The notes under the pieces are model-generated. The model was not told the DNA's origin. It worked only from the letters and a program-made list of their open reading frames with translations, and did no database searches. A stretch of 64,000 nucleotides of DNA from the NCBI RefSeq assembly GCF_963921235.1, contig NC_086097.1, positions 114,702,001-114,766,000 on the forward strand, in the 5' to 3' direction. This stretch comes from Mobula hypostoma. Lineage: Eukaryota. Both the position numbers and the translations under genes were made by a program. Below, one piece after another: positions 1 to 64,000 of this stretch; the first letter of the stretch is position 1, and every line of letters starts with the position of its first letter.

Positions 1-1165
1 GAAGCTGTGAGATATCATCGGCAACCCCTGCGTCGGGCGGCAAGGACTCGGCTCAGTTCACTTCCAGAAGTGGGGAAGTGCAAGCATAAGGAACAGGGGA
101 GACATGGTACAGGCAGAAGTACGGATCCGTGAGGAAGAGAAGCGGATTTCAAAGGCAGTGGAACGAGGACCCCAGGGTGCCTGGACAAAATGGGATCTGC
201 CCAAGCGCAAGACCTCATGAGCAGAGTTATGGAGACTGGAGCCCTTCCGTATTTCCTTCCTCTTGCGATCCGTGTATGACACCCTTCCTTCGCCATTACA
301 TCTGTATACATGGGGGATGAGAGAGGACCCGATCTGTAAGCTCTGTGGTCAAAAGGGGACACTGGCTCATATACTGTCCGGGTGTAAAACAGCTCTAACT
401 TAAGGGCGGTATAGGTGGCACCATGATAAGGTGCTTCTGGCTCTTGCTGACACACGAGAGCGGGAGAGATGCAAGAAGAGGACGGCTGGCACAGATTTGA
501 GGAAGGCCATCACCTTCATCAAAGAGGGAGCTAGGCCTTTCGTAATCAAACAACCAAAGCCCAATCTGCTGCTAATGGCCAGGTCCTGGGAGATGAGAGT
601 TGATGTGGGAAGGAGGTTGCAGTTCCCGGATGTGCTGCACATAACCCTACACCCGGACATTGTACTGTGGTCAACCGAAGACAAGAAAATAATTCTGGTC
701 GAGTTGACTATGCCGTGGGAGGAGGGATGGGAAGAGGCCCACGAGGGAAAGGCCTGGAAGTACCAGCCCTTAGTGCAGGAGTGTAAAGACAAGGGATGGC
801 AGGCATGGTTGTTCCCTGTGGAGGTCGGCTGCAGAGGTTTCCCAGCCAAATCAGCATGGTGGTTGTTGTCAGATCTGGGCCTGGACGAAAGGAGCGAAAA
901 ACAAGCAGCTCATAGGATGGGGGAAGAGGCAGAATGAGCTTCTTGTTGGACTTGGAGTAGGCGAGGGGAGGAAAGCTGGAAGCCAGGAGCAGACGGGCAG
1001 TGATTTGGCCACCACTGCCGGCCCACCAAATGAAGAGTGTCACGGTTAAGGGTCGAAACACTCTGTGAAGGTTGGGAATCACCTGATGACATCTGCTCCT
1101 GGCTGAAGGCTACGGTTACCTTATAAGGTATCTGGAGAATGCACCCTAACAGGTGTATGTAACAA
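1..1165 (+). mobile_element. HERO-like (RLE-type, R2/NeSL group) non-LTR retrotransposon, 3' part, decayed
   Basis: Frame 2 reads QGAWTKW...SFLLRSVYDTLPSP, CCHC knuckle CKLCGQKGTLAHILSGC (335-385), RYRWHHDKVL, and RLE motifs HPDIVLWS/IILVELTMPWE/KYQPL/PVEVGCRGF. In-frame stops at 8, 218, 401 and 935. Confidence 0.88.
1034..1094 (+). ncRNA. Candidate pseudoknotted hammerhead-like RNA in HERO 3' UTR
   Basis: GAGTGT-C (1035-1041) pairs with (GAA)ACACTC (1055-1063); AATCAC-CTGATGA (1077-1089). The same layout occurs in the second HERO copy. Confidence 0.4.
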
Positions 1166-1395
1166 GCAAACTATTCTGACCTTTGGATTTCTCTGTTCTG
1201 GAGAGCATTAGATGCTCCATTGCTAGATTAATGGAAATTGGAAGCCTTATTTGATATTAGGAGAATCAGGGGATATTTTGCTGGAAAGTGACACTGTGGT
1301 AAAAAAAACCTGTAATGGTCTTATACAGTACTTGGTTCCTCCTGCTTCTATTTCCTATGTTACGATGAATCCGATGTCTCACTAAAATTGTTTCA

Positions 1396-2005
1396 GAAAA
1401 CATAGAAAACATACAGCACAGTACAGGCCCTTTGGCCCACAAAGCTGTGCTGAACACGTCCCTACCTTAGAACTACCTAGGCTTTGCCCATAGCCTCTAT
1501 TTTTCTAAGCTCCTTGTAGCCATCCAGGAGTCTCTTAAAAGACCCTATCGGTTCCGCCTCCACCACCGCCGCCGGCAGCCCATTCCACGCACTCACCACT
1601 CTCTGCATAAAAAATTTACCCTTGATATCTCCTCTGTACCTACTTCCAAGCACCTTAAAACTATGCCCTCTCATGCTAACCATTTCAGTCCTGGGGAAAA
1701 GCCTCTGACTATCCACATGATCAATGCCTCTCATTATCTTGTACACCTCTATCAGGTCACCTCTCATCCTCCGTCACTCCAAGGAGAAAAGGCTGAGTTC
1801 ACTCAACCTATTCTCATAAGGCATGCTCCCCAATCCAGGCAACATCCTTGTAAATCTCCTCTGCACCCTTTCGATTGTTTCCATGTCCTTCCTATAGTGA
1901 GGCAACCAGAAATGAGCTCAGTACTCCAAGTGGGTTCTGACCAGGCTCCTATGTAGCTGCAAAATTACCTCTCGGCTCTTAAACTCAATCCCACAATTGA
2001 TTAAA
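1396..2005 (-). mobile_element. CR1 LINE 3' fragment
   Basis: ORF MRGDLIEVYKIMRG...FFMQRVVSAWNGLP; (TTCTATGT)n-type tail at about 1396-1412. Confidence 0.9.
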
Positions 2006-2034
2006 GTTGCTTTATGATCATTATTTCATAGAAT

Positions 2035-2256
2035 TGTTGTGACTGTGAACAAAGTCACTGGAGAGACACTGAAGCTGGTGGATATAGAAGTCTTTATTCA
2101 GTAAAACAAGCAGGCATCATACTGGACACTCTCTTAGAAGAAGAGGCCTGCTAAACTCAAAGTATGTCACATTTTTATGCCCTTAAGATCAATGGTAACT
2201 CAACACGGTTTCAGTGGCTACAATGTCATTATTTGCTTCAATACTTTGGGTTGACA
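2035..2256 (-). mobile_element. Possible LTR fragment
   Basis: TGT...ACA-like ends and AATAAA on the minus strand (about 2093-2098); no TSD confirmed. Confidence 0.25.
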
Positions 2257-2262
2257 ATGCTT

Positions 2263-2782
2263 CATAGAAGGAGTACAAAGAAGGTTCACCAGATTGATTC
2301 CTGGGATGGGAGGACTTTCATATGATGAAAGACTGGATCGACTAGGCTTATCCTTGTTGGAATTTAGAAGATTGAGGGGGGATCTTATTGAAACGTATAA
2401 AATCCTAAAGGGATTGGACAGGCTAGATGCAGGAAGATTGTTCCCGATGTTGGGGAAGTCCAGAATGAGGGGTCACAGTTTGAGGATAAAGGGGAAGCCT
2501 TTTAGGACCGAGATTAGGAAAAACTTCTTCACGCAGAGAGTGGTGAATCTGTGGAATTCTCTGCCACAGGAAACAGTTGAGGCCAGTTCATTGGCTATAT
2601 TTAAGAGGGAGTTAGATATGGCCGTTGTGGCTAAAGGGATCAGGGGGTATGGAGAGAAGGCAGGTACAGGGTTCTGAGTTGGATGATCAGCCATGATCAT
2701 ACTGAATGCGGTGCAGACTCGAAGGGCTGAATGGCCTACACTTGCACCTATTTTCTATGTTTCTATGTCTCTATGTTTCTAT
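2263..2782 (+). mobile_element. CR1 LINE 3' fragment (same family as 39227-42312)
   Basis: ORF 2294-2677 is nearly identical to the C-terminus of the 831-aa ORF; (TTCTATGT)n tail at about 2753-2782. Confidence 0.92.
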
Positions 2783-3899
2783 TTAAGTTACATATAATTT
2801 TCAAACACCAACACTCCAGACACCCTAGACTGAATGTTAATCACCATTGCCTCTCTGGTTATATGCAGACATCGGGTGAATGGGTGTTTCCTGGTTTGCA
2901 ATCAACACCAGTCTGCAGTTCTAGGAAGATCATTGTTCTGAGCTGCATTTTAAATTCAAACTACAGTCCACATTCAGATCTGAAGACTGGTTGCTATTGA
3001 AATTATTATTTGCTATCTACCATAAGTCTAGAATACACCCAACAAAATCATAAGAATATTAGGATTTGGAAGGAGGCCATTTAGCATTTTAGAATTTGGG
3101 CATTTTAAAACAAAACTCCCTTCAGTTCTATCTTCTGCATTTTTTCTGTGGCCCTATAAATTACTTTTTTTCTCCTGTCTATCCAACTTCCTTTTGAAGG
3201 CCCTAATTAACACTGTTTCCAGCACTTATAGGAAATGAATTCCAGAGCAAACCAATGTGTATTTATTGTAAAACTGTCTTCTCACATTCCCTTTAGTCTA
3301 AAAATTTAAATCTTTGCCATTGGTCCTTGAATCATCCACTAATGAGAACACCTTCCTTCTGCCAAGAGCATTGAACCCATTCAGGATCTGTACATCCTTT
3401 TGAAATCCTCTCTTAACCTTCCTCGCCTCAAGGAGAACTTCTCCAGTCTAATCTCAGAACTGAAATTTCTCACTTATTTCAGGAAAATCATTTGTTTATT
3501 TCCTCTGGTCCTTCATATCCTGAAGTATGAAGGTCACAATTGGTTGAAGTACGTCAATTGTGGCTGAATCACTGAATTTTACAAGTCGTTTGGTTTTGTA
3601 CTCTATCTGTTCTTTACAATCATGGCCAGGATTCCAACTGCAGCTGTTCTTGACATATAATGGTGTTTTTTTGTCAGCTGCACAGCAGTCAAACTTATTT
3701 ATCATACAAGACAATCACCTAAAAGGTGAGTTTCACCTTCTTTCACTTGGATGAACATGACATCGAGGGAAAATGGTAAAAGCCACTGTGTCAAAACCAT
3801 AATCATCTACTGGCAATCATTTGTACCCTACTGACTTCGATTGACATAGTCACATGAATTTCCTCAAATACGTTCCACTGGGAATACCAACTGCGTGAC

Positions 3900-4150
3900 T
3901 TTCACTGGGGGGAGGTACTGGAGATTGAAGACACACACACAACACTTTGGGAACAGCTTCTTCTCTTTCTCTGAACAGACCATGAACCTATGAATACTAC
4001 CTCATTTTTGCTCTCTCTATTTGTTTTTTGAAATATATTTCTTATTGTAATTGATAATTATTTCTTATGTATTGCACTGTACTGCTACTATAAAACAACA
4101 AATTTCACAATATATTGTATACCAGTGATAATAAAACTGCTTCTGATTTA
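3900..4150 (+). mobile_element. Rex1/Babar-type LINE 3' end
   Basis: GGGAACAGCTTCTTC (NSFF motif) and 3' UTR TGCACTGTACTGCT...AACAAATTTCAC...CTGATT, shared with 13090-13545 and 42319-42650. Confidence 0.65.
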
Positions 4151-4469
4151 ACATATGGAGTTCAAGAAAACAATTTGTTCAATCCAAAATCAGGCTCCAT
4201 CTAATTTCTCTGCCAGTTTTTCTTAGATGGTGATTCTTTAGTACAAAAGCACATGCACACACTTTTCTAATCATCCTGGATTAAAAGATCTTGTTACAAA
4301 TTATTATAGATTTGATTTTGGAAAATTTCATGTATTTATTGTGGACAAGTGAATGCAGACTCTGGCCACATGGTGGCAGTGTGGAGCAAAGCTTGCAGTA
4401 AAAGGAAAGCAATTTTAATAAGCAAATGCCTCTACGTTCTAAAATCTGAAGGGAGCCGGACTGTGCACA

Positions 4470-5062
4470 GCACTACACACGACCTTCTACAGATGCGCAG
4501 TTGAGAGCATCCTAACTAGCTGCATCACTGTTTGGTACGGAAGCTGCACTGCGGCGGACAAGAGGGCTCTACAATGGGTAGATAAAACAGCCCAATGCAT
4601 CACTGGCATCAGCCCACCTGTTGTATATTTAACGCTTCAATAACATTTGAATTAGGTTCACATTTTGAAGTTACAAAACATAACACTACCCACTATCAAG
4701 GACATATATGCAGAAAGGACCCAGAGGAAAGGCCAGCACTATCATGAAGGATCCCACCCACCCTGCCCACGGACTGTTTGTCCCACTCTCATCAAAGAAG
4801 AGGTTTTTCAGCACCACTAGATTAAAAAGTAGTGGCTTCCTCTCAGGTATCAAGCTGATCAATACCCCCAGCCATTAACCCACCCCACCACCACAGCCCC
4901 TCAGAGCCCTTCATTCCCTCAGGCACTGCCACTTTAAAGTCACTTGTACATTGTGATTCATAGAATTGCTTTTATACTTACTGTGTTTTTTTATGCTGCA
5001 TCGGATCTCGGAAAACAATGATCTTATCTGTGTACTGAATAATGACAATAAACAATCTTGAA
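4470..5062 (+). mobile_element. Rex1/Babar LINE 3' fragment
   Basis: FYRCAVESILTSCITVWYGSCTAAD at about 4485-4560; tail AATGACAATAAACAATCTTGAA. Confidence 0.8.
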
Positions 5063-5309
5063 AACCTTTTACTTGCAAGAAAAATACATTATTATGTATT
5101 AAATTATATCTTAAAATTTTGATCACTGTCTTTGCTGCTGATACCTATCTATTTCCACCAACGAAGGTCTCTTCCCTGCCTTTCCTCGACTGGTCAACCA
5201 TGACAATTCAAATCCCCCTACTGGTCAGACACTGTCCTCTATCACGACCCTGACTTTGATTCTGCTGCTCCTTGACATGTTCTAATCCCATTGCAAAACC
5301 AATGTCAGT

Positions 5310-5800
5310 TTGCAACACACAATCTGCTTGAGGAAATCAGAGGGATGATCAGCATATGCAGGGTGGGGAAGGAATTGTTGACAATTTGGGTCGAAACCCC
5401 GCATCAGGACTACGAATGGAGAGGGGAGAAAGCCAGTGTAAAGAAAAGGGGATGGTGGTGAGGCAGGGGCCAGGGATCATTGGTGGCATGACGGGGGAGT
5501 AAGGGGGTGAAGTGGGGGCCAGGAAGAGTGTAGAAGCATGATGGGAAGATCAGACCAAGTAGAGGAGGTGGAACAGTGCTGGGAGACATAACAGATGGAG
5601 GCAGATATACAAAGGGAGAAAGATGGAGCCAGGAGAATGTTGGGGGCGAAGTGAAGACTAAAGCTCTAGTGTGAACACAAAGATCATTGGTACTGGAATC
5701 CGATAAGTAAGGAAGATGATGATAGAAACTATTCGAGGGTGGGAGAGGATTAGAAAGGAGAGAGCCAGTGGGTGAAATATATGCATAATGGATGGATGGA
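5310..5800 (-). mobile_element. Penelope-derived non-autonomous fragment with degenerate hammerhead
   Basis: Minus strand AGTCCTGATGCGGGGTTTCGACCCAAATTGTC at about 5377-5411, preceded by a CT-rich tract as in 38090-38518. Confidence 0.6.
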
Positions 5801-5819
5801 TGGAACTGGAGGGGGAGGG

Positions 5820-7878
5820 GCAGAGAAGAGCTGGCCAAAGATGACTGGAAGGGAACATTAGCAGAGATTACATCAAAACAGCAATGGCTGGAGTTTATCA
5901 TGGCAATTCAGAAGGCATAGGGTAGATACATCCCAAAGATGAAGAAATATTCTAAAGGAAAGGTGAAGCAACCGTGGCTGACAAGGGAAGTCAAAGACAG
6001 CATAAAAGGAAAAGAGAGGGCATGCGATATAGCAAAAAATATTGGGAAGTTAGAGGATTGGTAGCTTTTAAAAATCAACAGAAGGTAACTAAAAAAGGCT
6101 ATAAGGAGAGAAAAGATGAAACATGAAGGTAATATTGCCAATAATATAAACATGATACCAAAAAATTTTAAAGATATTTAAAGAGTAAATGAGAAGAGAG
6201 ATAGGATATTGGATTGTTGGAGATGTGGTAATGCCGTACAAAGAAATGGCAGACATATTTAATATGCATTTTGCGTCGATCTTCACTGTAGCAGTATGCC
6301 AAAAATTCAAGAGGGTCGGGGGATCAAAATAGTTGTAGTTGCCCTTCATAAGGAGAAGGTGATTGAGAAGCTGAAAGGTCAGAAGATGGTTAAGTCATCT
6401 GGATGAGATGGGCTACAGCCCAGGATTCTGAAACAGGTAGGTGGAGAGATTGTGCAGGCATTTTTCACAAAACTCTAGATTCTGGAATGCTTCCAGAGGA
6501 CTGGAAATTTGCAGTCTTCAAGAAACGTGGAAGGCAGAAGAAAGGATTTTATAGGCCAGTTAACTGGACGTCAGTGATTGGGAGGATGTTGCAGTCTATT
6601 ACTAAGGATGATATTTCAGGGTACTTAGAAGCACATAATAAAATAGGCCAATGTCAGCATGGTTTCCTTAAGTGGAAATCTGGCCTGACAAATCTGTTGG
6701 AATTATTTGAAGAAATAATAGGCAGAGTAGACAAAAGCGAATCAGTGGATGTTGCTTATTTGGATTTTCAGAAGGCCTTTAACAAGGTTCCGCACATGAG
6801 GCTGCTTAACAAGATAAAAGCTCATGGTACGACAAGAAAGACTCTAGCATGGATAGAAGGTTGGCTGACTGGCAGGTGGCAAAGAGTGAGAATAAAGGGG
6901 CCTTTTCTCTGGTTGGTTGTTGGCGACTAGTGGTGGTCAGTAGGGGTCGGTAATGGGTCCACTGCTTTTCATGTTATATGTCAATGATGTAGATGACAGA
7001 ATTGATGATATCATGGCCAAGTTTGTAGACCAAATGCAGATAGGTGGAGGGGCAGGTAATATTAAGGAAGCAGGGAATCTGTAGAAAGACTTAGATAGGC
7101 AAAGAAGTGGCAGATGGAATATAGTGTCAGGAAGTGTATGGTCATGCACTTTGGTAGAAGGAGTAAAGGCATAGACTATTTTTTAAATGGGGTGAAAATT
7201 CAAAAATCAGAGGTGCAAAGGAACTTTGGAGTTTTTGTGCAGGCTTCTCTAAAGTTTAACTTGCAGGTTGAGTTGGTAGTAAGGAAGGCAAATGTAATGT
7301 TAGCATTCATTTTGAAAGGACTAGAATAGAAGAGCATGGAACCTTTACAAGGCATTAGTGAGACTGCACTTGGAGTGTTGTGAGAAGGGTTGGGCCCCTT
7401 TTCTAAGAAAGGATGTGCTGGCATTGGAGATGGTCCAGAACAAGTTCATGAGAATGATAACAAGAATGAGAGGGTTGACATACAAGGAGCGTTTGGTGGC
7501 TCTAAACCTGTACCCAGTGGAGCTTAGTAGAACGATGGGGTGAGTCCCACTGAAACCTATTGAATATTGAAAAGCCTATATAGAGTAGGTGTTTCCAGTA
7601 ATGGATGAGTCGAGGACCAGAGGGCACACCCTCACAGTACAGGGATGTCCACTCAGAACAGAGATGAAGAGGAATTTCTTTAGCCAGAGGATGCTGAATA
7701 TGTGGAATTCATTGCCACGGGTGACTGTGAAGGCCAAGTCATTGGGTATATTTAAAGCAAAGGTTGATAGGTTCTTGATTAGGCAAGTCATCAAAGGTTA
7801 CAGGGAGAAGGCAGAAGAATAGGGTTGAGAGGGATAAAAAAAAGATCAGCCATGATGGAATGGTGGAGCAGACTCGAT
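5820..7878 (+). mobile_element. CR1 LINE ORF2, decayed, 5'-truncated
   Basis: YRPVNWTSVIG, QHGFLK, YLDFQKAFNKVPH, HFGRR and FFSQRMLNMWNSLP across broken ORFs. Confidence 0.9.
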
Positions 7879-7889
7879 AATACATTTAC

Positions 7890-8430
7890 TTTGACTTTCC
7901 TATCATCCATGCGCTTACCTACGAGTTCTCAAGTGCCCCTAATTTATCTGCCTCTATTATCATCCCTGGCAGGGCATTCCACGCACCCTCCAATTACTGT
8001 GCTAAAAACTTACCTCTGCCATCTCCCCTATACCTTCCTCCAACCACCTTGAAATGATGCCCTCTGGTGTTAGACTTTTAAGCCCTGGGAAAAATAGTTT
8101 CGGACAATCCACCCAATTTGTGCCCTTATCATCTTGTAGGCCTTCATCAAGTTCCCGCTCATCCTTCTTCACTCCAAAGAGAAATGCCCCAGCTCATTCT
8201 GCTTATCCGCACAACACACATCCTCTAATCCAGGTGCTGTTCTGGTAAATTTCTTCTGCATCCTCTCTAAAGCTTCTGCCTCTTTGCTATAATGAGGGTG
8301 ACCAGAACTGAACACGATATTCCAAGCATGGTCTAACCAGGGTTTTATAGAGCTGCAAAATTACCACATGGTTGTTGAACTCAGCCCCCTGGCTAATGAA
8401 GACCAACATTTTCTTAATAACCCTATCACC
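7890..8430 (-). mobile_element. CR1 3' fragment, decayed
   Basis: Similar to 1396-2005 (ACCAGAACTGAACAC...TCCAAG...GGTCTAACCAG). Confidence 0.7.
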
Positions 8431-8639
8431 ATTTGCTTGGTTAAGGGGAAAATTGTTTTCATTTCCAATGGTGTGTTTCTTTTGTCAAATTATTCGAAGA
8501 ACTCCAAAAGCAAATTAACTCTTGATTCAATAAGTGTGTGTACTAAAGACAAATGTTTTTTAGCTCAGATGGCATTTGTGGAAAGAAAAACAGTCAACTT
8601 TTCTGGTTGATGAAATTTCATCATAACATCAGATATTCT

Positions 8640-9260
8640 GGATTGGGTGTTGTGTAATGAACCAGAATTGATTTGAGAGCTTAAGGTAAAAGAACCCTTT
8701 GGGGAAAGTGATCATAATATGATCAAATTCACCCTGAAATTTGAGAAGGAGATGCTAACATCATATGTATCAGTATTACAGTGGAGTAAAGGAAATTACA
8801 GAGGCATGAGAGAGGAGCTGGCCAGAATTGATCAGAAAAGAACACCTGCAGGGATGATGGCAGAGCAGCAATGACTGGAATTTCAGGAAGCAATTCAGAA
8901 GGCACAGGATATATACATCTCAACAAGGAAGAAGTATTCTAAGGGTAAGATGACACAATCATGGCTAACAAGGGAAGTCAAAGCCACCAGAAAAGCCAAA
9001 GAGAGGCCATATACTGTAGTAGAACAAAAATTAGTGGGAAGTTAGGGGATTGGGAAGCTTTTAAATACCAGCAGGAGGCAACTAAAATGTCATTAAGAAG
9101 GTAAAGGTGGAACACACAAGTAAGCTAGTCAATAATATTAAAGAGGATACTGCAAGTTTCTTTAGATACATGAAGTGTAAAAGGGAGGCAAGAATGGACC
9201 ACTGGAAAGTGATATTGGAGAGGTGGTAATGGGGGAGGAGAAAATGGTGGATGAGCTGGC
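8640..9260 (+). mobile_element. CR1 ORF2 internal fragment (endonuclease end and linker)
   Basis: LDWVLCNEPELI...GESDHNMIKF; similar to 5820-6300. Confidence 0.75.
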
Positions 9261-9429
9261 AGATCTGCTGCTGGACTTGCCTTCCTACGGTTTTCTATTA
9301 GAATTTCCCTTCATTGTAGCATCTCCCATTTGACATTCATGTAGGCTTGTTCTGACTATTGTTCCTCAGCACATTCCAAACCCTTCCTTCAGAGTTTTCT
9401 TATCCATTGATGAGTGCTGACTTAGACCT

Positions 9430-9990
9430 AAATCATGGACCACGTATAGTAGGCACCTGAAAACCATGGAACAATGTCTTTAGAGATCCTTACAAAATAC
9501 TTTGAGGTTCAGCTGGAAGGACGGACACACTAACACCAAAATACTTGAAGAGGTGAACATGAACACCATCTCCACCATGGCAAAGTAACATCAACTCTGG
9601 TGGAGAGGTCATGTCATCCAGGTGCCTCACTCGCATCTCCCCAAAAAGATTCTTTATTCCCAGTTGAAGGAAGGTCAGCGAGCCACTCGTGAGTAAAGAA
9701 AAGGTGTTAAAGACAACATCAATATCAGCCTGAAGAAAAGATGTTGCCCTTCATAGATACACCTGGAGGAAATCTGCTCGAGAGGGAGCTGTGCTACCCG
9801 AGAACGAGCTCCATAGTGTCACAGAGAGCACGTGGCAGCCGCAAAAGGAGATACTGAGAAACCACAAGCCATAAGCATCACAGTGTACCAGGATATCGGC
9901 TCCCAGGTCCGCCTCTACAGGCACCTGACAACTCCTAAAGAGAAGTTCATAGTCGATTTGAGTGATCACAATACTAGTACTACTCACTTA
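9430..9990 (+). mobile_element. RTE LINE 3' fragment, decayed
   Basis: WTTYSRHLKTMEQ, WKDGHTN, LWWRGHVIQVPHSHLPKKILYSQL. Confidence 0.7.
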
Positions 9991-10019
9991 TAACCCACAT
10001 AGCATTTTGCCTAAATTTG

Positions 10020-10350
10020 TTGAAATGATTTGAGTCAGACAGTATGGGAACAGGTCATTGGGTCCATTGAGTCCATGTTGATCATCCAGCACCCATTTAC
10101 ACTAATCTTACATTAATTCCACTTTGCTCTATCCACATTCTACCACTCACTTGCACACCAAGGATAACTTACCAACTGACCCATCACCCATATGTTTTCG
10201 GATGAGGATAGGAACCAGGGCATCTGAGAAAACCTTTGCAGGAAAACACAGTTATAAACTCCACACAGGTAGGCCTGGAGATCAGAACTGAACTTGGCTG
10301 TGGGAGTTATGAAGCATCAGCACCACTGACCATACCCTTTGTGCTGCTAC
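10020..10350 (-). mobile_element. SINE remnant (V-SINE-like)
   Basis: AAACTCCACACAG...GATCAGAACTGAAC resembles the reverse complement of a tRNA/V-domain head; decayed. Confidence 0.45.
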
Positions 10351-10428
10351 AAATCTAATGATGGCAAGGAAAAGGGCTAGGAATTATTTTCTGTAGCTCA
10401 CAATTCCCTTATCCCGAGGCCATGTAGT

Positions 10429-10897
10429 AATAATAATAATAATAATAGCAATGGCTCGCCTGTCTGAGTAGACAATGGATGCGACTCAGTTGGGTGTGGA
10501 ACAGCGTTGGTTGTGGCTGAATCAGCCGACTCTTGAGCGGCAGTCCTTAGCACAGCTGCTGCACATGAAGGCTGATGGCTGCGGCTGGGTCGTCACTACC
10601 ACAGCTTTCCTTCCCTCTCTCTTCTGTCCGACCACAGTCGAGTTCGTTTTCCCTCTGCATTGGTAATGCCTGTACGTACAGCCGGTCGCCAGTTGCAGCG
10701 ATTTGCAGCTGCCTCTTCCCAAGTGTCCACCCTGATATCAGCAGACTTCAGGTCACATTTACTGTAACGCAGCAGTGGGCGCCTTATGGGCCGGGATCCT
10801 GCAGCGAGTTCTCCGTATAGGATGCCCTTGGGGATGTGGTCATCCTGCACGCGGCGGACATTGCTGAGCCAGTGCAGTCGTCGATGAGTGAGAAGGA
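10429..10897 (-). mobile_element. RTE LINE 3' fragment with (TTA)n tail and degenerate TSD
   Basis: RLHWLSNVRRVQDDHIPKGILYGELAAGSRPIRRP; C-terminal CSSCAKDCRSRVG; TSD ATCCCGAGGCCATGTAGT (10411-10428) / TTCCTGAGGCCGTGTGGT (10898-10915). Confidence 0.88.
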
Positions 10898-12289
10898 TTC
10901 CTGAGGCCGTGTGGTGTTACAAAATAACATCATGCTCTTAAGATTTGATTATTTATTGCCCTAAAAGAGAACGTAAGGAAAACTTAATTAACTCCAAATT
11001 TTCTTTTAGTTCTTGTCTGAAACAATCAATTTGATTGGCTGGACATTAATTTTGATCTGATCTATGCTTATCCCAGCTGAAATTGTGCAGTTTCCTTTAG
11101 GGATGACAGAAGCATTGAACATAATTATCTTCACCTTTTCAGAACTGAAATCCCATGCAGTTAATTCAACCAGGCCAGTATTCATATTGGACATCCCTTC
11201 ACTTTCCTGAGATTTCTTTTCATTCTGCAGTCTTTTATGCAACAGTGTGTCCCATTGAAGATTATGCTGAAAAGCTCGCCAAAGCTTCAGGGAGTCTTAT
11301 CCAAAAGGTCAGTCTGCAAAATGTTGCAACAATGCATCATCTTCACAGTCAGAGAACCAATTTAGAAATTTCAACTGTTTTTAAATTGAGCTACAGCTTT
11401 AAATGTTGCAGTGTGACAATATACAGCCTTAACCTCCAGTTAGAAATACATTATGATGTGGATTAAACAGGAGGCAATAATAATTTAGGACATCATATTT
11501 GACGTTTACGTATAATGACTTTTTACATGCTTGATGGATGGCATACCTCCTCTGATCACTGTTTGTAGTATTTTCATAAAAATGCTTTTTCAAATAATAA
11601 CAGGGGAAATGTTTCACCTTTGGAAAGTTCGGCTTGTTGTGCAACGTTGTCTTAAATTAAGAAGATGAGTCATGTGAAATATCTTACTTTATAATTCAAA
11701 AACCTAAGGGGCAAGCGTCCTGACCTCCCGCTAGGTGTAAACAGGACACCAGCACCCCTAGAAGGATGCATAATCACCTGCCGCACGTTGCTGGATGTGT
11801 GACATTGTCGGTGTTTCCCTAGAGATCACTGGTCAGCAGCGTCAGCTCGCTGAGTCAGATGATACACCAGTTTCAAACGCTAATCAAGCTCTCCTGACCT
11901 ATATAAGACTGCAGATGCCACCACTGGTGGCGTTGAGCAGAGTCTGGATAATATCATCTAACAACACGGGACAAGCTTTGTTTATTTGATTTTGTAGACA
12001 CAGCAGTTTGTCCTCAGACTTGAAGTAACTGTCCTGGGACCAGAGGCTGTGTGAGATAGCAGTTGTTTTGGCAAGTCCTCTCTGGGACTGCTTGTCCTCC
12101 ATATTGATAAGAACAGTATGTGAAGAATAATGCAATAACATAGCGCGAATGACATTTTGCGAGCTGCAAACAAAACTACTCACTATTAAATATACTTTTT
12201 CTAGAGTATGATCACTGCAATCCACAGCCTGTCATTTCACTTTGGAAGCTGTGCTTTTGAATCAGCTGAACAATCTGGCATTTTTGCGG

Positions 12290-12890
12290 TGTCCTGAAGG
12301 ATCTGGTGGACTGGACCCTCAAGAATGCAGCTACAGCTACAGAGGCCATTGCTGGAGCGGACTTGGGGCTGGACTGAAACTTTGGGCCAGATTGAAGTGG
12401 TGGGCTGAGAGACTGAGAGCAGAAAGCAAACTGATCTTGGCCTATTTAAGCTCCGAGCTAGATTTAAAAACATCAGGGCGTCGAGGTCGAGGGCGAAGGA
12501 TGAACTGATGTTCAGCTTACTATGCCGCAAAGGTTTACGTGTCTCAGTGCTGAACTAGCTTTGTGTCTGTGGCTTGAGCTGTCTCTGTAGCTGTGGCCTG
12601 CAGCTATCGGGATGCTGGATCGCTGCGACGTTAAACTAGTTCCCTCATTGTGAACTCGCTTTCGGGGCTCTATGGTTCATGTTCTGTGTCTTACTAATTT
12701 ACTTTTTTTAAAATCATTTGCATGATGTGTTCATTTTTTCACACATTGGGTGTTTGATGATGTTTGTTATGTAGTTTTCTTTGGGGAGTCTATTCCGTTT
12801 CCTTTGTCTTGTGGATGTCTTCAGGAAGACAAATCTCAAGGTTGTATATGGTATACATACTCTGATCATAAATGTACTTTGATCTTTGAA
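12290..12890 (+). mobile_element. Non-autonomous retroposon with ...AATCTCAAGGTTGTATATGG...AAATGTACTTTGA tail
   Basis: Tail is shared with about 20400-20620 and 32100-32275; no coding capacity. Confidence 0.55.
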
Positions 12891-13089
12891 CAATAAGGCC
12901 ACAAGTCCACTCAGACAATGACAATTAACCCATGATCTCAAGGATTTGACCAGATATATGCAGACAATAAGAATGAAAGCTATCAGAACTTGATAATTAA
13001 TGCAGTTTTTTTCCACACTATCTTTAACTTAATTTGGATTACAATAAATTTTAAATGATAAAGTTAAATATTAGCTTTATTTGTCACAG

Positions 13090-13545
13090 ATTGAAAAAAG
13101 CTGCAGAGGACTGGAAGCTTAGCCAGCTCCATCATGGACACCCCCCCAACCCCCAGCATTGAGGACATCATCAAATGGCGATGTCTCAGACAGTGGCACC
13201 CATCATTAAGGAAGGACTCCACCACACCCAGTACATGCTCTTCATATTAGTACCATCAGAGTGGAGGTATGGGAGCCTGAAGACACTCACTCAAAGTGTC
13301 AGGAACAGCTTTTTCCCTCTGCCATCCGATTTCTGAACAGACAATGAACCCATGAACACTACTTCCACTATTTTTATTCCGTTTTCACATTACTTATTTA
13401 ATTTAATTGTATATATATATGTTTTTATGCTTTATAAAATTTATAACACTTATAATTTATAGGTTAATATATTGCACTGTACTACTGCTGCAAAACAACA
13501 AATTTCACAGTATGTATCACTGATATTAAACCTGATTCTGACATG
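13090..13545 (+). mobile_element. Rex1/Babar LINE 3' end
   Basis: GCCAGCTCCATCATGG...GAGGACATC...AGGAACAGCTTTTTCCC; tail GATATTAAACCTGATTCTGA. Confidence 0.75.
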
Positions 13546-14356
13546 TACTTCGAAGCCTTTTCTGTGACAACGACCAGCACAATCTGAGATCTGCTGTGGG
13601 CATCCTTCAGGCTTCGCCAGCAGCAACACAGCACGCTCACCACTCCTGTTCTCAGTGTTATTTTTTATTTGCACAGTTTGTCTCCTTTTGCACACTGGTC
13701 ATTGTCAGTATTTGTCTGTTTGTGTGTAGTTTTTCATAAAATTCTATTGCATTTCATTTTACTTTGCTGTAACTTCTATTTTTCCTGTAGTACAGCTACT
13801 ACACATTTTCTGACCAGAGCTGTGCCTGTACCAGCTGTGCCATGGCACTCTCTGGGGTGCCTGGTCTGGTCAGAACATCACCAGTGCCAAGTTTCTGCAT
13901 GATCTCCACCCTAGAGTAGTCCAATAGTTCACAAAATCCATTGTGGCAGAAGATGATCGCTCAAACATCATCCGATTCTGCACTTCAAAATTTCGGATGC
14001 TCATGTCCGGTAGGTGCTCTGAGGCTTGCCATGCCCCCAGAGGACCTGCGTGCTGTCAGTAAGTCGGCCTCTGCTTCATCCCAGGAAACCAATGGCAACT
14101 CCATTGCCACCACCCACCTTTCTCTCACTTTCCTCTCAAAGACAGATCTGATGGAACAGCGGGGTTGTTTATGTTCAACTAACGCATTTTTAATCTATTC
14201 CAGTGTTGTATTAATCATGAATTTGCATGTGTTATATCAATCCCCTACTGTAACAAGTTTGGTCACTGATGGGTGTAGCAAAGTGAACAAATTTAGCCTT
14301 CTAGTGGGTTCCCCAGGATTAATTTATTTTGTTTTGAGATACAGCATGCTAACAGG

Positions 14357-15325
14357 CCATAAGAACCAAAAGACCATAAGATATAGGAGCAGAATTAGGC
14401 CATTTGGCTCATTTCATCAAGGCGGATCCAATTTTCCTCTCAGACTCTGTCCCCTGCCCTCTCCCCGTATCCCTTCATGTCCTGACCAATCAAGAATCCA
14501 TCAACCATAAAGACTTGGCCTCCACAGCTGCCCTTGGCAAAGAATTCCACAGATTCACTCCACTCACTGGCTAAAAAAATTCCTCCTCATCTCCATTCCT
14601 AAAGGATGCCTCTCTATTCTGAGGCTGTGTCCTCTGGTCTTAGACTTTCCCGCCAGAGGAAACATCCACATCCACGCTATCTAGGCCTTTTACCATTCAA
14701 TGGGTTTCAATGAAGTCACCCTTCTTTCTTCTGAATTCTAATGAATACAGACCCAGAGCTATGAAACTCTCTTCATATGACAAACCATTCAAACCTAGAA
14801 TCATTTTTGTGAATCTCCTTTGAACCCGCTTCAGTTTCAGCACATCCTTTCTAAGGTAAAGGGCCCAAACCTGCCCACAATAATCCAAATGAGGTCTCAC
14901 CAGTGCTTTATAAAGTCTCAACATTACATCCTTGCTTTTATATTCTAGTGCTCTTGAAATGAATGTTAACATTGCATTTGCCTTCCTCACCACAGACTCA
15001 ACCTGCAAATTAGTTTTTAGGGACTCCCAAGTCCCTTTGTCAGTTTTTTTTTGTGTTTTTTCTCCATTTAGAAAATAGTCAACCCTTTCATTTCTTCTAC
15101 CAAACTGCATGACCGTACACTTCCCGAGACTTTATTCTATCTGCCATTTCTTTGTGCATTCTCCTAATCTAGCTAAGTCCCTCTATGGCCTCTCTACTTC
15201 ATCAAAACTACTTGCCCCTCTATCTATCTTCATATCAGCTGGAAACTTTGCAACAAAGCCATCAATTCCATCATCCAAATCATTGATATATGAGGTAAAA
15301 AGAATTGGTCCCACCACAATTCCAT
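14357..15325 (-). mobile_element. CR1 LINE 3' fragment
   Basis: ORF 14697-15110 LYKALVRPHLDYCGQVW; (TCTTATGG)n-type tail at 14357-14385. Confidence 0.9.
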
Positions 15326-15890
15326 GCAATGGAATGTGGATTGGATTCATGCATATGTAGACAATCAGTTAAGTGCCTGTTTTCTGGTCTGCCTGGACTA
15401 CATCTTAAATGTAATCTTCAATTCATATTCGAATCTGAAGGCTGGTTAGTGGCTGAAATCAGTTAAGTTATTTGCTATATGTGCTAACCCCATAAAACAC
15501 TCTAACAACCTAATCAACCTTTCCTTATAATTCAGATCCTCAAATCCTGGCAGTATCCGTGTAGATTTTCTGTTTCAAGAAGCCTGATGAAAATATTTAC
15601 CAACATTGAACATGCAGCACCTTCCTCTTTTTTGAAATCTATTCAGAGTGTCACATAACCTCCTTTAGACCAAAATGTACCCTGTAAACCACATTCACAT
15701 ACCTATTTTATTACCAACCTGAATCCAATACACTTTATTCCATTGGTGTTAGGGTGAAGGTTAGGGTTAAGAATTTCTAGAAACCTCTTGAGTAATGGCA
15801 GTCTCACTAATCCCGATGCCTGACAACAAATTTCTCTCATAATCAGGCTGTTTTGCATCACATAAAAGTTTGTGCGGTTCACAGAACATA

Positions 15891-16452
15891 CGGTCAGTGC
15901 CCACTTTATTAGATACCTCCTGTACCTAATAAAGTGGCCACTGAGTGTATGTCCGTGGGCTTCTGCTGTTGTAGCCCGTCCACTTCAAGGTTTGATGTGT
16001 TGTGTGTTCAGAGCTGCTCTTCTGCACACCACTGTTGTAATGTGTGGTTATTGGATTACTGTTACCTTCCTATCATCTTAATCCCATCTAACAATTCTCT
16101 TCTGACCTCTCTCAATAATAAGGTGCTTTCACTCACAGAATTACCGTTCACTGGACATTTTTTTGTTTCTCGTGCTATCGTCTGTAAACTCTAGAGATCG
16201 TTGTGCATGAAAAGTCCCGGAGATCTGCAGGTTTTGAGATACTCAAACCACCCCATCTGACACCAACAATCATTGCATGGTAAAGTCAGTCAGATTACAT
16301 TTCTTCCCCATTCTGATGTTTGGTCTGAACAACAACTGAATCTCTTGACAATGTCTGCATGATTTTATGCATAGAATTACTGCAACGTGATTGGCTGATT
16401 AGATACTTGTGAGTAAGTGTACAGGTCTAACTAATAAGGTGGCCACTGAGTA
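15891..16452 (-). mobile_element. Tc1/mariner deletion derivative with terminal 57-bp TIR-TIR micro-element
   Basis: TIR C(A)CTCAGTGGCCACTTTATTAG, TA flanks; inverted homologue of 18749-19301. Confidence 0.85.
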
Positions 16453-16615
16453 TAAATTCAGTTTTCTGAAGAGTGATTAAAAACTTGATGTAAACATGAT
16501 AGTGGGAAATTCTGACTCAATTCAAGGGGTTTAATTTTACAAAGCAAACATAACAAACAGATAAAGTTGGAAATGACCTGCAGGTCACGCAGCAATTAAT
16601 TTTGGCTAAGATCAT

Positions 16616-17091
16616 GATGGTGAGATATATCCTAGGATGCACTAGGATAGATCATCAGCAATGTAACCTGGGGTCATAAGGTTTTCAGGTCTTTCAACAT
16701 CAGACACTCTCAGCCAGGCAACCAGCCAGGGTTGATCTGGCCCTGGCTTGTGTCCCAGCAGCACTGGTCCACGGGTCACATCTCTTGACCCGTAGCCATC
16801 TGGAGGCTCGCTCAGCAGCCTCTGTGACAGACCTGATGGCTCTTTCCTTTGCAGACCCCTCTAGAGACTGTTGTGCATGAAAAGAAGAGAGTAGATTCTG
16901 CACAGTGAGCAGCCAGAAAAACCTCTCCACCCCACCTCCATAGGCTCACATCATGCCCTCCACCCCATCTCTGCCACTGCTCTACCAGCTCCTTGTATTT
17001 GGCTCAAATGCCTCCTCAATACGGGCTCCACAAGGAACTGTCAGTTCTACCATGACCTCCTGCTTCAAGGTTTCTGACAAAATAATTGCAA
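16616..17091 (-). mobile_element. HERO-like LINE, 5'-truncated, second family, 23-bp TSD
   Basis: VMVELTVP..RIEEAF, EPMEVG, EAAERASRWL; TSD CAATTAATTTTGGCTAAGATCAT (16593-16615) / CAATTAGTTTTGGCTAAGATCAT (17092-17114). Confidence 0.88.
16647..16710 (-). ncRNA. Candidate pseudoknotted hammerhead-like RNA in second HERO 3' UTR
   Basis: Minus strand GAGTGTC-TGATGT-TGAAAGACCT-GAAAAC...ACATTG-CTGATGA; TGATGT can pair with ACATTG. Confidence 0.38.
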
Positions 17092-17695
17092 CAATTAGTT
17101 TTGGCTAAGATCATTAGTATCTAATGAAAAGGATGTGCAAGCATTTCTGAATTGCCTGTTTAAAGATACCTTCACGGAAATATTCTCACACAAATTATTT
17201 AAAAATTACTGACCTATAGTGTTATTTGTTAAAAAGCAGTGGAATATTGTGGTACAATGTCTGATATCTACAATCATCTGGGAACTGAAAGTCGATCAAT
17301 AATTAACTGAGTATCGCAGGTAGTCAAGAGAGAGTGTTGAACAGTCTTTTGTAGAAAGCGTGCCAAACAAGTGTCTGTCATAAAGTCTGATCAAGCTGAG
17401 AGTGTTAAACTGCCTTTAGTAAGCCACAGTGATGTGGATTAAACTACCTCCATCCACTTAATTTCTTGGTCTGCTAATCAAATTCAGTAATACTGGCAGC
17501 AAAGATAACAAGAAAAAGCTGGCAAAAATGTTGGACCTCTGCTGAAAAATTGGCAATGCTTTCTATAGTAGGGAGCTTGGTATTGTGCAGAGCATAGGTC
17601 TATCCCATGATGGGATTTTACGGGGCTGTTTCTACATTTGCACAGAAAATTCTCTTGTTTGCTGTTTTTTTAAAATCTGCGTGGTTAGTCAAATC

Positions 17696-17775
17696 CAGGG
17701 GTTCCCAACCCGGGATCCAGGGCCTCCTCATTTAACGGTAGGGGTTCATGGCATAAAAAAGGTTGGCAACTATTG
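17696..17775. mobile_element. hAT-type MITE (80 bp)
   Basis: Termini CAGGGGTTCCCAACC / GGTTGGCAACTATTG; 8-bp flanks GTCAAATC / GTATAATC (6/8 match). Confidence 0.7.
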
Positions 17776-17789
17776 GTATAATCAGTAGT

Positions 17790-18385
17790 CAAAGCTTGGG
17801 ATGTGTGGTGTATCCAGGGAGGGGTATCACTTCTAGTGAAGGGGCTTGTCATATCCATCCTGGGGCAGCTCACTCACCTTTGGTTCCCACCGGACACTCA
17901 GCTCTTATCTGTGGCTCCAAGCAGCTGTTTGCATGCGAGAGCGGCCACACCCCAGAACCTGCACACCACTTTGACAGGTGGGCTGATTCAGGTGAGGGTA
18001 GCTGGAGAACTTCACACTCTGGTGAGGGAGGGTCATGCCTATCTCAGCATGCAAAGCCAGCTCTGGCAGTCTGGGCAGATGAAATCAACAGTGATTGATC
18101 TTGCCTCATTTGTGGAGAGCGAAGGGCATGGTAAGGCACAGAAGTCATGGTCAGAATCAGAATCAGAAGAGTGCAAAAACAGAAATAATTATTTAGAATA
18201 GTGAGGTAGTGCTCACGGGTTCAATGCAACCAAGGGAGGCCTCAGTTGTGATGACTACTCATACCACTGGACCCGGATTTCAGAGGTCGAGAGAATGGAA
18301 CTGAGCCAGTGCAATGGCTTTTTCACTTTGAAAACTCCCCCACACGGGTTTCCTGCATTGTCAGATACGATGGACAGCCAACGGT
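17790..18385 (+). mobile_element. Non-autonomous retroposon (RTE 5'UTR-like), interrupted by a short inverted Rex-type tail
   Basis: GC-richer repeat-like block with loose similarity to 47500-47845; (CAGAAT)n insert at about 18152-18225. Confidence 0.4.
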
Positions 18386-18748
18386 CAAAACTTGCTCTCC
18401 ATTGCTTCAGAAAACATGTTCTATGCAACTTTATGATGCAATTAACACCTATTATACCCTTTCAGACTAGATACATGTGTTGACAATATGCAAAGTACAG
18501 TGCTCAGAAGTGATCCCTCTGTTAAGAGAATTCTGTTAAAATGGAGTTCACAGCATAAAGATGACATCAGATGTTTTACTGAAACTTCATCTAGGCAACT
18601 GAGTCATAGTTAATGTCAAACAAGGAACAAAAGCCATAAAAATAACTCCTTTCACAGATGAGTCATGGATGAATCATAGAACCATTAAAATGATGGCACA
18701 TATGGAGACCATTTAGCTCAGTGTCTATACTGGACGTAAATGAAGATA

Positions 18749-19301
18749 CAGTCAGTGGCCACGTTATTTGGTACACCTGTACACCTGTAATTAATGCAAA
18801 TATCTAATCATCCTCTCATGTGGCGGCAACTTATTGCATGAAAGTAAGGAGACATGGTCAAAAGTTTCTGTTTTGTTCAGACCAAATATCAGAATGGGGA
18901 AGATACCTGATCTGTGATTTTGACTGTGGAATGATTTTTGGTGCCGGGGGGCGGGGTTGAGTATCTCAGAAACTGCTGATCTCCTTGGATTTTCATACAC
19001 AACAGCCTCTAGAATTTACAAAGAATGCTACAAAAAGCAAAAAGGCACCTAGCGAGCGGCAGTTCGGTAGGCAAAAATGCCTTGAGAGATCAGAAGAGAA
19101 TGGCCAGATAGGTTCAAGCTGACAGGAAGGAGGTAGTAACTCAAATAGCCATATGTTACAACAGTAGCAGAAGAGCATCTCTGAATGCACAACATATTGA
19201 CCCTTGAACTAGATGGGCTACAGCAGCAGAAGACCATGAACATACACTCAGTGTCCACTTTATTAGGCACAGGAGCTACCTAATAAAGTGGCCACTGAGT
19301 G
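18749..19301 (+). mobile_element. Tc1/mariner deletion derivative with terminal 57-bp TIR-TIR micro-element
   Basis: Same TIR as 15891-16452; transposase N-terminus remnants DFDCGMIFGA, SISETADLLGFS and MGYSSRRP; micro-element at 19245-19301. Confidence 0.88.
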
Positions 19302-19959
19302 CATTTAACTTAATTCCACTTCAGCCTCCAGCCCATAACCCTGCCTTTCAAATGCTCATCCAGGTATATTTTCAATCAGCTGAAAGTTTCTACCTCCACC
19401 ATCCTTTCAATGCAATGAATTTCAGACTTCCGCTGTTCTTTCAATGAAAAATAATTTCCTCAATTCTACTCTAATCCTTTGACCAATTACATAATTCAAG
19501 GCTTGCGAGTTTTCGTTTTCTATTTCTCTGGTAAATAGATGCTTGCATTCCTTCTGTCATCTCAATTTTTTCTACACTTGAATTAGAATTACTCTCCGCC
19601 TCGTTTTTTTTTCTAGAATTTTAGTGAAATAATTTGCTTGAATCATTCACATTAAATCAAATGGGCCGTAATACAATTCACCCTATGCACCTTGACAGAA
19701 TCCTACCAATTATTGTGTGTTCCATTACCTCCTCAAATACAATTCCACACAGTAACAACTTAATTCCTTTTGCCATTTTTATGCTGATCTTATCAATATC
19801 TTTGAGCAACCTGATTCTTCGAGATGGTACCAGTGAACAACGTGACCAGTGGTGATGTCCTGCAGACAATTCACAAAACTACGTCTTTTACTTCTCCTTT
19901 CAAGTATGATTCTACTACGAAGCTGCGTGTGATCGAAACCTGTGATTTACATTTTGATG

Positions 19960-20625
19960 ATGTGTTTTTGGGCCAACTGAGCAATCTGGCGCTTTGCTTT
20001 CTCCCAGGGAGTTCGGTGAGATTGGGAGCGGACTGTGCGGCCTGGAGATCTGAAAGCAGGGTGCGAGCCCATGGTTGTCTTCATTGCTTCTATCCCATTG
20101 AAGCATGGAGCAAGATTGAAGTGCGGGTGGGTTTTTGGCGCTCAGTGCCTGTGCTTGACTGGCCATCCTCTCCTCCCAGCTGTTTCTACAGTAACCTGCA
20201 GGAGTCTTAGGTTCCATGTTGCAAAATTGATTCATGAGGTTTGTGGCTGTGGTCTCATTTTGGGGGACTTTGAGGTTCATGTTGCACATGTTTCTGGATT
20301 CTGGTTACTCTTTCTTTTGTTGTTTTTGAGCGGTTTGATCAGGGCAATCGTTGTGGACTGGGGTGATTTGGCCAGGTCTGTCTAGAGGCACTGTGCTGAA
20401 CTGAACTAAGCTGAATACTCCTGAACTCCTGGTTTAATGTTTAATATTGGATGTGGTGTTTGCTTGCTTTTTGCTGTTAGCGCAATTCGTTCTTTTATTG
20501 CCTGCTGGATGTTTGAACAGGTTCCATGGTGTTTCTTTGTATCATGGCTGCCTGTGAGAGGAAGGATCTTAGAGCTGTATTCTATATACCTTGATAATTA
20601 ATGCACTTTGAATCATTGAACCTGA
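19960..20625 (+). mobile_element. Non-autonomous retroposon (family of 12290-12890)
   Basis: (CTGAA)n stretch and tail ...GATAATTAATGCACTTTGAATCATTGAA. Confidence 0.5.
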
Positions 20626-21499
20626 GAACTTTATTCCTCACTATGAAAAACAGTCAATATGAATATCATCAACAAACGTCCTAATCATTATTCCTATATT
20701 TAAGTTTTGATTACTAAAGCAAATCATGAAATAAACCAGGGACTTGGTATAGACCACTGCAGAACTTCACAGCAAAATCGACCTAGTCATTTGCACTCCC
20801 GTTCACTATTATCCTTTATTTTCTCACACAGAATCAATAATTAATCTACTTGGGCACTCTCCTGTAAATTCTATCGGTTTTTATGTTCCCAAGGTTTAGC
20901 CAAGTGCCATGCTAAATTCCATTCAGGCTACATAAAATGAGCCATTGGTACACTTTTCCTGCTCACCTGCACCACAGACAGCCCTCCTCCATAAATAGTT
21001 ATTTATCAATCAACATGGTGTAACCAGGAAATTTGCAATGCTACGCCTGTCTATCTTTGAGCCAAGTTAAGTAACACCCACAATATCTGTCACTCTGCAC
21101 CCACATTCTCACGGTCTTTATGTCCTAGACTCCCTGCATTAAAGTATAGGCATAAACGCATTGTCAATGTTCTGATGAGTTTACTTTTCCACAGCTATTA
21201 TCTCACCCACTTATTGTTGCAGCATTTTCTGTTTGAAATTCAGATTTGCATCATTTGCATTTCATGCATTGGCAGAATTCTTTGTTTCTTTTTCCTACCA
21301 ATGGTTTCCACTGCTTTCCAGGATTCTATCTCTTCAACATCCAGTTTTACTTCTGAGACTGTTCTTAGGTTTGAAAACGCTGCTTAAACTTTCCTTGGCA
21401 GCACTAGTGAACCATCCTGCAGGCTGGCGGAAGCTATCTGGGTCGTCTGCCTGATTTTCTCCTAATGCCCAAGGACACTAAAACACTTCATCTTGCACT

Positions 21500-22030
21500 T
21501 TCTCTTCAGATCTGCACCATCAAGTCAATGTCCTTTAGTAGCTGAGGTCCGTAAGGCACATTGTCAATGGGATGCTCTGGAAGGAGGCAATGGTGCTCAG
21601 ATTTAGTTTTCGGGTAATTGACAGTGATGAGCATAAAGGAGCTGTTGCCCCCTCAGTAACCACCTTAATGTTGCACCTGGAGGTCACATCATACTCAACA
21701 TCAAGAAGAGAGGGTTAAGACAAGGCATTCATTGCAATCGCCTAAACCAACGCAGAGACAGAGGAAGAGAGAAACCGATGGGAGACCACCTTCATCACAA
21801 GATATTCTGGAACTAAAGCAGGGAATGAAAGAGTTACGTTTAGAGTGGCCTCAAGGTGGTCGAAGGCTTTGCTGAAGGTTGCACATTCGATACTAAAGTG
21901 CATTGTTAACCAATGATATATTCATCTGGACAGTTGCAAGGTATGATGATTAGGCTGGCTGCAGATGGACTATTCACGATATTCTCAGAAAAGTCTTTTT
22001 GGGTTCCACCAAATGCTAGGGTAATAGCAG
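21500..22030 (-). mobile_element. Very old LINE RT remnant
   Basis: Minus strand FSKAFDHL at about 21850-21876 resembles the RT DxxKAFD motif; nothing else is clear. Confidence 0.3.
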
Positions 22031-22381
22031 ACTTTGTGGATGAGGAAAGTGAAATGGAATTAATGAAGAATTGAGATGAGAATTTGGAACTGAAATGAGC
22101 ATAATGTCAGGAAATATCAAGAAGGTGTTTGAATTTCACTTACTAATCCGCTTATTTAAAAGGTAAAGCTCTACTAAGAGAGTAAGTTTGGATTTCTGTC
22201 ATCAAAAAGGGTTTGTGCAAAATTGGGTTTGTCCGAAGGATTTAGTTAAGAATGGGTTAACTGATTGTGGGTGTGTTGCTTATGATAATTGTTCTCTGTC
22301 TATTTGGCCTATCAATAGCAGGACATGCCTAAAATTTGTTTTTGTGATTACATTCCTACTTCAAGCACACTTTACATGAAG

Positions 22382-22644
22382 TGGAAAGGAAAGGTAAGTT
22401 GCATCCAGAGTTTCTCCGGTTAGCGGACGACTTCCCTCCACGCCTCTCTGACGCAGTGGGGATTCGCGTACGACGAAAGTTACAGCAGTGGTTTGCCATT
22501 GCCTTCTGCCGGGTGAGTTTCCAAAGAGATCACCAGCTCGTAACCCAGCACGGATGGAAAGTGTGCAGGGGAGCCGGCTGGATTTGAACTCAGGACCTTT
22601 TGTCCCGAAGGCTGATGCTGATGCCGCTACGCTACCAGCCAGGT
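22382..22644 (-). mobile_element. tRNA-derived SINE with RTE-type segment, full length, 14-bp TSD
   Basis: Pol III A box TGGTAGCGTAGCGG, B box GAGTTCAAATCC, RTE/BovB-like GAAGGCAATGGCAAACCACT, (CCTTT)n tail; perfect TSD CACTTTACATGAAG (22368-22381 / 22645-22658). Confidence 0.88.
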
Positions 22645-22754
22645 CACTTTACATGAAGGGATCTTTAATTTGCAGTTTGATTAACTTTAAAGTTATGGTT
22701 TCCAGTTTTTTGAGGGATTTAATTTTGGCTAGACAAATGTTGCCCAAGCCTGTT

Positions 22755-25700
22755 ATAGAAACATAGAAACATAGAAACACTACAGCAAGCTGTACTGAAC
22801 ATGTCCTTACCTCAGAACTACCTAGGCTTACCCACAGCCCCTTATTTTTCTAAGCTCCATGTACCTATCCAGGAGTCTCTTAAAAGACCCCTTTCGTTTC
22901 TGCCTCCACCACTGTCGCCGGCAGCCCATTCCACGCACTCACCACTCTCTGTGTAAAAAACTTACCCTTGACATCTCCTCTGTACCTACTTCCAAGCACC
23001 TAAAAGCTATGCCCTCTCATGCTAACCATTTTAGCCCTGCGAAAAAGCCTTTGACTATCCACACAATCAGTGCCTCTCATCATCTTGTACACCTCTATCA
23101 GGTCACCTCTCATCCTCCGTCGCTCCAAGGAGAAAAGGCTGAGTTCACTCAACCTATTCTCATAAGGCATGTTCCCCAATTTAGGCAACATCCTTGTAAA
23201 TCTCCTCTGCATCTTTTCTATGGTTTCCACGTCCACCCTGTAGTGAGGCGACCAGAACTGAGCACAGTACTCCAAGTGGGGTTTGACCAGGGTCCTATAT
23301 AGCTGCAACATTACCTCTCAGCTCTTAAACTCAATCTCACGATTGATGAAGGCCAATGCACTGTATGCCTTCTTAACCACACAGTCAACCTGCGTAGTAG
23401 CTTTGAGTGCCCTATGGACTCAGACCCCAAGATCCCTCTGATCCTCCACACTGCCACGAGACTTAATATTAATACTATATTCTGCCTTCATATTTGACCT
23501 ACCAAAATGAACCACTTCACACTTATCTGGGTTGAACACCATTTGACACCTCTCAGTCCAGTTTTGCATCCTATCAATGTCCTGCTGTAACCTCTGACAG
23601 CCCTCCACACTATCCACTACACCCCCAACCTTTGTGTCATCAGCAAATTTACTAACCCATCCCTCTACTTCCTTATCCAGATCATTTATAAAAAGCACGG
23701 AGTAGGGGTCCCAGAACAGATCCCTGAGGCACACCACTGGTCACCAACCTCCATGCAGAATATGACCCATCTATAACCAATCTTTGCCTCTGTGGGCAAG
23801 CCAGTTCTGGATCCACAAAGCAATGTCCCCTTGGATCCTATACCTCCTTACTTTCTCAATAAGCCTTGCATGGGATACCTTGTGAAATGCCTTGCTGAAA
23901 TCCATATACACTACAACTACGGCTCTACCTTCATCAATGTGTTTAGTCACATCCTCAAAAAATTCAATCAGGCTTGTAAGTCACGACCTGCCTTTGATAA
24001 AGCCATGTTGACTATTCCTAATCATATTATGCCTCTCCAAATGTTCATAAATCCTGCCTCTCAGGATCTTCCCCATCAACTTACCAATCACTGAAGTAAG
24101 ACTCACTGGCCTATAATTTCCTGGGCTATCTTTACTCCCTTTCTTGAATAAAGGAACAACATCTGCAACCCTCCAATCCTCTGGAACCTCTCCCATCCTC
24201 ATTGACAATGGAAAGATCATCGCCAGAGGCTCAGCAATCTCCTCCCTCACTTCCCACAGCAGCCTGGGGTACATCCGGTCTGGTCCTGGTGACTTTTCCA
24301 ACTTGATGCTTTCCAAAAACTCCAGCACATCCTCTTCCTTAACATTTACATGCTCAAGCTTTTCAGTCCACTGCAAGTCATCCCTACAATCGCTAAGATA
24401 ATTTTCCACAGTGAATACTGAAGCAAAGTATTCATTAGGTACCTCTGCTATCTCTTTCGGTTCCATACACACTTTTCCACTGTCACACTTGATTGGTCCT
24501 TTTCTCTCATGTCTTATCCTCTTGCTCTTCACATACTTGTAGAATGCCTTGGGGTTTTCCTTAATCCTGTCTGCCAAGGCCTTCTCATGGCCCTTTCTGT
24601 CTCTCCTAATTTCATTCTTAAGCTGTTTCCTGTTAGCCTTATAATCTTCTGGTTCTCTATCATTACCTAGTTTTTTGAACCTTCCGTAAGCTCTTCTTTT
24701 CTTCTTGACTAGATTTACACCAGCCTTTGTACACTACAGTTCCTGTACCCCACCATCCTTTCCCTGTCTCATTGGAACGTACCTATGCTGAACCCCACGC
24801 AAATATCCCCTGAACATTTGCCACATTTCTTCCGTACGTTTCCCTGAAAACATCTGTTTCCAATTTATGCTTCCAAGTTCCTGCCTCTTAGCCTCATAGT
24901 TCCCCTTACTTCAATTCAATGTTTCCCTAACTTGTTCTTTCCTATCCCTCTCCAATGCTATGGTAAAGGAAATCCAATTGTGATCACTATCGCCAAAATG
25001 CTCTCCCACAGAGACCTGACACCTGATCAGGTTCATTTCCCAATACCTGATCAAGTACAGCCTCTCCTCTTGTAGGCTCATCTACATATTGTGTCAAGAA
25101 ACCTTCCTGAACACACCTAACAACTCCACCCCATCTAAACCCCTCACTCTAGGGAGATGCCAATCAATATTTGGGAAATTAAAAGCTCCCACCACAACAA
25201 CCCTGTTATTATTACACCTTTGCAGAATCTGTCTCCCTATCGCTCCTCGGTGTCCCTGTTACTATTGGGTGCTCTATAATAAACACCCAGTAGAGTTGTT
25301 GACCCTTTCCTATTCCTTACTTCCATCCACAGAGACTCCGTAGACAAACCCTCCATGACTTCCTCCTTTTCTGCAGCCGTGACACTATCTCTGATCAACA
25401 GTGCCAGGCCCCCACCTCCTTTCCCTCCCTCCCTGTCCTTTCTGAAACATCTAAAGCCTGGCACTTGAAGTAGCCATTCCTGCCCCTGCACCATCCAAGT
25501 CTCTGTAATGGCCACAACATCATAGCTCCAAATGCTGATCCACACTCTAAGCTCATCCACTTTGTTCATAACACTCCTCGCATTAAGATAGTCACATCTC
25601 ATACCATCGGTCTGAGTGCTTACCTTCTCTATCACCTGCCTGTCCTCCCTTTTGCAATGTCTCCAAGCTTTCTCCATTTGTGAGCCAACCTCCCTTTCCT

Positions 25701-26462
25701 CCGTCACTTCAGTTCGGTTCCCACCCCCCAGCAATTCTAGTTTAAACTCTCCCCAATAGCCTTAGCAAACCTCCCCGCCAGGATATTGATCCCCCTGGGA
25801 TTCAAGTGCAACCCATCCTTTTTGTACAGGTCATACCTGCCCCAAAAGAGGTCCCAATGATCCAGAAATCTGAATCCCTGCCCCCTGCTCCAATCCCTCA
25901 GCCATGCATTTATCCTCCATCGTATTCTATTCCTATACTCATTGTCACATGACACAGGCAGTAATCCCGAGATGACTACCTTTGAGGTCCTGCTTCTCAA
26001 CTTCCTTCCTAACTCCCTATAGTCTGTTTTCAGGACCTCCTCCTTTTTCCTACCAATGTCATTGGTAGGAATTGCCTGTATGACCCCCTAACTATAGAGT
26101 CCCCTATCGCTGCTGCCATCCTCTTCCTTTCCCTACCCTTCTGAGCCACAGGCCAGACTCTGTGCCAGAGGCACGGCCACTGTTGCTTCCCCCAGGAAGG
26201 CCGTCCCCGCCCCACAACGGTACTCAAACAGGAGTACTTGTTGTCAAGGGGGACAGCCACTGGGGTACTCTTTAGCATCTGCCTCTTGCCCTTCCCTCTC
26301 CTGACTGTTACCCACATATCTGTCTCCCCAGGCCCCGGTGTGACTCCCTGCCTATAAGCTCCTCTCTACCACCTCCTCACTCTCCCTGACCAGAGGAAAG
26401 TCATCGATCTGCAGCTCCAGTTCCCTAACACGGTCTCTAAGGCGCTGCAGCTCGACGCACCA
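22755..26462 (-). mobile_element. Near full-length CR1 LINE (ORF1 esterase + ORF2 APE/RT), decayed
   Basis: ORF1: CVELQRLRDRVRELEL, IGDSIVRG and DGLHLN (SGNH hydrolase). ORF2: YLNARS, VAITETW, GVYYRAP, NYRPVSLTS and KFADDTK. (TTCTATGT)n tail at 22755-22780. Confidence 0.95.
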
Positions 26463-26464
26463 CG

Positions 26465-26571
26465 TGCCCCTAAAACGTAATAATGTACAACGTAACATGT
26501 AATATGCATGGCAAACTTAACCCTTAACAGCCTGGATGAATTCTGCCTAATGAAATTACGGAGTCCTTACA
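26465..26571 (-). repeat. 3' LTR of Gypsy element (truncated)
   Basis: Begins TGTAAGGACTCC at 26571, next to a G-rich PPT-like tract; aligns to about 32002-32086. Confidence 0.8.
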
Positions 26572-27767
26572 CATGCGCCCCCAGAATGGGGCCCGCAAAG
26601 CTCAGCCAAACCTACTGCTGCCTTCATGAGCAGGTGCTGGGGAGGAAGAGCAGTCAATATCAGAAGGTCTGGAGGTGGGAGGCTGGCCCCTCCACGGGGG
26701 CTGTGCCACTTCCACAGGCAAGTCCAGGTCCAAATGGGCAGGCTTGGGACGATCCACAGAAACGCTGTCCGGGATACCTGCAAAGTCCAGTGTAAAAAAC
26801 CTATCATCTGCTTCCAACACACGGAGCGGGTCGTCATAAGGCAGTTGCAGGGGACTCCGATGTCCATCATGATGCACAAACGCATATCTCACCTCCTGCA
26901 GACCCAGCAACAGGGGTAACCGCGGCAGGCCGTGCTGCGTTGTGGGCACTGGAGCGTAAGTTTTGGCATTGTCCATAAAAGTGGAGAGCGGCTGTGAAGC
27001 CGACCATGGGACCATGGAGGTTGGGAGAAACTCTCCCAGCACCCGCAAGGGTAGGCTGAAGGTGAGGCAGAAGAGGACTGAAGGTGCCCCTTAACGACCA
27101 TCCTCAGACCCAACATGAGGCATGCATGGAGAGCGGAGTTCATTGAACAGTGGAATTACTCGCACAGACCATTGGCCTGTGGGTGATAAGCCATGGTCCG
27201 GTGCAGTTTGACCTCCATATCGTGGGCGGCCATGCACCAGAGCTCGGATGTAAACTGCGTTTCGTGATCTGAAGAGATATCCGATGGGACACGGAACCAA
27301 GCGATTTGCCAGCTAACGTACGCTTGTGCCACCTCCACGGCTGAAATGGATGACAGCCACACTGCCTCTGGCCAATGTGCGGTCCTATCAATGATGGTGA
27401 GGAGGTGATTAAACCCATGGGACAGGGGCAATGGGCAACCAAATCCACATTTACCTGGTCAAAATGCTGCTCAGGGAACCGCCAAAGGAGCCAAAGGAGT
27501 CTTGGCATGTTGATGCACCTTCACGTATTGACGTGCCAAGCAAGCACTAGCCCAACCCTTGACGTCCTTCTTAAGCCCACTCCACACAAACTTTTCTGTC
27601 AACAGTTTCTGCGATGCCCTCTGGCCTGGGCCCTGGTGACACATCACACAGGAGTGAAACGCCGCTGTCACCGAAAGCAATGTTCACCAATTTCAACCCC
27701 ATGTCTGCTGAACGCAGCGCCTGCACGTTCAGGTCTGAAACCTGGCCTATAGTCCACGCCCACGGGA

Positions 27768-29677
27768 CTATTGAGGAATATTGGGAAGCAAGAAAGGAGC
27801 TTAAGAAGGGGCTGAGAAGAGCAAGATGGGGGCATGAGAAGGCCTTGGCGAGTAGGGTAAAGGAAAACCCCAAGGCATTCTTCAACTATGTGAAGAAAAA
27901 AAGGATGACAGGAGTGAAGGTAGGACCGATTAGAGATAAAGGTGGGAAGATGTGCCTGGAGGCTGTAGAAGTGAGCTAGGTCCTCAATGAATACTTCTCT
28001 TCGGTATTCACCAATGAGAGGGAACTTGATGATGGTGAGGACAATATGAGTGAGGTTGATGTTCTGGAGCATGTTGATATTAAGGGAGAGGAGATGTTGG
28101 AGTTGTTAAAATACATTAGGACAGATAAGTCCCCGGGGCCTGAATATTCCCCAGGCTGCTCCATGAGGCGAGAGAAGAGATTGCTGAGCCTCTGGCTAGG
28201 ATCTTTATGTCCTCGTTGTCCACGGGAATGGTACCGGAGGATTGGAGGGAGGCGAATGTTGTCCCCTTGTTTAAAAAAGGGTAGTAGGGATAGTCCGGGT
28301 AATTATAGACCAGTGAGCCTTATGTCTGTGGTGGGAAAGCTGTTGGAAAAGATTCTTAGAGATACGATCTATAGGCATTTGGAGAATCATGGTCAGATCA
28401 GGGACAGTCAGCATGGCTTTGTGAAGGGCAGATCGTGTCTAACAAGCCTGATAGAGTTCTTTGAGGAGGTGACCAGGCATATAGATGAGGGTAGTGCAGT
28501 GGATGTGATCTATATGGATTTTAGTAAGGCATTTGACAAGGTTCCACATGGTAGGCTTATTCAGAAAGTTAGAAGGCATGGGATCCAGGGAAGTTTGGCC
28601 AGGTGGATTCAGAATTGGCTTGCCTGCAGAAGGCAGAGGGCAGTGGTGGAGGGAGTACATTCAGATTGGAGGATTGTGACTAGTGGTGTCCCACAAGGAT
28701 CTGCTCTGGGACCTCTACTTTTCGTGATTTTTATTAACGACCTGGATGTGGGGGTAGAAGTGTGGGTTGGCAAGTTTGCAGACGACACAAAGGTTGGTGG
28801 TGTTGTAGATAGTGTAGAGGATTGTCAAAGATTGCAGAGAGACATTGATAGGATGCAGAAGTGGGCTGAGAAGTGGCAGATGGAGTTCAACCCGGAGAAG
28901 TGTGAGGTGGTACACTTTGGAAGGACAAACTCCAAGGCAGAGTACAAAGTAAATGGCAGGATACTTGGTAGTGTGGAGGAGCAGAGGGATCTCGGGGTAC
29001 ATGTCCACAGATCCCTGAAAGTTGCCTCACAGGTGGATAGGGTAGTTAAGAAAGCTGATGGGGTGTTAGCTTTCATAAGCCGAGGGATAGAGTTTAAGAG
29101 TCGCGATGTAATGATGCAGCTCTATAAAGTTCTGGTTAGGCCACACTTGGAGTACTGTGTCCAGTTCTGGTCACCTCACTATAGGAAGGATGTGGAAGCA
29201 TTGGAAAGGGTAAAGAGGAGATTTACCAGGATGCTGCCTGGTTTAGAAAGTATGCATTATGATCAGAGATTAAGGGAGCTAGGACTTTACTCTTTGGAGA
29301 GAAGGAGGATGAGAGGAGACATGATAGAGTTGTACAAGATAATAAGAGGAATAGATAGAGTGGATAGCCAGCGCCTCTTCCCCAGGGCACCACTGCTCAA
29401 TACAAGAAGACATGGCTTTAAGGTAAGGGGTGGGAAGTTCAAGGGGGATATTAGAGGAAGGTTTTTTACTCAGAGAGTGGTTGGTGTGTGGAATGCACTG
29501 CCTGAGTCAATGGTGGAGGCAGATACACTAGTGAAGTTTAAGAGACTACTAGACAGGTATATGGAGGAATCTAAGGTGGGGGCTTATATGGGAGGCAGGG
29601 TTTGAGGGTCAGCACAACATTGTGGGCTGAAGGGCCTGTACTGTGCTGTACTATTCTATGTTCTATGTTCTGTGTTC
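27768..29677 (+). mobile_element. CR1 LINE, 5'-truncated, inserted in Gypsy pol
   Basis: ORF 28046-29605 carries an uninterrupted RT (DFSKAFDKV, GVPQGSALGP, KFADDTK); (TTCTATG)n tail at 29654-29677. Confidence 0.95.
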
Positions 29678-31885
29678 AAATGGACAGCACCAGTGAAGGG
29701 TGAGGAAAGGCAGTCAGCCACGAGGCTACGCTTCCCCGCAACATACTGGATACCATTGCTGAACTCTGAAATAGAAAAAAGATGGTGCGGCTGCTGAGCA
29801 GATCAAGGTTCAGAGACCTTAGCGATGGTGAACGTTTGCTGCTTATGATCCACACAAGCTGTAAATGGATGGCCCTCTAGGAGAAAACGACAATGCCGCA
29901 CTGCCAAGTACAGGCCGAGAATCTCAGGTTGAACATGTTGTACTTGTGCTCACAGCTGACGGCTAAAAAGGCAAGAGGCTGCTAACCACCACTGACCAAC
30001 TGCTCATGCACGGCGCTGACCGCGCAAGCACGAGCTGAGCCGCTCTGGGGACAAAACCGTGATAGAAGTTCACCATGCCCGAAAACTCCTGCAGGGCCTT
30101 AACAGTGACTGGCTGAGGGAAGCGCTTAATGGCCACAACTTCAGCCAGCAGGGGAAAAGCCCCTGCTGTGTTGACGCAGTGTCCGTGGACATCGACCATG
30201 GACAGTACAAACTGGTACTTCGCCAGGCTGACGATAAGACCATGCTGACTAAGGTGTTCAAAAAGGGTTCTCAAATGTAAGAGATGGTCATCCCTAGAAG
30301 AGTTGGCTACCAAAATGTCATCTAGGTAAACAAACAGGAATGGCAAATCCCTGAGAACACTGTCCACGAGGCGCTGAAAGGTCTGGGCATTTGAAGGAAC
30401 TCAAACAAACCAAATGGTGTAATAACAGCGGTTTTAGGAATGTCACCCAGGTGGGACAGGGACCTGGTGATAACTGCAAATGAGGTCCACCTTTGAGAAA
30501 ATAACTTTCCCTGCCAGACGGGCAGAGAAGTTCTGGACGTACAGGATCAGGTATTGGTCAGGCTTCATGGCGTCGTTGAGGAGGGGGTAACTGCCACATG
30601 AACACCATCCACCACCCCCTGACGAAGCCCAGGTGCTTCATGGCGTCAAACTGAGCTTTGGCGATGGCTTTTTTCTCCAGGTCGAGGCGCCTGGCATGGG
30701 CGTGAACGGGTGGGCCTGTGGTGACGATGTGGTGCTCCACCCTCTGTTTAGTGGTGGAGGAAGAGAAGGAGGGCTCGGTCAGATCCGGGAACTCAGCGAG
30801 GAGGCGGAGGAGGTCGTCGGATGTGGAAAGGTTGCTGGACAACTTTTAAATGCCAGTGGTGCTGCGTGTGTTGGAGAGGGAGAAGAGAGTCTCTGCGTTG
30901 TTCTGGACATCAGTGAGAAGACTCATTGGTGCAGAGGAAGTTGGCCCCCTGCGGGGTTGTAGACTCCGCCACCAACACAAAGTTCCGGTGGAACCTCTGC
31001 TCGCTGAAGCACAATGCCATCTCAGGCATACAAAAAGTTCGGATGGTGCTGCCATTCGCAGCCCTGAGAGACAGTCCATATTCCCCAGTTTGTATGTCCA
31101 ACTGAGACATGGGAGGACACTCACCTGAGCACTCGCGTCACAGAGGAAACAGAGTCTGTCACGAACACTAAACTGCCTGACCTGCCGACGCCCATAGCAG
31201 ATAATAGGCACTGGCCGTTTCCATGACTCCTTGATCCCACAGGGTGGGTGGCACTTCTTAGCTCTCGGCCCGAACCTTGCGTGGTCAAAACACAGAATAG
31301 GAGACTGTCATTGAGCTGTGGCCATTGTCTTATGTTCAGGTGGCAGAGTCATCCACCCACATGGTCACACAAGATGGAAATCTCCTTGTCAGTCTCTCTC
31401 GCTAGAGCCCGGAGGTCTCTCGGGGAGAGCCAGCCAGAGCCAACCGCACCTCGCCTAGAAGTTGTTGCAGGAACAGCTCTCTGAGGATGAAGCATGGCTG
31501 ATGTCTACCAAGGAAGGACAACATGTGGTCCATCAACTGCAACAGCTTGGAGTCGCCAAAGCCAGGCAGTGAGAGGAGCCAACGGGCACGCTCAGACTCG
31601 GAAAGTTTGAAAGTCTCTAGGAGTTGCTCGAGAGTACCATACCTGCCGACTTCTGGGGGTAGTCGTGCTGTAGGACATTTATCACCCTGGTCGCCATAAT
31701 GCTGCAACGACGTAGTAATATTTTGTGTCATGTTGTGAGATTCCCCGCACTGCAAACTGGGCCTCTGCCTGAGCAAACCAAAAGGCGGCATGTTCCTGCC
31801 AGAATTCAGGGAGCTTGAGAGCAGTGACATTTGCAGTCATGATGGTATTAATGAGCAAAATCACCCTGGAATCGTCTAGAGGAGT

Positions 31886-31898
31886 GTCGGGGTCGCCA
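31886..31898 (-). promoter_or_regulatory. Primer-binding site complementary to tRNA-Trp
   Basis: TGGCGACCCCGAC lies one base inside the LTR end (...CCCCTACA) and matches the tRNA-Trp 3' end (GUCGGGGUCACCA) with one mismatch. Confidence 0.8.
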
Positions 31899-31899
31899 G

Positions 31900-32090
31900 T
31901 GTAGGGGTGTCAACAAAAATCAACACAAGAGTAATTACTTCTAACGTACACTTTATTCCCTCCGCAAACAAATGGTGACGTCGTATATCAGAAAACAAAC
32001 CCGCCCTTAAAACGTAATAACATACATGGGGAACTTAAACCTTAACAGTCTGGGTGAACACTGCCTAATGAAATCAAGGAGTCCCGATTC
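31900..32090 (-). repeat. 5' LTR of Gypsy element
   Basis: Ends ...CCTACA at 31900; AATAAA on the minus strand (about 31952-31957); homologous to 26465-26571. Confidence 0.8.
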
Positions 32091-33371
32091 ATTTATTTAT
32101 ATTATTGTTTCTTCTTTTTGCATTTGCATAATTTTTTGTCTTCTGCACTCTGGTTGAATGTTCTAGTTGATTCTGTAATAGTTACTATTTTGTAGATTTG
32201 CTCAGTATGCCCACAAGACAATGAACCTCAGAGATGTATATGGTGATGATAAAATTTACTCTAAACTTTGAAATTTGTAAGGAGGCCTCAGCTAAGTCCA
32301 CTTTGCAGAAGTCTTTTCCTCAAGAAATATTTGCAAAGATATTCTTTATCCTGGTCAGAGAGTATTGGTCCACTTTCAGTGCTGTGTTGGTGGAGACCTT
32401 AAAATCACCACAGATCCCAACAGGTCCTGACAGATCTGTTTGTCTTACCTACTTGGACCAGTGGCATCGCCCGTGGTCTCCACTTAACCTTGGAAAGAAT
32501 TCCTTCAGCCTCCATGTGATTTAGCTCACTGGCTTCTTTATGACAGTTGGTGCAAGGAAGCAGCCAGGCTTTGTAAAATTTGGGTGTGGCATTTTAATTT
32601 AACATTATTTTACCCTTGATATGTTTGAGTTTTCCAATGCCATCCATGAATACTGCTGCAGCATCCTAATTCACTTTCAGTTGACTCTTTTGCAGGGGAT
32701 GTGGCATGCAAATGACGGAATGGATCTCCAATCAAGTTGTAGTTGTCTAAGCCACTCACAGCACCACAATGTTGGCCCTCCTATTTTTACCATATATAAG
32801 CCCAATGGGCTTTTGGTTATTACATTTTGCTTTTGCAAATGCCATTCCCACAGGAATGATCTTTTCTCCAGTTTAATTTCTCAGCTGGATATCTGCAGGC
32901 TTCAGTCCTGTATCTTTGAAATGCCATTCATACTCATTTTGTAGAATGACTGAAACTGTTGAGCAAGTGTCCAATTCCATCTTAATTAATTTGCCATTCA
33001 TTATTGTGTGTAAGCCATATTGTCTGTCAATTGTTAGTTTTCACATTGTAAATCTCAAGGCTACTTGGTCCTCTGTCACTCTCATCATTATCAGATTCTT
33101 GATCAACAACATGCAGATTAATGCCCTTTTTGAAACTGCAGCTTGACTTTTTAACCTTTATATCTTCCCTGTGCAGTTAACTTATTTTAGTCTGCCCAAC
33201 ATGCTCTTTGTATGTGTCCTATTTTGTTATATTTTCTGTAAGCTTCACCTTTAAATCTGCATTGGTTTGGTGTATGTGAGTCCCTGCCACAATGGTAACT
33301 CTATTTGTTTGACTAGGTGGGTTCTTGTTTGATGCTGCAATTTTGTTCACACTCACTTTCGTTCCTGACTG

Positions 33372-34370
33372 CAACTCAATTGAATTGATTTGACTTTATT
33401 TCTTATATCCTTCTCATACATAAGGAGTAAAAATCTTTACATTATGTTTCTGTCTAAAAGTGCAATGTACAATTTATAATAATTTATAATAAATAGTATG
33501 TACAATAGCATAGTCAATATAGCATAGAAATACAGTTGTATCAGCGTAAATTAATCAGTCTGATGCCTGGTGGAAGAAACTGTCCTGGAGCCTGTTGGTC
33601 CTGGCATTTATGCCGCGGTACCATTTCCTGGATGGTAGCAGCTGGAACAGTTTGTGCTTGGGGTGAGTCGGGTCCCCAATAATCCTTCAGGCCCTTTTTA
33701 CATACCTGTATCTGTAAATGTCCTGAACAGTGGTAAGTTCACATCTACAGATGCGTTGGGTTGTCCGCACCACTCTCTGCAGAGTCCTGTGATTGAAGGA
33801 GTTTCAGTTCCCATACCAGGCAGTGATGCAGCCGGTCAGGATGCTCTTAATTGTGACCCTGTAGAAAGTTCTTGGGATTTGGGGACTCATGCCAAACTTC
33901 TTCAACTATCTGAGGTGAAAGTGGTGCTGTTGTGCTTTTTTCACCACACAGCCAGTACAGACCATGTGAGATTCTCGGTGATGTGTATATGTACTGAGGA
34001 ACTTAAAGCTGTTCACCCTCTCAACCCCAGATCCATTGATCTCAATAGGGGTTAGCCTGTCTCCATTCCTCCTGTAGTCAACAACCAGCTCCTTTGTTTT
34101 TGCGACATTGAGGGAGAGGTTGTTTTCTTGACACCACTGTGTCAGGGTGATGACTTCTTCTCTGTAGGCTGCCTCATTATTATTTGAGATAAGGCCAATC
34201 AATGTAGTATCATCAGCAAAATTAATTAGCAGATTGGAGCTGTTGGGGGGCAACACAGTCATGTGTACACAGAGAGTAAATAAGGGGGTTTAGGACACAG
34301 CCCTGAGGGACTTCTATGTTGAGGGTCAGAGGGGAAGATGTGAGGGTGCCCATTCTTACCACCTGCCATC
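33372..34370 (-). mobile_element. Rex1/Babar LINE 3' half
   Basis: PQGCVLNPL, LINFADDTTLIGLI, LNVAKTKELVVDYRR; AATAAA plus short-repeat tail at about 33372-33400. Confidence 0.9.
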
Positions 34371-35694
34371 AAGACAATTGCGTCTCTGGCTACCGTTTCC
34401 ACTGATACAGGCATTTCAACTGCTCTTTTAAATGTGAGTTGTTCTTCAGTTAGGAGCTATTTTGAATGCTTTCTTGGAAGATTCCACAAATGAAACAATT
34501 TCTCAATGCATCATTAAGCCCATCACTGAACTGATAACTTCTTCAATTCAGCCGGCACACTTGACTGGTGTTATCAAGAACATTTACCATGCCATACCAT
34601 TCCGGCACTTTAGAAAGTCCGATCACTTGCCTGTACTTCTGCTCCTGGTGCAGAAGCAGAGACTAAAGACAGCAGCACTGGCAGTAAAGTCCAAGAAGGT
34701 ACGGTTGAGAGACGTGGAAGAGTGCTTACAGGACCGCTTTGAATCAGTGGACTGGACAATATTCAAGCATTTATCTTTGAATCTGAATGAATATGCCATA
34801 GCTGTCAGAACTCCATCAAGGCCTGTGTAGATGAGTGTGTGCCTTTGAGAACACACCAGACATAGCTAAACCAAAAGCAAATTTGTAGTCTACTAAGGGC
34901 TAGACTTGCGGTAGTCAAGACCGGTAATCCAGAACTATACAAGAAGTCCAGGTAAGCCCTATGGAAGGCTATTTTGAGAGTGAAAAAGCAAATCTGTTTG
35001 AAGTTAGAGATGGAATTAGATGCATATCAGCTCTGGCAGGGTTTGCAGGCCATTACTTCCGACAAGGCTAAACCTAACATCATGAATGGCTGTGATACTT
35101 CATTCCCAGATAAGCTTAAAGCTGTTTTTGCACGCTTTGAAAAGGAGAATAAAACTACACCTGTAGGAATCCCTGCAGCATCTGGTGACCCTGTGATCTT
35201 TGTCTTGAAGGCCAATGTCAGAACATCTTTCAAGAGGGTAAACCCATGCAAAGCATCAGGCCCTGTTGGTGTACCAGGTAGGACACGGTAAACCTGTGCC
35301 AACCAACTGGCAGGAGTGTTCAAGGACATCTTCAATATCATGTAGTTGGAGATTCCCATCTGCTTCAAAAGGGCAATAATTGTACCAGTGCCTAAGTAGA
35401 GCAAGGTGAGCTGCCTCTATGACTGTGACCCAGTGGCTCTCATATCTACTGGGAGGAAGTACTTTGAGAGGTTGGTCATGGCTAGGTCCAGCTCTCGTCT
35501 AAGCAAGGACCAGGAACCGTGCAATTTTCCTATTGACACAACAGATCTCACTTGCCCTCCACTTGGCTTTGGATCACCTGGCCAATAGCAATACCTACAT
35601 CAGGTCAGCAGCGAACACCATCATATCCTCAGTTCTAATCAACGTGTCCAAAACTTGGGCCGCTGTCCCTCCCTCTGCAACTAGATCCTTGACT

Positions 35695-38518
35695 GCGACT
35701 CCAGCCTTGAACTCCAGGCAGGGTCTTTATGTGCTATCATTGTAACTCCCGTCTCCCATTTCCCCACCAATACTCTGCAATCCCATCTCCTTCAGATCCT
35801 ATCGTCAGCTCATAGGTCCTCAGAGGCTCCATCTTCCTCTCACCCCAACCCTCCCCTCTCCATTGACACCCCCAGCCTCCCCCCTCCCCCCTCTGATCCC
35901 AGCTGTCATCCGTGCCGGGTCTTTACCATCCCCTCCGACCTTCAACTGTTGGAGGCAGAACGCTCTGTCCTCAGTAAGGGCCTCACGTTTGTCCCCCTTC
36001 GCCCACACCTCAGCGAGTTCTGTGTTTGCCACGATGCGGAACTCTTCTTCTGCCGTCTCCACCTCCGAGCCTACTTCTTTGGCAAGGACTCTTCCACCCC
36101 CACCGATGACCCCTTCTCCCGTCTTCAACCCTCCTCTTCTTCATGGACACCCTGCTCTGGTCTTCTGCCTGCTCTGGATCTCTTTATCGCTAACTGCCAA
36201 AGGGACATCAACCGTCTCGACTTCACTGCATCTTGTCCCCATTCCAATCTCACTCCTTCGGAACGCTCTGCTCTCCGCTACCTCCACACTAATCCTAACC
36301 TTATTATTAAACCTGCTGATAAGGGGGGTGCTGTTGTAGTCTGGCGTACTGACCTCTACCTTGCCGAGGCACAGCGACAACTCGCGGATACCTCCTCTTA
36401 TTTACCTCTCGATCGTGACCCCACTAAGGAGCACCAGGCCATTGTCTCCCACACCATCACCGACTTTATCCGCTCAGGGGATCTCCCATCCACTGCTACC
36501 AACCTTATAGTTCCCACACCTCACATTTCCCATTTCTACATCCTACCCAAGATCCACAAACCTGCCTGTCCTGGCAGACCTATTGTCTCAGCTTGCTCCT
36601 GCCCCACCGAACTCGTTTCTGCATACCTTGACACGGTTTTACCCCCCCTTGTTCAATCCCTTCCTACCTAAGTTCGTGACACTTCTCACGTTCTTAAACT
36701 TTTCGATGATTTTAAGTTCCCTGGCCCCCACCGCTTTATCTTCACCATGGATGTCCAGTCCCTATGTACTTCCATCCCCCATCAGGAAGGTCTCAAAGCT
36801 CTACGCTTCTTTTTGGATTCCAGATCTAATCAGTTCCCCTCTACCACCACTCTGCTCCATCTAGCGGAATTAGTCCTTACTCTTAATAATTTCTCCTTTG
36901 GCTCCTCCCACTTCCTCCAAACTAAAGGTTGGGTCCTAGCTATGCCTGCCTTTTTGTTGGCTTTGTGGAACAATCTATGTTCCATGCCTATTCTGGTATC
37001 TGTCCCCCACTTTTCCTTCGCTACATCGACGACTGCATTGGCGCTGCTTCCTGCACGCATGCAGAGCTCATTGACTTTATTAACTTTGCCTCCAACTTTC
37101 ACCCTGCCCTCAAGTTTACCTGGTCCATTTCCGACACCTCCCTCCCCTTTCTAGATCTTTCTGTCTCTGTCTCTGGAGACAGCTTATCCACTGATGTCTA
37201 CTATAAGCCTACTGACTCTCACAGCTATCTGGACTATTCCTCTTCTCACCCTGTCTCTTGCAAAAACGCCATCCCCTTCTCGCAATTCCTCCGTCTCCAC
37301 CGCATCTGCTCTCAGGATGAGGCTTTTCATTCTAGGATGAGGGAGATGTCCTCCTTTTTTAAAGAAAGGGGCTTCCCTTCTTCCACTATCAACTCTGCTC
37401 TCAAACGCATCTCCCCCATTTCACGTACATCTGCTCTCACTCCATCCTCCCGCCACCCCACTAGGAATAGGGTTCCCCTGGTCCTCGCCTACCACCCCAC
37501 CAGCCTCTGGGTCCAACATATTATTTTCCGTAACTTCCGCCACCTCCAACGGGATCCCACCACTAAGCACATCTTTCCCTCCGCCCCCCCCCGCTTTCCG
37601 CAGGGATCGCTCCCTATGCGACTCCCTTGTCCATTCGTCCTCCCCATCCCTCCCCACTGATCTCCCTCCTGGCACTTATCCGTGTAAGCCGAACAAGTGC
37701 TACACATGCCCTTACACTTCCTCCCTTACCACCATTCAGGGCCCCAACCAGTCCTTCCAGGTGAGGCGACACTTCACCTGTGAGTTGGCTGGGGTGATAT
37801 ACTGTGTCCGGTGATCCCGATGTGGTCTTCTATATATTGGCGAGACCCGACGCAGACTGGGAGACCGCTTTGCTGAACACCTACGCTCTGTCTGCCAGAG
37901 AAAGCAGGATCTCCCAGTGACCACACATTTTAATTCCACATCTCATTCCCATTCTGACATGTCTATCCACGGCCTCCTCTACTGTAAAGATTAAGCCACA
38001 CTCAGGTTGGAGGAACAACACCTTATATTCCATCTGGGTAGCCTCCAACCTGATGGCATGAACATCCACTTCTCTAGCTTCCGCTAATGCCCCACCTCCC
38101 CCTCGTACCCCAACTGTTATTTATTTTTATGCACACATTCTTTCTCTCACTCTCCTTTTTCTCCCTCTGTCCCTCTGAATATACCCCTTGCCTATCCTCT
38201 GGGTTCCTCCCCTCACCGTCTTTCTTCCCGGACCTCCTGTCCCATGATGCTCTCGTATCCCCTTTGCCAATCACTTGTCCAGCTCTTGGCTCCCCCCTCC
38301 CCCTCCTGTCTTCTCCTATCATTTTGGATCTCCCCCTCCCCCTCCAACTTTCAAATCCCTTACTCACTCTTCCTTCAGTTAGTCCTGACGAAGGGTCTCG
38401 GCCTGAAACGTCGACTGCACCTCTTCCTAGAGATGCTGCCTGGCCTGCTGCGTTCACCAGCAACTTTGATGTGTGCTGGTTGAATTTCCAGCATCTGCAG
38501 AATTCCTGTTGTTTGTGC
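35695..38518 (+). mobile_element. Penelope-like element (RT + GIY-YIG), 5'-truncated, 12-bp TSD
   Basis: KPADKG, PKIHK, RPIVS, MDVQSL, GPSYA, RYIDD, LPFLDL, YYKPT, GVIYC..CGLLYIGETRRRL..RFAEH; TSD AGATCCTTGACT (35683-35694 / 38519-38530); several stops and frameshifts. Confidence 0.95.
38381..38416 (+). ncRNA. Minimal type-I hammerhead ribozyme (Penelope-associated), core intact
   Basis: AGTC-CTGACGA-AGG(GTCTCGG)CCT-GAAAC-GTC^GACT: stem I AGTC/GACT, and palindromic ACGT in place of stem III. Confidence 0.88.
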
Positions 38519-39226
38519 AGATCCTTGACTTTCTCAGTGGGAGACCTCAGTTAGTGCAGATCAGAAATAACATCTCCTCCTCGCTGGCAATCAACACAGG
38601 AGCTTCTCAGGGATGTGTGCTTAGCCCACTGCTCTACTCTCTCTACACCCATGACTGTGTGGCTAGGCACAGCTCAGATGCTATTTTAATGCTATTGTTG
38701 GCAGAATTTTAGATGGTGATGAGGAAGCGTACAGGAGAGAGACGGGTCAGCTAGTTGCAACAACAACCTTGCATTCAACATCAGTAAGACCAAGAAAGTG
38801 AATGTGGACTTCAGGAAAGGGATGTTGAGGAAATACACACCAGTTCTCATTGAGGAATCAGCAGCAGAAAGGGTGAGCTGTTTCAAGTTCCTGTCCGTCA
38901 ACATCACTGAAGATCTCTCCTGGACCTAACATATTGACACAATTACAAAGAAGGCATGACCATCAGCTATATTTCATTAGGAGATTTGAGGAGACTTGGT
39001 TTGTCACCAAAGACTCTTGCAAATTTCTACAGATGTACCTTGGAAAACATTGTAACTGGTTGCCACACACAGTCTCATGTGTGGGGGACGGAGGGTGGGT
39101 GTATTAACGGGATCTGAAAAAGCCGCGGGAAGTTGCAGACTCAGTCAGCTCCATCGTGGGCAAAAACCTTCCCACCACTGAGGACATCCTCAAAAGGCGA
39201 TGCCTCAGACAGGCAGTGTTCTTCAT

Positions 39227-42200
39227 CATAGAAACATAGAAACATAGAAAATAGGTGCAGGAGTAGGCCATTCGGCCCTTCGAGCCTGACCGCCATTTAT
39301 TATGATCATGGCTGATCATCCAACTCAGAACCCAGCCTTCCCTCCATACCCCCTGATCCCCGTAGCCACAAGGGCCATATCTAACTTCCTCTTAAACACA
39401 GCCAATGAACCGGCCTCAACAGTTTGCTGTGGCAGAGAATTCCACAGATTCACCACTCTCTGTGTGAAGAAGTTTTTCCTAATCTCGGTCCTAAAAGGCT
39501 TCCCCTCTATCCTCAAACTGTGACCCCTCGTTCTGGACCTCCCCAACATCGGGAACAATCTTCCCGCATCTAGCCTGTCCAATCCCTTTAGGATCTTATA
39601 CGTTTCAATCAGATCCCCCCTCAATCTTCTAAATTCCAATGAGTACAAGCCCAGTTCATCCAGTCTTTCTTCATATGAAAGACCTGCCATCCCAGGAATC
39701 AATCTGGTGAACCTTCTTTGTACTCCCTCTATGGCAAAGATGTCTTTCCTCAGATTAGGGGACCAAAACTGCACACAATACTCCAGGTGTGGTCTCACCA
39801 AGGCCTTGTACAACTGCAGTAGTACCTCCCTGCTCCTGTACTCGAATCCTCTCGCTATAAATGCCAGCATACCGTTCGCCTTTTTCACCGCCTGCTGTAC
39901 CTGCATGCCCACTTTCAATGACTGGTGTATAATGACACCCAGGTCTCGTTGCACCTCCCCTTTTCCTAATTGGCCACCATTCAGATAATAATCTGTTTTC
40001 CTATTTTTGCCACCAAAGTGGATAACTTCACATTTATCCACATTAAATTGCATCTGCCATGAGTTTGCCCACTCACCCAACCTATCCAAGTCACCCTGCA
40101 TCCTCTTAGCATCCTCCTCACTGCTAACACTGCCACCCAGCTTCGTGTCATCCGCAAACTTGGAGATGCTGCATTTAATTCCCTCATCCAAGTCATTAAT
40201 ATATATTGTAAACAACTGGGGTCCCAGCACTGAGCCTTGCGGTACCCCACTAGTCACCGCCTGCCATTCTGAAAAGGTCCCGTTTATTCCCACTCTTTGC
40301 TTCCTGTCTGCTAACCAATTCTCCACCCACACCAATACCTTACCCCCAATACCGTGTGCTTTAAGTTTGCACACTAATCTCCTGTGTGGGACCTTGTCAA
40401 AAGCCTTTTGAAAATCCAAATATACCACATCCACTGGTTCTCCCCTATCCACTCTACTAGTTACATCCTCAAAAAATTCTATGAGATTCGTCAGACATGA
40501 TTTTCCTTTCACAAATCCATGCTGACTTTGTCCGATCATTTCACCGCTTTCCAAATGTGCTGTTATCACATCCTTGATAACTGACTCCAGCAGTTTCCCC
40601 ACCACCGACGTTAGGCTAACCGGCCTATAATTCCCCGGTTTCTCTCTCCCTCCTTTTTTAAAAAGTGGGGTTACATTAGCCACCCTCCAATCCTCAGGAA
40701 CTAGTCCAGAATCTAACGAGTTTTGAAAAATTATCACTAATGCATCCACTATTTCTTGGGCTACTTCCTTAAGCACTCTGGGATGCAGACCATCTGGCCC
40801 TGGGGATTTATCTGCCTTCAATCCCTTCAATTTACCTAACACCACTTCCCTACTAACATGTATTTCAATCAGTTCCTCCATCTCACTGGACCCTCTGTCC
40901 CTTACTATTTCTGGAAGATTATTTATGTCCTCCTTAGTGAAGACAGAACCAAAGTAATTATTCAATTGGTCTGCCATGTCCTTGCTCCCCATAATCAATT
41001 CACCTGTTTCTGTCTGCAGGGGACCTACATTTGTCTTTATCAGTCTTTTCCTTTTTACATATCTATAAAAGCTTTTACAGTCCGTTTTTATGTTCTCTGC
41101 CAGTTTTCTCTCATAATCTTTTTTCCCCTTCCTAATTAAGCCCTTTGTCCTCCTCTGCTGAACTCTGAATTTCTCCCAGTCCTCAGGTGAGCCACTTTCT
41201 CTGGCTAATTTGTATGCTACTGCTTTGGAATTGATACTATCCCTAATTTCTCTTGTCAGCCACGGGTGCACTACCTTCCTTGATTTATTCTTTTGCCAAA
41301 CTGGGATGAACAATTGTTGTAGTTCATCCATGCAACCTTTAAATGCCTGCCATTGCATATCCACCGTCAATCCTTTAAGTGTCATTTGCCAGTCTATCTT
41401 AGCTAATTCACGACTCATACCTTCAAAGTTACCCCTCTTTAAGTTCAGAACCTTTGTTTCTGAATTAACTATGTCACTCTCCATCTTAATGAAGAATTCC
41501 ACCATATTATGGTCACTCTTACCCAAGGGGCCTCTCACGACAAGATCGCTAATTAACCCTTCCTCATTGCTCAAAACCCAGTCCAGAATAGCCTGCTCTC
41601 TAGTCGGTTCCTCGACATGTTGGTTCAAAAAACCATCCCGCATACATTCCAAGAAATCCTCTTCCTCAGCACCTTTACCAATTTGGTTCACCCAGTCTAC
41701 ATGTAGATTGAAGTCACCCATTATAACTGCTGTTCCTTTATTGCACACATTTCTAATTTCCTGTTTAATACCATCTCCGACCTCACTACTACTGTTAGGT
41801 GGCCTGTACACAACTCCCACCAGCGTCTTCTGCCCCTTAGTGTTACGCAGCTCTACTCATATCGATTCCACATCTTCCCGGCTTATGTCCTTCCTTTCTA
41901 TTGCGTTAATCTCTTTTTTAACCAGCAACGCCACCCCACCTCCCCTTCCTTCATGTCTATCCCTCCTGAATATTGAATATCCCTGAATGTTGAGCTCCCA
42001 TCCCTGGTCACCCTGGAGCCATGTCTCTGTGATCCCAACTATATCATAATCATTAATAACAATCTGCACTTTCAATTCATCCACCTTATTACGAATGCTC
42101 CTTGCATTGACACATAAAGCCTTCAGGCGCTCTTTTACAACTCTCTTAGCCCTTTTTAATGCTTGCCCTGGATTTGTCGGCCTGCCACTTTTACTTTTCC

Positions 42201-42312
42201 CCTTTGTACTTTTCGCTTCTACGCTCACTTTACACCCCTCTGTCTCTCTGCACTGGTTCCCATCCCTCTGTTGTGAACTAACCTCCTCACACCGAGCCTC
42301 TTTAATTTGATT
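39227..42312 (-). mobile_element. Young CR1 LINE containing the whole of ORF2
   Basis: (TTCTATGT)n tail at 39227-39250; ORF2 APE + RT; ORF1 absent (5'-truncated). Confidence 0.97.
39325..42312 (-). pseudogene. CR1 ORF2 (APE endonuclease-reverse transcriptase) with a single nonsense codon
   Basis: ORFs 41857-42336 and 39325-41820 are in the same frame, separated only by TGA at 41857-41859 (ESI*VEL; W expected). Motifs NARS, ITETW, GDFN, SDH, DFQKAFD, PQGS and FADD. Confidence 0.93.
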
Positions 42313-42744
42313 ATATACGCCCATCACCCAGGGCATGCCTTCTTCTCATTGGTACCATCAAGGAGAATGCACGGCAGCTTGAGGACACACAGTCAACACT
42401 TTAGGAACATCTTCATCCCCTCCACCATCAGATGTCTGAATGGACAATGAACCAAACCCATGAACACTAGCTCACTATATTTTTTCCTTTTTTTGCTCTC
42501 TTTTTGCATAAAATATTTCATTTAATTTTCAGACACTATATATATATAATTGTAATTTATACTTTTTATTATTACAGTATGTATTGCAGTGTACAGCTGC
42601 AACAAATTTCATGACATATGCCAGTGATATTAAACCTATTTCTGATTTTAATGGCTTTAGTAATAATTTAGGGATTACTGCCTTTGAGGTCTTGCACTTC
42701 AATTTTCTCCTTCAGTCCCCGAAATCTATCTTCAGGACCTTATC

Positions 42745-44410
42745 CAAGCAGCACACACAAGACGCTGGAGGAACTTAGCAGATCAGGCAGCATCAATGGA
42801 AGACAAGCGAAGTTTTGGGCTGAGACCCTTCATCAGGACTGGAAAAAAGAGAAGTCAGGGTAAGAAGGTGGGGGAGGGGAGGAAGAAATACAAGGTTGTA
42901 GGTGATAGGTGAAATTGGGAGAGGGGGAGTGGTGAAGTAAAGAGCTGGGGAAGTTGATTGGTGAAGGAGATACAGGGCTGGAGAAGAGGGAGTCTGATCG
43001 GAGAGGACAGAAGGCCATGGAAGAAAGGGAAAGCAGAGAAACTCCAGAAGGAGGTGATGGGCAGAAAAGGAGATAAAGTGAGACAGGGAAATAGGTTTGG
43101 GAAAAGATGAAGGTTGGGAGGGGGGTGGCATTACTGGAAGTTCATACCATTAGGTTGGAGGACTACCCTGATGAAAATTAATGTGTCGGAGGAGAGAATG
43201 GGTTGTGTGGGACTGTACTCACCAGAATTCAGGAGATCTTATAGAAACATATAAAATTATGAAAGGGATAGATAAGATAGAGGCAGGAAAGTTATGTCCA
43301 CTGGTAGATGTGACTAGAACCAGGGGATATAGCCTCAATATTCTGGGGAGTAGATTTAGGACAGAGATGACGAGGAACTGCTTTTCCCAGAGAGTGGTGA
43401 ATCTGTGGAATTCTCTGCCCTATGATGCAGTGGAGACTACCTCAGTTAATATATCTATGAGAAGGCTGTATAGATTTTTGCATAGTAAGGGAATTAAGGG
43501 TTATGGGGAAAAGGCAGGTAGGTGGAGATGAGTCCATGGCCAGATCAGCCATGATCTTATTGAATGGCAGACCAGGCTCTACAGGCCAGATGGTCTACTC
43601 CTGCTCCTATTTCTTATGTTCTTATGTGTTGCTCCCCCAACCTGAGTGTGGCCTCATCATGGCAGTAGAGGAGGCCATGGACTGACATGTCAGAATGGGA
43701 ATGGGAAGTAGAATTAATATGGGTGGTTACTAGGAGATCACGCTTTTTCTGGCAGATGGAGCATAGATGCTTGGCAAAGCGATCTCCCAATCGACATTTG
43801 GTCTCACTGATACACAGGAGGCCACACTGGGAGCACTGGATACAGTAGATGACCCCAAAAGACTCACAGGTGAAGTGTCGCCTCACCTGGAAGGACTTGT
43901 TAGGGGCTTGGAATGGTAGTGAGGGAGGAAGTGTAGGGGCAGGTGTAGCACTTGTTTCGCTTACAAGGTTAAGTGCCAGGAGTGAGGTCAATGGGGAGGG
44001 ACGAATGGGCAAGAGAGTCGCGTAGGGAGCAATCTCTGTGGAAAGAAGAAAGTAGGGGGAGGGAAAAATGTGCTTGGTGGTGAAATCCCATTGGAGGTGG
44101 CAGAAGTTAAGGGGAATTATATGTTGGACGTAGAGCCTGATGGGGTAGTAGGTGAGGACACGAGGAACTCTATCCCTGGTGGGGTGGCGAGTGGATGGAC
44201 TGAGGGCAGATGTGCATGAAATGGAAGAGACGTGGGTGAGGGCAGTACTAATGGTGGAGGCAGAGAAGCCCCTATCTTTGAAGAAGGAGGACATCTCCTT
44301 CGTTCTGGAATCAAAAACCTCATCCTGAGAGCAGATGCAATGGAGACGGAGGAATTGAGATAAGGGAATGGCATTTTTGCAAGTAACAGGTTGGGAAAGG
44401 TATATTCCAG
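42745..44410 (-). mobile_element. Penelope-like element 3' part (GIY-YIG + pLTR), interrupted by CR1 fragment
   Basis: ORF 43614-44468 SQFLRLHCICS...GVIYCIQCSQCGLLCISET; degenerate hammerhead at about 42806-42840. Confidence 0.9.
43185..43627 (+). mobile_element. CR1 3' fragment nested in Penelope
   Basis: GDLIETYKIMKG...FSQRVVNLWNSLP; (TTCTTATG)n tail. Confidence 0.9.
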
Positions 44411-44454
44411 GTAACTGTGTGAAATATGTCAGTCTATAGTCTCCTCTATTGCAG

Positions 44455-44972
44455 CAATGATGCCACACTCAGGTTGGAAGAGGAACACCTTACATTTCTC
44501 CTGGGTATCCTCCAACCTAATGGCATGAACGTCGATTTTTCGAACTTCTGGTGATGTTTCCCCTGCTTCACCATTCCTCCCTCCCATTTCCCTCTCTCAC
44601 CCTATCTCCTTACCTGCCCATCAGCTCCCTCTGGTGCTTCTTCCCCTTCCCTTTCCTCCGTGGCCTTCTGCCCTCCCCTATCAGATTTCCCCTTCTCCAG
44701 CCCTGTGCCTCTTTCATCAACCGACTCCCCAGCTCTTTACTTCACCCCTGCCCCTCTCCCAGTTTCACCTTTCACCTACTACATTGTATTTCTTCCTCCC
44801 CTCCCCCACCCTCTTACTCTGACTTCTCATTTTCTCCAGTGCCGATGAAGGGCCTCAGCCCAAAATGTCGACTGTACTCTTTTGCGTAGTTGCTGCCTGG
44901 CCTGCTGATTTCCTCCAGCATTTTGCGTGTGTTGCTTGGATTTCCAGCATCTGCAGATTTCCTTTTGTTTGC
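44455..44972 (+). mobile_element. Penelope 3' end/pLTR in inverted orientation to 42745-44410
   Basis: GCCACACTCAGGTTGGA...CTCCAACC, CT-rich tract, degenerate hammerhead at about 44838-44873, GATTTCCAGCATCTGCAG end. Confidence 0.85.
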
Positions 44973-45389
44973 GTTCAGGACCTTATTCTTTGGTTTAATG
45001 GGTTGCATTGTCATTGCTGCGGTTGGGAAGCTCTGGCTGTGCACACTTTGCCCTCACAATGTTCTGTACTTGCTCTCCTTTGATTCGAGCACCCGGGAGG
45101 AACAAAACCATCAAAGTAAATACTTTCTCACTGTGAAGCAGAGCAATCACATTCAGAAAATACACTGTCCTTGAACATCCACAAAACTAAATTTCTCGTC
45201 CTAGAATATTTCTTGTTTTGATTTCCCACGTCAGATAGTGATGGAGCTTAAAGCGAATTAAAGCAAGTTAACATAAATTCAATGCAGTCAACGTCAATGT
45301 TTCAAAGCATTCAGCCAATATCCTTTCAGTTTTAAAAGGATGGCACTCTGCACATTATACAGATGTCCAACTGTGGCCAAATTGGGATA

Positions 45390-46636
45390 TGTAGTCATAG
45401 TCATAGTCATACTTTATTGATCCTGGGGGAAATTGGTTTTCGTTACAGTTGCACCATAAATAATAAATAGTAATAGAACCATAAATAGTTAAATAGTAAT
45501 ATGTAAATTATGCCAGTAAATTATGAAATAAGTCCAGGACCAGCCTATTGGCTCAGGATGTCTGACCCTCCAAGGGAGGAGTTCTAAAGTTTGATGGCCA
45601 CAGGCAGGAATGACTTCCTATGACGCTCTGTGCTGCATCTCGGTGGAATGAGTCTCTGGCTGAATGTACTCCTGTGACCACCCAGTACATTATGTAGTGG
45701 ATGGGAGACATTGATCAAGATGGCATGCAACTTAGACAGCATCCTTTTTTCAGACACCACCGTGAGAGAGTCCAGTTCCATCCCCACAACATCACTGGCC
45801 TTACGAATGAGTTTGTTGATTCTGTTGGTGTCTGCTACCCTCAGCCTGCTGCCCCAGCACACAACAGCAAACATGATAGCACTGGCCACCACAGACTCGT
45901 AGAATATCCTCAGCATCGTCCGGCAGATGTTAAAGGACCTCAGTCTCCTCAGGAAATAGAGATGGCTCTGACCCTTCTTGTAGACAGCCTCAGTGTTCTT
46001 TGACCAGTCCAGTTTATTGTCAATTCGTATCCCCAGGTATTTGTAATCCTCCACCATGTCCACACTGACTCTCTGGATGGAAACAGGGGTCACCGGTACC
46101 TTAGCTCTCCTCAGGTCTACCACCAGCTCCTTAGCCTTTTTCACATTAAGCTGCAGATAATTCTGCTCACACCATGTGACAAAGTTTCCTACCGTAGCCC
46201 TGTACTCAGCCTCATCTCCCTTGCTGATGCATCCAACTATGGCAGAGTCATCCGAAAACTTCTGAAGATGACAAGACTCTGTGCAGTAGTTGAAGTCCGA
46301 GGTGTAAACGGTGAAGAGAAAGGGAGACAAGACAGTCCCCTGTGGAGCCCCAGTGCTGCTGATCACTCTGTCGGACACACAGTGTTGCAAGCACACGTAC
46401 TGTGGTCTGCCCGTCAGGTAATCAAGAATCCATGATACCAGGGAAGCATCCACCTGCATCGCTGTCAGCTTCTCCCCCAGCAGAGCAGGGCGGATGGTGT
46501 TGAACGCACTGGAGAAGTCAAAAGACATGACCCTCACAGTGTTTGCTGGCTTGTCCAGGTGGGCGTAGATAAAAGACATGACCCTCACAGTGCCCACTGG
46601 CTTGTCCACGTGGGTGTAGACATGACCCTCACAGTG
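45390..46636 (-). mobile_element. Young Rex1/Babar LINE, 5'-truncated
   Basis: Uninterrupted 380-aa ORF (DFSSAFNTI, GAPQGTVLSP, KFSDDS); AATAAA plus (TATGAC)n tail at about 45390-45418. Confidence 0.93.
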
Positions 46637-46809
46637 CTGGCTGACGTGGAAGTGTGAGCACTCAACAACTCCTGCAACAGCAGGTGGCCTTCTGCACGTT
46701 GGACGCCCAATTAATCTGCCCCACATTCAATCAGCTACGTGTGCGCTTGCCACATTCTCGCAACGGACCCGATGTGAATCGAATCGGGATAGTTTTCAGC
46801 TGTGGTCGC

Positions 46810-47110
46810 AGTGCGATGCAGCTGGCCTAGTTGCTGCCTCACTCCTCCAGGAACCTGGGTTCAGTTCTGATCCCTGAGCTTCTGCGCTCTCCCTGTGACT
46901 GTGTGGGATTCCCTGGGTGGTTCAGTTTCCTCCCTCATCCGACAGAGTTCGGGCTGGTAGGCTAACTGGCCACAGTGGTAGTTGAATATCAGACTCTTAG
47001 GTGGGTTGTGGGGGGAGGGGAGGGTTGATGGGATTATAGGTAAAATAACAAGTGATTTGTAGAGGATTAGTGCAATTGGCTGCTTGATCATTAGCATGGA
47101 TTTACAGGAG
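46810..47110 (+). mobile_element. V-SINE-like SINE
   Basis: GCTGCCTCAC..CCAGGAACCTGGGTTCAGTTC head and V-domain-like CTCCCTGTGACTGTGTGGGATTCCCTGGGTGGTTCAGTTTCCTCCC; a related relic lies at about 48490-48700. Confidence 0.65.
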
Positions 47111-47179
47111 CAAAGCTTATTCCCTTACTGTAAGACTTTGTGACTGAACATCGAAGTCATGAATCATGGATGATTGAAA

Positions 47180-47480
47180 TGTCTAGCACCAGGGAGCATA
47201 AAGAGGACTGTAGGAAAATATGGCGAGGTGGGGGTGGATGTCAGAGGTAAGTTTTCACACAAAGAGGGATGACTGTGTGGAATGCCCTGCCAGAGATGGT
47301 GGTAAAGGCAGATGCATTAGAGTTATTTAAAAAATTCTTAGATAGGCACATTGGATAGAAAAATGAGGGCTATGTAGGAGGGAGGTGTTAGGTTGACCTT
47401 AGAATAGGTTAAAAGTTCGGCACTACATTGTTGACCAAAGGGCTGGTACCCAGCTGTAATATTCTGTGTCCTACAGTATG
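47180..47480 (+). mobile_element. CR1 3' end, decayed
   Basis: GATGTCAGAGGTAAGTTTT...TGGAATGCCCTGCCAGAG, similar to 29450-29660. Confidence 0.7.
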
Positions 47481-47499
47481 TTGTATGAAACCATTCATT

Positions 47500-47845
47500 T
47501 GTTTATTATGTGCCATGTCGTATGACATGGGTGCTCATGGTCTTTCTTTGACCATGATTGTTCTTGGCAATTTTTTCTACAGAAGTGGTTTGCCATTGCC
47601 TCTTTCCTGGACAGTGTCTTTACAAGATGGGTGACCCCGTATATTATCAATACTCTTCAGAGGTTGTCTGCCTGGCATCAGTGGTCGCATAACCAGGATT
47701 TGTGATGTGCACCAGCTGATCATGTGACCATCCACCACCGGCTCCCATGGCTTCACGTGGCCCTGATCCGGAGAGGGGCTGAAGCAGGTGCTGTACCTTG
47801 TGCCTTACACCCCCTCTGGTAGAGATGTATCTCCACCCTGCCACT
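47500..47845 (-). mobile_element. RTE-related SINE/non-autonomous element
   Basis: AGTGGTTTGCCATTGCC (RTE motif shared with the SINE at 22382-22644). Confidence 0.6.
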
Positions 47846-50800
47846 GGAACCGTATTTCTGCTAAAAAATGTATATCAATTCTGGACTATGGAAGTCAGTG
47901 ATTCAGCACTGGCTTAATTTACTAGGCAAAGGAAATAATAAAACGTTTGCTTCTGAAAGTAACTGAAGGGGATAGGGATAAACATAGCTCATCAAATATT
48001 CTATGGATCATTATGAGTGCAGTCCTGTTGAGACTTCAAATGTCAGCATTGACTAATATATATTAAAGTACCTGGTTGATACCGTGGAGATTTAGCTTGA
48101 TGGTTTCAAGGAGGGTGTCAGATAGAATGCTTTGAGTTTACATTCCTGGAAAGGTTACTTATGATTATTTGCTTCTCACAGGAGATTAAGTATGTGAGAG
48201 AAAAAGGAGGAGAATGCAAAGTTTAGACAGTACATTAGAGAAAGTCAGCTCAGTGGGCTGATTGACCTCTTCCTGTTTCAAGTTCTTAGGTACTGTTGAA
48301 ATAATTCCCCAGAAGACTGAACATCTCATGTGATTTAGTGTAACATCCTACAGCATAACATCAATCTACTCAGTCCATTGTCACTATAGAAAAGTGATCC
48401 AAATCATCCCATCTCTACACTTCAACCTGCAATCTTGAAATTTCTAGACTGGGGTTTAAACCCCGCCACTCTCAGTAAGAGATCTATCTGTTCCCCATGA
48501 CCCTGTGCATTTCCTCCAGGCACTCCAGTTTCTTCCCACATTCCAAAGACATACAGCTTAGGGTTAATGAGTTGTCGGCATGCTATGTTGGCCCTGGAAG
48601 TGTGGTGATGCTTTCAAGATGCCTAGCACAACCTTCACTGATTTGTTTTGACGCAAATGATGCAGTTCACTGTATGTTCCAATGGCAAATAAAGCTAATT
48701 GCAAAAATAATGATCTTTACCTTTAATTTTCTTTCTAAATTTGGCTGTAAAAGAATCAACCGAGATAACCAAAAGGGAATTGGAAAGGCACTTGAAGGAA
48801 AATAACTTGAAGAACCTAAGGGGAAAGAGCTAGACAGTGGCACTGACTCTCCAATGCTCATAGATTCAATGGGCTGAATCGCTTCTTTCTGTGCCTTAAT
48901 AATTCTAAGAATTTAACCCCATCCTTCCCTCCAGATAGACAGGTTATTAGTTCAGTAGCAGCTTGTCTTTGATTTAGTGGGATCTTTCAGTAAGACATTT
49001 GTTAATGGCACACACCAGAAGTGGAGGAGTTTATTCTTGTTTAATTCTGGCTGCTCTGTAAGTGAGACCCTCCTGATGAAGGGTCTCCGTCCCAGATATT
49101 GACTGTTTATTCCCCTCCATAGATGCTGCCTGACCTGCTGAGTTCCTCCAGCAATCTGTGTGTGTTGCTGTGGATTTCCAGCATCCGCAGAAACTCTTGT
49201 GTTTATGTTCTGTAAGTGAGTGCTTAACAGTGAATTGCAAAGCTATTCACCTGAATCCTTTGAAAGCAATTGGTACATCAATCCCATAATGTTGTTCCAT
49301 TTATTAATATTACATTCTAGGTATAAATTTATAGTCAAGTGACATTGATTACTGTTTGATAGGTAAGTACCACAACTGTTACTGTAACTGATTTGCCTGA
49401 AGCTCTCAACAGGTTAAAGAGCTATGATCATAATATAAAAAATGGAATTGCACTATTTTTAGCTGTGGTAGAAAATAATTAGTGTTAGAGCTGGGATCAT
49501 GATTACACATATATCTGACAAATATTATATCCTTTGGACAAATGCTGAATAACTCTATTTGTATTTCCTGCCATTTCTGCTTTATTTTAGATTTCTAGCT
49601 TTAACCTTTTCTCCTAATGCCTAATAACAGTTCAACTTGAAGACTTGCTACAATAATTTAACTTTTACAAAGAAACTACAGGTTGAGTACCTTCATCTGA
49701 AATGCTTGGGGCGGGAAGTCTTTTGGATTTTGGATTTTTGGATATATAATGAGATAGTTTTGGATCACCATTTAATTTCCGACACTGAATTGATGTGCTA
49801 CTGCTAAGCAGTCTTCGTCTTACACCTGTTCATCATATATATGGACTTCAGAGGAAACATTATTTGGCAAATGTTCAGGGGATGCTTGCATGGTGTTCAG
49901 CACAGGTATGTTCCAATGAGACAGGGAAAGGATGATAGGGTACAGGAACAGTGGTGTGCTAACGCTGTTGAAAATCTAGTCAAGAAGAAAAGAAAAGCTT
50001 AAAAAAAGGTTCAAAAAACTGGGCAGTGATAGAGATCTAGAAAATTATAAGGCTAGCAGGAATGAGCTTAGGAAGGAAATTAGGAGAGCCAGAAGGGGCC
50101 ATGAGAAGGCCTTGGCAGACAGGATTAAGGACAACCCCAAGGCATTCGACAAGTACGTGAAGAGCAAGAGGATAAGACGTGAGAGAATAGGACCATTCAA
50201 GTGTGACAGTGGAAAAATGAGTATGGAACCAGAGGAGGGAGCAGAGGTACTTTATGAATACTTTGCTTCAGTATTCACTACAGAAAAGGACCTTGGCAAT
50301 TGTAGGGATGACATAGAGCAGACTGAAATGCTTGAGCATACAGATATTAAGAAAGAGGATGTGCTGGAGCTTTTGGAAAACACCTGGTTGGATAAGTCAT
50401 TGGGACCGGACGAGGTATAACCCAGCTACTGTGGGAGGCTTGGGAGGAGATTACTAAGCCTCTGGCAATGATCATTGCATAATCAATGGGGATGAGAGAG
50501 GTTCCGGAGGATTGGAGGGTTGCGGATGTTGTTCCCTAATTCAAGAAAGGGAGTAGGGTTAGCCCAGGAAATTATAGATCAGTGAGTCTTACTTCAGTGA
50601 TTGGTAAGTTGATGGAGAGGATCCTGAGAGGCAGGATTTATGAACATTTGGAGAGGCATAATATGATTAGGAATAGTCAGCATGGCTTTAACAAAGGCAG
50701 GTCATGCCTTATGAGCCTGATTGAATTTTTTGAGGATGTGACTAAACACATTGAGAAAAGTAGAGCAGTAGATGTAGTGTACGTGGATTTCAGCAAGGCT

Positions 50801-50875
50801 TTTGATAAGGTATCCCATGCAAGGCTTATTGAGAAAGTAATGAGGCATGGGATCCAAGGGGACCTTGCTTTGTGG

Positions 50876-51740
50876 TGTTACGAGAATACACATAAAATTA
50901 AGATGTTTGCTGGCCTGGGCTAGCATCAGTGGCATCAGCAGTTGGTCTGCCACCTGCCCTCAGGGGAAGGAGAGATAAGGAACAATGGAGCAGCGTCTGG
51001 AGATGTGTAATGAAGGGATGTGGGAGGAAGAGCTGTCTGGAGCGGCTCCCCCCTTTGAACCCTGAACTGTTTGAAGTGATGGACAGGCGATACCCCAGCA
51101 GGGGGATAAAAAGGGACAGGTTCGCTAAGACAGACACACACGCCACCCGAGGTAACGAGACCCTGGAAGCGGTACGCTTCTCACGAGTGGGTGAGAAGTG
51201 CCAGACAACGACCAGGGTGGAAAGGTACGATCAGCGGGAACCCGGTGTGTGTCCGCCCTTGCCTGGGTGCCGGGTTCACTGCAGAGGATCGACCGCATCT
51301 GGAGGAGGGGTCACAGTCGGTGACCTCAGGTGACATCACCAAGGACCCGCCCAAATGCTGTTTGTGAGCCATCTCGCTGGTCTGTGAGCCATCTTGCTGG
51401 TCTGTGAGTGAAGCCGTTCTGAATGATGAGTTGTTCCTGTTCTCTCTGTCTCTCTTCCCCCACGTTGTCCATCGCCATGGAAACGATTACTGCGAACTGA
51501 ACTTTGAGTCATTTTGAAATTTGGTCATTTACCCCTAGACAACGATAGAGCTTGATTGATGCTGTTATCTTAATTCTGTGCACATGTGTGGTTATCATTG
51601 TTGAATTGTTGCATTTATTATCCTTTCGACTACTGTGTTGCTTGTTTCTTTAATAAAACTTTCTTAGTTCTAGTACTCCAGACTCCAACTGAGTGATCCA
51701 TTTCTGCTGGTTTGGCAACCCAGTTACGGGGTACGTAACA
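50876..51740 (+). mobile_element. Solo LTR (865 bp)
   Basis: TGTTACG...CGTAACA inverted termini; 4-bp TSD GTGG (50872-50875 / 51741-51744); TATA-like GATAAAAAG at about 51105; AATAAA at about 51652; no internal coding region. Confidence 0.9.
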
Positions 51741-52709
51741 GTGGATCCAGAACTGGCTTGCCCATAGAAGGCAAAGAGTGGTTGTAGATGGGTCATATTC
51801 TGCATGGAGGTTGGTGACCAGTGGTGTGCCTCAGGGATCTGTTCTGGGACCCCTACTCTTTGTGATGTTTATAAATGACCTGGATGAAGAAGTGGATGGA
51901 TGGGTTAGTAAAACAAAGGTTGGGGTTGTTGTGGATAAAGTGGAGGGTTGTCAGAGGTTACAGCAGGACATTGATAGGATGCAAAACTGGGCAGATGGAG
52001 TTCAACCCAGGTAAGTGTGAGGTGTTTCATTTTGGTAGATCATATATGATGGCAGAATATAGTATTAATGGTAAGACTCTTAGCAGTGTGGAGCATCAGA
52101 GGGATCTTGGGGTCCGAGTCCATAGGACATTCAAAGCTGCTGTGCAGGTTGACTCTGTGGTTAAGAAGGGATATGGTGCATTGGCCTTCATCAACCGTGG
52201 GACTGAGTTCAAGAGCTGAGAGGTAGTGTTACAGCTACATAGGATCCTGGTCAAACCCCACCTGGAGTATTGTGCTGAGTTCTGGTCACCTCACTACCGG
52301 AAGGATGTGAAAACTATACAAAGGGTGCAGAGGAGATTTGCAAGCACGATGCCTGGATTGGAGAGCATGCTGTACGAGGATAGGCTGAGTGAACTTGGGC
52401 TTTTTTCCTGGGAGTGATGGAGGATGAGAGGTGAACGGACCGAGGTGTATAAGATGATGAGAGGTATTGATTGTGTGGATAGTCAGAGGCTTTTCCCCAG
52501 GGCAAAAATGGCTAACACGAGAGGGCACAGTTTTAAGATGCTTGGAAGTAGATACAGAGCAGATGTCAGGGGTAAGTTTTTTAAGCAGAGAGTGGTGAGT
52601 GCATGGAATGGATACGATAGGGTGTCTTAGGAGACTCCTGGATAGGTACACAGAGCTTAGGAAAATAGAGGGCAATGGATAACCCGAGGTAATTTCTAAA
52701 GTAAGTACA

Positions 52710-53303
52710 CCTCCTGTGTTATTTGAAGAGAGGGGGCAGTATGATTGTGAGGGAAGCTTGTTGTTCTCAGTGCCGGATGTGGGAGGTAGTGGAATCTCCC
52801 AGTCTCCCGGACATCTGCATCTGCGCCAGGTGCGTTGAGCTGCAGCTCCTGAGGGACCGCGTTAGGAAACTGGAGCTGCAGCTCGATGACCTTCGTCTGG
52901 TCAGGGAGAGTGAGGAGTTGATAGAGAGGAGTTACAGGCAGGTGGTCACACCAGGGCCAAGGGAGGCAGACAAGTGGGTCAAGGTTAGGAGGGGGAATAA
53001 GAAGAATAGGAAGAATCAGGTAATAGAGAGTACCCCTGTGGCCGTGCCCCTTGACAATAAGTACTCCTGTTTGAGTACTGTTGGGGGGGGACAGCATGTG
53101 TTGGAATGAGCTTCCAGCAGAGGTGGTTGAGGCATGTTCGATGTTGTCGTTTTAAGTTAAATTGGATAGATATATGGACAGGAAAGGAATGGAGGGTTAT
53201 GGGCTGAGTGTATGTTGGTGGGACTAGGAGAGAGTAAGAGTTTGGCAGGGACTAGAAGGGCCGAGATGGCCTGTTTCCGTGCTGTAATTGTTATATGTTA
53301 TAT
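52710..53303 (+). mobile_element. Chimeric insert: CR1 ORF1 N-terminal fragment fused to the 3' end of another CR1 family
   Basis: CCSQCRMWEV...CARCVELQLLRDRVRKLEL...PLDNKYSCL (52723-53093), then WNELP..LDRYM and a (GTTATAT)n tail (53096-53303). Confidence 0.8.
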
Positions 53304-53649
53304 ATGTTCGGCACAGCATTGTGGGCTGAAGGGCCTGTATTGTGCTGTACACCGGTTTTCTGTGTTTCTATGCTCTATTATGACATACCATTAATGTAAT
53401 GAAAATTTAACATGCGCAGGGTAACAAAAGCAACACACCAGCATCGGGAGAATGCCTGAATCAGCCATTGAACAACAACAAACAACGGCAGGCTTTCAAT
53501 CTCCACCTATGAAACCATATTTTGATTAAAAGTTTACAGTACTCTGTAAACGTTGTACTTCTTTTGTATTTGTATTTATAATTTACTTTTTTTTAGGTTT
53601 TATGCAAGGTATAAAAACAAACACATTGAAGACTTGTTCTGATGTTAGA

Positions 53650-54230
53650 TTTTCATCAAAGTTCAAAGTAAATGTTATTATCAAATCATTCCATTTCTAC
53701 ACTTCGGCATGATCAATAAATCCAAAGAATAATAACCATAACAGAATCAATGAAAGACTGTCCAAGGTGGGTATTCAACCAGAGTGCAGAAGTCAAAAAA
53801 ACTGCAAATGCTTTTAGAGAGACACAATAATAAAAATAAATGAATAAATAAATAAACAAATAAATGAATGAATGAACGAATAAATAAATAAATAAATAAA
53901 TAAACAAACACTAAATATTGAGAACACAAGATGAAGATTCCTTGAAAGTGAATCCATTGGTTGTGAGAACATTTCAATAATGGGGTGAGTGAAGTTGAGC
54001 GAAGTTATCTCTTTTGGTTAAAAAGCCTGGTGGATGAGAGATAGTAACTGTTCCTGAACCTGGTGTTGCATGCCTTAAGGCTCCTGTACGTTCTTCCTGA
54101 TGGCAGCAGTGAGAAGGGAGCACGTCCTGGGTGTTGGGGGTCCCTGATGATGGATGCTGCTTTCCTGCAACAGTGTTTCATGTAGATTTACTCATGTAGG
54201 AAGGGTTTTACCTGTGGTGAACCCAGGATT
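53650..54230 (-). mobile_element. Rex/Babar-type 3' end containing (TAAA)n microsatellite
   Basis: CTGTTCCTGAACCTGGTG...CTTCCTGATGGCAGCAG; microsatellite at about 53827-53905. Confidence 0.65.
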
Positions 54231-55159
54231 AAAGTTTTAAGAGACACTTTAAAAAAATTAATGCTGTGCATTTTCATAAGTATCTGCATCCAGCCTGCTG
54301 ATCTTTCACAATTACCTTCAATTTTCAGTTCATCGTGATATACCTTTGCTTGTTTTGTGATCGTATAATGTTAAGTGGTATATGTTCACTCCAATACTGA
54401 TGATACACTATTGAGATCTTCATTTTTTGCTTTATGCAGAGTTGTTCTATTTTTCATTGACTTCTGTTCATTACATATGTGAGGCCACTTCTCAGAACTG
54501 TCAGTGGTGCACAGTGTCTGGGAACCTACCCAGTGTAGTGGAATTTTCTATTTGTGATATCATGTCAGCGCTCAAAAAGTACTTGGATTTCAGAGGTTCT
54601 TGGATTTTGGAATTTTGGATAAGGGGTACTCAACTTGTATGATCTTATTTGCAATATGAGAAATATTAACACCTGCCTCATCTCAGTCAATGGCAGTACT
54701 AAATATCTGTTATATAATGTTGCTTTTATCTTTAATTTCTGTTGCAAATATAAAGGAATACCTTTAGAATACAAAGTATATAAAATAATCTGCCCTTCAG
54801 ATCTGAGCTTTCCATTACTATGTGTACAAAATGGTTAATTGGACTCCAACCTTCCCCGTTATCTAGTGGTAGCTTGTGTGAAGGTCACCCTGCTTTGAAC
54901 AACATTTAGTCAAACCACTGCTGATGGTCTGTACAAATTCATCTTATTCTTCAGAGACTTTATGATGAACAAAATGGCCATGAAATAAAAGTTTTGCAAG
55001 TCCGGTTCACAGCTAACTTATGATTTTCAAGGTGCCGATGTGAAGACTTCATTTAACCTTGCTCCTGTCTGATGTTGGCACTACGATTAAATTGCTTGTA
55101 TTTAAACTAGCTTAAGCTAAAGGTGCTGAGACTTAATACTCGTAATAAAGTTTTACAAA

Positions 55160-55690
55160 CTCAAGAAAGTCTGCAGATGCTGGAAATCCAAAGCAGCACA
55201 CACAAAACACTGGAGAACCTCAACAGGTCAAGCAGCATCTATGGAAAGGAGTAAAGAGTCGAAGTTTCAGGTCAAGACCCTTCAACAGGACTGAAAAGGA
55301 AGGGGGGAGATGCCAGAATAAAAGAGGTGAGGGGAGGGGAAAGAGGCTAGCTGGAAGGAGATAGGTGAAGCTAGGTGGGTGGGAAAGGTCAAGGGCTGGA
55401 GAAGAAAGAATCTGACAGGAGAGAAAAGTGAACCACAGGAGAAAGTGAAGGAGGAGAGGGCCCAGGGGGAAGTAATAGGCAAGTGAGAAGAAGTGAAAGG
55501 TCAGAGTGGGGATCAGAGCTGAAGGGAGGGAAAAATTTGTTCACCAGAAGGAGAAATCGATATTCATGCTATCAGGTTGGAGGGCACCCAGGCGGAATAT
55601 AAAGTGTTGATCCTCCACCCTGAGGGTGGCCTCATCTTGGCACAAAATGAGGCCATGGATTGGCACATTGGAATGGGAATGGGAATTAGT
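55160..55690 (-). mobile_element. Penelope 3' end/pLTR with degenerate hammerhead
   Basis: Homologous to 44455-44972; minus strand AGTCCTGTTGAAGGGTCTTGACCTGAAACTTCGACT at about 55256-55291. Confidence 0.85.
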
Positions 55691-56419
55691 GAGAAAATTT
55701 AAATGTCACAGAAGTAAACTGCACTATTAAAAATACTGCATTGCATCCTTCTGCTGTTGAATCAGTCAGTCATAATAATAAAGGTTAATTTTTGATAATT
55801 TTAATTTTTATGAGATAGCAGAGAGCTTTAATAACTGAGATTTGCTGAAAAGGTAGAAAATGTAAGAAGAATAATAGTCCTGACTCGATAATAAACCCTT
55901 CTACTATCCATCATACTGCCACAGAGAATCTCATCAACCATGAGTAATTGTGAACCCATATGCATGTACTGCTTCATCAGCATGTCTTTATCGGTCCCCT
56001 ATGGTGCATACCCTCCTACACCTCAAAATATCATCTCTTCTTCTATCACTGAATAGAAATCAAAGTAATTACACTCATTAGCATGAAGTAACTGCACTGC
56101 AAATTAAGGAGTTATCACATTTCAGACACGGTAATTTGAAGTATCTAAATGCAAACTAGTTTTCTAGAATTTTACCCTGAAGGTAGACCTGTTGATTTTA
56201 AACAATCAGAATATTTCATAGCAAAGAGAAAATAAACAAGTAGCCTATTGTTCATGTGCTGGCTCTTTTAAAATACTCACCCCTTATTCTTTTTGCATTA
56301 CTACTTACACTTCCTTATTTAGAAATATTTATGTTTTGCTGTTAAGATCTAATGTGGATTCTACTTTGTACATTATTTCTGACAGGAAATAAGTGCCCAC
56401 ACTCAAGCAGTTCCTTCTA

Positions 56420-56640
56420 CATCGTCATCCAACTATCTTCCTCCTCACCTGGCTTCATCTATCACCTGTCGGCTTGTACTCTTTCCCCTTCTCCTGTTGT
56501 CTTATACTGGATTTTTCCACCCCCCCCCCCCAACATTTCAGTCCCGATGATGGGTCACGGCCCAAAATCCCGACTCTTTAATTCTGTCCATAGATACCGT
56601 CTGACCTGCTGAGTTCCTGCAGGATTTTATGTGAGTTACT
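56420..56640 (+). mobile_element. Penelope-derived short element
   Basis: AGTCCCGATGATGGGTCACGGCCCAAAATCCCGACT at about 56540-56575; similar short copies at about 49068-49205 and 62069-62272. Confidence 0.7.
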
Positions 56641-57349
56641 TGTACATTGTGTTTTATAGGATTGCTTTCATATTTACGTTTGTTATGTTTTTATTGCGTT
56701 CCTTATGCTTATTCTGTTTGTTCAATGCTGCGTCAGATCTGGAGTAACAATCATTTTGTTCTCCTGTACACTTGTACTGGAGAATGATGACAGACAATCT
56801 TGAATCTTGAAGTCTATGTACAAAATCTAGCATCCAAGAAAACTTGGTTCGTATGTTTCCATTTGTTTCTTTAATGATGATCTCCAATTTACTGATTCGC
56901 CAGTTATGGCCAGTTTTTCTCAGTTTACTAAACTACAGCTCTTCTTAAATTTGAGACCGTTGGGAGCGTTGTCATTGAGTTCCTAAAGATGCCACCTGTA
57001 TTTGGTTAGACAAATGGCTGGCCTGCAGCCTAATTCCATTTTGCCTTTGTTATTCATATACCTAGATAGCCTTACTTGCAAAAGCTATAGCAGTTTCAGT
57101 CTGCAAAGCACCAGCTGGGCAAGCATCAACAGATTTTTTGAGAGAGTGAATTCTAAATTCTTCATTTGGAAAAAATGCCCGATGCAAATTGTCTGGTTCT
57201 CATAGTCATATATCATGACCATGAGGTGTTGCATTTTGGGATTACAAATGAGGGTAGGATTTACACAGTACGGCCTTGTGGAGTGAGGTAAGACAAAGGG
57301 ATCTGGGAATACACTTAAAAGTGCCGTCACAGATAGATAAACCGTTTTG

Positions 57350-58010
57350 AGGAGGAGAGGAGAAGACGGCGGCGCGACGCAGCTCGCAACAGCCACTCAG
57401 GTGGTGATGTCTCTTATTTGTCAAGTAGGGTGCCCTGCACAATCCTGATTTGATGGAGACGGACGTGAGAGCACAGAGGAACATCTGGTGAAACTTTTGA
57501 AATGCTTGCTTTGCTGCTGCTGCTACTGTGTGGTCTGAAATCCCCAGAGGGGAAGGCCCCGAGTCCTCGGCTTTGCTTGTTGCTTGGCGGCCGGGGCGGG
57601 GTCGAAGTGCTCGGCAGAAGATGGTGCTCGGGAGGCTGTGTCGAAGGGCTGGTTGGAGGTTCAAAGTTTTCAGACGGACTCAGAGTCAGCTACGCTCGGG
57701 TGCTTCCAATGGTGCTGCATCGGCAAGTTTGCGGTGCGTGGAGTTTCATGGCAGGGAGAGTCTGCATGAGATGATGAGGCTATCAGACTTTGAGACTTTT
57801 TTTTATCGTGCCCACGGTCTGCTCTTTATCAAATTAAGGTATTGCTTTGCACTGTTGTAACTATATGTCATACTTATGTGGTTTTGTCAGTTTTAGTCTT
57901 GGTTTGTCCTGTGTTTCTTGTGATACCATTCTGGAGGAACAGTGTATCATTTTTTAATGCATGCATTTCTAAATGACAATAAATGAGGACTGAATGTCCT
58001 CATAATCTAA
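57350..58010 (+). mobile_element. CpG-rich non-autonomous retroposon, unclassified
   Basis: Starts GAGAAGACGGCGGCG and ends AATGACAATAAA...CATAATCTAA(A)n; no recognisable ORF. Confidence 0.45.
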
Positions 58011-58029
58011 AAAAAACACCTACAGGCAG

Positions 58030-58360
58030 AGTCATACAGCACTACAACACAAAAACAGACCATTCAGCCCATCCAGTTCATGCCAAACTATAATTCTGCC
58101 CAGTCCCATCACCCTTCATCTGGACCATAGACCCCATATTCCTCCCATCAATGCACTCATCCACACTTCTCTTAAATGTTGAAATCGAACCCATATCCAA
58201 CACCTCCTCTGTCAGCTTGTCCCACACTCTCAGCACCCTCTGAGTGAAGACGTTCCCATTAAAGGTTTCACCTTTCACCCTCAACCCATAATCTCTAGTT
58301 CTAGTCTCACCAAATGTCAGTGGAAAAAGTCTGCTGCATTTATCCTATCTATATCCCTCC
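58030..58360 (-). mobile_element. CR1 3' end
   Basis: RVKGETF..FTQRVLRVWDKL. Confidence 0.8.
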
Positions 58361-58779
58361 TATTTGAAAGTTGGGTTCTTTGCTGCTGCTTCCTACTACT
58401 AAATGAATTTAGTTTTTCTATTAAATATTTTCATTATTTTAAACATCTTGATCATCAACCCTTAAGTTTTTCATATGGAAATAGAAACAAGATAATGTAA
58501 ACTGTCTTCACTATTTAATCCTCCAAACCATAGTATAATCCTGTTGAATGGCCACTGCAGCCCCTTCAGGATTAACTTATTCTTTCTGGTCTGTGCCAAA
58601 GACTCAGTTCCATACAAATGAAGCACAACTTGTTTTGAGTTTCAAACTCCGTGTGTTTAAAGGCCAACAAGCATTAGTCCTTTAGATTGCTTTTTTTAAA
58701 AAACTTATCTGTTGTCTTTAAATGATTTGTACAATTGGTCTCCCATATCTCTACTCCTCCATTGACTCTAATTTCAGGA

Positions 58780-59505
58780 AATGGATATGAGGAGGCTTCC
58801 CAAGGATCTGGACAAGGTTGAATGAGTAGGTAAGAAGAAGGCAAAGGGAGTGTGGTGTGGGAAAATGTGGGGTTATTTACCTTGGAAGGAAGAATAGAAA
58901 ATCTAAATGTTATTCATCAGTGAGCATCAGCTTTCAGATGAAGATGTACCTCCTGAATATGTAAATCAAAACATCACTCTCTTCTTGCTTAGAAATGTTC
59001 TGCCGGCTTCAGTAGAGGTTTATGAGAATAATCCCAGCAATGAAATGGTTTGCATATGAGGAGCACTTGATGGCTCTGGGCCTGTACTCGCTGGAGTCTT
59101 AAAAAATAACGGGGGATCTCATTGAGACCGATTGAATATTGAAAGGCTTAGACAGAATTGATATGGAGAGGATATTTCCAAAAAGTGGGAGGGTCTAGGA
59201 CCAGAAAGCTCGGCCTCAGAGGACAAGGACACGCATTCAGTACAGAGATGAGGAGGAATTCCTTGAGCCAGTGGGTGGCAGATCTGTGGAATTCATTGCC
59301 ACAGACGGCTGTGGAAGCCACGTCCATCGTGTATATTTAAAGTGGAGGTTGATAGGTTCTTGATTAATAAAGTCATCAAAGATTATGGGGAGAAGGAAGC
59401 AGAATGGCGGGTTGTAAAAGAAAATAAATCAGCCATGATTGAATAGTAGAAGTTTTGATGAGCTGAATGGCCTGATTCTGCCCTTATGTCATATGGTCTT
59501 ACAGA
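58780..59505 (+). mobile_element. CR1 3' fragment, decayed
   Basis: ALGLYSLE, GDLIET, LWNSLPQ; CR1 3' UTR. Confidence 0.8.
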
Positions 59506-59590
59506 CTTATGTCCATTGTGGCATAGCCAATATCGGTCTGATAAATACTGAAGGATATCGCCAGATCCGTCCAGATATACAAAAGCTTTG

Positions 59591-60310
59591 CAGCATCCAC
59601 AGGAAGGAGTTTCAGGCCGAGACCTTTCGTCAGGACTAACTGAAAGAAGAGATAGTAAGAGGTTTGAAAGTGGGAGGGGGAGGGGGAGATCTGAAATGAT
59701 AGGAGAAGACAGGAGGGGGATGAATAGAGCTAGGAGACACGCTCCAAGGAAGGATACATGGCTGTAGTAGCGGGTCTGTGTCAAAATGTGGTCCGAAATT
59801 TGAAGGGCCGAAGAAATTATAGATGGGGAGCAGTGATAGAGGGTTTCACTAAGCTCCCATCAAAGAGAAGATTTAAACTTCTTCAGTGGAGGCATCACTG
59901 GAAGAGGCTTCGCAGTAGTTAATTTAAAAACGCAAACACAAGGAAGTCTGCGGATTCTGGAAATTCAAACAACACACACAAGGTGCTGGTGGAACGCAGC
60001 AGGTCTAACAACATCCACAGGAAGAAGCACAGTCGACGTTTCAGGCCGAAACCCTTTGTCAGGACTAACTGAAAAAAGAGATAGTAAGAGATTTGAAAGG
60101 GGGAGGGGGAGATCTGAAATGATAGGAGAAGATAGGAGGGGGAGGGATAGAGCTAGGAGACACATTCCAAGGAAGGATACATGGCTTTAGTAGCGGGTCT
60201 GGGTCAAAATGTGGTCAGAAAGTTGAAGGGTCGAAGAAATTATAGATGGGGAGCAGCGAGAGAGGGTTTCACTAAACACTCGTCGAAGAGAAGTTTTAAA
60301 CTTCTTCAGT
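59591..60310 (-). repeat. Tandem (about 1.7 x 425 bp) internally deleted Penelope derivative, one hammerhead per unit
   Basis: 59609-59887 is repeated at 60038-60310; hammerheads at 59609-59637 and 60031-60066. Confidence 0.85.
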
Positions 60311-60504
60311 GCGGACTTGTTTTTTATTATAGTGCTATTGGTTATATTGTTGGTAAGCAATGACAGTCTAGTTTGAAGTTGGTATCTGTTCTTACCTATG
60401 AGGCTCTCCCGAAGATTCCTTCTATACCTGAGATATATGGGACCTTGACCGTACAAGAAGTAAAACTGGTGAGTACTTAGGAACATTGGACATGCCTACA
60501 AAGT

Positions 60505-60585
60505 TATACCCAGTGGCTACTTTATTAGGTACACCTGTACACTTGCTCATCAATGCAAGCACCTAATCAGACAATCATGTTTCAA
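60505..60585 (+). mobile_element. Tc1 TIR fragment (family of 18749-19301)
   Basis: CAGTGGCTACTTTATTAGGTACACCTGTACAC. Confidence 0.75.
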
Positions 60586-60644
60586 AGGTCTGCCATTGCC
60601 TGACGTAACTACCTGAAGTGGCACTGTTAAAAAATGTCAAGGAA

Positions 60645-60912
60645 ATTGATTTCATAGAGGCATACAGAATTATGAGGGGTACAGTATGTATAGGGTTAAT
60701 GCAAGCAGACTTTTTCCTCTGACGAGAGTGTGGCTAGAACTAGAGGTCATAGGTTAAGGGTGAAAGGTGATGGATGTGGGTTCAGTTTAAATATTTAAGA
60801 AAAGTACATGCATGGAAGGGTGTGGAAGGCTATGGTCCAGGTGCAGTTTGATGGGACTAGGCAGAATAATAGTTTAGTAAGGACTGTTTCTATGCTGTAG
60901 TACTCTATTGTA
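60645..60912 (+). mobile_element. CR1 3' end, decayed
   Basis: IEAYRIMRG, AGAACTAGAGGTCATAGGTTAAGGGTGAAAGG. Confidence 0.7.
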
Positions 60913-62844
60913 TGAAGTTGCGCCTCTGTTTGTGGGCCCTGTTTTGCAGCCTAAGAATCCTCTGCAACTTCCCTGTCTCTCTTTGTACCTCTCTGATCTG
61001 CTGAGAACCCTCCCCGCTGCTGTCCTGTCTGTGCTGGAGAGGTTGCTGGTGGAGCATGTTGCTACTGGTTGGATTGCCTAAAGTCTAAACAATGTTACTG
61101 ATTCAGCTGTGATGGATAAAAGCAGCTACCAAAGCAGAGGAAAAACTTACCAGCAGAAGTATTTAACCATGACCACTAGAAGGCATGAAAGCAACATCAA
61201 ATACTGGGTATTTACTGGCAGATTTCGAAGGGATGGATTGATCTTTGTGAGACCCAGTGCACATCCTATGTTCACAGGAGTTAGAATAAAGTCTGTAAAA
61301 AACTTTAATCTAATTGACCCACTATTCCTTTGACCATTCACATGGACTCAAGTTACATGCAAAAATCAGAATTGACATTCTGAAGCTGTCTCCGGCTCTG
61401 GAGGGAATAGTGGTGACAAAACTCTTCTACTGACAAAGAAAATGCAGATTGATTGATCTATCCGTCTAAACATTCATCTATCCACCTCTCCATCCATCCA
61501 TCCATCTATCCAATCAGAGTTGTTTATCACAATATATTGAAATGTACAATTAAGTGTGTTGTTTGTGTTACGATTAAGTGTGTTGGATGTGCTGGGGGCT
61601 GCCCACAAGTGTCACCACCCAATCCAGCGCTAACGTAGCATGCCCGCCACACTCAGCAGCACAACGCGGAGCACATCAAAAGAGAACATACCAAGTGTCA
61701 AACCTGCAACAGCAAAGCAAGCCCCACTCCTCCTTCCCTCCCGTGAACGTACACTGCCCTCTAACCGCCCAACAGGCCAGCTTCATGGTCAGGGGATGGT
61801 CTGCGTTAAGCATGTTGTGGGAAGCTTAGTATTTTCATTTGTCATTTGTAGATAAAACAATACAGGCTACACTAAGTATGTTTGATCTATTTGTTTCTAT
61901 GCTCTACAAGCTGTAAAAAAAATAGCATCACCCTCGTGATTCATATCTGATTATATGTGGGAATATCAAGGTGAGAGCTGCCTTGACTATCAGTGGTATT
62001 CTTCCAGTCATCCACCACAACTTTTGCTGAAACTAAGGCAAATTGACATTAATCAGGTTCAGTTTAGTTAGACCTTTTAGCTATCCTCCTTCCACTCCAC
62101 CCTATCTTTTAACTCTGGTATCTTCCCCCTTCCTTCTCAGCTCTGAAGACAGGGATTGGGCCAAGATGTCAACTGCTTACTCCTTTCCATAGATGCTACC
62201 TGACCTGCGATTTGGTCCAGCATTTTATGTGTCTTGCTCTGGATTTCCAGCATCAGTAGAATCTCTTGTGTTTAGGATTCAGACTCAGATTTATTTATCA
62301 CACATACATTGAAACATACAGTGAAATTCATCATTTGTATTAACAAACGGCACACCCAAGGATTAAGACCGCATAAGTTAATTGATTTGGGTTATACAGG
62401 ATAGGGGGTTTTGGATTGGGATTTAGAATTGTCATTTTCATTATATTTTCTTGTAGTTTAACTTTCTTATGCTTCCTGGTATTTTTATATAATCACCCAT
62501 AAACATACAATTGTTCAGTGAATTTTCTGGCTGCTTCTGTATTTTTCTAGAAGCTTCTTAGTTTTCTGTAGAAGGTGGCTTGCCAGATATATCTGGCTAT
62601 TTCATAGGTCAATTGGAATCACTGGAATTTTGTTATCTCTGGTCTGAGCATGAGATGACAACAACTGCTTTTTCCTCTGTCTTTTCTTTCTTCTCTCTCT
62701 CCTCTTTCTTGTACATTTCCCACTCCTGTAACACTTTATCCTGTAAATGATCTAAAACAGTAAGTTTATGGCTCATTCTTGACTTCCGAAGAACCTTTGG
62801 ATCACAAAAGTATTAGGATTCAGCAGAGATCAGGGAAAGATGAA

Positions 62845-64000
62845 TAGAAGGGAGGAAGTCATGGAGGAGTTGTCCACGAGTCTCTGTGGGTGGAAGTTAG
62901 AAATAGGAAGGGGTCAATAACTCTAATGGGTGTTTTTTATAGACCACCCAATAGTAACAGGGACATCGAGGAGCAGATAGGGAGACAGATTCTGCAAAGG
63001 AGTAATAATAACAGGGTTGTTGTGGTGGGAGATTTTAATTTCCCAAATGTTGATTGGCATCTCCCTAGGGTTTAGACCATAAGACCATAAGACAAAGGAG
63101 CAGAAGTAGGCCATTCGGCCCATTGAGTCTGCTCCGCCATTTTATCATGAGCTGATCCATTTTATCCTATTTAGTCCCACTGCCCCACCTTCTCACCATA
63201 ACCTTTGATGCCCTGGCTACTCAGATACCTATCAATCTCTGCCTTAAAGACACCCAATGACTTGGCCTCCACTGCTGCCCGTGGCAACAAATTCCATAGA
63301 TTCACTACCCTCTGACTAAAAAAATTTTTTCGCATTTCTGTTCTGAAAGGGCACCCTTCAATCCTGAAGTCATGCCCTCTCGTACTAGACTCCCCCATCA
63401 TGGGAAACAACTTTGCCACATCCACTCTGTCTATGCCTTTTAACATTCGAAATGTTTCTATGAGGTCTCCCCTCATTCTTCTAAACTCCAAGGAATACAG
63501 TCCAAGAGCGGACAAACGTTCCTCATATGTTAACCCTCTCATTCCCGGAATCATTCTAGTGAATCTTCTCTGTACCCTCTCCAACGTCAGCACATCCCTT
63601 CTTAAATATGGAGACCAAAAATGCCCACAGTACTCCAAGTGAGGTCTCACCAGCGCCTTATAGAGCCTCAACATCACATCCTGTCTTCAGAGCTGAGAAG
63701 GAAGGGGGAAGATACCAGAGTTAAAAAGTAGGGTGGAATAGAAGGAGGATAGCTAAAAGTTCTAGATGGAGTGGAGTTTGTTAGATGCATTCAGAAAGGT
63801 TTCTTGACACAATGCAAGAGGACGGGCTGTACTTTATCTGGTATTGGGAAATGAACCTGGTCAGGTGTCAGGTCTCTCAGTAGGAGAGCATTTTGGAGAT
63901 AGTGATCACAATTCTATCTCCTTTACCATAACATTGGAGAGGGATAGGAAAGAACAAGTTAGGGAAACGTTTAATTGGAGTAAGGGGAAATATGAGGCTA
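62845..64000 (+). mobile_element. CR1 ORF2 endonuclease region, interrupted at about 63075-63762
   Basis: SLWVEVRNRKG..GVFYRPP..VGDFNFPNVDW, resuming DGVEFVRCIQ...FGDSDHN. Confidence 0.88.
63076..63684 (-). mobile_element. Young CR1 3' fragment nested in CR1
   Basis: Uninterrupted 168-aa ORF LYKALVRPHLEYC...WNLLP; (TCTTATGG)n tail at 63076-63093. Confidence 0.93.

Follow-up and report, generated by a model that had tools for sequence, protein, structure and literature searches.

A rewired hammerhead motif in the 3′ UTR of RLE-type LINEs

An RNA motif that carries the hammerhead ribozyme core in a pseudoknotted strand order, with one strand of stem II supplied from upstream through a four-way junction, follows the open reading frame (ORF) of long interspersed elements (LINEs) with a restriction-like endonuclease (RLE). 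Comparison of related elements makes it nearly certain that the fold is real, and by its pairings we classify the motif as a new hammerhead variant rather than as type SGC, because the direct link between A9 and position 10.1 that is common to the six enumerated permutations is absent. The motif was recognized in the window, a 64,000-nucleotide stretch of the Mobula hypostoma genome (NC_086097.1, positions 114,702,001 to 114,766,000), where it lies 39 nt 3′ of the stop codon (1001-1003) of a broken LINE ORF. The initial annotation had proposed the order [UH]-[GAAA]-[CUGANGA], folded as a pseudoknot, in the 3′ UTR of an RLE-type LINE. This part stands: the core is conserved, and among 68 related metagenome loci extending to the end of the protein, a core-only descriptor (stems I and III plus the core letters) locates the motif 3′ of the ORF in 45, which speaks against chance. 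The motif letters also lie where they had been placed (stem III 5′ strand at 1035-1039, U1040, C1041, GAAA at 1055-1058, CUGAUGA at 1083-1089). The proposed start at 1034 was not borne out, since the strand from 981 is required; the motif in the window spans 981-1104 and is larger than first stated. The features of this copy are as follows (percentages of paired cells and double changes refer to an alignment of 43 elements).

1..1003, plus strand: 3′ end of the RLE-LINE ORF, broken (zinc knuckle and restriction-like endonuclease); 5′-truncated copy of ~1.2 kb
404-937, plus strand: open stretch in the LINE ORF, with a premature stop at 935-937 and the natural stop at 1001-1003
981..995, plus strand: P0 5′ strand (P0a), pairing with 1090-1104 directly after A9; overlaps the last ORF codons
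996..1019, plus strand: hairpin H (996-1002 with 1013-1019), an arm of the four-way junction containing the stop codon; 7/7 pairs with double changes, 88% paired
1020..1024, plus strand: stem II 10.x strand (G1020 is G10.1), pairing with 1050-1054; 92% paired, 4/5 pairs with double changes; G10.1 is G in 27/28 families
1026..1030, plus strand: 5′ strand (P4a) of P4, the helix bridging stems I and II, pairing with 1071-1075; 84% paired, 4/5 pairs with double changes
1035..1041, plus strand: stem III 5′ strand, U16.1 (1040), and H17 (C1041); predicted cleavage between 1041 and 1042; 93% paired
1042..1049, plus strand: stem I 5′ strand (1042-1046, decayed here) and a 3-nt linker into stem II; 90% paired
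1050..1063, plus strand: stem II 11.x strand (1050-1054, C11.1 being 1054), G12-A13-A14-A15.1 (1055-1058), and stem III 3′ strand (1059-1063)
1071..1082, plus strand: P4 3′ strand (P4b, 1071-1075) and stem I 3′ strand (1078-1082), by alignment pairing
1083..1089, plus strand: C3-U4-G5-A6-N7-G8-A9 core
1090..1104, plus strand: P0 3′ strand (P0b), not stem II
1105..1166, plus strand: 3′ tail with two small hairpins, stopping at the recurrent insertion end 125 nt past the predicted cut; in tandem copies the 5′ UTR adjoins

The copy in the window is itself probably dead: positions 1043, 1079, and 1030 carry private changes, and 1042 has one of the CpG type. A search for tails in the same genome gave 1406 candidates, of which 40 were scored and the 30 best fetched. 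Stem I, for which the initial annotation counted four of six pairs and suggested CpG decay of the mismatches, indeed has 4/6 pairs in the window and 6/6 Watson-Crick pairs in 20 of these 30 best copies. The decay explanation fits A1042 (G in 23/30 of the copies) and fails for C1043 and T1079, which are private non-CpG changes; A1030 in P4 is a private mismatch as well.

Host elements and distribution

Relatives of the ORF (82 matches) are reverse transcriptase (RT) and zinc-knuckle proteins, the named ones coming from fish, lancelet, and bivalves. Pfam domains RVT_1 and zf-RVT were detected in 3/3 full-length relatives tested; the restriction-like endonuclease was read from PD..E..K-type motifs in the alignment, where no Pfam model matched. 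The layout is of the HERO type, with one ORF that encodes RT, a zinc knuckle, and, at its C terminus, a restriction-like endonuclease, and the insertion flanks are unrelated, indicating that the element is mostly not target-specific. We tentatively place it in the HERO clade, the name used in the initial annotation, which fits the domain layout and the lack of target specificity. Excerpts of PMC4640811 describe the HERO clade as mostly not target-specific.

A metagenome scan with an alignment of the C-terminal protein confirmed 286 stretches, the best of which gave 78 loci with identities of 36-90%; viral contigs that were searched held no relative. Where the protein is followed by 150 nt or more, a covariance model finds the motif in 55 of 57 loci, many of them in its training set, and overall the motif lies 3′ of the ORF in 56 of 57 informative related elements. 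An unfiltered search added locus L294, which has 36% protein identity and is outside the training set; there all helices are recognizable by eye, and an Rfam scan of the tail gave no match. In L258 (39% protein identity), the hammerhead is absent and the tail holds no Rfam ribozyme. Downstream of the ORF of this locus (L258:1150-1700) there is a motif like the start of the clade's 5′ UTR; a different or unknown ribozyme may sit there.

Of the 12 families in which a stop was found, 9 have it 77-113 nt 5′ of C3. In the window family and several others, the final codons together with the stop (window 981-1003) are part of P0a and of one half of hairpin H, an overlap that is absent in L274, L291, and L296. 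Where P0a and H share these codons, translation could switch the fold off.

Pairings and the four-way junction

From 5′ to 3′, the strands follow in the order P0a, hairpin H, stem II 10.x, P4a, stem III, UH site, stem I, short linker, stem II 11.x, GAAA, stem III, P4b, stem I, CUGANGA, P0b. A single upstream strand thus has four successive partners: the bases following A9 in P0, its own bases in H, the segment 5′ of GAAA in stem II, and the segment preceding stem I in P4. In a MAFFT alignment of 43 elements, 86.9% of the cells in the six helices are paired, compared to 60.1% after shuffling and 32-46% with slid partners. Double changes occur in 35 of the 37 pairs, as counted over sequences, which are not independent events, in a plain MAFFT alignment. 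The alignment rows were picked on stems I and III and the core letters only, and therefore P0, H, stem II, and P4 were not selected for. The inner 10 pairs of P0 show double changes in 10/10 and are paired in 80% of cells of the 43-element alignment. The initial annotation had made covariation in stems I and III a touchstone of its proposal, and it was found there: 90% and 93% of cells are paired, respectively, with double changes in 5/5 pairs of each stem.

The junction was also examined by an alignment-free control, in which 25 families were considered after two short-tail loci had been dropped and near-duplicates merged. A perfect four-way junction with zero unpaired bases is formed in 16/25 families compared to 7 of 600 swapped combinations of upstream strand and partner; the 9/25 families that fail this strict test show, by eye, mostly single mismatches in decayed copies. 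The junction pairings come from covariation, and we infer that P0 stacks on H and stem II on the core. Single-sequence minimum free energy (MFE) folds recover P0 and H in most, not all, of seven copies, pseudoknots being beyond the method; in the window, positions 1000-1160 folded alone give a z score of −0.1 because P0a is left out of the folded piece.

Stem II deserves separate mention. Its opening pair, G10.1-C11.1, is G-C in 34/43 elements and G-U in 4/43, with the 10.x strand coming from upstream, and contact between stems I and II is provided by P4 (84% of cells paired) together with the covalent short linker. The weak stem II that had been suggested between the bases after CUGAUGA and those before GAAA, the canonical arrangement, is rejected: 49% of cells are paired, the first pair forms in 4/43, and at least four pairs are reached in only 3/25 families even when a bulge is allowed. 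The direct link of 0-2 nt between A9 and 10.1 of hammerheads is replaced by the four-way junction, the direct pair being present in only 4/43.

Core conservation and predicted catalysis

Counted by family, G5, A6, A9, A13, and A14 are invariant (28/28), and G8, G12, G10.1, and C11.1 are held in 27/28. All fixed core positions are held in 26-28 of the 28 families, whereas any of the four letters occurs at N7. At H17 the 28 families have C, U, or A and never G, a tally that is partly circular because at least 36 of the 43 rows come from the descriptor requiring UH or from the same genome as the window; among rows outside the training set, most of them kin of training rows, H17 is not G in 21/22. 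A purine at 16.2 in 42/43 and a pyrimidine at 15.2 in 43/43 complete the RUH and GAAAY contexts. The motif thus has the hammerhead core C3 U4 G5 A6 N7 G8 A9, G12 A13 A14, and A15.1-U16.1, with an H17 other than G. Two subfamilies in the M. hypostoma genome have core differences confined to N7 and H17, the older one carrying A for C at H17 and C for U at N7.

Locus L271 has U3 with A8, that is, the U3-A8 swap of C3-G8, which is reported for natural hammerheads in the consulted part of PMC3088659. In L278 and L284, a U at core position 3 is paired with G8, and together with L271 these loci look like natural steps of the swap. The conservation pattern of the core, down to 36% protein identity, is that of catalysis and argues for it, and on these comparative grounds the motif probably cleaves under some condition. 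Rfam gave no hammerhead match on window positions 1-3000 or on eight related loci, as expected, since the covariance models of types I-III cannot express the permuted pseudoknot order.

Relation to known hammerheads and elements

The strand order, which the initial annotation considered possibly undescribed, is that of type SGC, whose cleavage was demonstrated by Eckert et al. 2023 (PMC10085705; excerpts). According to these excerpts, six permutations were enumerated, CUGANGA with the stem strands next to it (block C) was assumed to tolerate no interruption, type SGC was seen only in metatranscriptomes and not in genomes of known organisms, and the search patterns required CUGAUGA(U)G; the window family was therefore left unmatched. 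As far as that source describes it, type SGC (HRIMA-1 and a variant) shares with the present motif the site-GAAA-CUGANGA order, the short linker from stem I to stem II, a helix that connects these stems at their far sides (P4 here), and the full core. It differs in that the bases after CUGAUGA(U) form stem II, whereas here the 10.x strand lies upstream, across a four-way junction. Order, short linker, and bridging helix are thus those of SGC, and block C is not intact (49% of cells paired). Read from its pairings, the fold is that of type SGC after its ends have been closed and a new opening made between A9 and 10.1; L294 has an extra hairpin where the ends of SGC would lie. The wiring breaks the stated rule that CUGANGA cannot be parted from the stem II strand next to it, explains how pattern-based genome searches overlooked the motif, and places a non-circularly permuted hammerhead in animal chromosomes, where many natural sequences can be aligned for structural studies.

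The literature covered, running text that is largely open-access, holds no description of this four-way-junction wiring or of a hammerhead in the clade, including the consulted parts of PMC13725137, PMC10162972, PMC7936874, and bioRxiv 10.1101/2020.08.07.241729; the wiring may have been mentioned in print before. Extended type III hammerheads have "additional helices," which in the excerpts of PMC7936874 sit at the far end of helix I and not at A9. In the same coverage, no paper joins hammerhead, HERO, and retrotransposons, and only the original report addresses type SGC.

Among mobile elements, Penelope-like elements (PAc/Poseidon) resemble the element described here in tandem or partial-tandem copies, a hammerhead in the repeated end, and reverse transcription starting inside the RNA (PMC11167929, in part). 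They differ by a GIY-YIG endonuclease and a telomerase-like RT, in contrast to the R2-type layout with a C-terminal restriction-like endonuclease, and the PAc hammerhead has canonical stems I and II, unlike the present one. Animal non-LTR retrozymes are similar in their tandem units with hammerheads and proposed circular RNA intermediates (PMC7229834, in part) and different in being short and noncoding, with type I hammerheads and demonstrated circles; the unit here is autonomous and ∼3.7 kb long, and its circles are conjectural. The partial-tandem copies with a hammerhead in the repeated end are thus a trait shared with both groups, and neither a GIY-YIG endonuclease nor a noncoding unit is found. 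R2 and other LINEs whose 5′ ribozymes resemble that of hepatitis delta virus (HDV) are comparable RLE-LINEs that free themselves from a longer transcript (PMC13708176, in part). Their ribozyme is of another class and stands 5′ in a linear element whose ends are fixed, whereas here the motif follows the ORF and there is no fixed 5′ end.

Zebulon of pufferfish is an RLE-type retrotransposon that was reportedly found as partial tandem arrays, so that the tandem habit itself is probably already known; to our knowledge, no ribozyme has been reported for it. Zebulon is presumably the same element as HEROTn. HEROTn is listed in the HERO clade (PMC7650587).

Head-to-tail organization of the copies

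The copies share one 3′ end, 125 nt past the predicted cut, and two of the fetched copies ran on beyond it into shared sequence that proved to be the element's 5′ UTR. Conversely, among the 30 best of 232 candidates, 5′ UTRs are directly preceded by an element 3′ end in 29/30. A junction pattern gave 87 matches compared to 16 for a reversed control and, with earlier loci, 98 places; removal of 14 places without the element on either side, 12 duplicates, and one without a downstream unit left 71 loci. In these, the upstream piece, or second lap, varies continuously in length from 11 nt to more than 1.3 kb (median, 182 nt); 41/71 pass the predicted cut site, and 35/71 have at least 186 nt, that is, a whole second ribozyme. 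Four of the six longest second laps end at 1.65-2.25 kb, and in none of these four does the examined lap complete a second unit. Among the loci examined, none is an array with two complete units or more. Only about one copy in ten reaches the 5′ UTR (57 versus 541 exact 20-mers).

A target-site duplication is clear in 1 of 14 full insertions, L191, which consists of a unit plus 213 nt. Derived letters are shared by the two laps 32 times compared to 20.4 after permutation (p = 0.003; 14 loci), an excess that subfamily structure could also cause. Outside this genome, the head-to-tail junction occurs in 13/16 hand-picked metagenome contigs, followed by a conserved structured 5′ UTR. In L053 (1501-1680) and 11 metagenome loci, this 5′ UTR forms a conserved multi-hairpin RNA directly after the junction, with double changes in 23 of 35 predicted pairs and no match in Rfam; it lies just 3′ of the priming point and is therefore a candidate protein-binding or translation element. 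Two further arrangements were observed. In L223 (69-7250), two elements that are 68% alike stand head to tail, each with a ribozyme, through either insertion before another family's 5′ UTR or a template switch. L300, L071, and L051 (G000:C1, ∼127,438,900-127,444,230) are one locus, comprising 1.65 kb, a junction, a full unit, and a second junction with 101 nt of 5′ UTR, after which it jumps straight to the last ∼20 bases of the 3′ end.

The 5′ ends of copies show no accumulation where cleavage is predicted. For the first lap, a pattern for foreign flank at the site gave 12 matches, against 632 copies, and all of them ran on upstream as element; these 12 apparent ends were rejected as an older subfamily with a different H17 letter. 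For the second lap, 46 copies were at risk and 5 of them stop at 123-132 nt, which is not significant (nominal p = 0.03, with other intervals scoring alike). The lack of a pile-up of 5′ ends at the site, with 41/71 laps running past it, fits a sealed circle and equally an uncut template. Of 24 sequencing runs, all of them contigs and one on record as RNA, four were compared with one unit and gave cover without an informative joint; contigs by their nature cannot show ends, and the comparison speaks neither for nor against cleavage.

Models of template formation

The explanation we lean toward, as somewhat more probable than not, is that the rewired hammerhead processes tandem transcripts into clasped or circular unit-length templates; cleavage and circles are both deduced. 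Since the element is copied as more than one unit head to tail, an insertion with a second lap of at least 186 nt holds two complete ribozymes, and its transcript, cut at both, would give a unit-length RNA. The ends of this RNA could re-form P0, stem II, P4, and stem III (∼30 bp), clasping the 5′-OH and the cyclic phosphate for ligation. The element protein would then prime internally at the fixed 3′ end and copy through the sealed site, past one full turn, regenerating a partial tandem. The model needs strand exchange between the two ribozyme copies as a presumed step. It would account for the proximity of the ribozyme to the priming point, as an overlap of 186 nt restores the ribozyme, and for the persistence of long second laps, and a cut near the 3′ end would not leave the tail orphaned. 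The initial annotation had worried that cleavage would remove the element's 3′ end. The head-to-tail layout (29/30) eases this worry, and four helices would, to judge from the structure, keep the cut pieces together. As a precedent, retrozyme repeats give linear and circular RNAs, the circles being closed by RtcB (PMC7229834, in part). On the other hand, in the parts of PMC11167929 consulted, a Penelope element could insert in vitro without its hammerhead, and reads did not end at the hammerhead site, a result that counts against a processing or circle role.

In a different reading, the ribozyme is active but slow or protein-gated and makes no circles: uncut multimers would be the template, and the cut would trim the upstream copy and define a 5′ end or sort RNAs between translation and copying. 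According to the same excerpts of PMC11167929, cleavage by the Penelope hammerhead depended on protein, and the template was mainly RNA that had not been processed; type-SGC ribozymes are slow, at 0.007-0.19 per min (PMC10085705, in part), and cleavage by hammerheads in viral UTRs promoted cap-independent translation (PMC13725137, in part). Given where the stop codon stands relative to C3, ribosomes could open P0 or H, and a few second laps (L060, L067, and L210) start at or within 2 nt of the site. With linear templates, however, the second lap could only shrink from generation to generation, yet laps of 1.3-2.25 kb persist with continuous lengths, and the loci examined include no array with two complete units or more. 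We consider this reading unlikely, at perhaps one case in four. The alternative already raised by the initial annotation, a hammerhead-derived, noncleaving structure recognized by the reverse transcriptase, seems to us improbable. A helix other than stem II, P0, takes up the bases after CUGANGA, only 125 nt separate the motif from the priming end, and the copies are unbroken at the site, all as such a structure would have it; but the upstream strand supplies stem II with its G10.1-C11.1 pair, and fixed G12, G8, G5, A6, and A9, a free N7, the exclusion of G at H17, and the U3-A8 swap speak for catalysis. Separate hairpins at the 3′ end and after the junction are, moreover, alternative candidates for protein binding.

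Tandems might, finally, arise by insertion before existing 5′ UTRs, with the ribozyme separating neighbors in read-through RNA like the 5′ ribozyme of R2. The L223 pair, two families only 68% alike in head-to-tail position, is what such self-targeting would produce, and the letters that the laps share need not come from a single event, since subfamily or age could explain them. Against it, the upstream pieces are much shorter than usual truncated copies: 24/71 end within 105 nt, while across the element's first 100 nt the number of exact 20-mers drops from 541 to no less than 509 (a rough comparison made with different words). L191 is flanked by its target-site duplication, and a lone 5′ UTR was found in 1/30. 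We regard self-targeting as very improbable.

If tandem transcripts are indeed processed into clasped or circular templates, a whole clade of autonomous R2-related LINEs may replicate through circular RNA made by a hammerhead of a seventh connectivity, with clasped cut ends and rolling target-primed reverse transcription (TPRT) that restores two ribozymes; for this wider proposal, we would put the chance slightly below even. RLE-LINEs are modeled on R2, in which the RNA is linear, an HDV-like ribozyme lies 5′, and the 3′ end is where priming occurs. A clade without a fixed 5′ end, with internal priming and a hammerhead, would, if true, be a case of convergence on the Penelope/retrozyme strategy, and the element offers a direct way to test the use of circular templates by an autonomous retrotransposon. 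A ribozyme whose products are clasped by ∼30 bp may also serve in the making of circular RNA.

Other elements in the window

A second decayed ribozyme copy lies on the minus strand at window positions 16637-16768 and belongs to a different, older family of the same clade; older families of the clade in this genome are known from this one window match only. ORF-end fragments of another LINE family occur at 1477-1773 (minus strand) and 2255-2782 (plus strand), the second followed by a short-repeat tail, and both have the appearance of ordinary repeats.

Follow-up and report, generated by a model that had tools for sequence, protein, structure and literature searches.

The closest described relatives of the RNA fold reported here are the hammerhead ribozymes of types SGC and CSG, in which the blocks bearing the cleavage site, GAAA and CUGAnGA follow one another in the same cyclic order as here, stems I to III are crossed around the same invariant core, a short linker joins stem I to stem II, and an extra helix connects the free sides of these two stems (Eckert et al. 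2023, PMC10085705). Type-SGC ribozymes cleave in vitro at 0.007-0.19 per minute. In the portion of that study drawn on here, the known hammerheads are said to leave no more than one or two additional nucleotides between CUGAnGA and its neighbouring stems, the hosts are metatranscriptomes, metagenomes and one bacterium, and the main text names retrotransposons only in the title of a reference. Within the literature searched, mostly open-access and partly available as excerpts, the term 'type-SGC' was found only in Eckert et al. and no description of the present motif was found; inventories of Hero elements, such as that of Fell et al. 2025, and Repbase may bear on its novelty.

Three further systems share parts of the picture, as far as the accessible parts of their sources describe them. 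The pseudo-LTRs of Penelope-like elements carry type I or minimal dimeric hammerhead motifs in GIY-YIG elements, with one extra base reported at the A9-G10.1 step, and Cervera and de la Pena (2014) proposed a circular-template model for them (PMC4209133). R2 and other RLE-type LINEs have a single ORF with reverse transcriptase (RT), CCHC finger and restriction-like endonuclease, and a structured 3' UTR beside the start of reverse transcription (PMC10499050, PMC13580325, PMC4640811), with the ribozyme of R2 being HDV-like and located at the 5' end (PMC3774820); R2 protein is capable of template jumping in vitro. Lastly, the pseudoknot (PK) hammerhead shows that the core tolerates rewired peripheral helices, but its A9 is still followed by G10.1-C11.1 and it has no four-way junction (Zhan et al. 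2024, PMC11300833).

The window, a 64,000-nt stretch of the Mobula hypostoma genome, contains two copies of such a fold, each behind the remains of a LINE protein. The elements show the features of RLE-type LINEs (a single ORF with RT and CCHC finger, 5' truncation and target duplication), and they may belong to the HERO clade, the name used in the earlier sequence-only reading, a clade that the papers found do no more than list. Copy 2, on the minus strand, is a 5'-truncated RLE-type LINE insertion of 472 nt (16616..17087), consisting of a decayed endonuclease C-terminus and the 3' UTR. It lies between the upstream (17088..17114) and downstream (16589..16615) copies of a 27-nt target-site duplication identical at 25/27 positions, which is long by the standards of LINEs. 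Before the motif is reached, the insertion translates as an RLE-type LINE protein C-terminus with stops and frameshifts, the C-terminal domain being presumably a PD-(D/E)xK-like endonuclease. At 80% likeness in four runs, contig depth is at single-copy level outside about 16617-17091, and in contigs of the same runs aligned to 16560-17120 the family extends past 17083. Copy 1, on the plus strand, belongs to a second family and spans 1-1170; its motif words follow an ORF remnant (1..1000) with zf-RVT and RLE regions and in-frame stops that runs off the window start, and at the protein level it is related to retrotransposons of fish, lancelets and molluscs.

A sequence-only reading of copy 2 had pointed to the minus-strand words GAGTGTC (16709-16703), TGATGT (16702-16697), GAAA (16686-16683), ACATTG (16664-16659) and CTGATGA (16658-16652) as a hammerhead-type motif repeated from copy 1 with a covarying stem I. 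These words are present at those positions, stem I of copy 2 pairs at six of six positions including two G-U pairs, and the wider analysis bears out a conserved hammerhead-type motif with a covarying stem I. In copy 1, by contrast, only four of the six stem I pairs hold as they had been written. The shared 24-nt spacing from GAAA to CTGATGA is real in both copies, but its equality is incidental, since copy 2 has lost one stem III base and the start-to-start distance ranges from 22 to 29 across 31 families. Three further helices, here called X, Y and V, had gone unmentioned.

Taken together, sequence and covariation give the strand order X5'-Y-II5'-V5'-III5'-NUH-I5'-linker-II3'-GAAA-III3'-V3'-I3'-CUGAnGA-X3', in which stems I, II and III all cross one another and no spacer separates A9 from X, X from Y or Y from G10.1. 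On the minus strand of copy 2, the 5' strand of helix X (16749..16758) falls within the last codons of the family ORF and pairs with 16651-16642 once three majority family letters are substituted. Hairpin Y, of 8 bp (16724..16748), lies flush between this strand and the G10.1-side 5' strand of stem II (16720..16723), which has lost one base and changed another and was read from relatives L057, L034 and L039 and from family contigs. There follow the 5' strand of helix V (16713..16719), the counterpart of the SGC/CSG helix of stem I-II interaction; block S (16697..16709), with the 5' strand of stem III, predicted cleavage after C17 (16703) and the 5' strand of stem I; block G (16679..16691), with the 3' strand of stem II, GAAA and the 3' strand of stem III, from which one base is deleted; the 3' strand of helix V (16666..16672); block C (16652..16664), with the 3' strand of stem I and CUGAUGA; and the 3' strand of helix X (16642..16651), with three mismatches. 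The same fold occupies 981..1104 on the plus strand in copy 1, with helix X at 981-995 and 1090-1104, hairpin Y at 996-1019, stem II at 1020-1024 and 1050-1054, predicted cleavage after 1041, GAAA at 1055 and CUGAUGA at 1083.

Relatives were retrieved by protein only, with an alignment of RLE regions as query, and comprised 79 metagenome loci, from the best 80 of 258 confirmed stretches and thus biased towards copy 1, together with three further loci in prokaryotic assemblies that are probably host DNA; among viral contigs, none of the 42 pattern matches to the protein proved to be a relative. ORFs of 1123-1180 aa in three relatives contain RVT_1, two contain zf-RVT, and there is a weak match to R2 structures. 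A strict descriptor, which requires CUGAnGA and RAAA, scores six helices and forces part of the C3-G8 core, fitted 64 of these 82 loci and both window copies, placing copy 2 and L042 in the wrong register. Eleven of the 18 unfitted loci end within 176 nt of the protein match, so that among the loci of this sample with more than 176 nt downstream the motif is present in 64/71 (strict) or 68/71 (relaxed). Four of the seven remaining misses fit with a variable C3 or A9 or a longer window, L062 has a decayed C block and could not be refitted, and neither L069, with 373 nt available, nor L076 contained the motif under strict or relaxed settings. The tail of L076, which is nested among motif-bearing families, lacks hammerhead words and is instead a different, strongly folding sequence (about 1300-1610) that runs directly into a 5' UTR and matches nothing in Rfam; this sequence might act as a substitute ribozyme or as a fold for docking. 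After removal of copy 2 and L042 for their register and of the partial fits L002, L009, L012 and L082, 60 fits formed 32 families with a mean identity of 57%; L047 was left out of the 31-family counts, and both L047 and L071, which have short 3' ends, out of the alignment.

In the MAFFT alignment, which has 31 rows, pairing holds in 87.3% of its 1153 cells, as compared to 60.1% in shuffles and 32-46% in slid registers, with the proviso that rows were cut and columns chosen from descriptor fits, which favours X and Y, and that the shuffle keeps relatedness. In the same alignment, 36 of 38 pairs vary on both sides. Each helix has its first pair formed in 30-32 of 31-32 families, and every one of the four Watson-Crick types is represented across positions; the first four pairs of stem I, with changes on both sides, are found in 30-31 of 32 families, and A15.1-U16.1 opens stem III in 32/32. 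Helix V pairs in 91.9% of cells and all five of its pairs vary on both sides. The bases before GAAA pair with the strand right after hairpin Y in 97.4% of cells, and this upstream-strand stem II is closed by G10.1-C11.1 directly before G12 in 30/32 families, whilst those that follow CUGAnGA covary with the X strand lying upstream. When the junction was optimised anew on a constant 3' half, a family's own upstream sequence scored 55.3 on average, as against 32.9 for that of other families and 28.6 for shuffled sequence, and the own-median score was reached by 0/248 shuffles and 3/248 swaps. These data argue that the tail fold is a conserved six-helix RNA with a full hammerhead core in rearranged order.

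G10.1 is linked to A9 neither directly nor by one or two nucleotides, helices X and Y intervening between them, so the fold matches none of the six described hammerhead permutations. Relative to SGC/CSG, block C is split, the G10.1 strand lies upstream, X and Y are inserted and both termini of the chain lie in X; an autonomous LINE of animals serves as host, and cleavage has been observed for SGC/CSG whereas the LINE fold is known from sequence alone. It nevertheless appears to be a member of the pseudoknotted SGC/CSG hammerhead class, whose block order it shows when read round through X, opened at a point for which no description was found in the literature searched. We consider it very likely, as a structural model, that the additional helices form a four-way junction outside an otherwise normal core, in which X would stack on Y, and A9.G12 on G10.1-C11.1. 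In at least 13/32 families the 5' strand of X reaches into the last codons, and in many X is confined to the UTR; because the overlap with the ORF is thus limited to some families, a translation-coupled switch was rejected as a general role.

We aligned contigs from four runs to 16560-17120 at 80% likeness, depths being summed contig depths rather than copy numbers. At no position do many molecules start or stop in these runs, which, consisting of contigs, have no bearing on cleavage. Among the rows listed for run X1, the majority letters at 16659 (1189/1290) and 16660 (1084/1290) replace the two G-U pairs of stem I by Watson-Crick ones, and those at 16650, 16648 and 16644 (each 87-89%) restore helix X. 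A base inserted behind 16682 (531/1432, with 66 loose ends reading likewise) restores stem III, and an insertion behind 16721 together with the loose-end consensus at 16722 restores the upstream strand of stem II. Position 16708 is split 51/49 in the family, one state mismatching stem III unless its partner changes outside the rows listed, and the stem II 3' base 16687 does not appear among the substitution rows listed. Majority family letters mend most of the breaks. The proposal that a family consensus would settle the state of the stems holds for stem III, which is restored, and for stem I, which becomes fully Watson-Crick; stem III, called degenerate, has lost a base in copy 2 and is whole in family letters. 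For stem II the same description is incomplete: the true, upstream strand is damaged in copy 2 and restored in the consensus, but in no family does stem II form in the ordinary position after CUGAnGA. Relatives L057, L034, L039, L050 and L055, 64-74% identical to copy 2, carry the whole fold, of which copy 2 is a dead remnant.

Like the Penelope-like hammerheads, this motif sits in the terminal repeat of an autonomous retroelement that forms head-to-tail partial tandems, includes a U3-A8 variant and invites a circular template (PMC4209133); unlike them, it is a pseudoknotted monomer and its element is a LINE of RLE type. With 13 loci as seeds, a 5' UTR profile found 26 matches, 22 with upstream sequence, and in 21 of these 22 element starts a tail is joined flush upstream, a fraction that may be inflated, as most of the head-to-tail contigs are short-read assemblies in which a terminal repeat can route tail to head. 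In this respect the LINEs are unlike R2: their starts carry a tail copy. The 5' UTR pattern had no match in the prokaryotic or viral collections, which thus added no anchored junctions. All 3' ends lie at a fixed place, about 90-140 nt beyond the site. Three own-type junctions are anchored in unique flank: the stump of L078 starts 43 nt after the site, that of L061 minus about 30 nt after it by family spacing, and L061 plus has no stump. The contig of L036 starts at the second base after the site, and the stumps of L001, L034 and L052 begin upstream of it, at contig edges.

Several side observations concern the element ends. The 5' starts of L001, L003, L034, L036, L078 and others share a conserved 5' UTR motif common to very distant families, comprising short inverted repeats CTGG..CCAG and then CCAGTGAC..GGAAAG. 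In L003:1-1550, an element of a different family (70% identical over 1482 nt) lies flush tail-to-head in front of a full-length element, pointing to insertion into the ends of elements or to jumps from one RNA to another. Most loci lack a poly(A) tail and have a TGTAT-like word some 10 nt short of their fixed 3' end; in the window this word occurs at 16620-16632 (minus) and 1153-1160 (plus), and it is a candidate signal for the start of reverse transcription.

By analogy with the circular-template model of Penelope, which predicts an intact motif in every 3' end and a variable tail stump before the 5' UTR, the tail-before-head arrangement and the intact 3' motif are what such a cycle would produce. 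In it, head-to-tail transcripts running through two tails would be cut at both sites into unit RNAs, the cut ends would be ligated by the ribozyme or a host ligase into a circular template, and reverse transcription would start about 90-140 nt beyond the site, where the tail has its fixed end, and could go round the circle more than once. The 87 nt that copy 2 retains between the predicted site and the downstream duplication had been taken to mean that the inserted RNA was uncleaved, which does not follow, since a religated or end-joined template leaves the same DNA. Several points weigh against the cycle: the cut pieces would stay joined by about 25-35 bp (X, II, V, III), an obstacle to the strand exchange on which circles depend, all 3' ends keep the motif uncut, and L076 has the same head-to-tail junction without the motif, which weakens the link between motif and junction. 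We regard the prospects as evenly balanced that the rearranged hammerhead cuts head-to-tail transcripts into units that are rejoined as circular templates.

The strongest alternative keeps the same active hammerhead and dispenses with circles: the ribozyme of an upstream copy would free the next element's 5' end from read-through RNA, and the element's own cut tail would stay annealed, to be crossed by a template jump or to regulate translation or stability. It draws on the same core conservation, on the stumps of L078 and L061 minus lying downstream of the site, on the L036 contig and on the template jumping of R2 protein in vitro as reported in the accessible part of the literature, and the X 5' strand over the last codons would suit a regulatory role in part of the families. 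However, none of the stumps that are anchored in unique flank has its first base exactly at the site, those of L001, L034 and L052, which lie at contig edges, start farther upstream, and X being wholly UTR in many families means that translation coupling is not general. The anchored stumps, lying after the site or absent, fit a linear cut RNA or template jumping equally well; overall we consider this alternative unlikely, if worth keeping in view. The fullest form of the circular reading, in which HERO-type LINEs across aquatic animals would have an active seventh-topology hammerhead, circularise their RNA and always insert more than one unit, is one to which we commit only tentatively, at somewhat short of an even chance.

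Both the circular and the linear reading suppose that the fold cleaves. The hammerhead core (C3 U4 G5 A6 N7 G8 A9 with G12 A13 A14) is found with the strict words, which themselves force part of C3-G8, in 64/71 loci, and G12 in 31/31 families. Deviants are U3 in L053 and L068, U3-A8 in L052 and A12 in five fits, and L062 and L079 show single-copy core decay. In 64 fits position 17 is A in 20, C in 22, U in 22 and G in none, and by family the H of the NUH triplet is A in 8, C in 12, U in 11 and G in none of 31, an absence of G with a probability of about 1e-5 if families were independent, which, being related, they are not. Position 7 takes all four bases, and positions 7 and 17 both vary within clades of the protein tree. 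C3-G8, described as a base pair of the active hammerhead core in the sources at hand, is replaced by U3.G8 in L053/L068 and by U3-A8 in L052, which is a related family and keeps a 1165-aa ORF intact; the latter swap, seen in a single contig, could reflect CpG decay. This pattern looks like that of a working hammerhead, and intact copies probably self-cleave after the NUH triplet.

A further alternative is that the fold does not cleave and instead gives the element's reverse transcriptase a place to dock, comparable to the R2 3' UTR core and perhaps hammerhead-derived, with the stumps arising from template jumping alone. It lies where R2 has a protein-binding element, every inserted 3' end carries the motif whole and uncut, L076 has head-to-tail junctions without it, and the break between A9 and G10.1 is without precedent in the literature searched, as far as its accessible parts go; two helices between CUGAnGA and stem II, where the limit of Eckert et al. 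is one or two nucleotides, could spoil the core. Against docking, the helices are compatible with a ribozyme as soon as stem II is drawn from the upstream strand, which is paired at 97.4% with a G-C closing pair before GAAA, and a binding site would not be expected to reproduce a free position 7, the lack of G17 and a 3-8 swap. We thus judge docking rather improbable and continue to favour an active, rearranged hammerhead.

Searches across the window and outside it bear on whether the words might be fortuitous. Two instances of the bare word order in 64 kb, set against a mean of 0.64 and a maximum of 4 in 100 shuffles, are not beyond chance by themselves. A profile that draws on 29 other families and excludes both window copies matches exactly copies 1 and 2 in the window (E 7e-20 and 1e-11), the next match being at 0.77. 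Outside controls gave at least 157 exact bare-word matches (37 viral and at least 120 prokaryotic); those listed score 60 or less except for one at 84, whilst 64/66 LINE fits score 69 or more, and the sole high match listed is 80% identical to a LINE tail. L147, a 2.6-kb contig of a bacterial MAG, has a motif-only tail without ORF that is 80% identical to L048/L049; it probably represents either host DNA that was binned with the MAG or a derivative that is not autonomous. Rfam covariance models gave no hammerhead match up to E 5 in the window and 10 loci. Elsewhere in the window, palindromic repeats at 15886-15952 and 19240-19306 match mir-9256 weakly, far below the gathering score, with further copies near 18743 and 60501, and are probably a MITE-like repeat; ordinary RT-bearing LINE remnants lie at 27980-29605, 39325-41856 and 45584-46726, one with an endonuclease domain.

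We give very little credence to an ordinary type-SGC hammerhead with stem II after CUGAnGA, or to plain UTR homology with chance words: the order of blocks S, G and C is that of type SGC and, with one bulged base, the first pair of the rival stem forms in 19/31 families, but its subsequent pairs form in only 10-19 of 30, the 10.1-11.1 pair in the ordinary position exists in 3/31 families, 45.8% of cells pair there, which is the level of the slid controls, the bases concerned covary with the upstream X strand instead, and chance words are excluded by the outside control, the covariation and the 29-family profile. A classic stem II with zero, one or two extra bases was likewise rejected on pairing counts.

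As read from its conservation, the fold appears to be genuine and clade-wide, and to represent a new topology within a ribozyme class that is already known. If the fold cleaves, hammerheads that are not circularly permuted would be a clade-wide part of an animal LINE rather than rarities of metatranscriptomes, and CUGAnGA need not adjoin stem II, so that standard searches would miss such motifs, as Rfam does. The A9-G10.1 junction would then offer a new attachment point for engineered ribozymes, and the long-proposed circular-template model could be tested with a short RNA and a single protein. For the elements themselves, cleavage would mean that an RLE-type LINE has gained a 3' ribozyme and a Penelope-like cycle.
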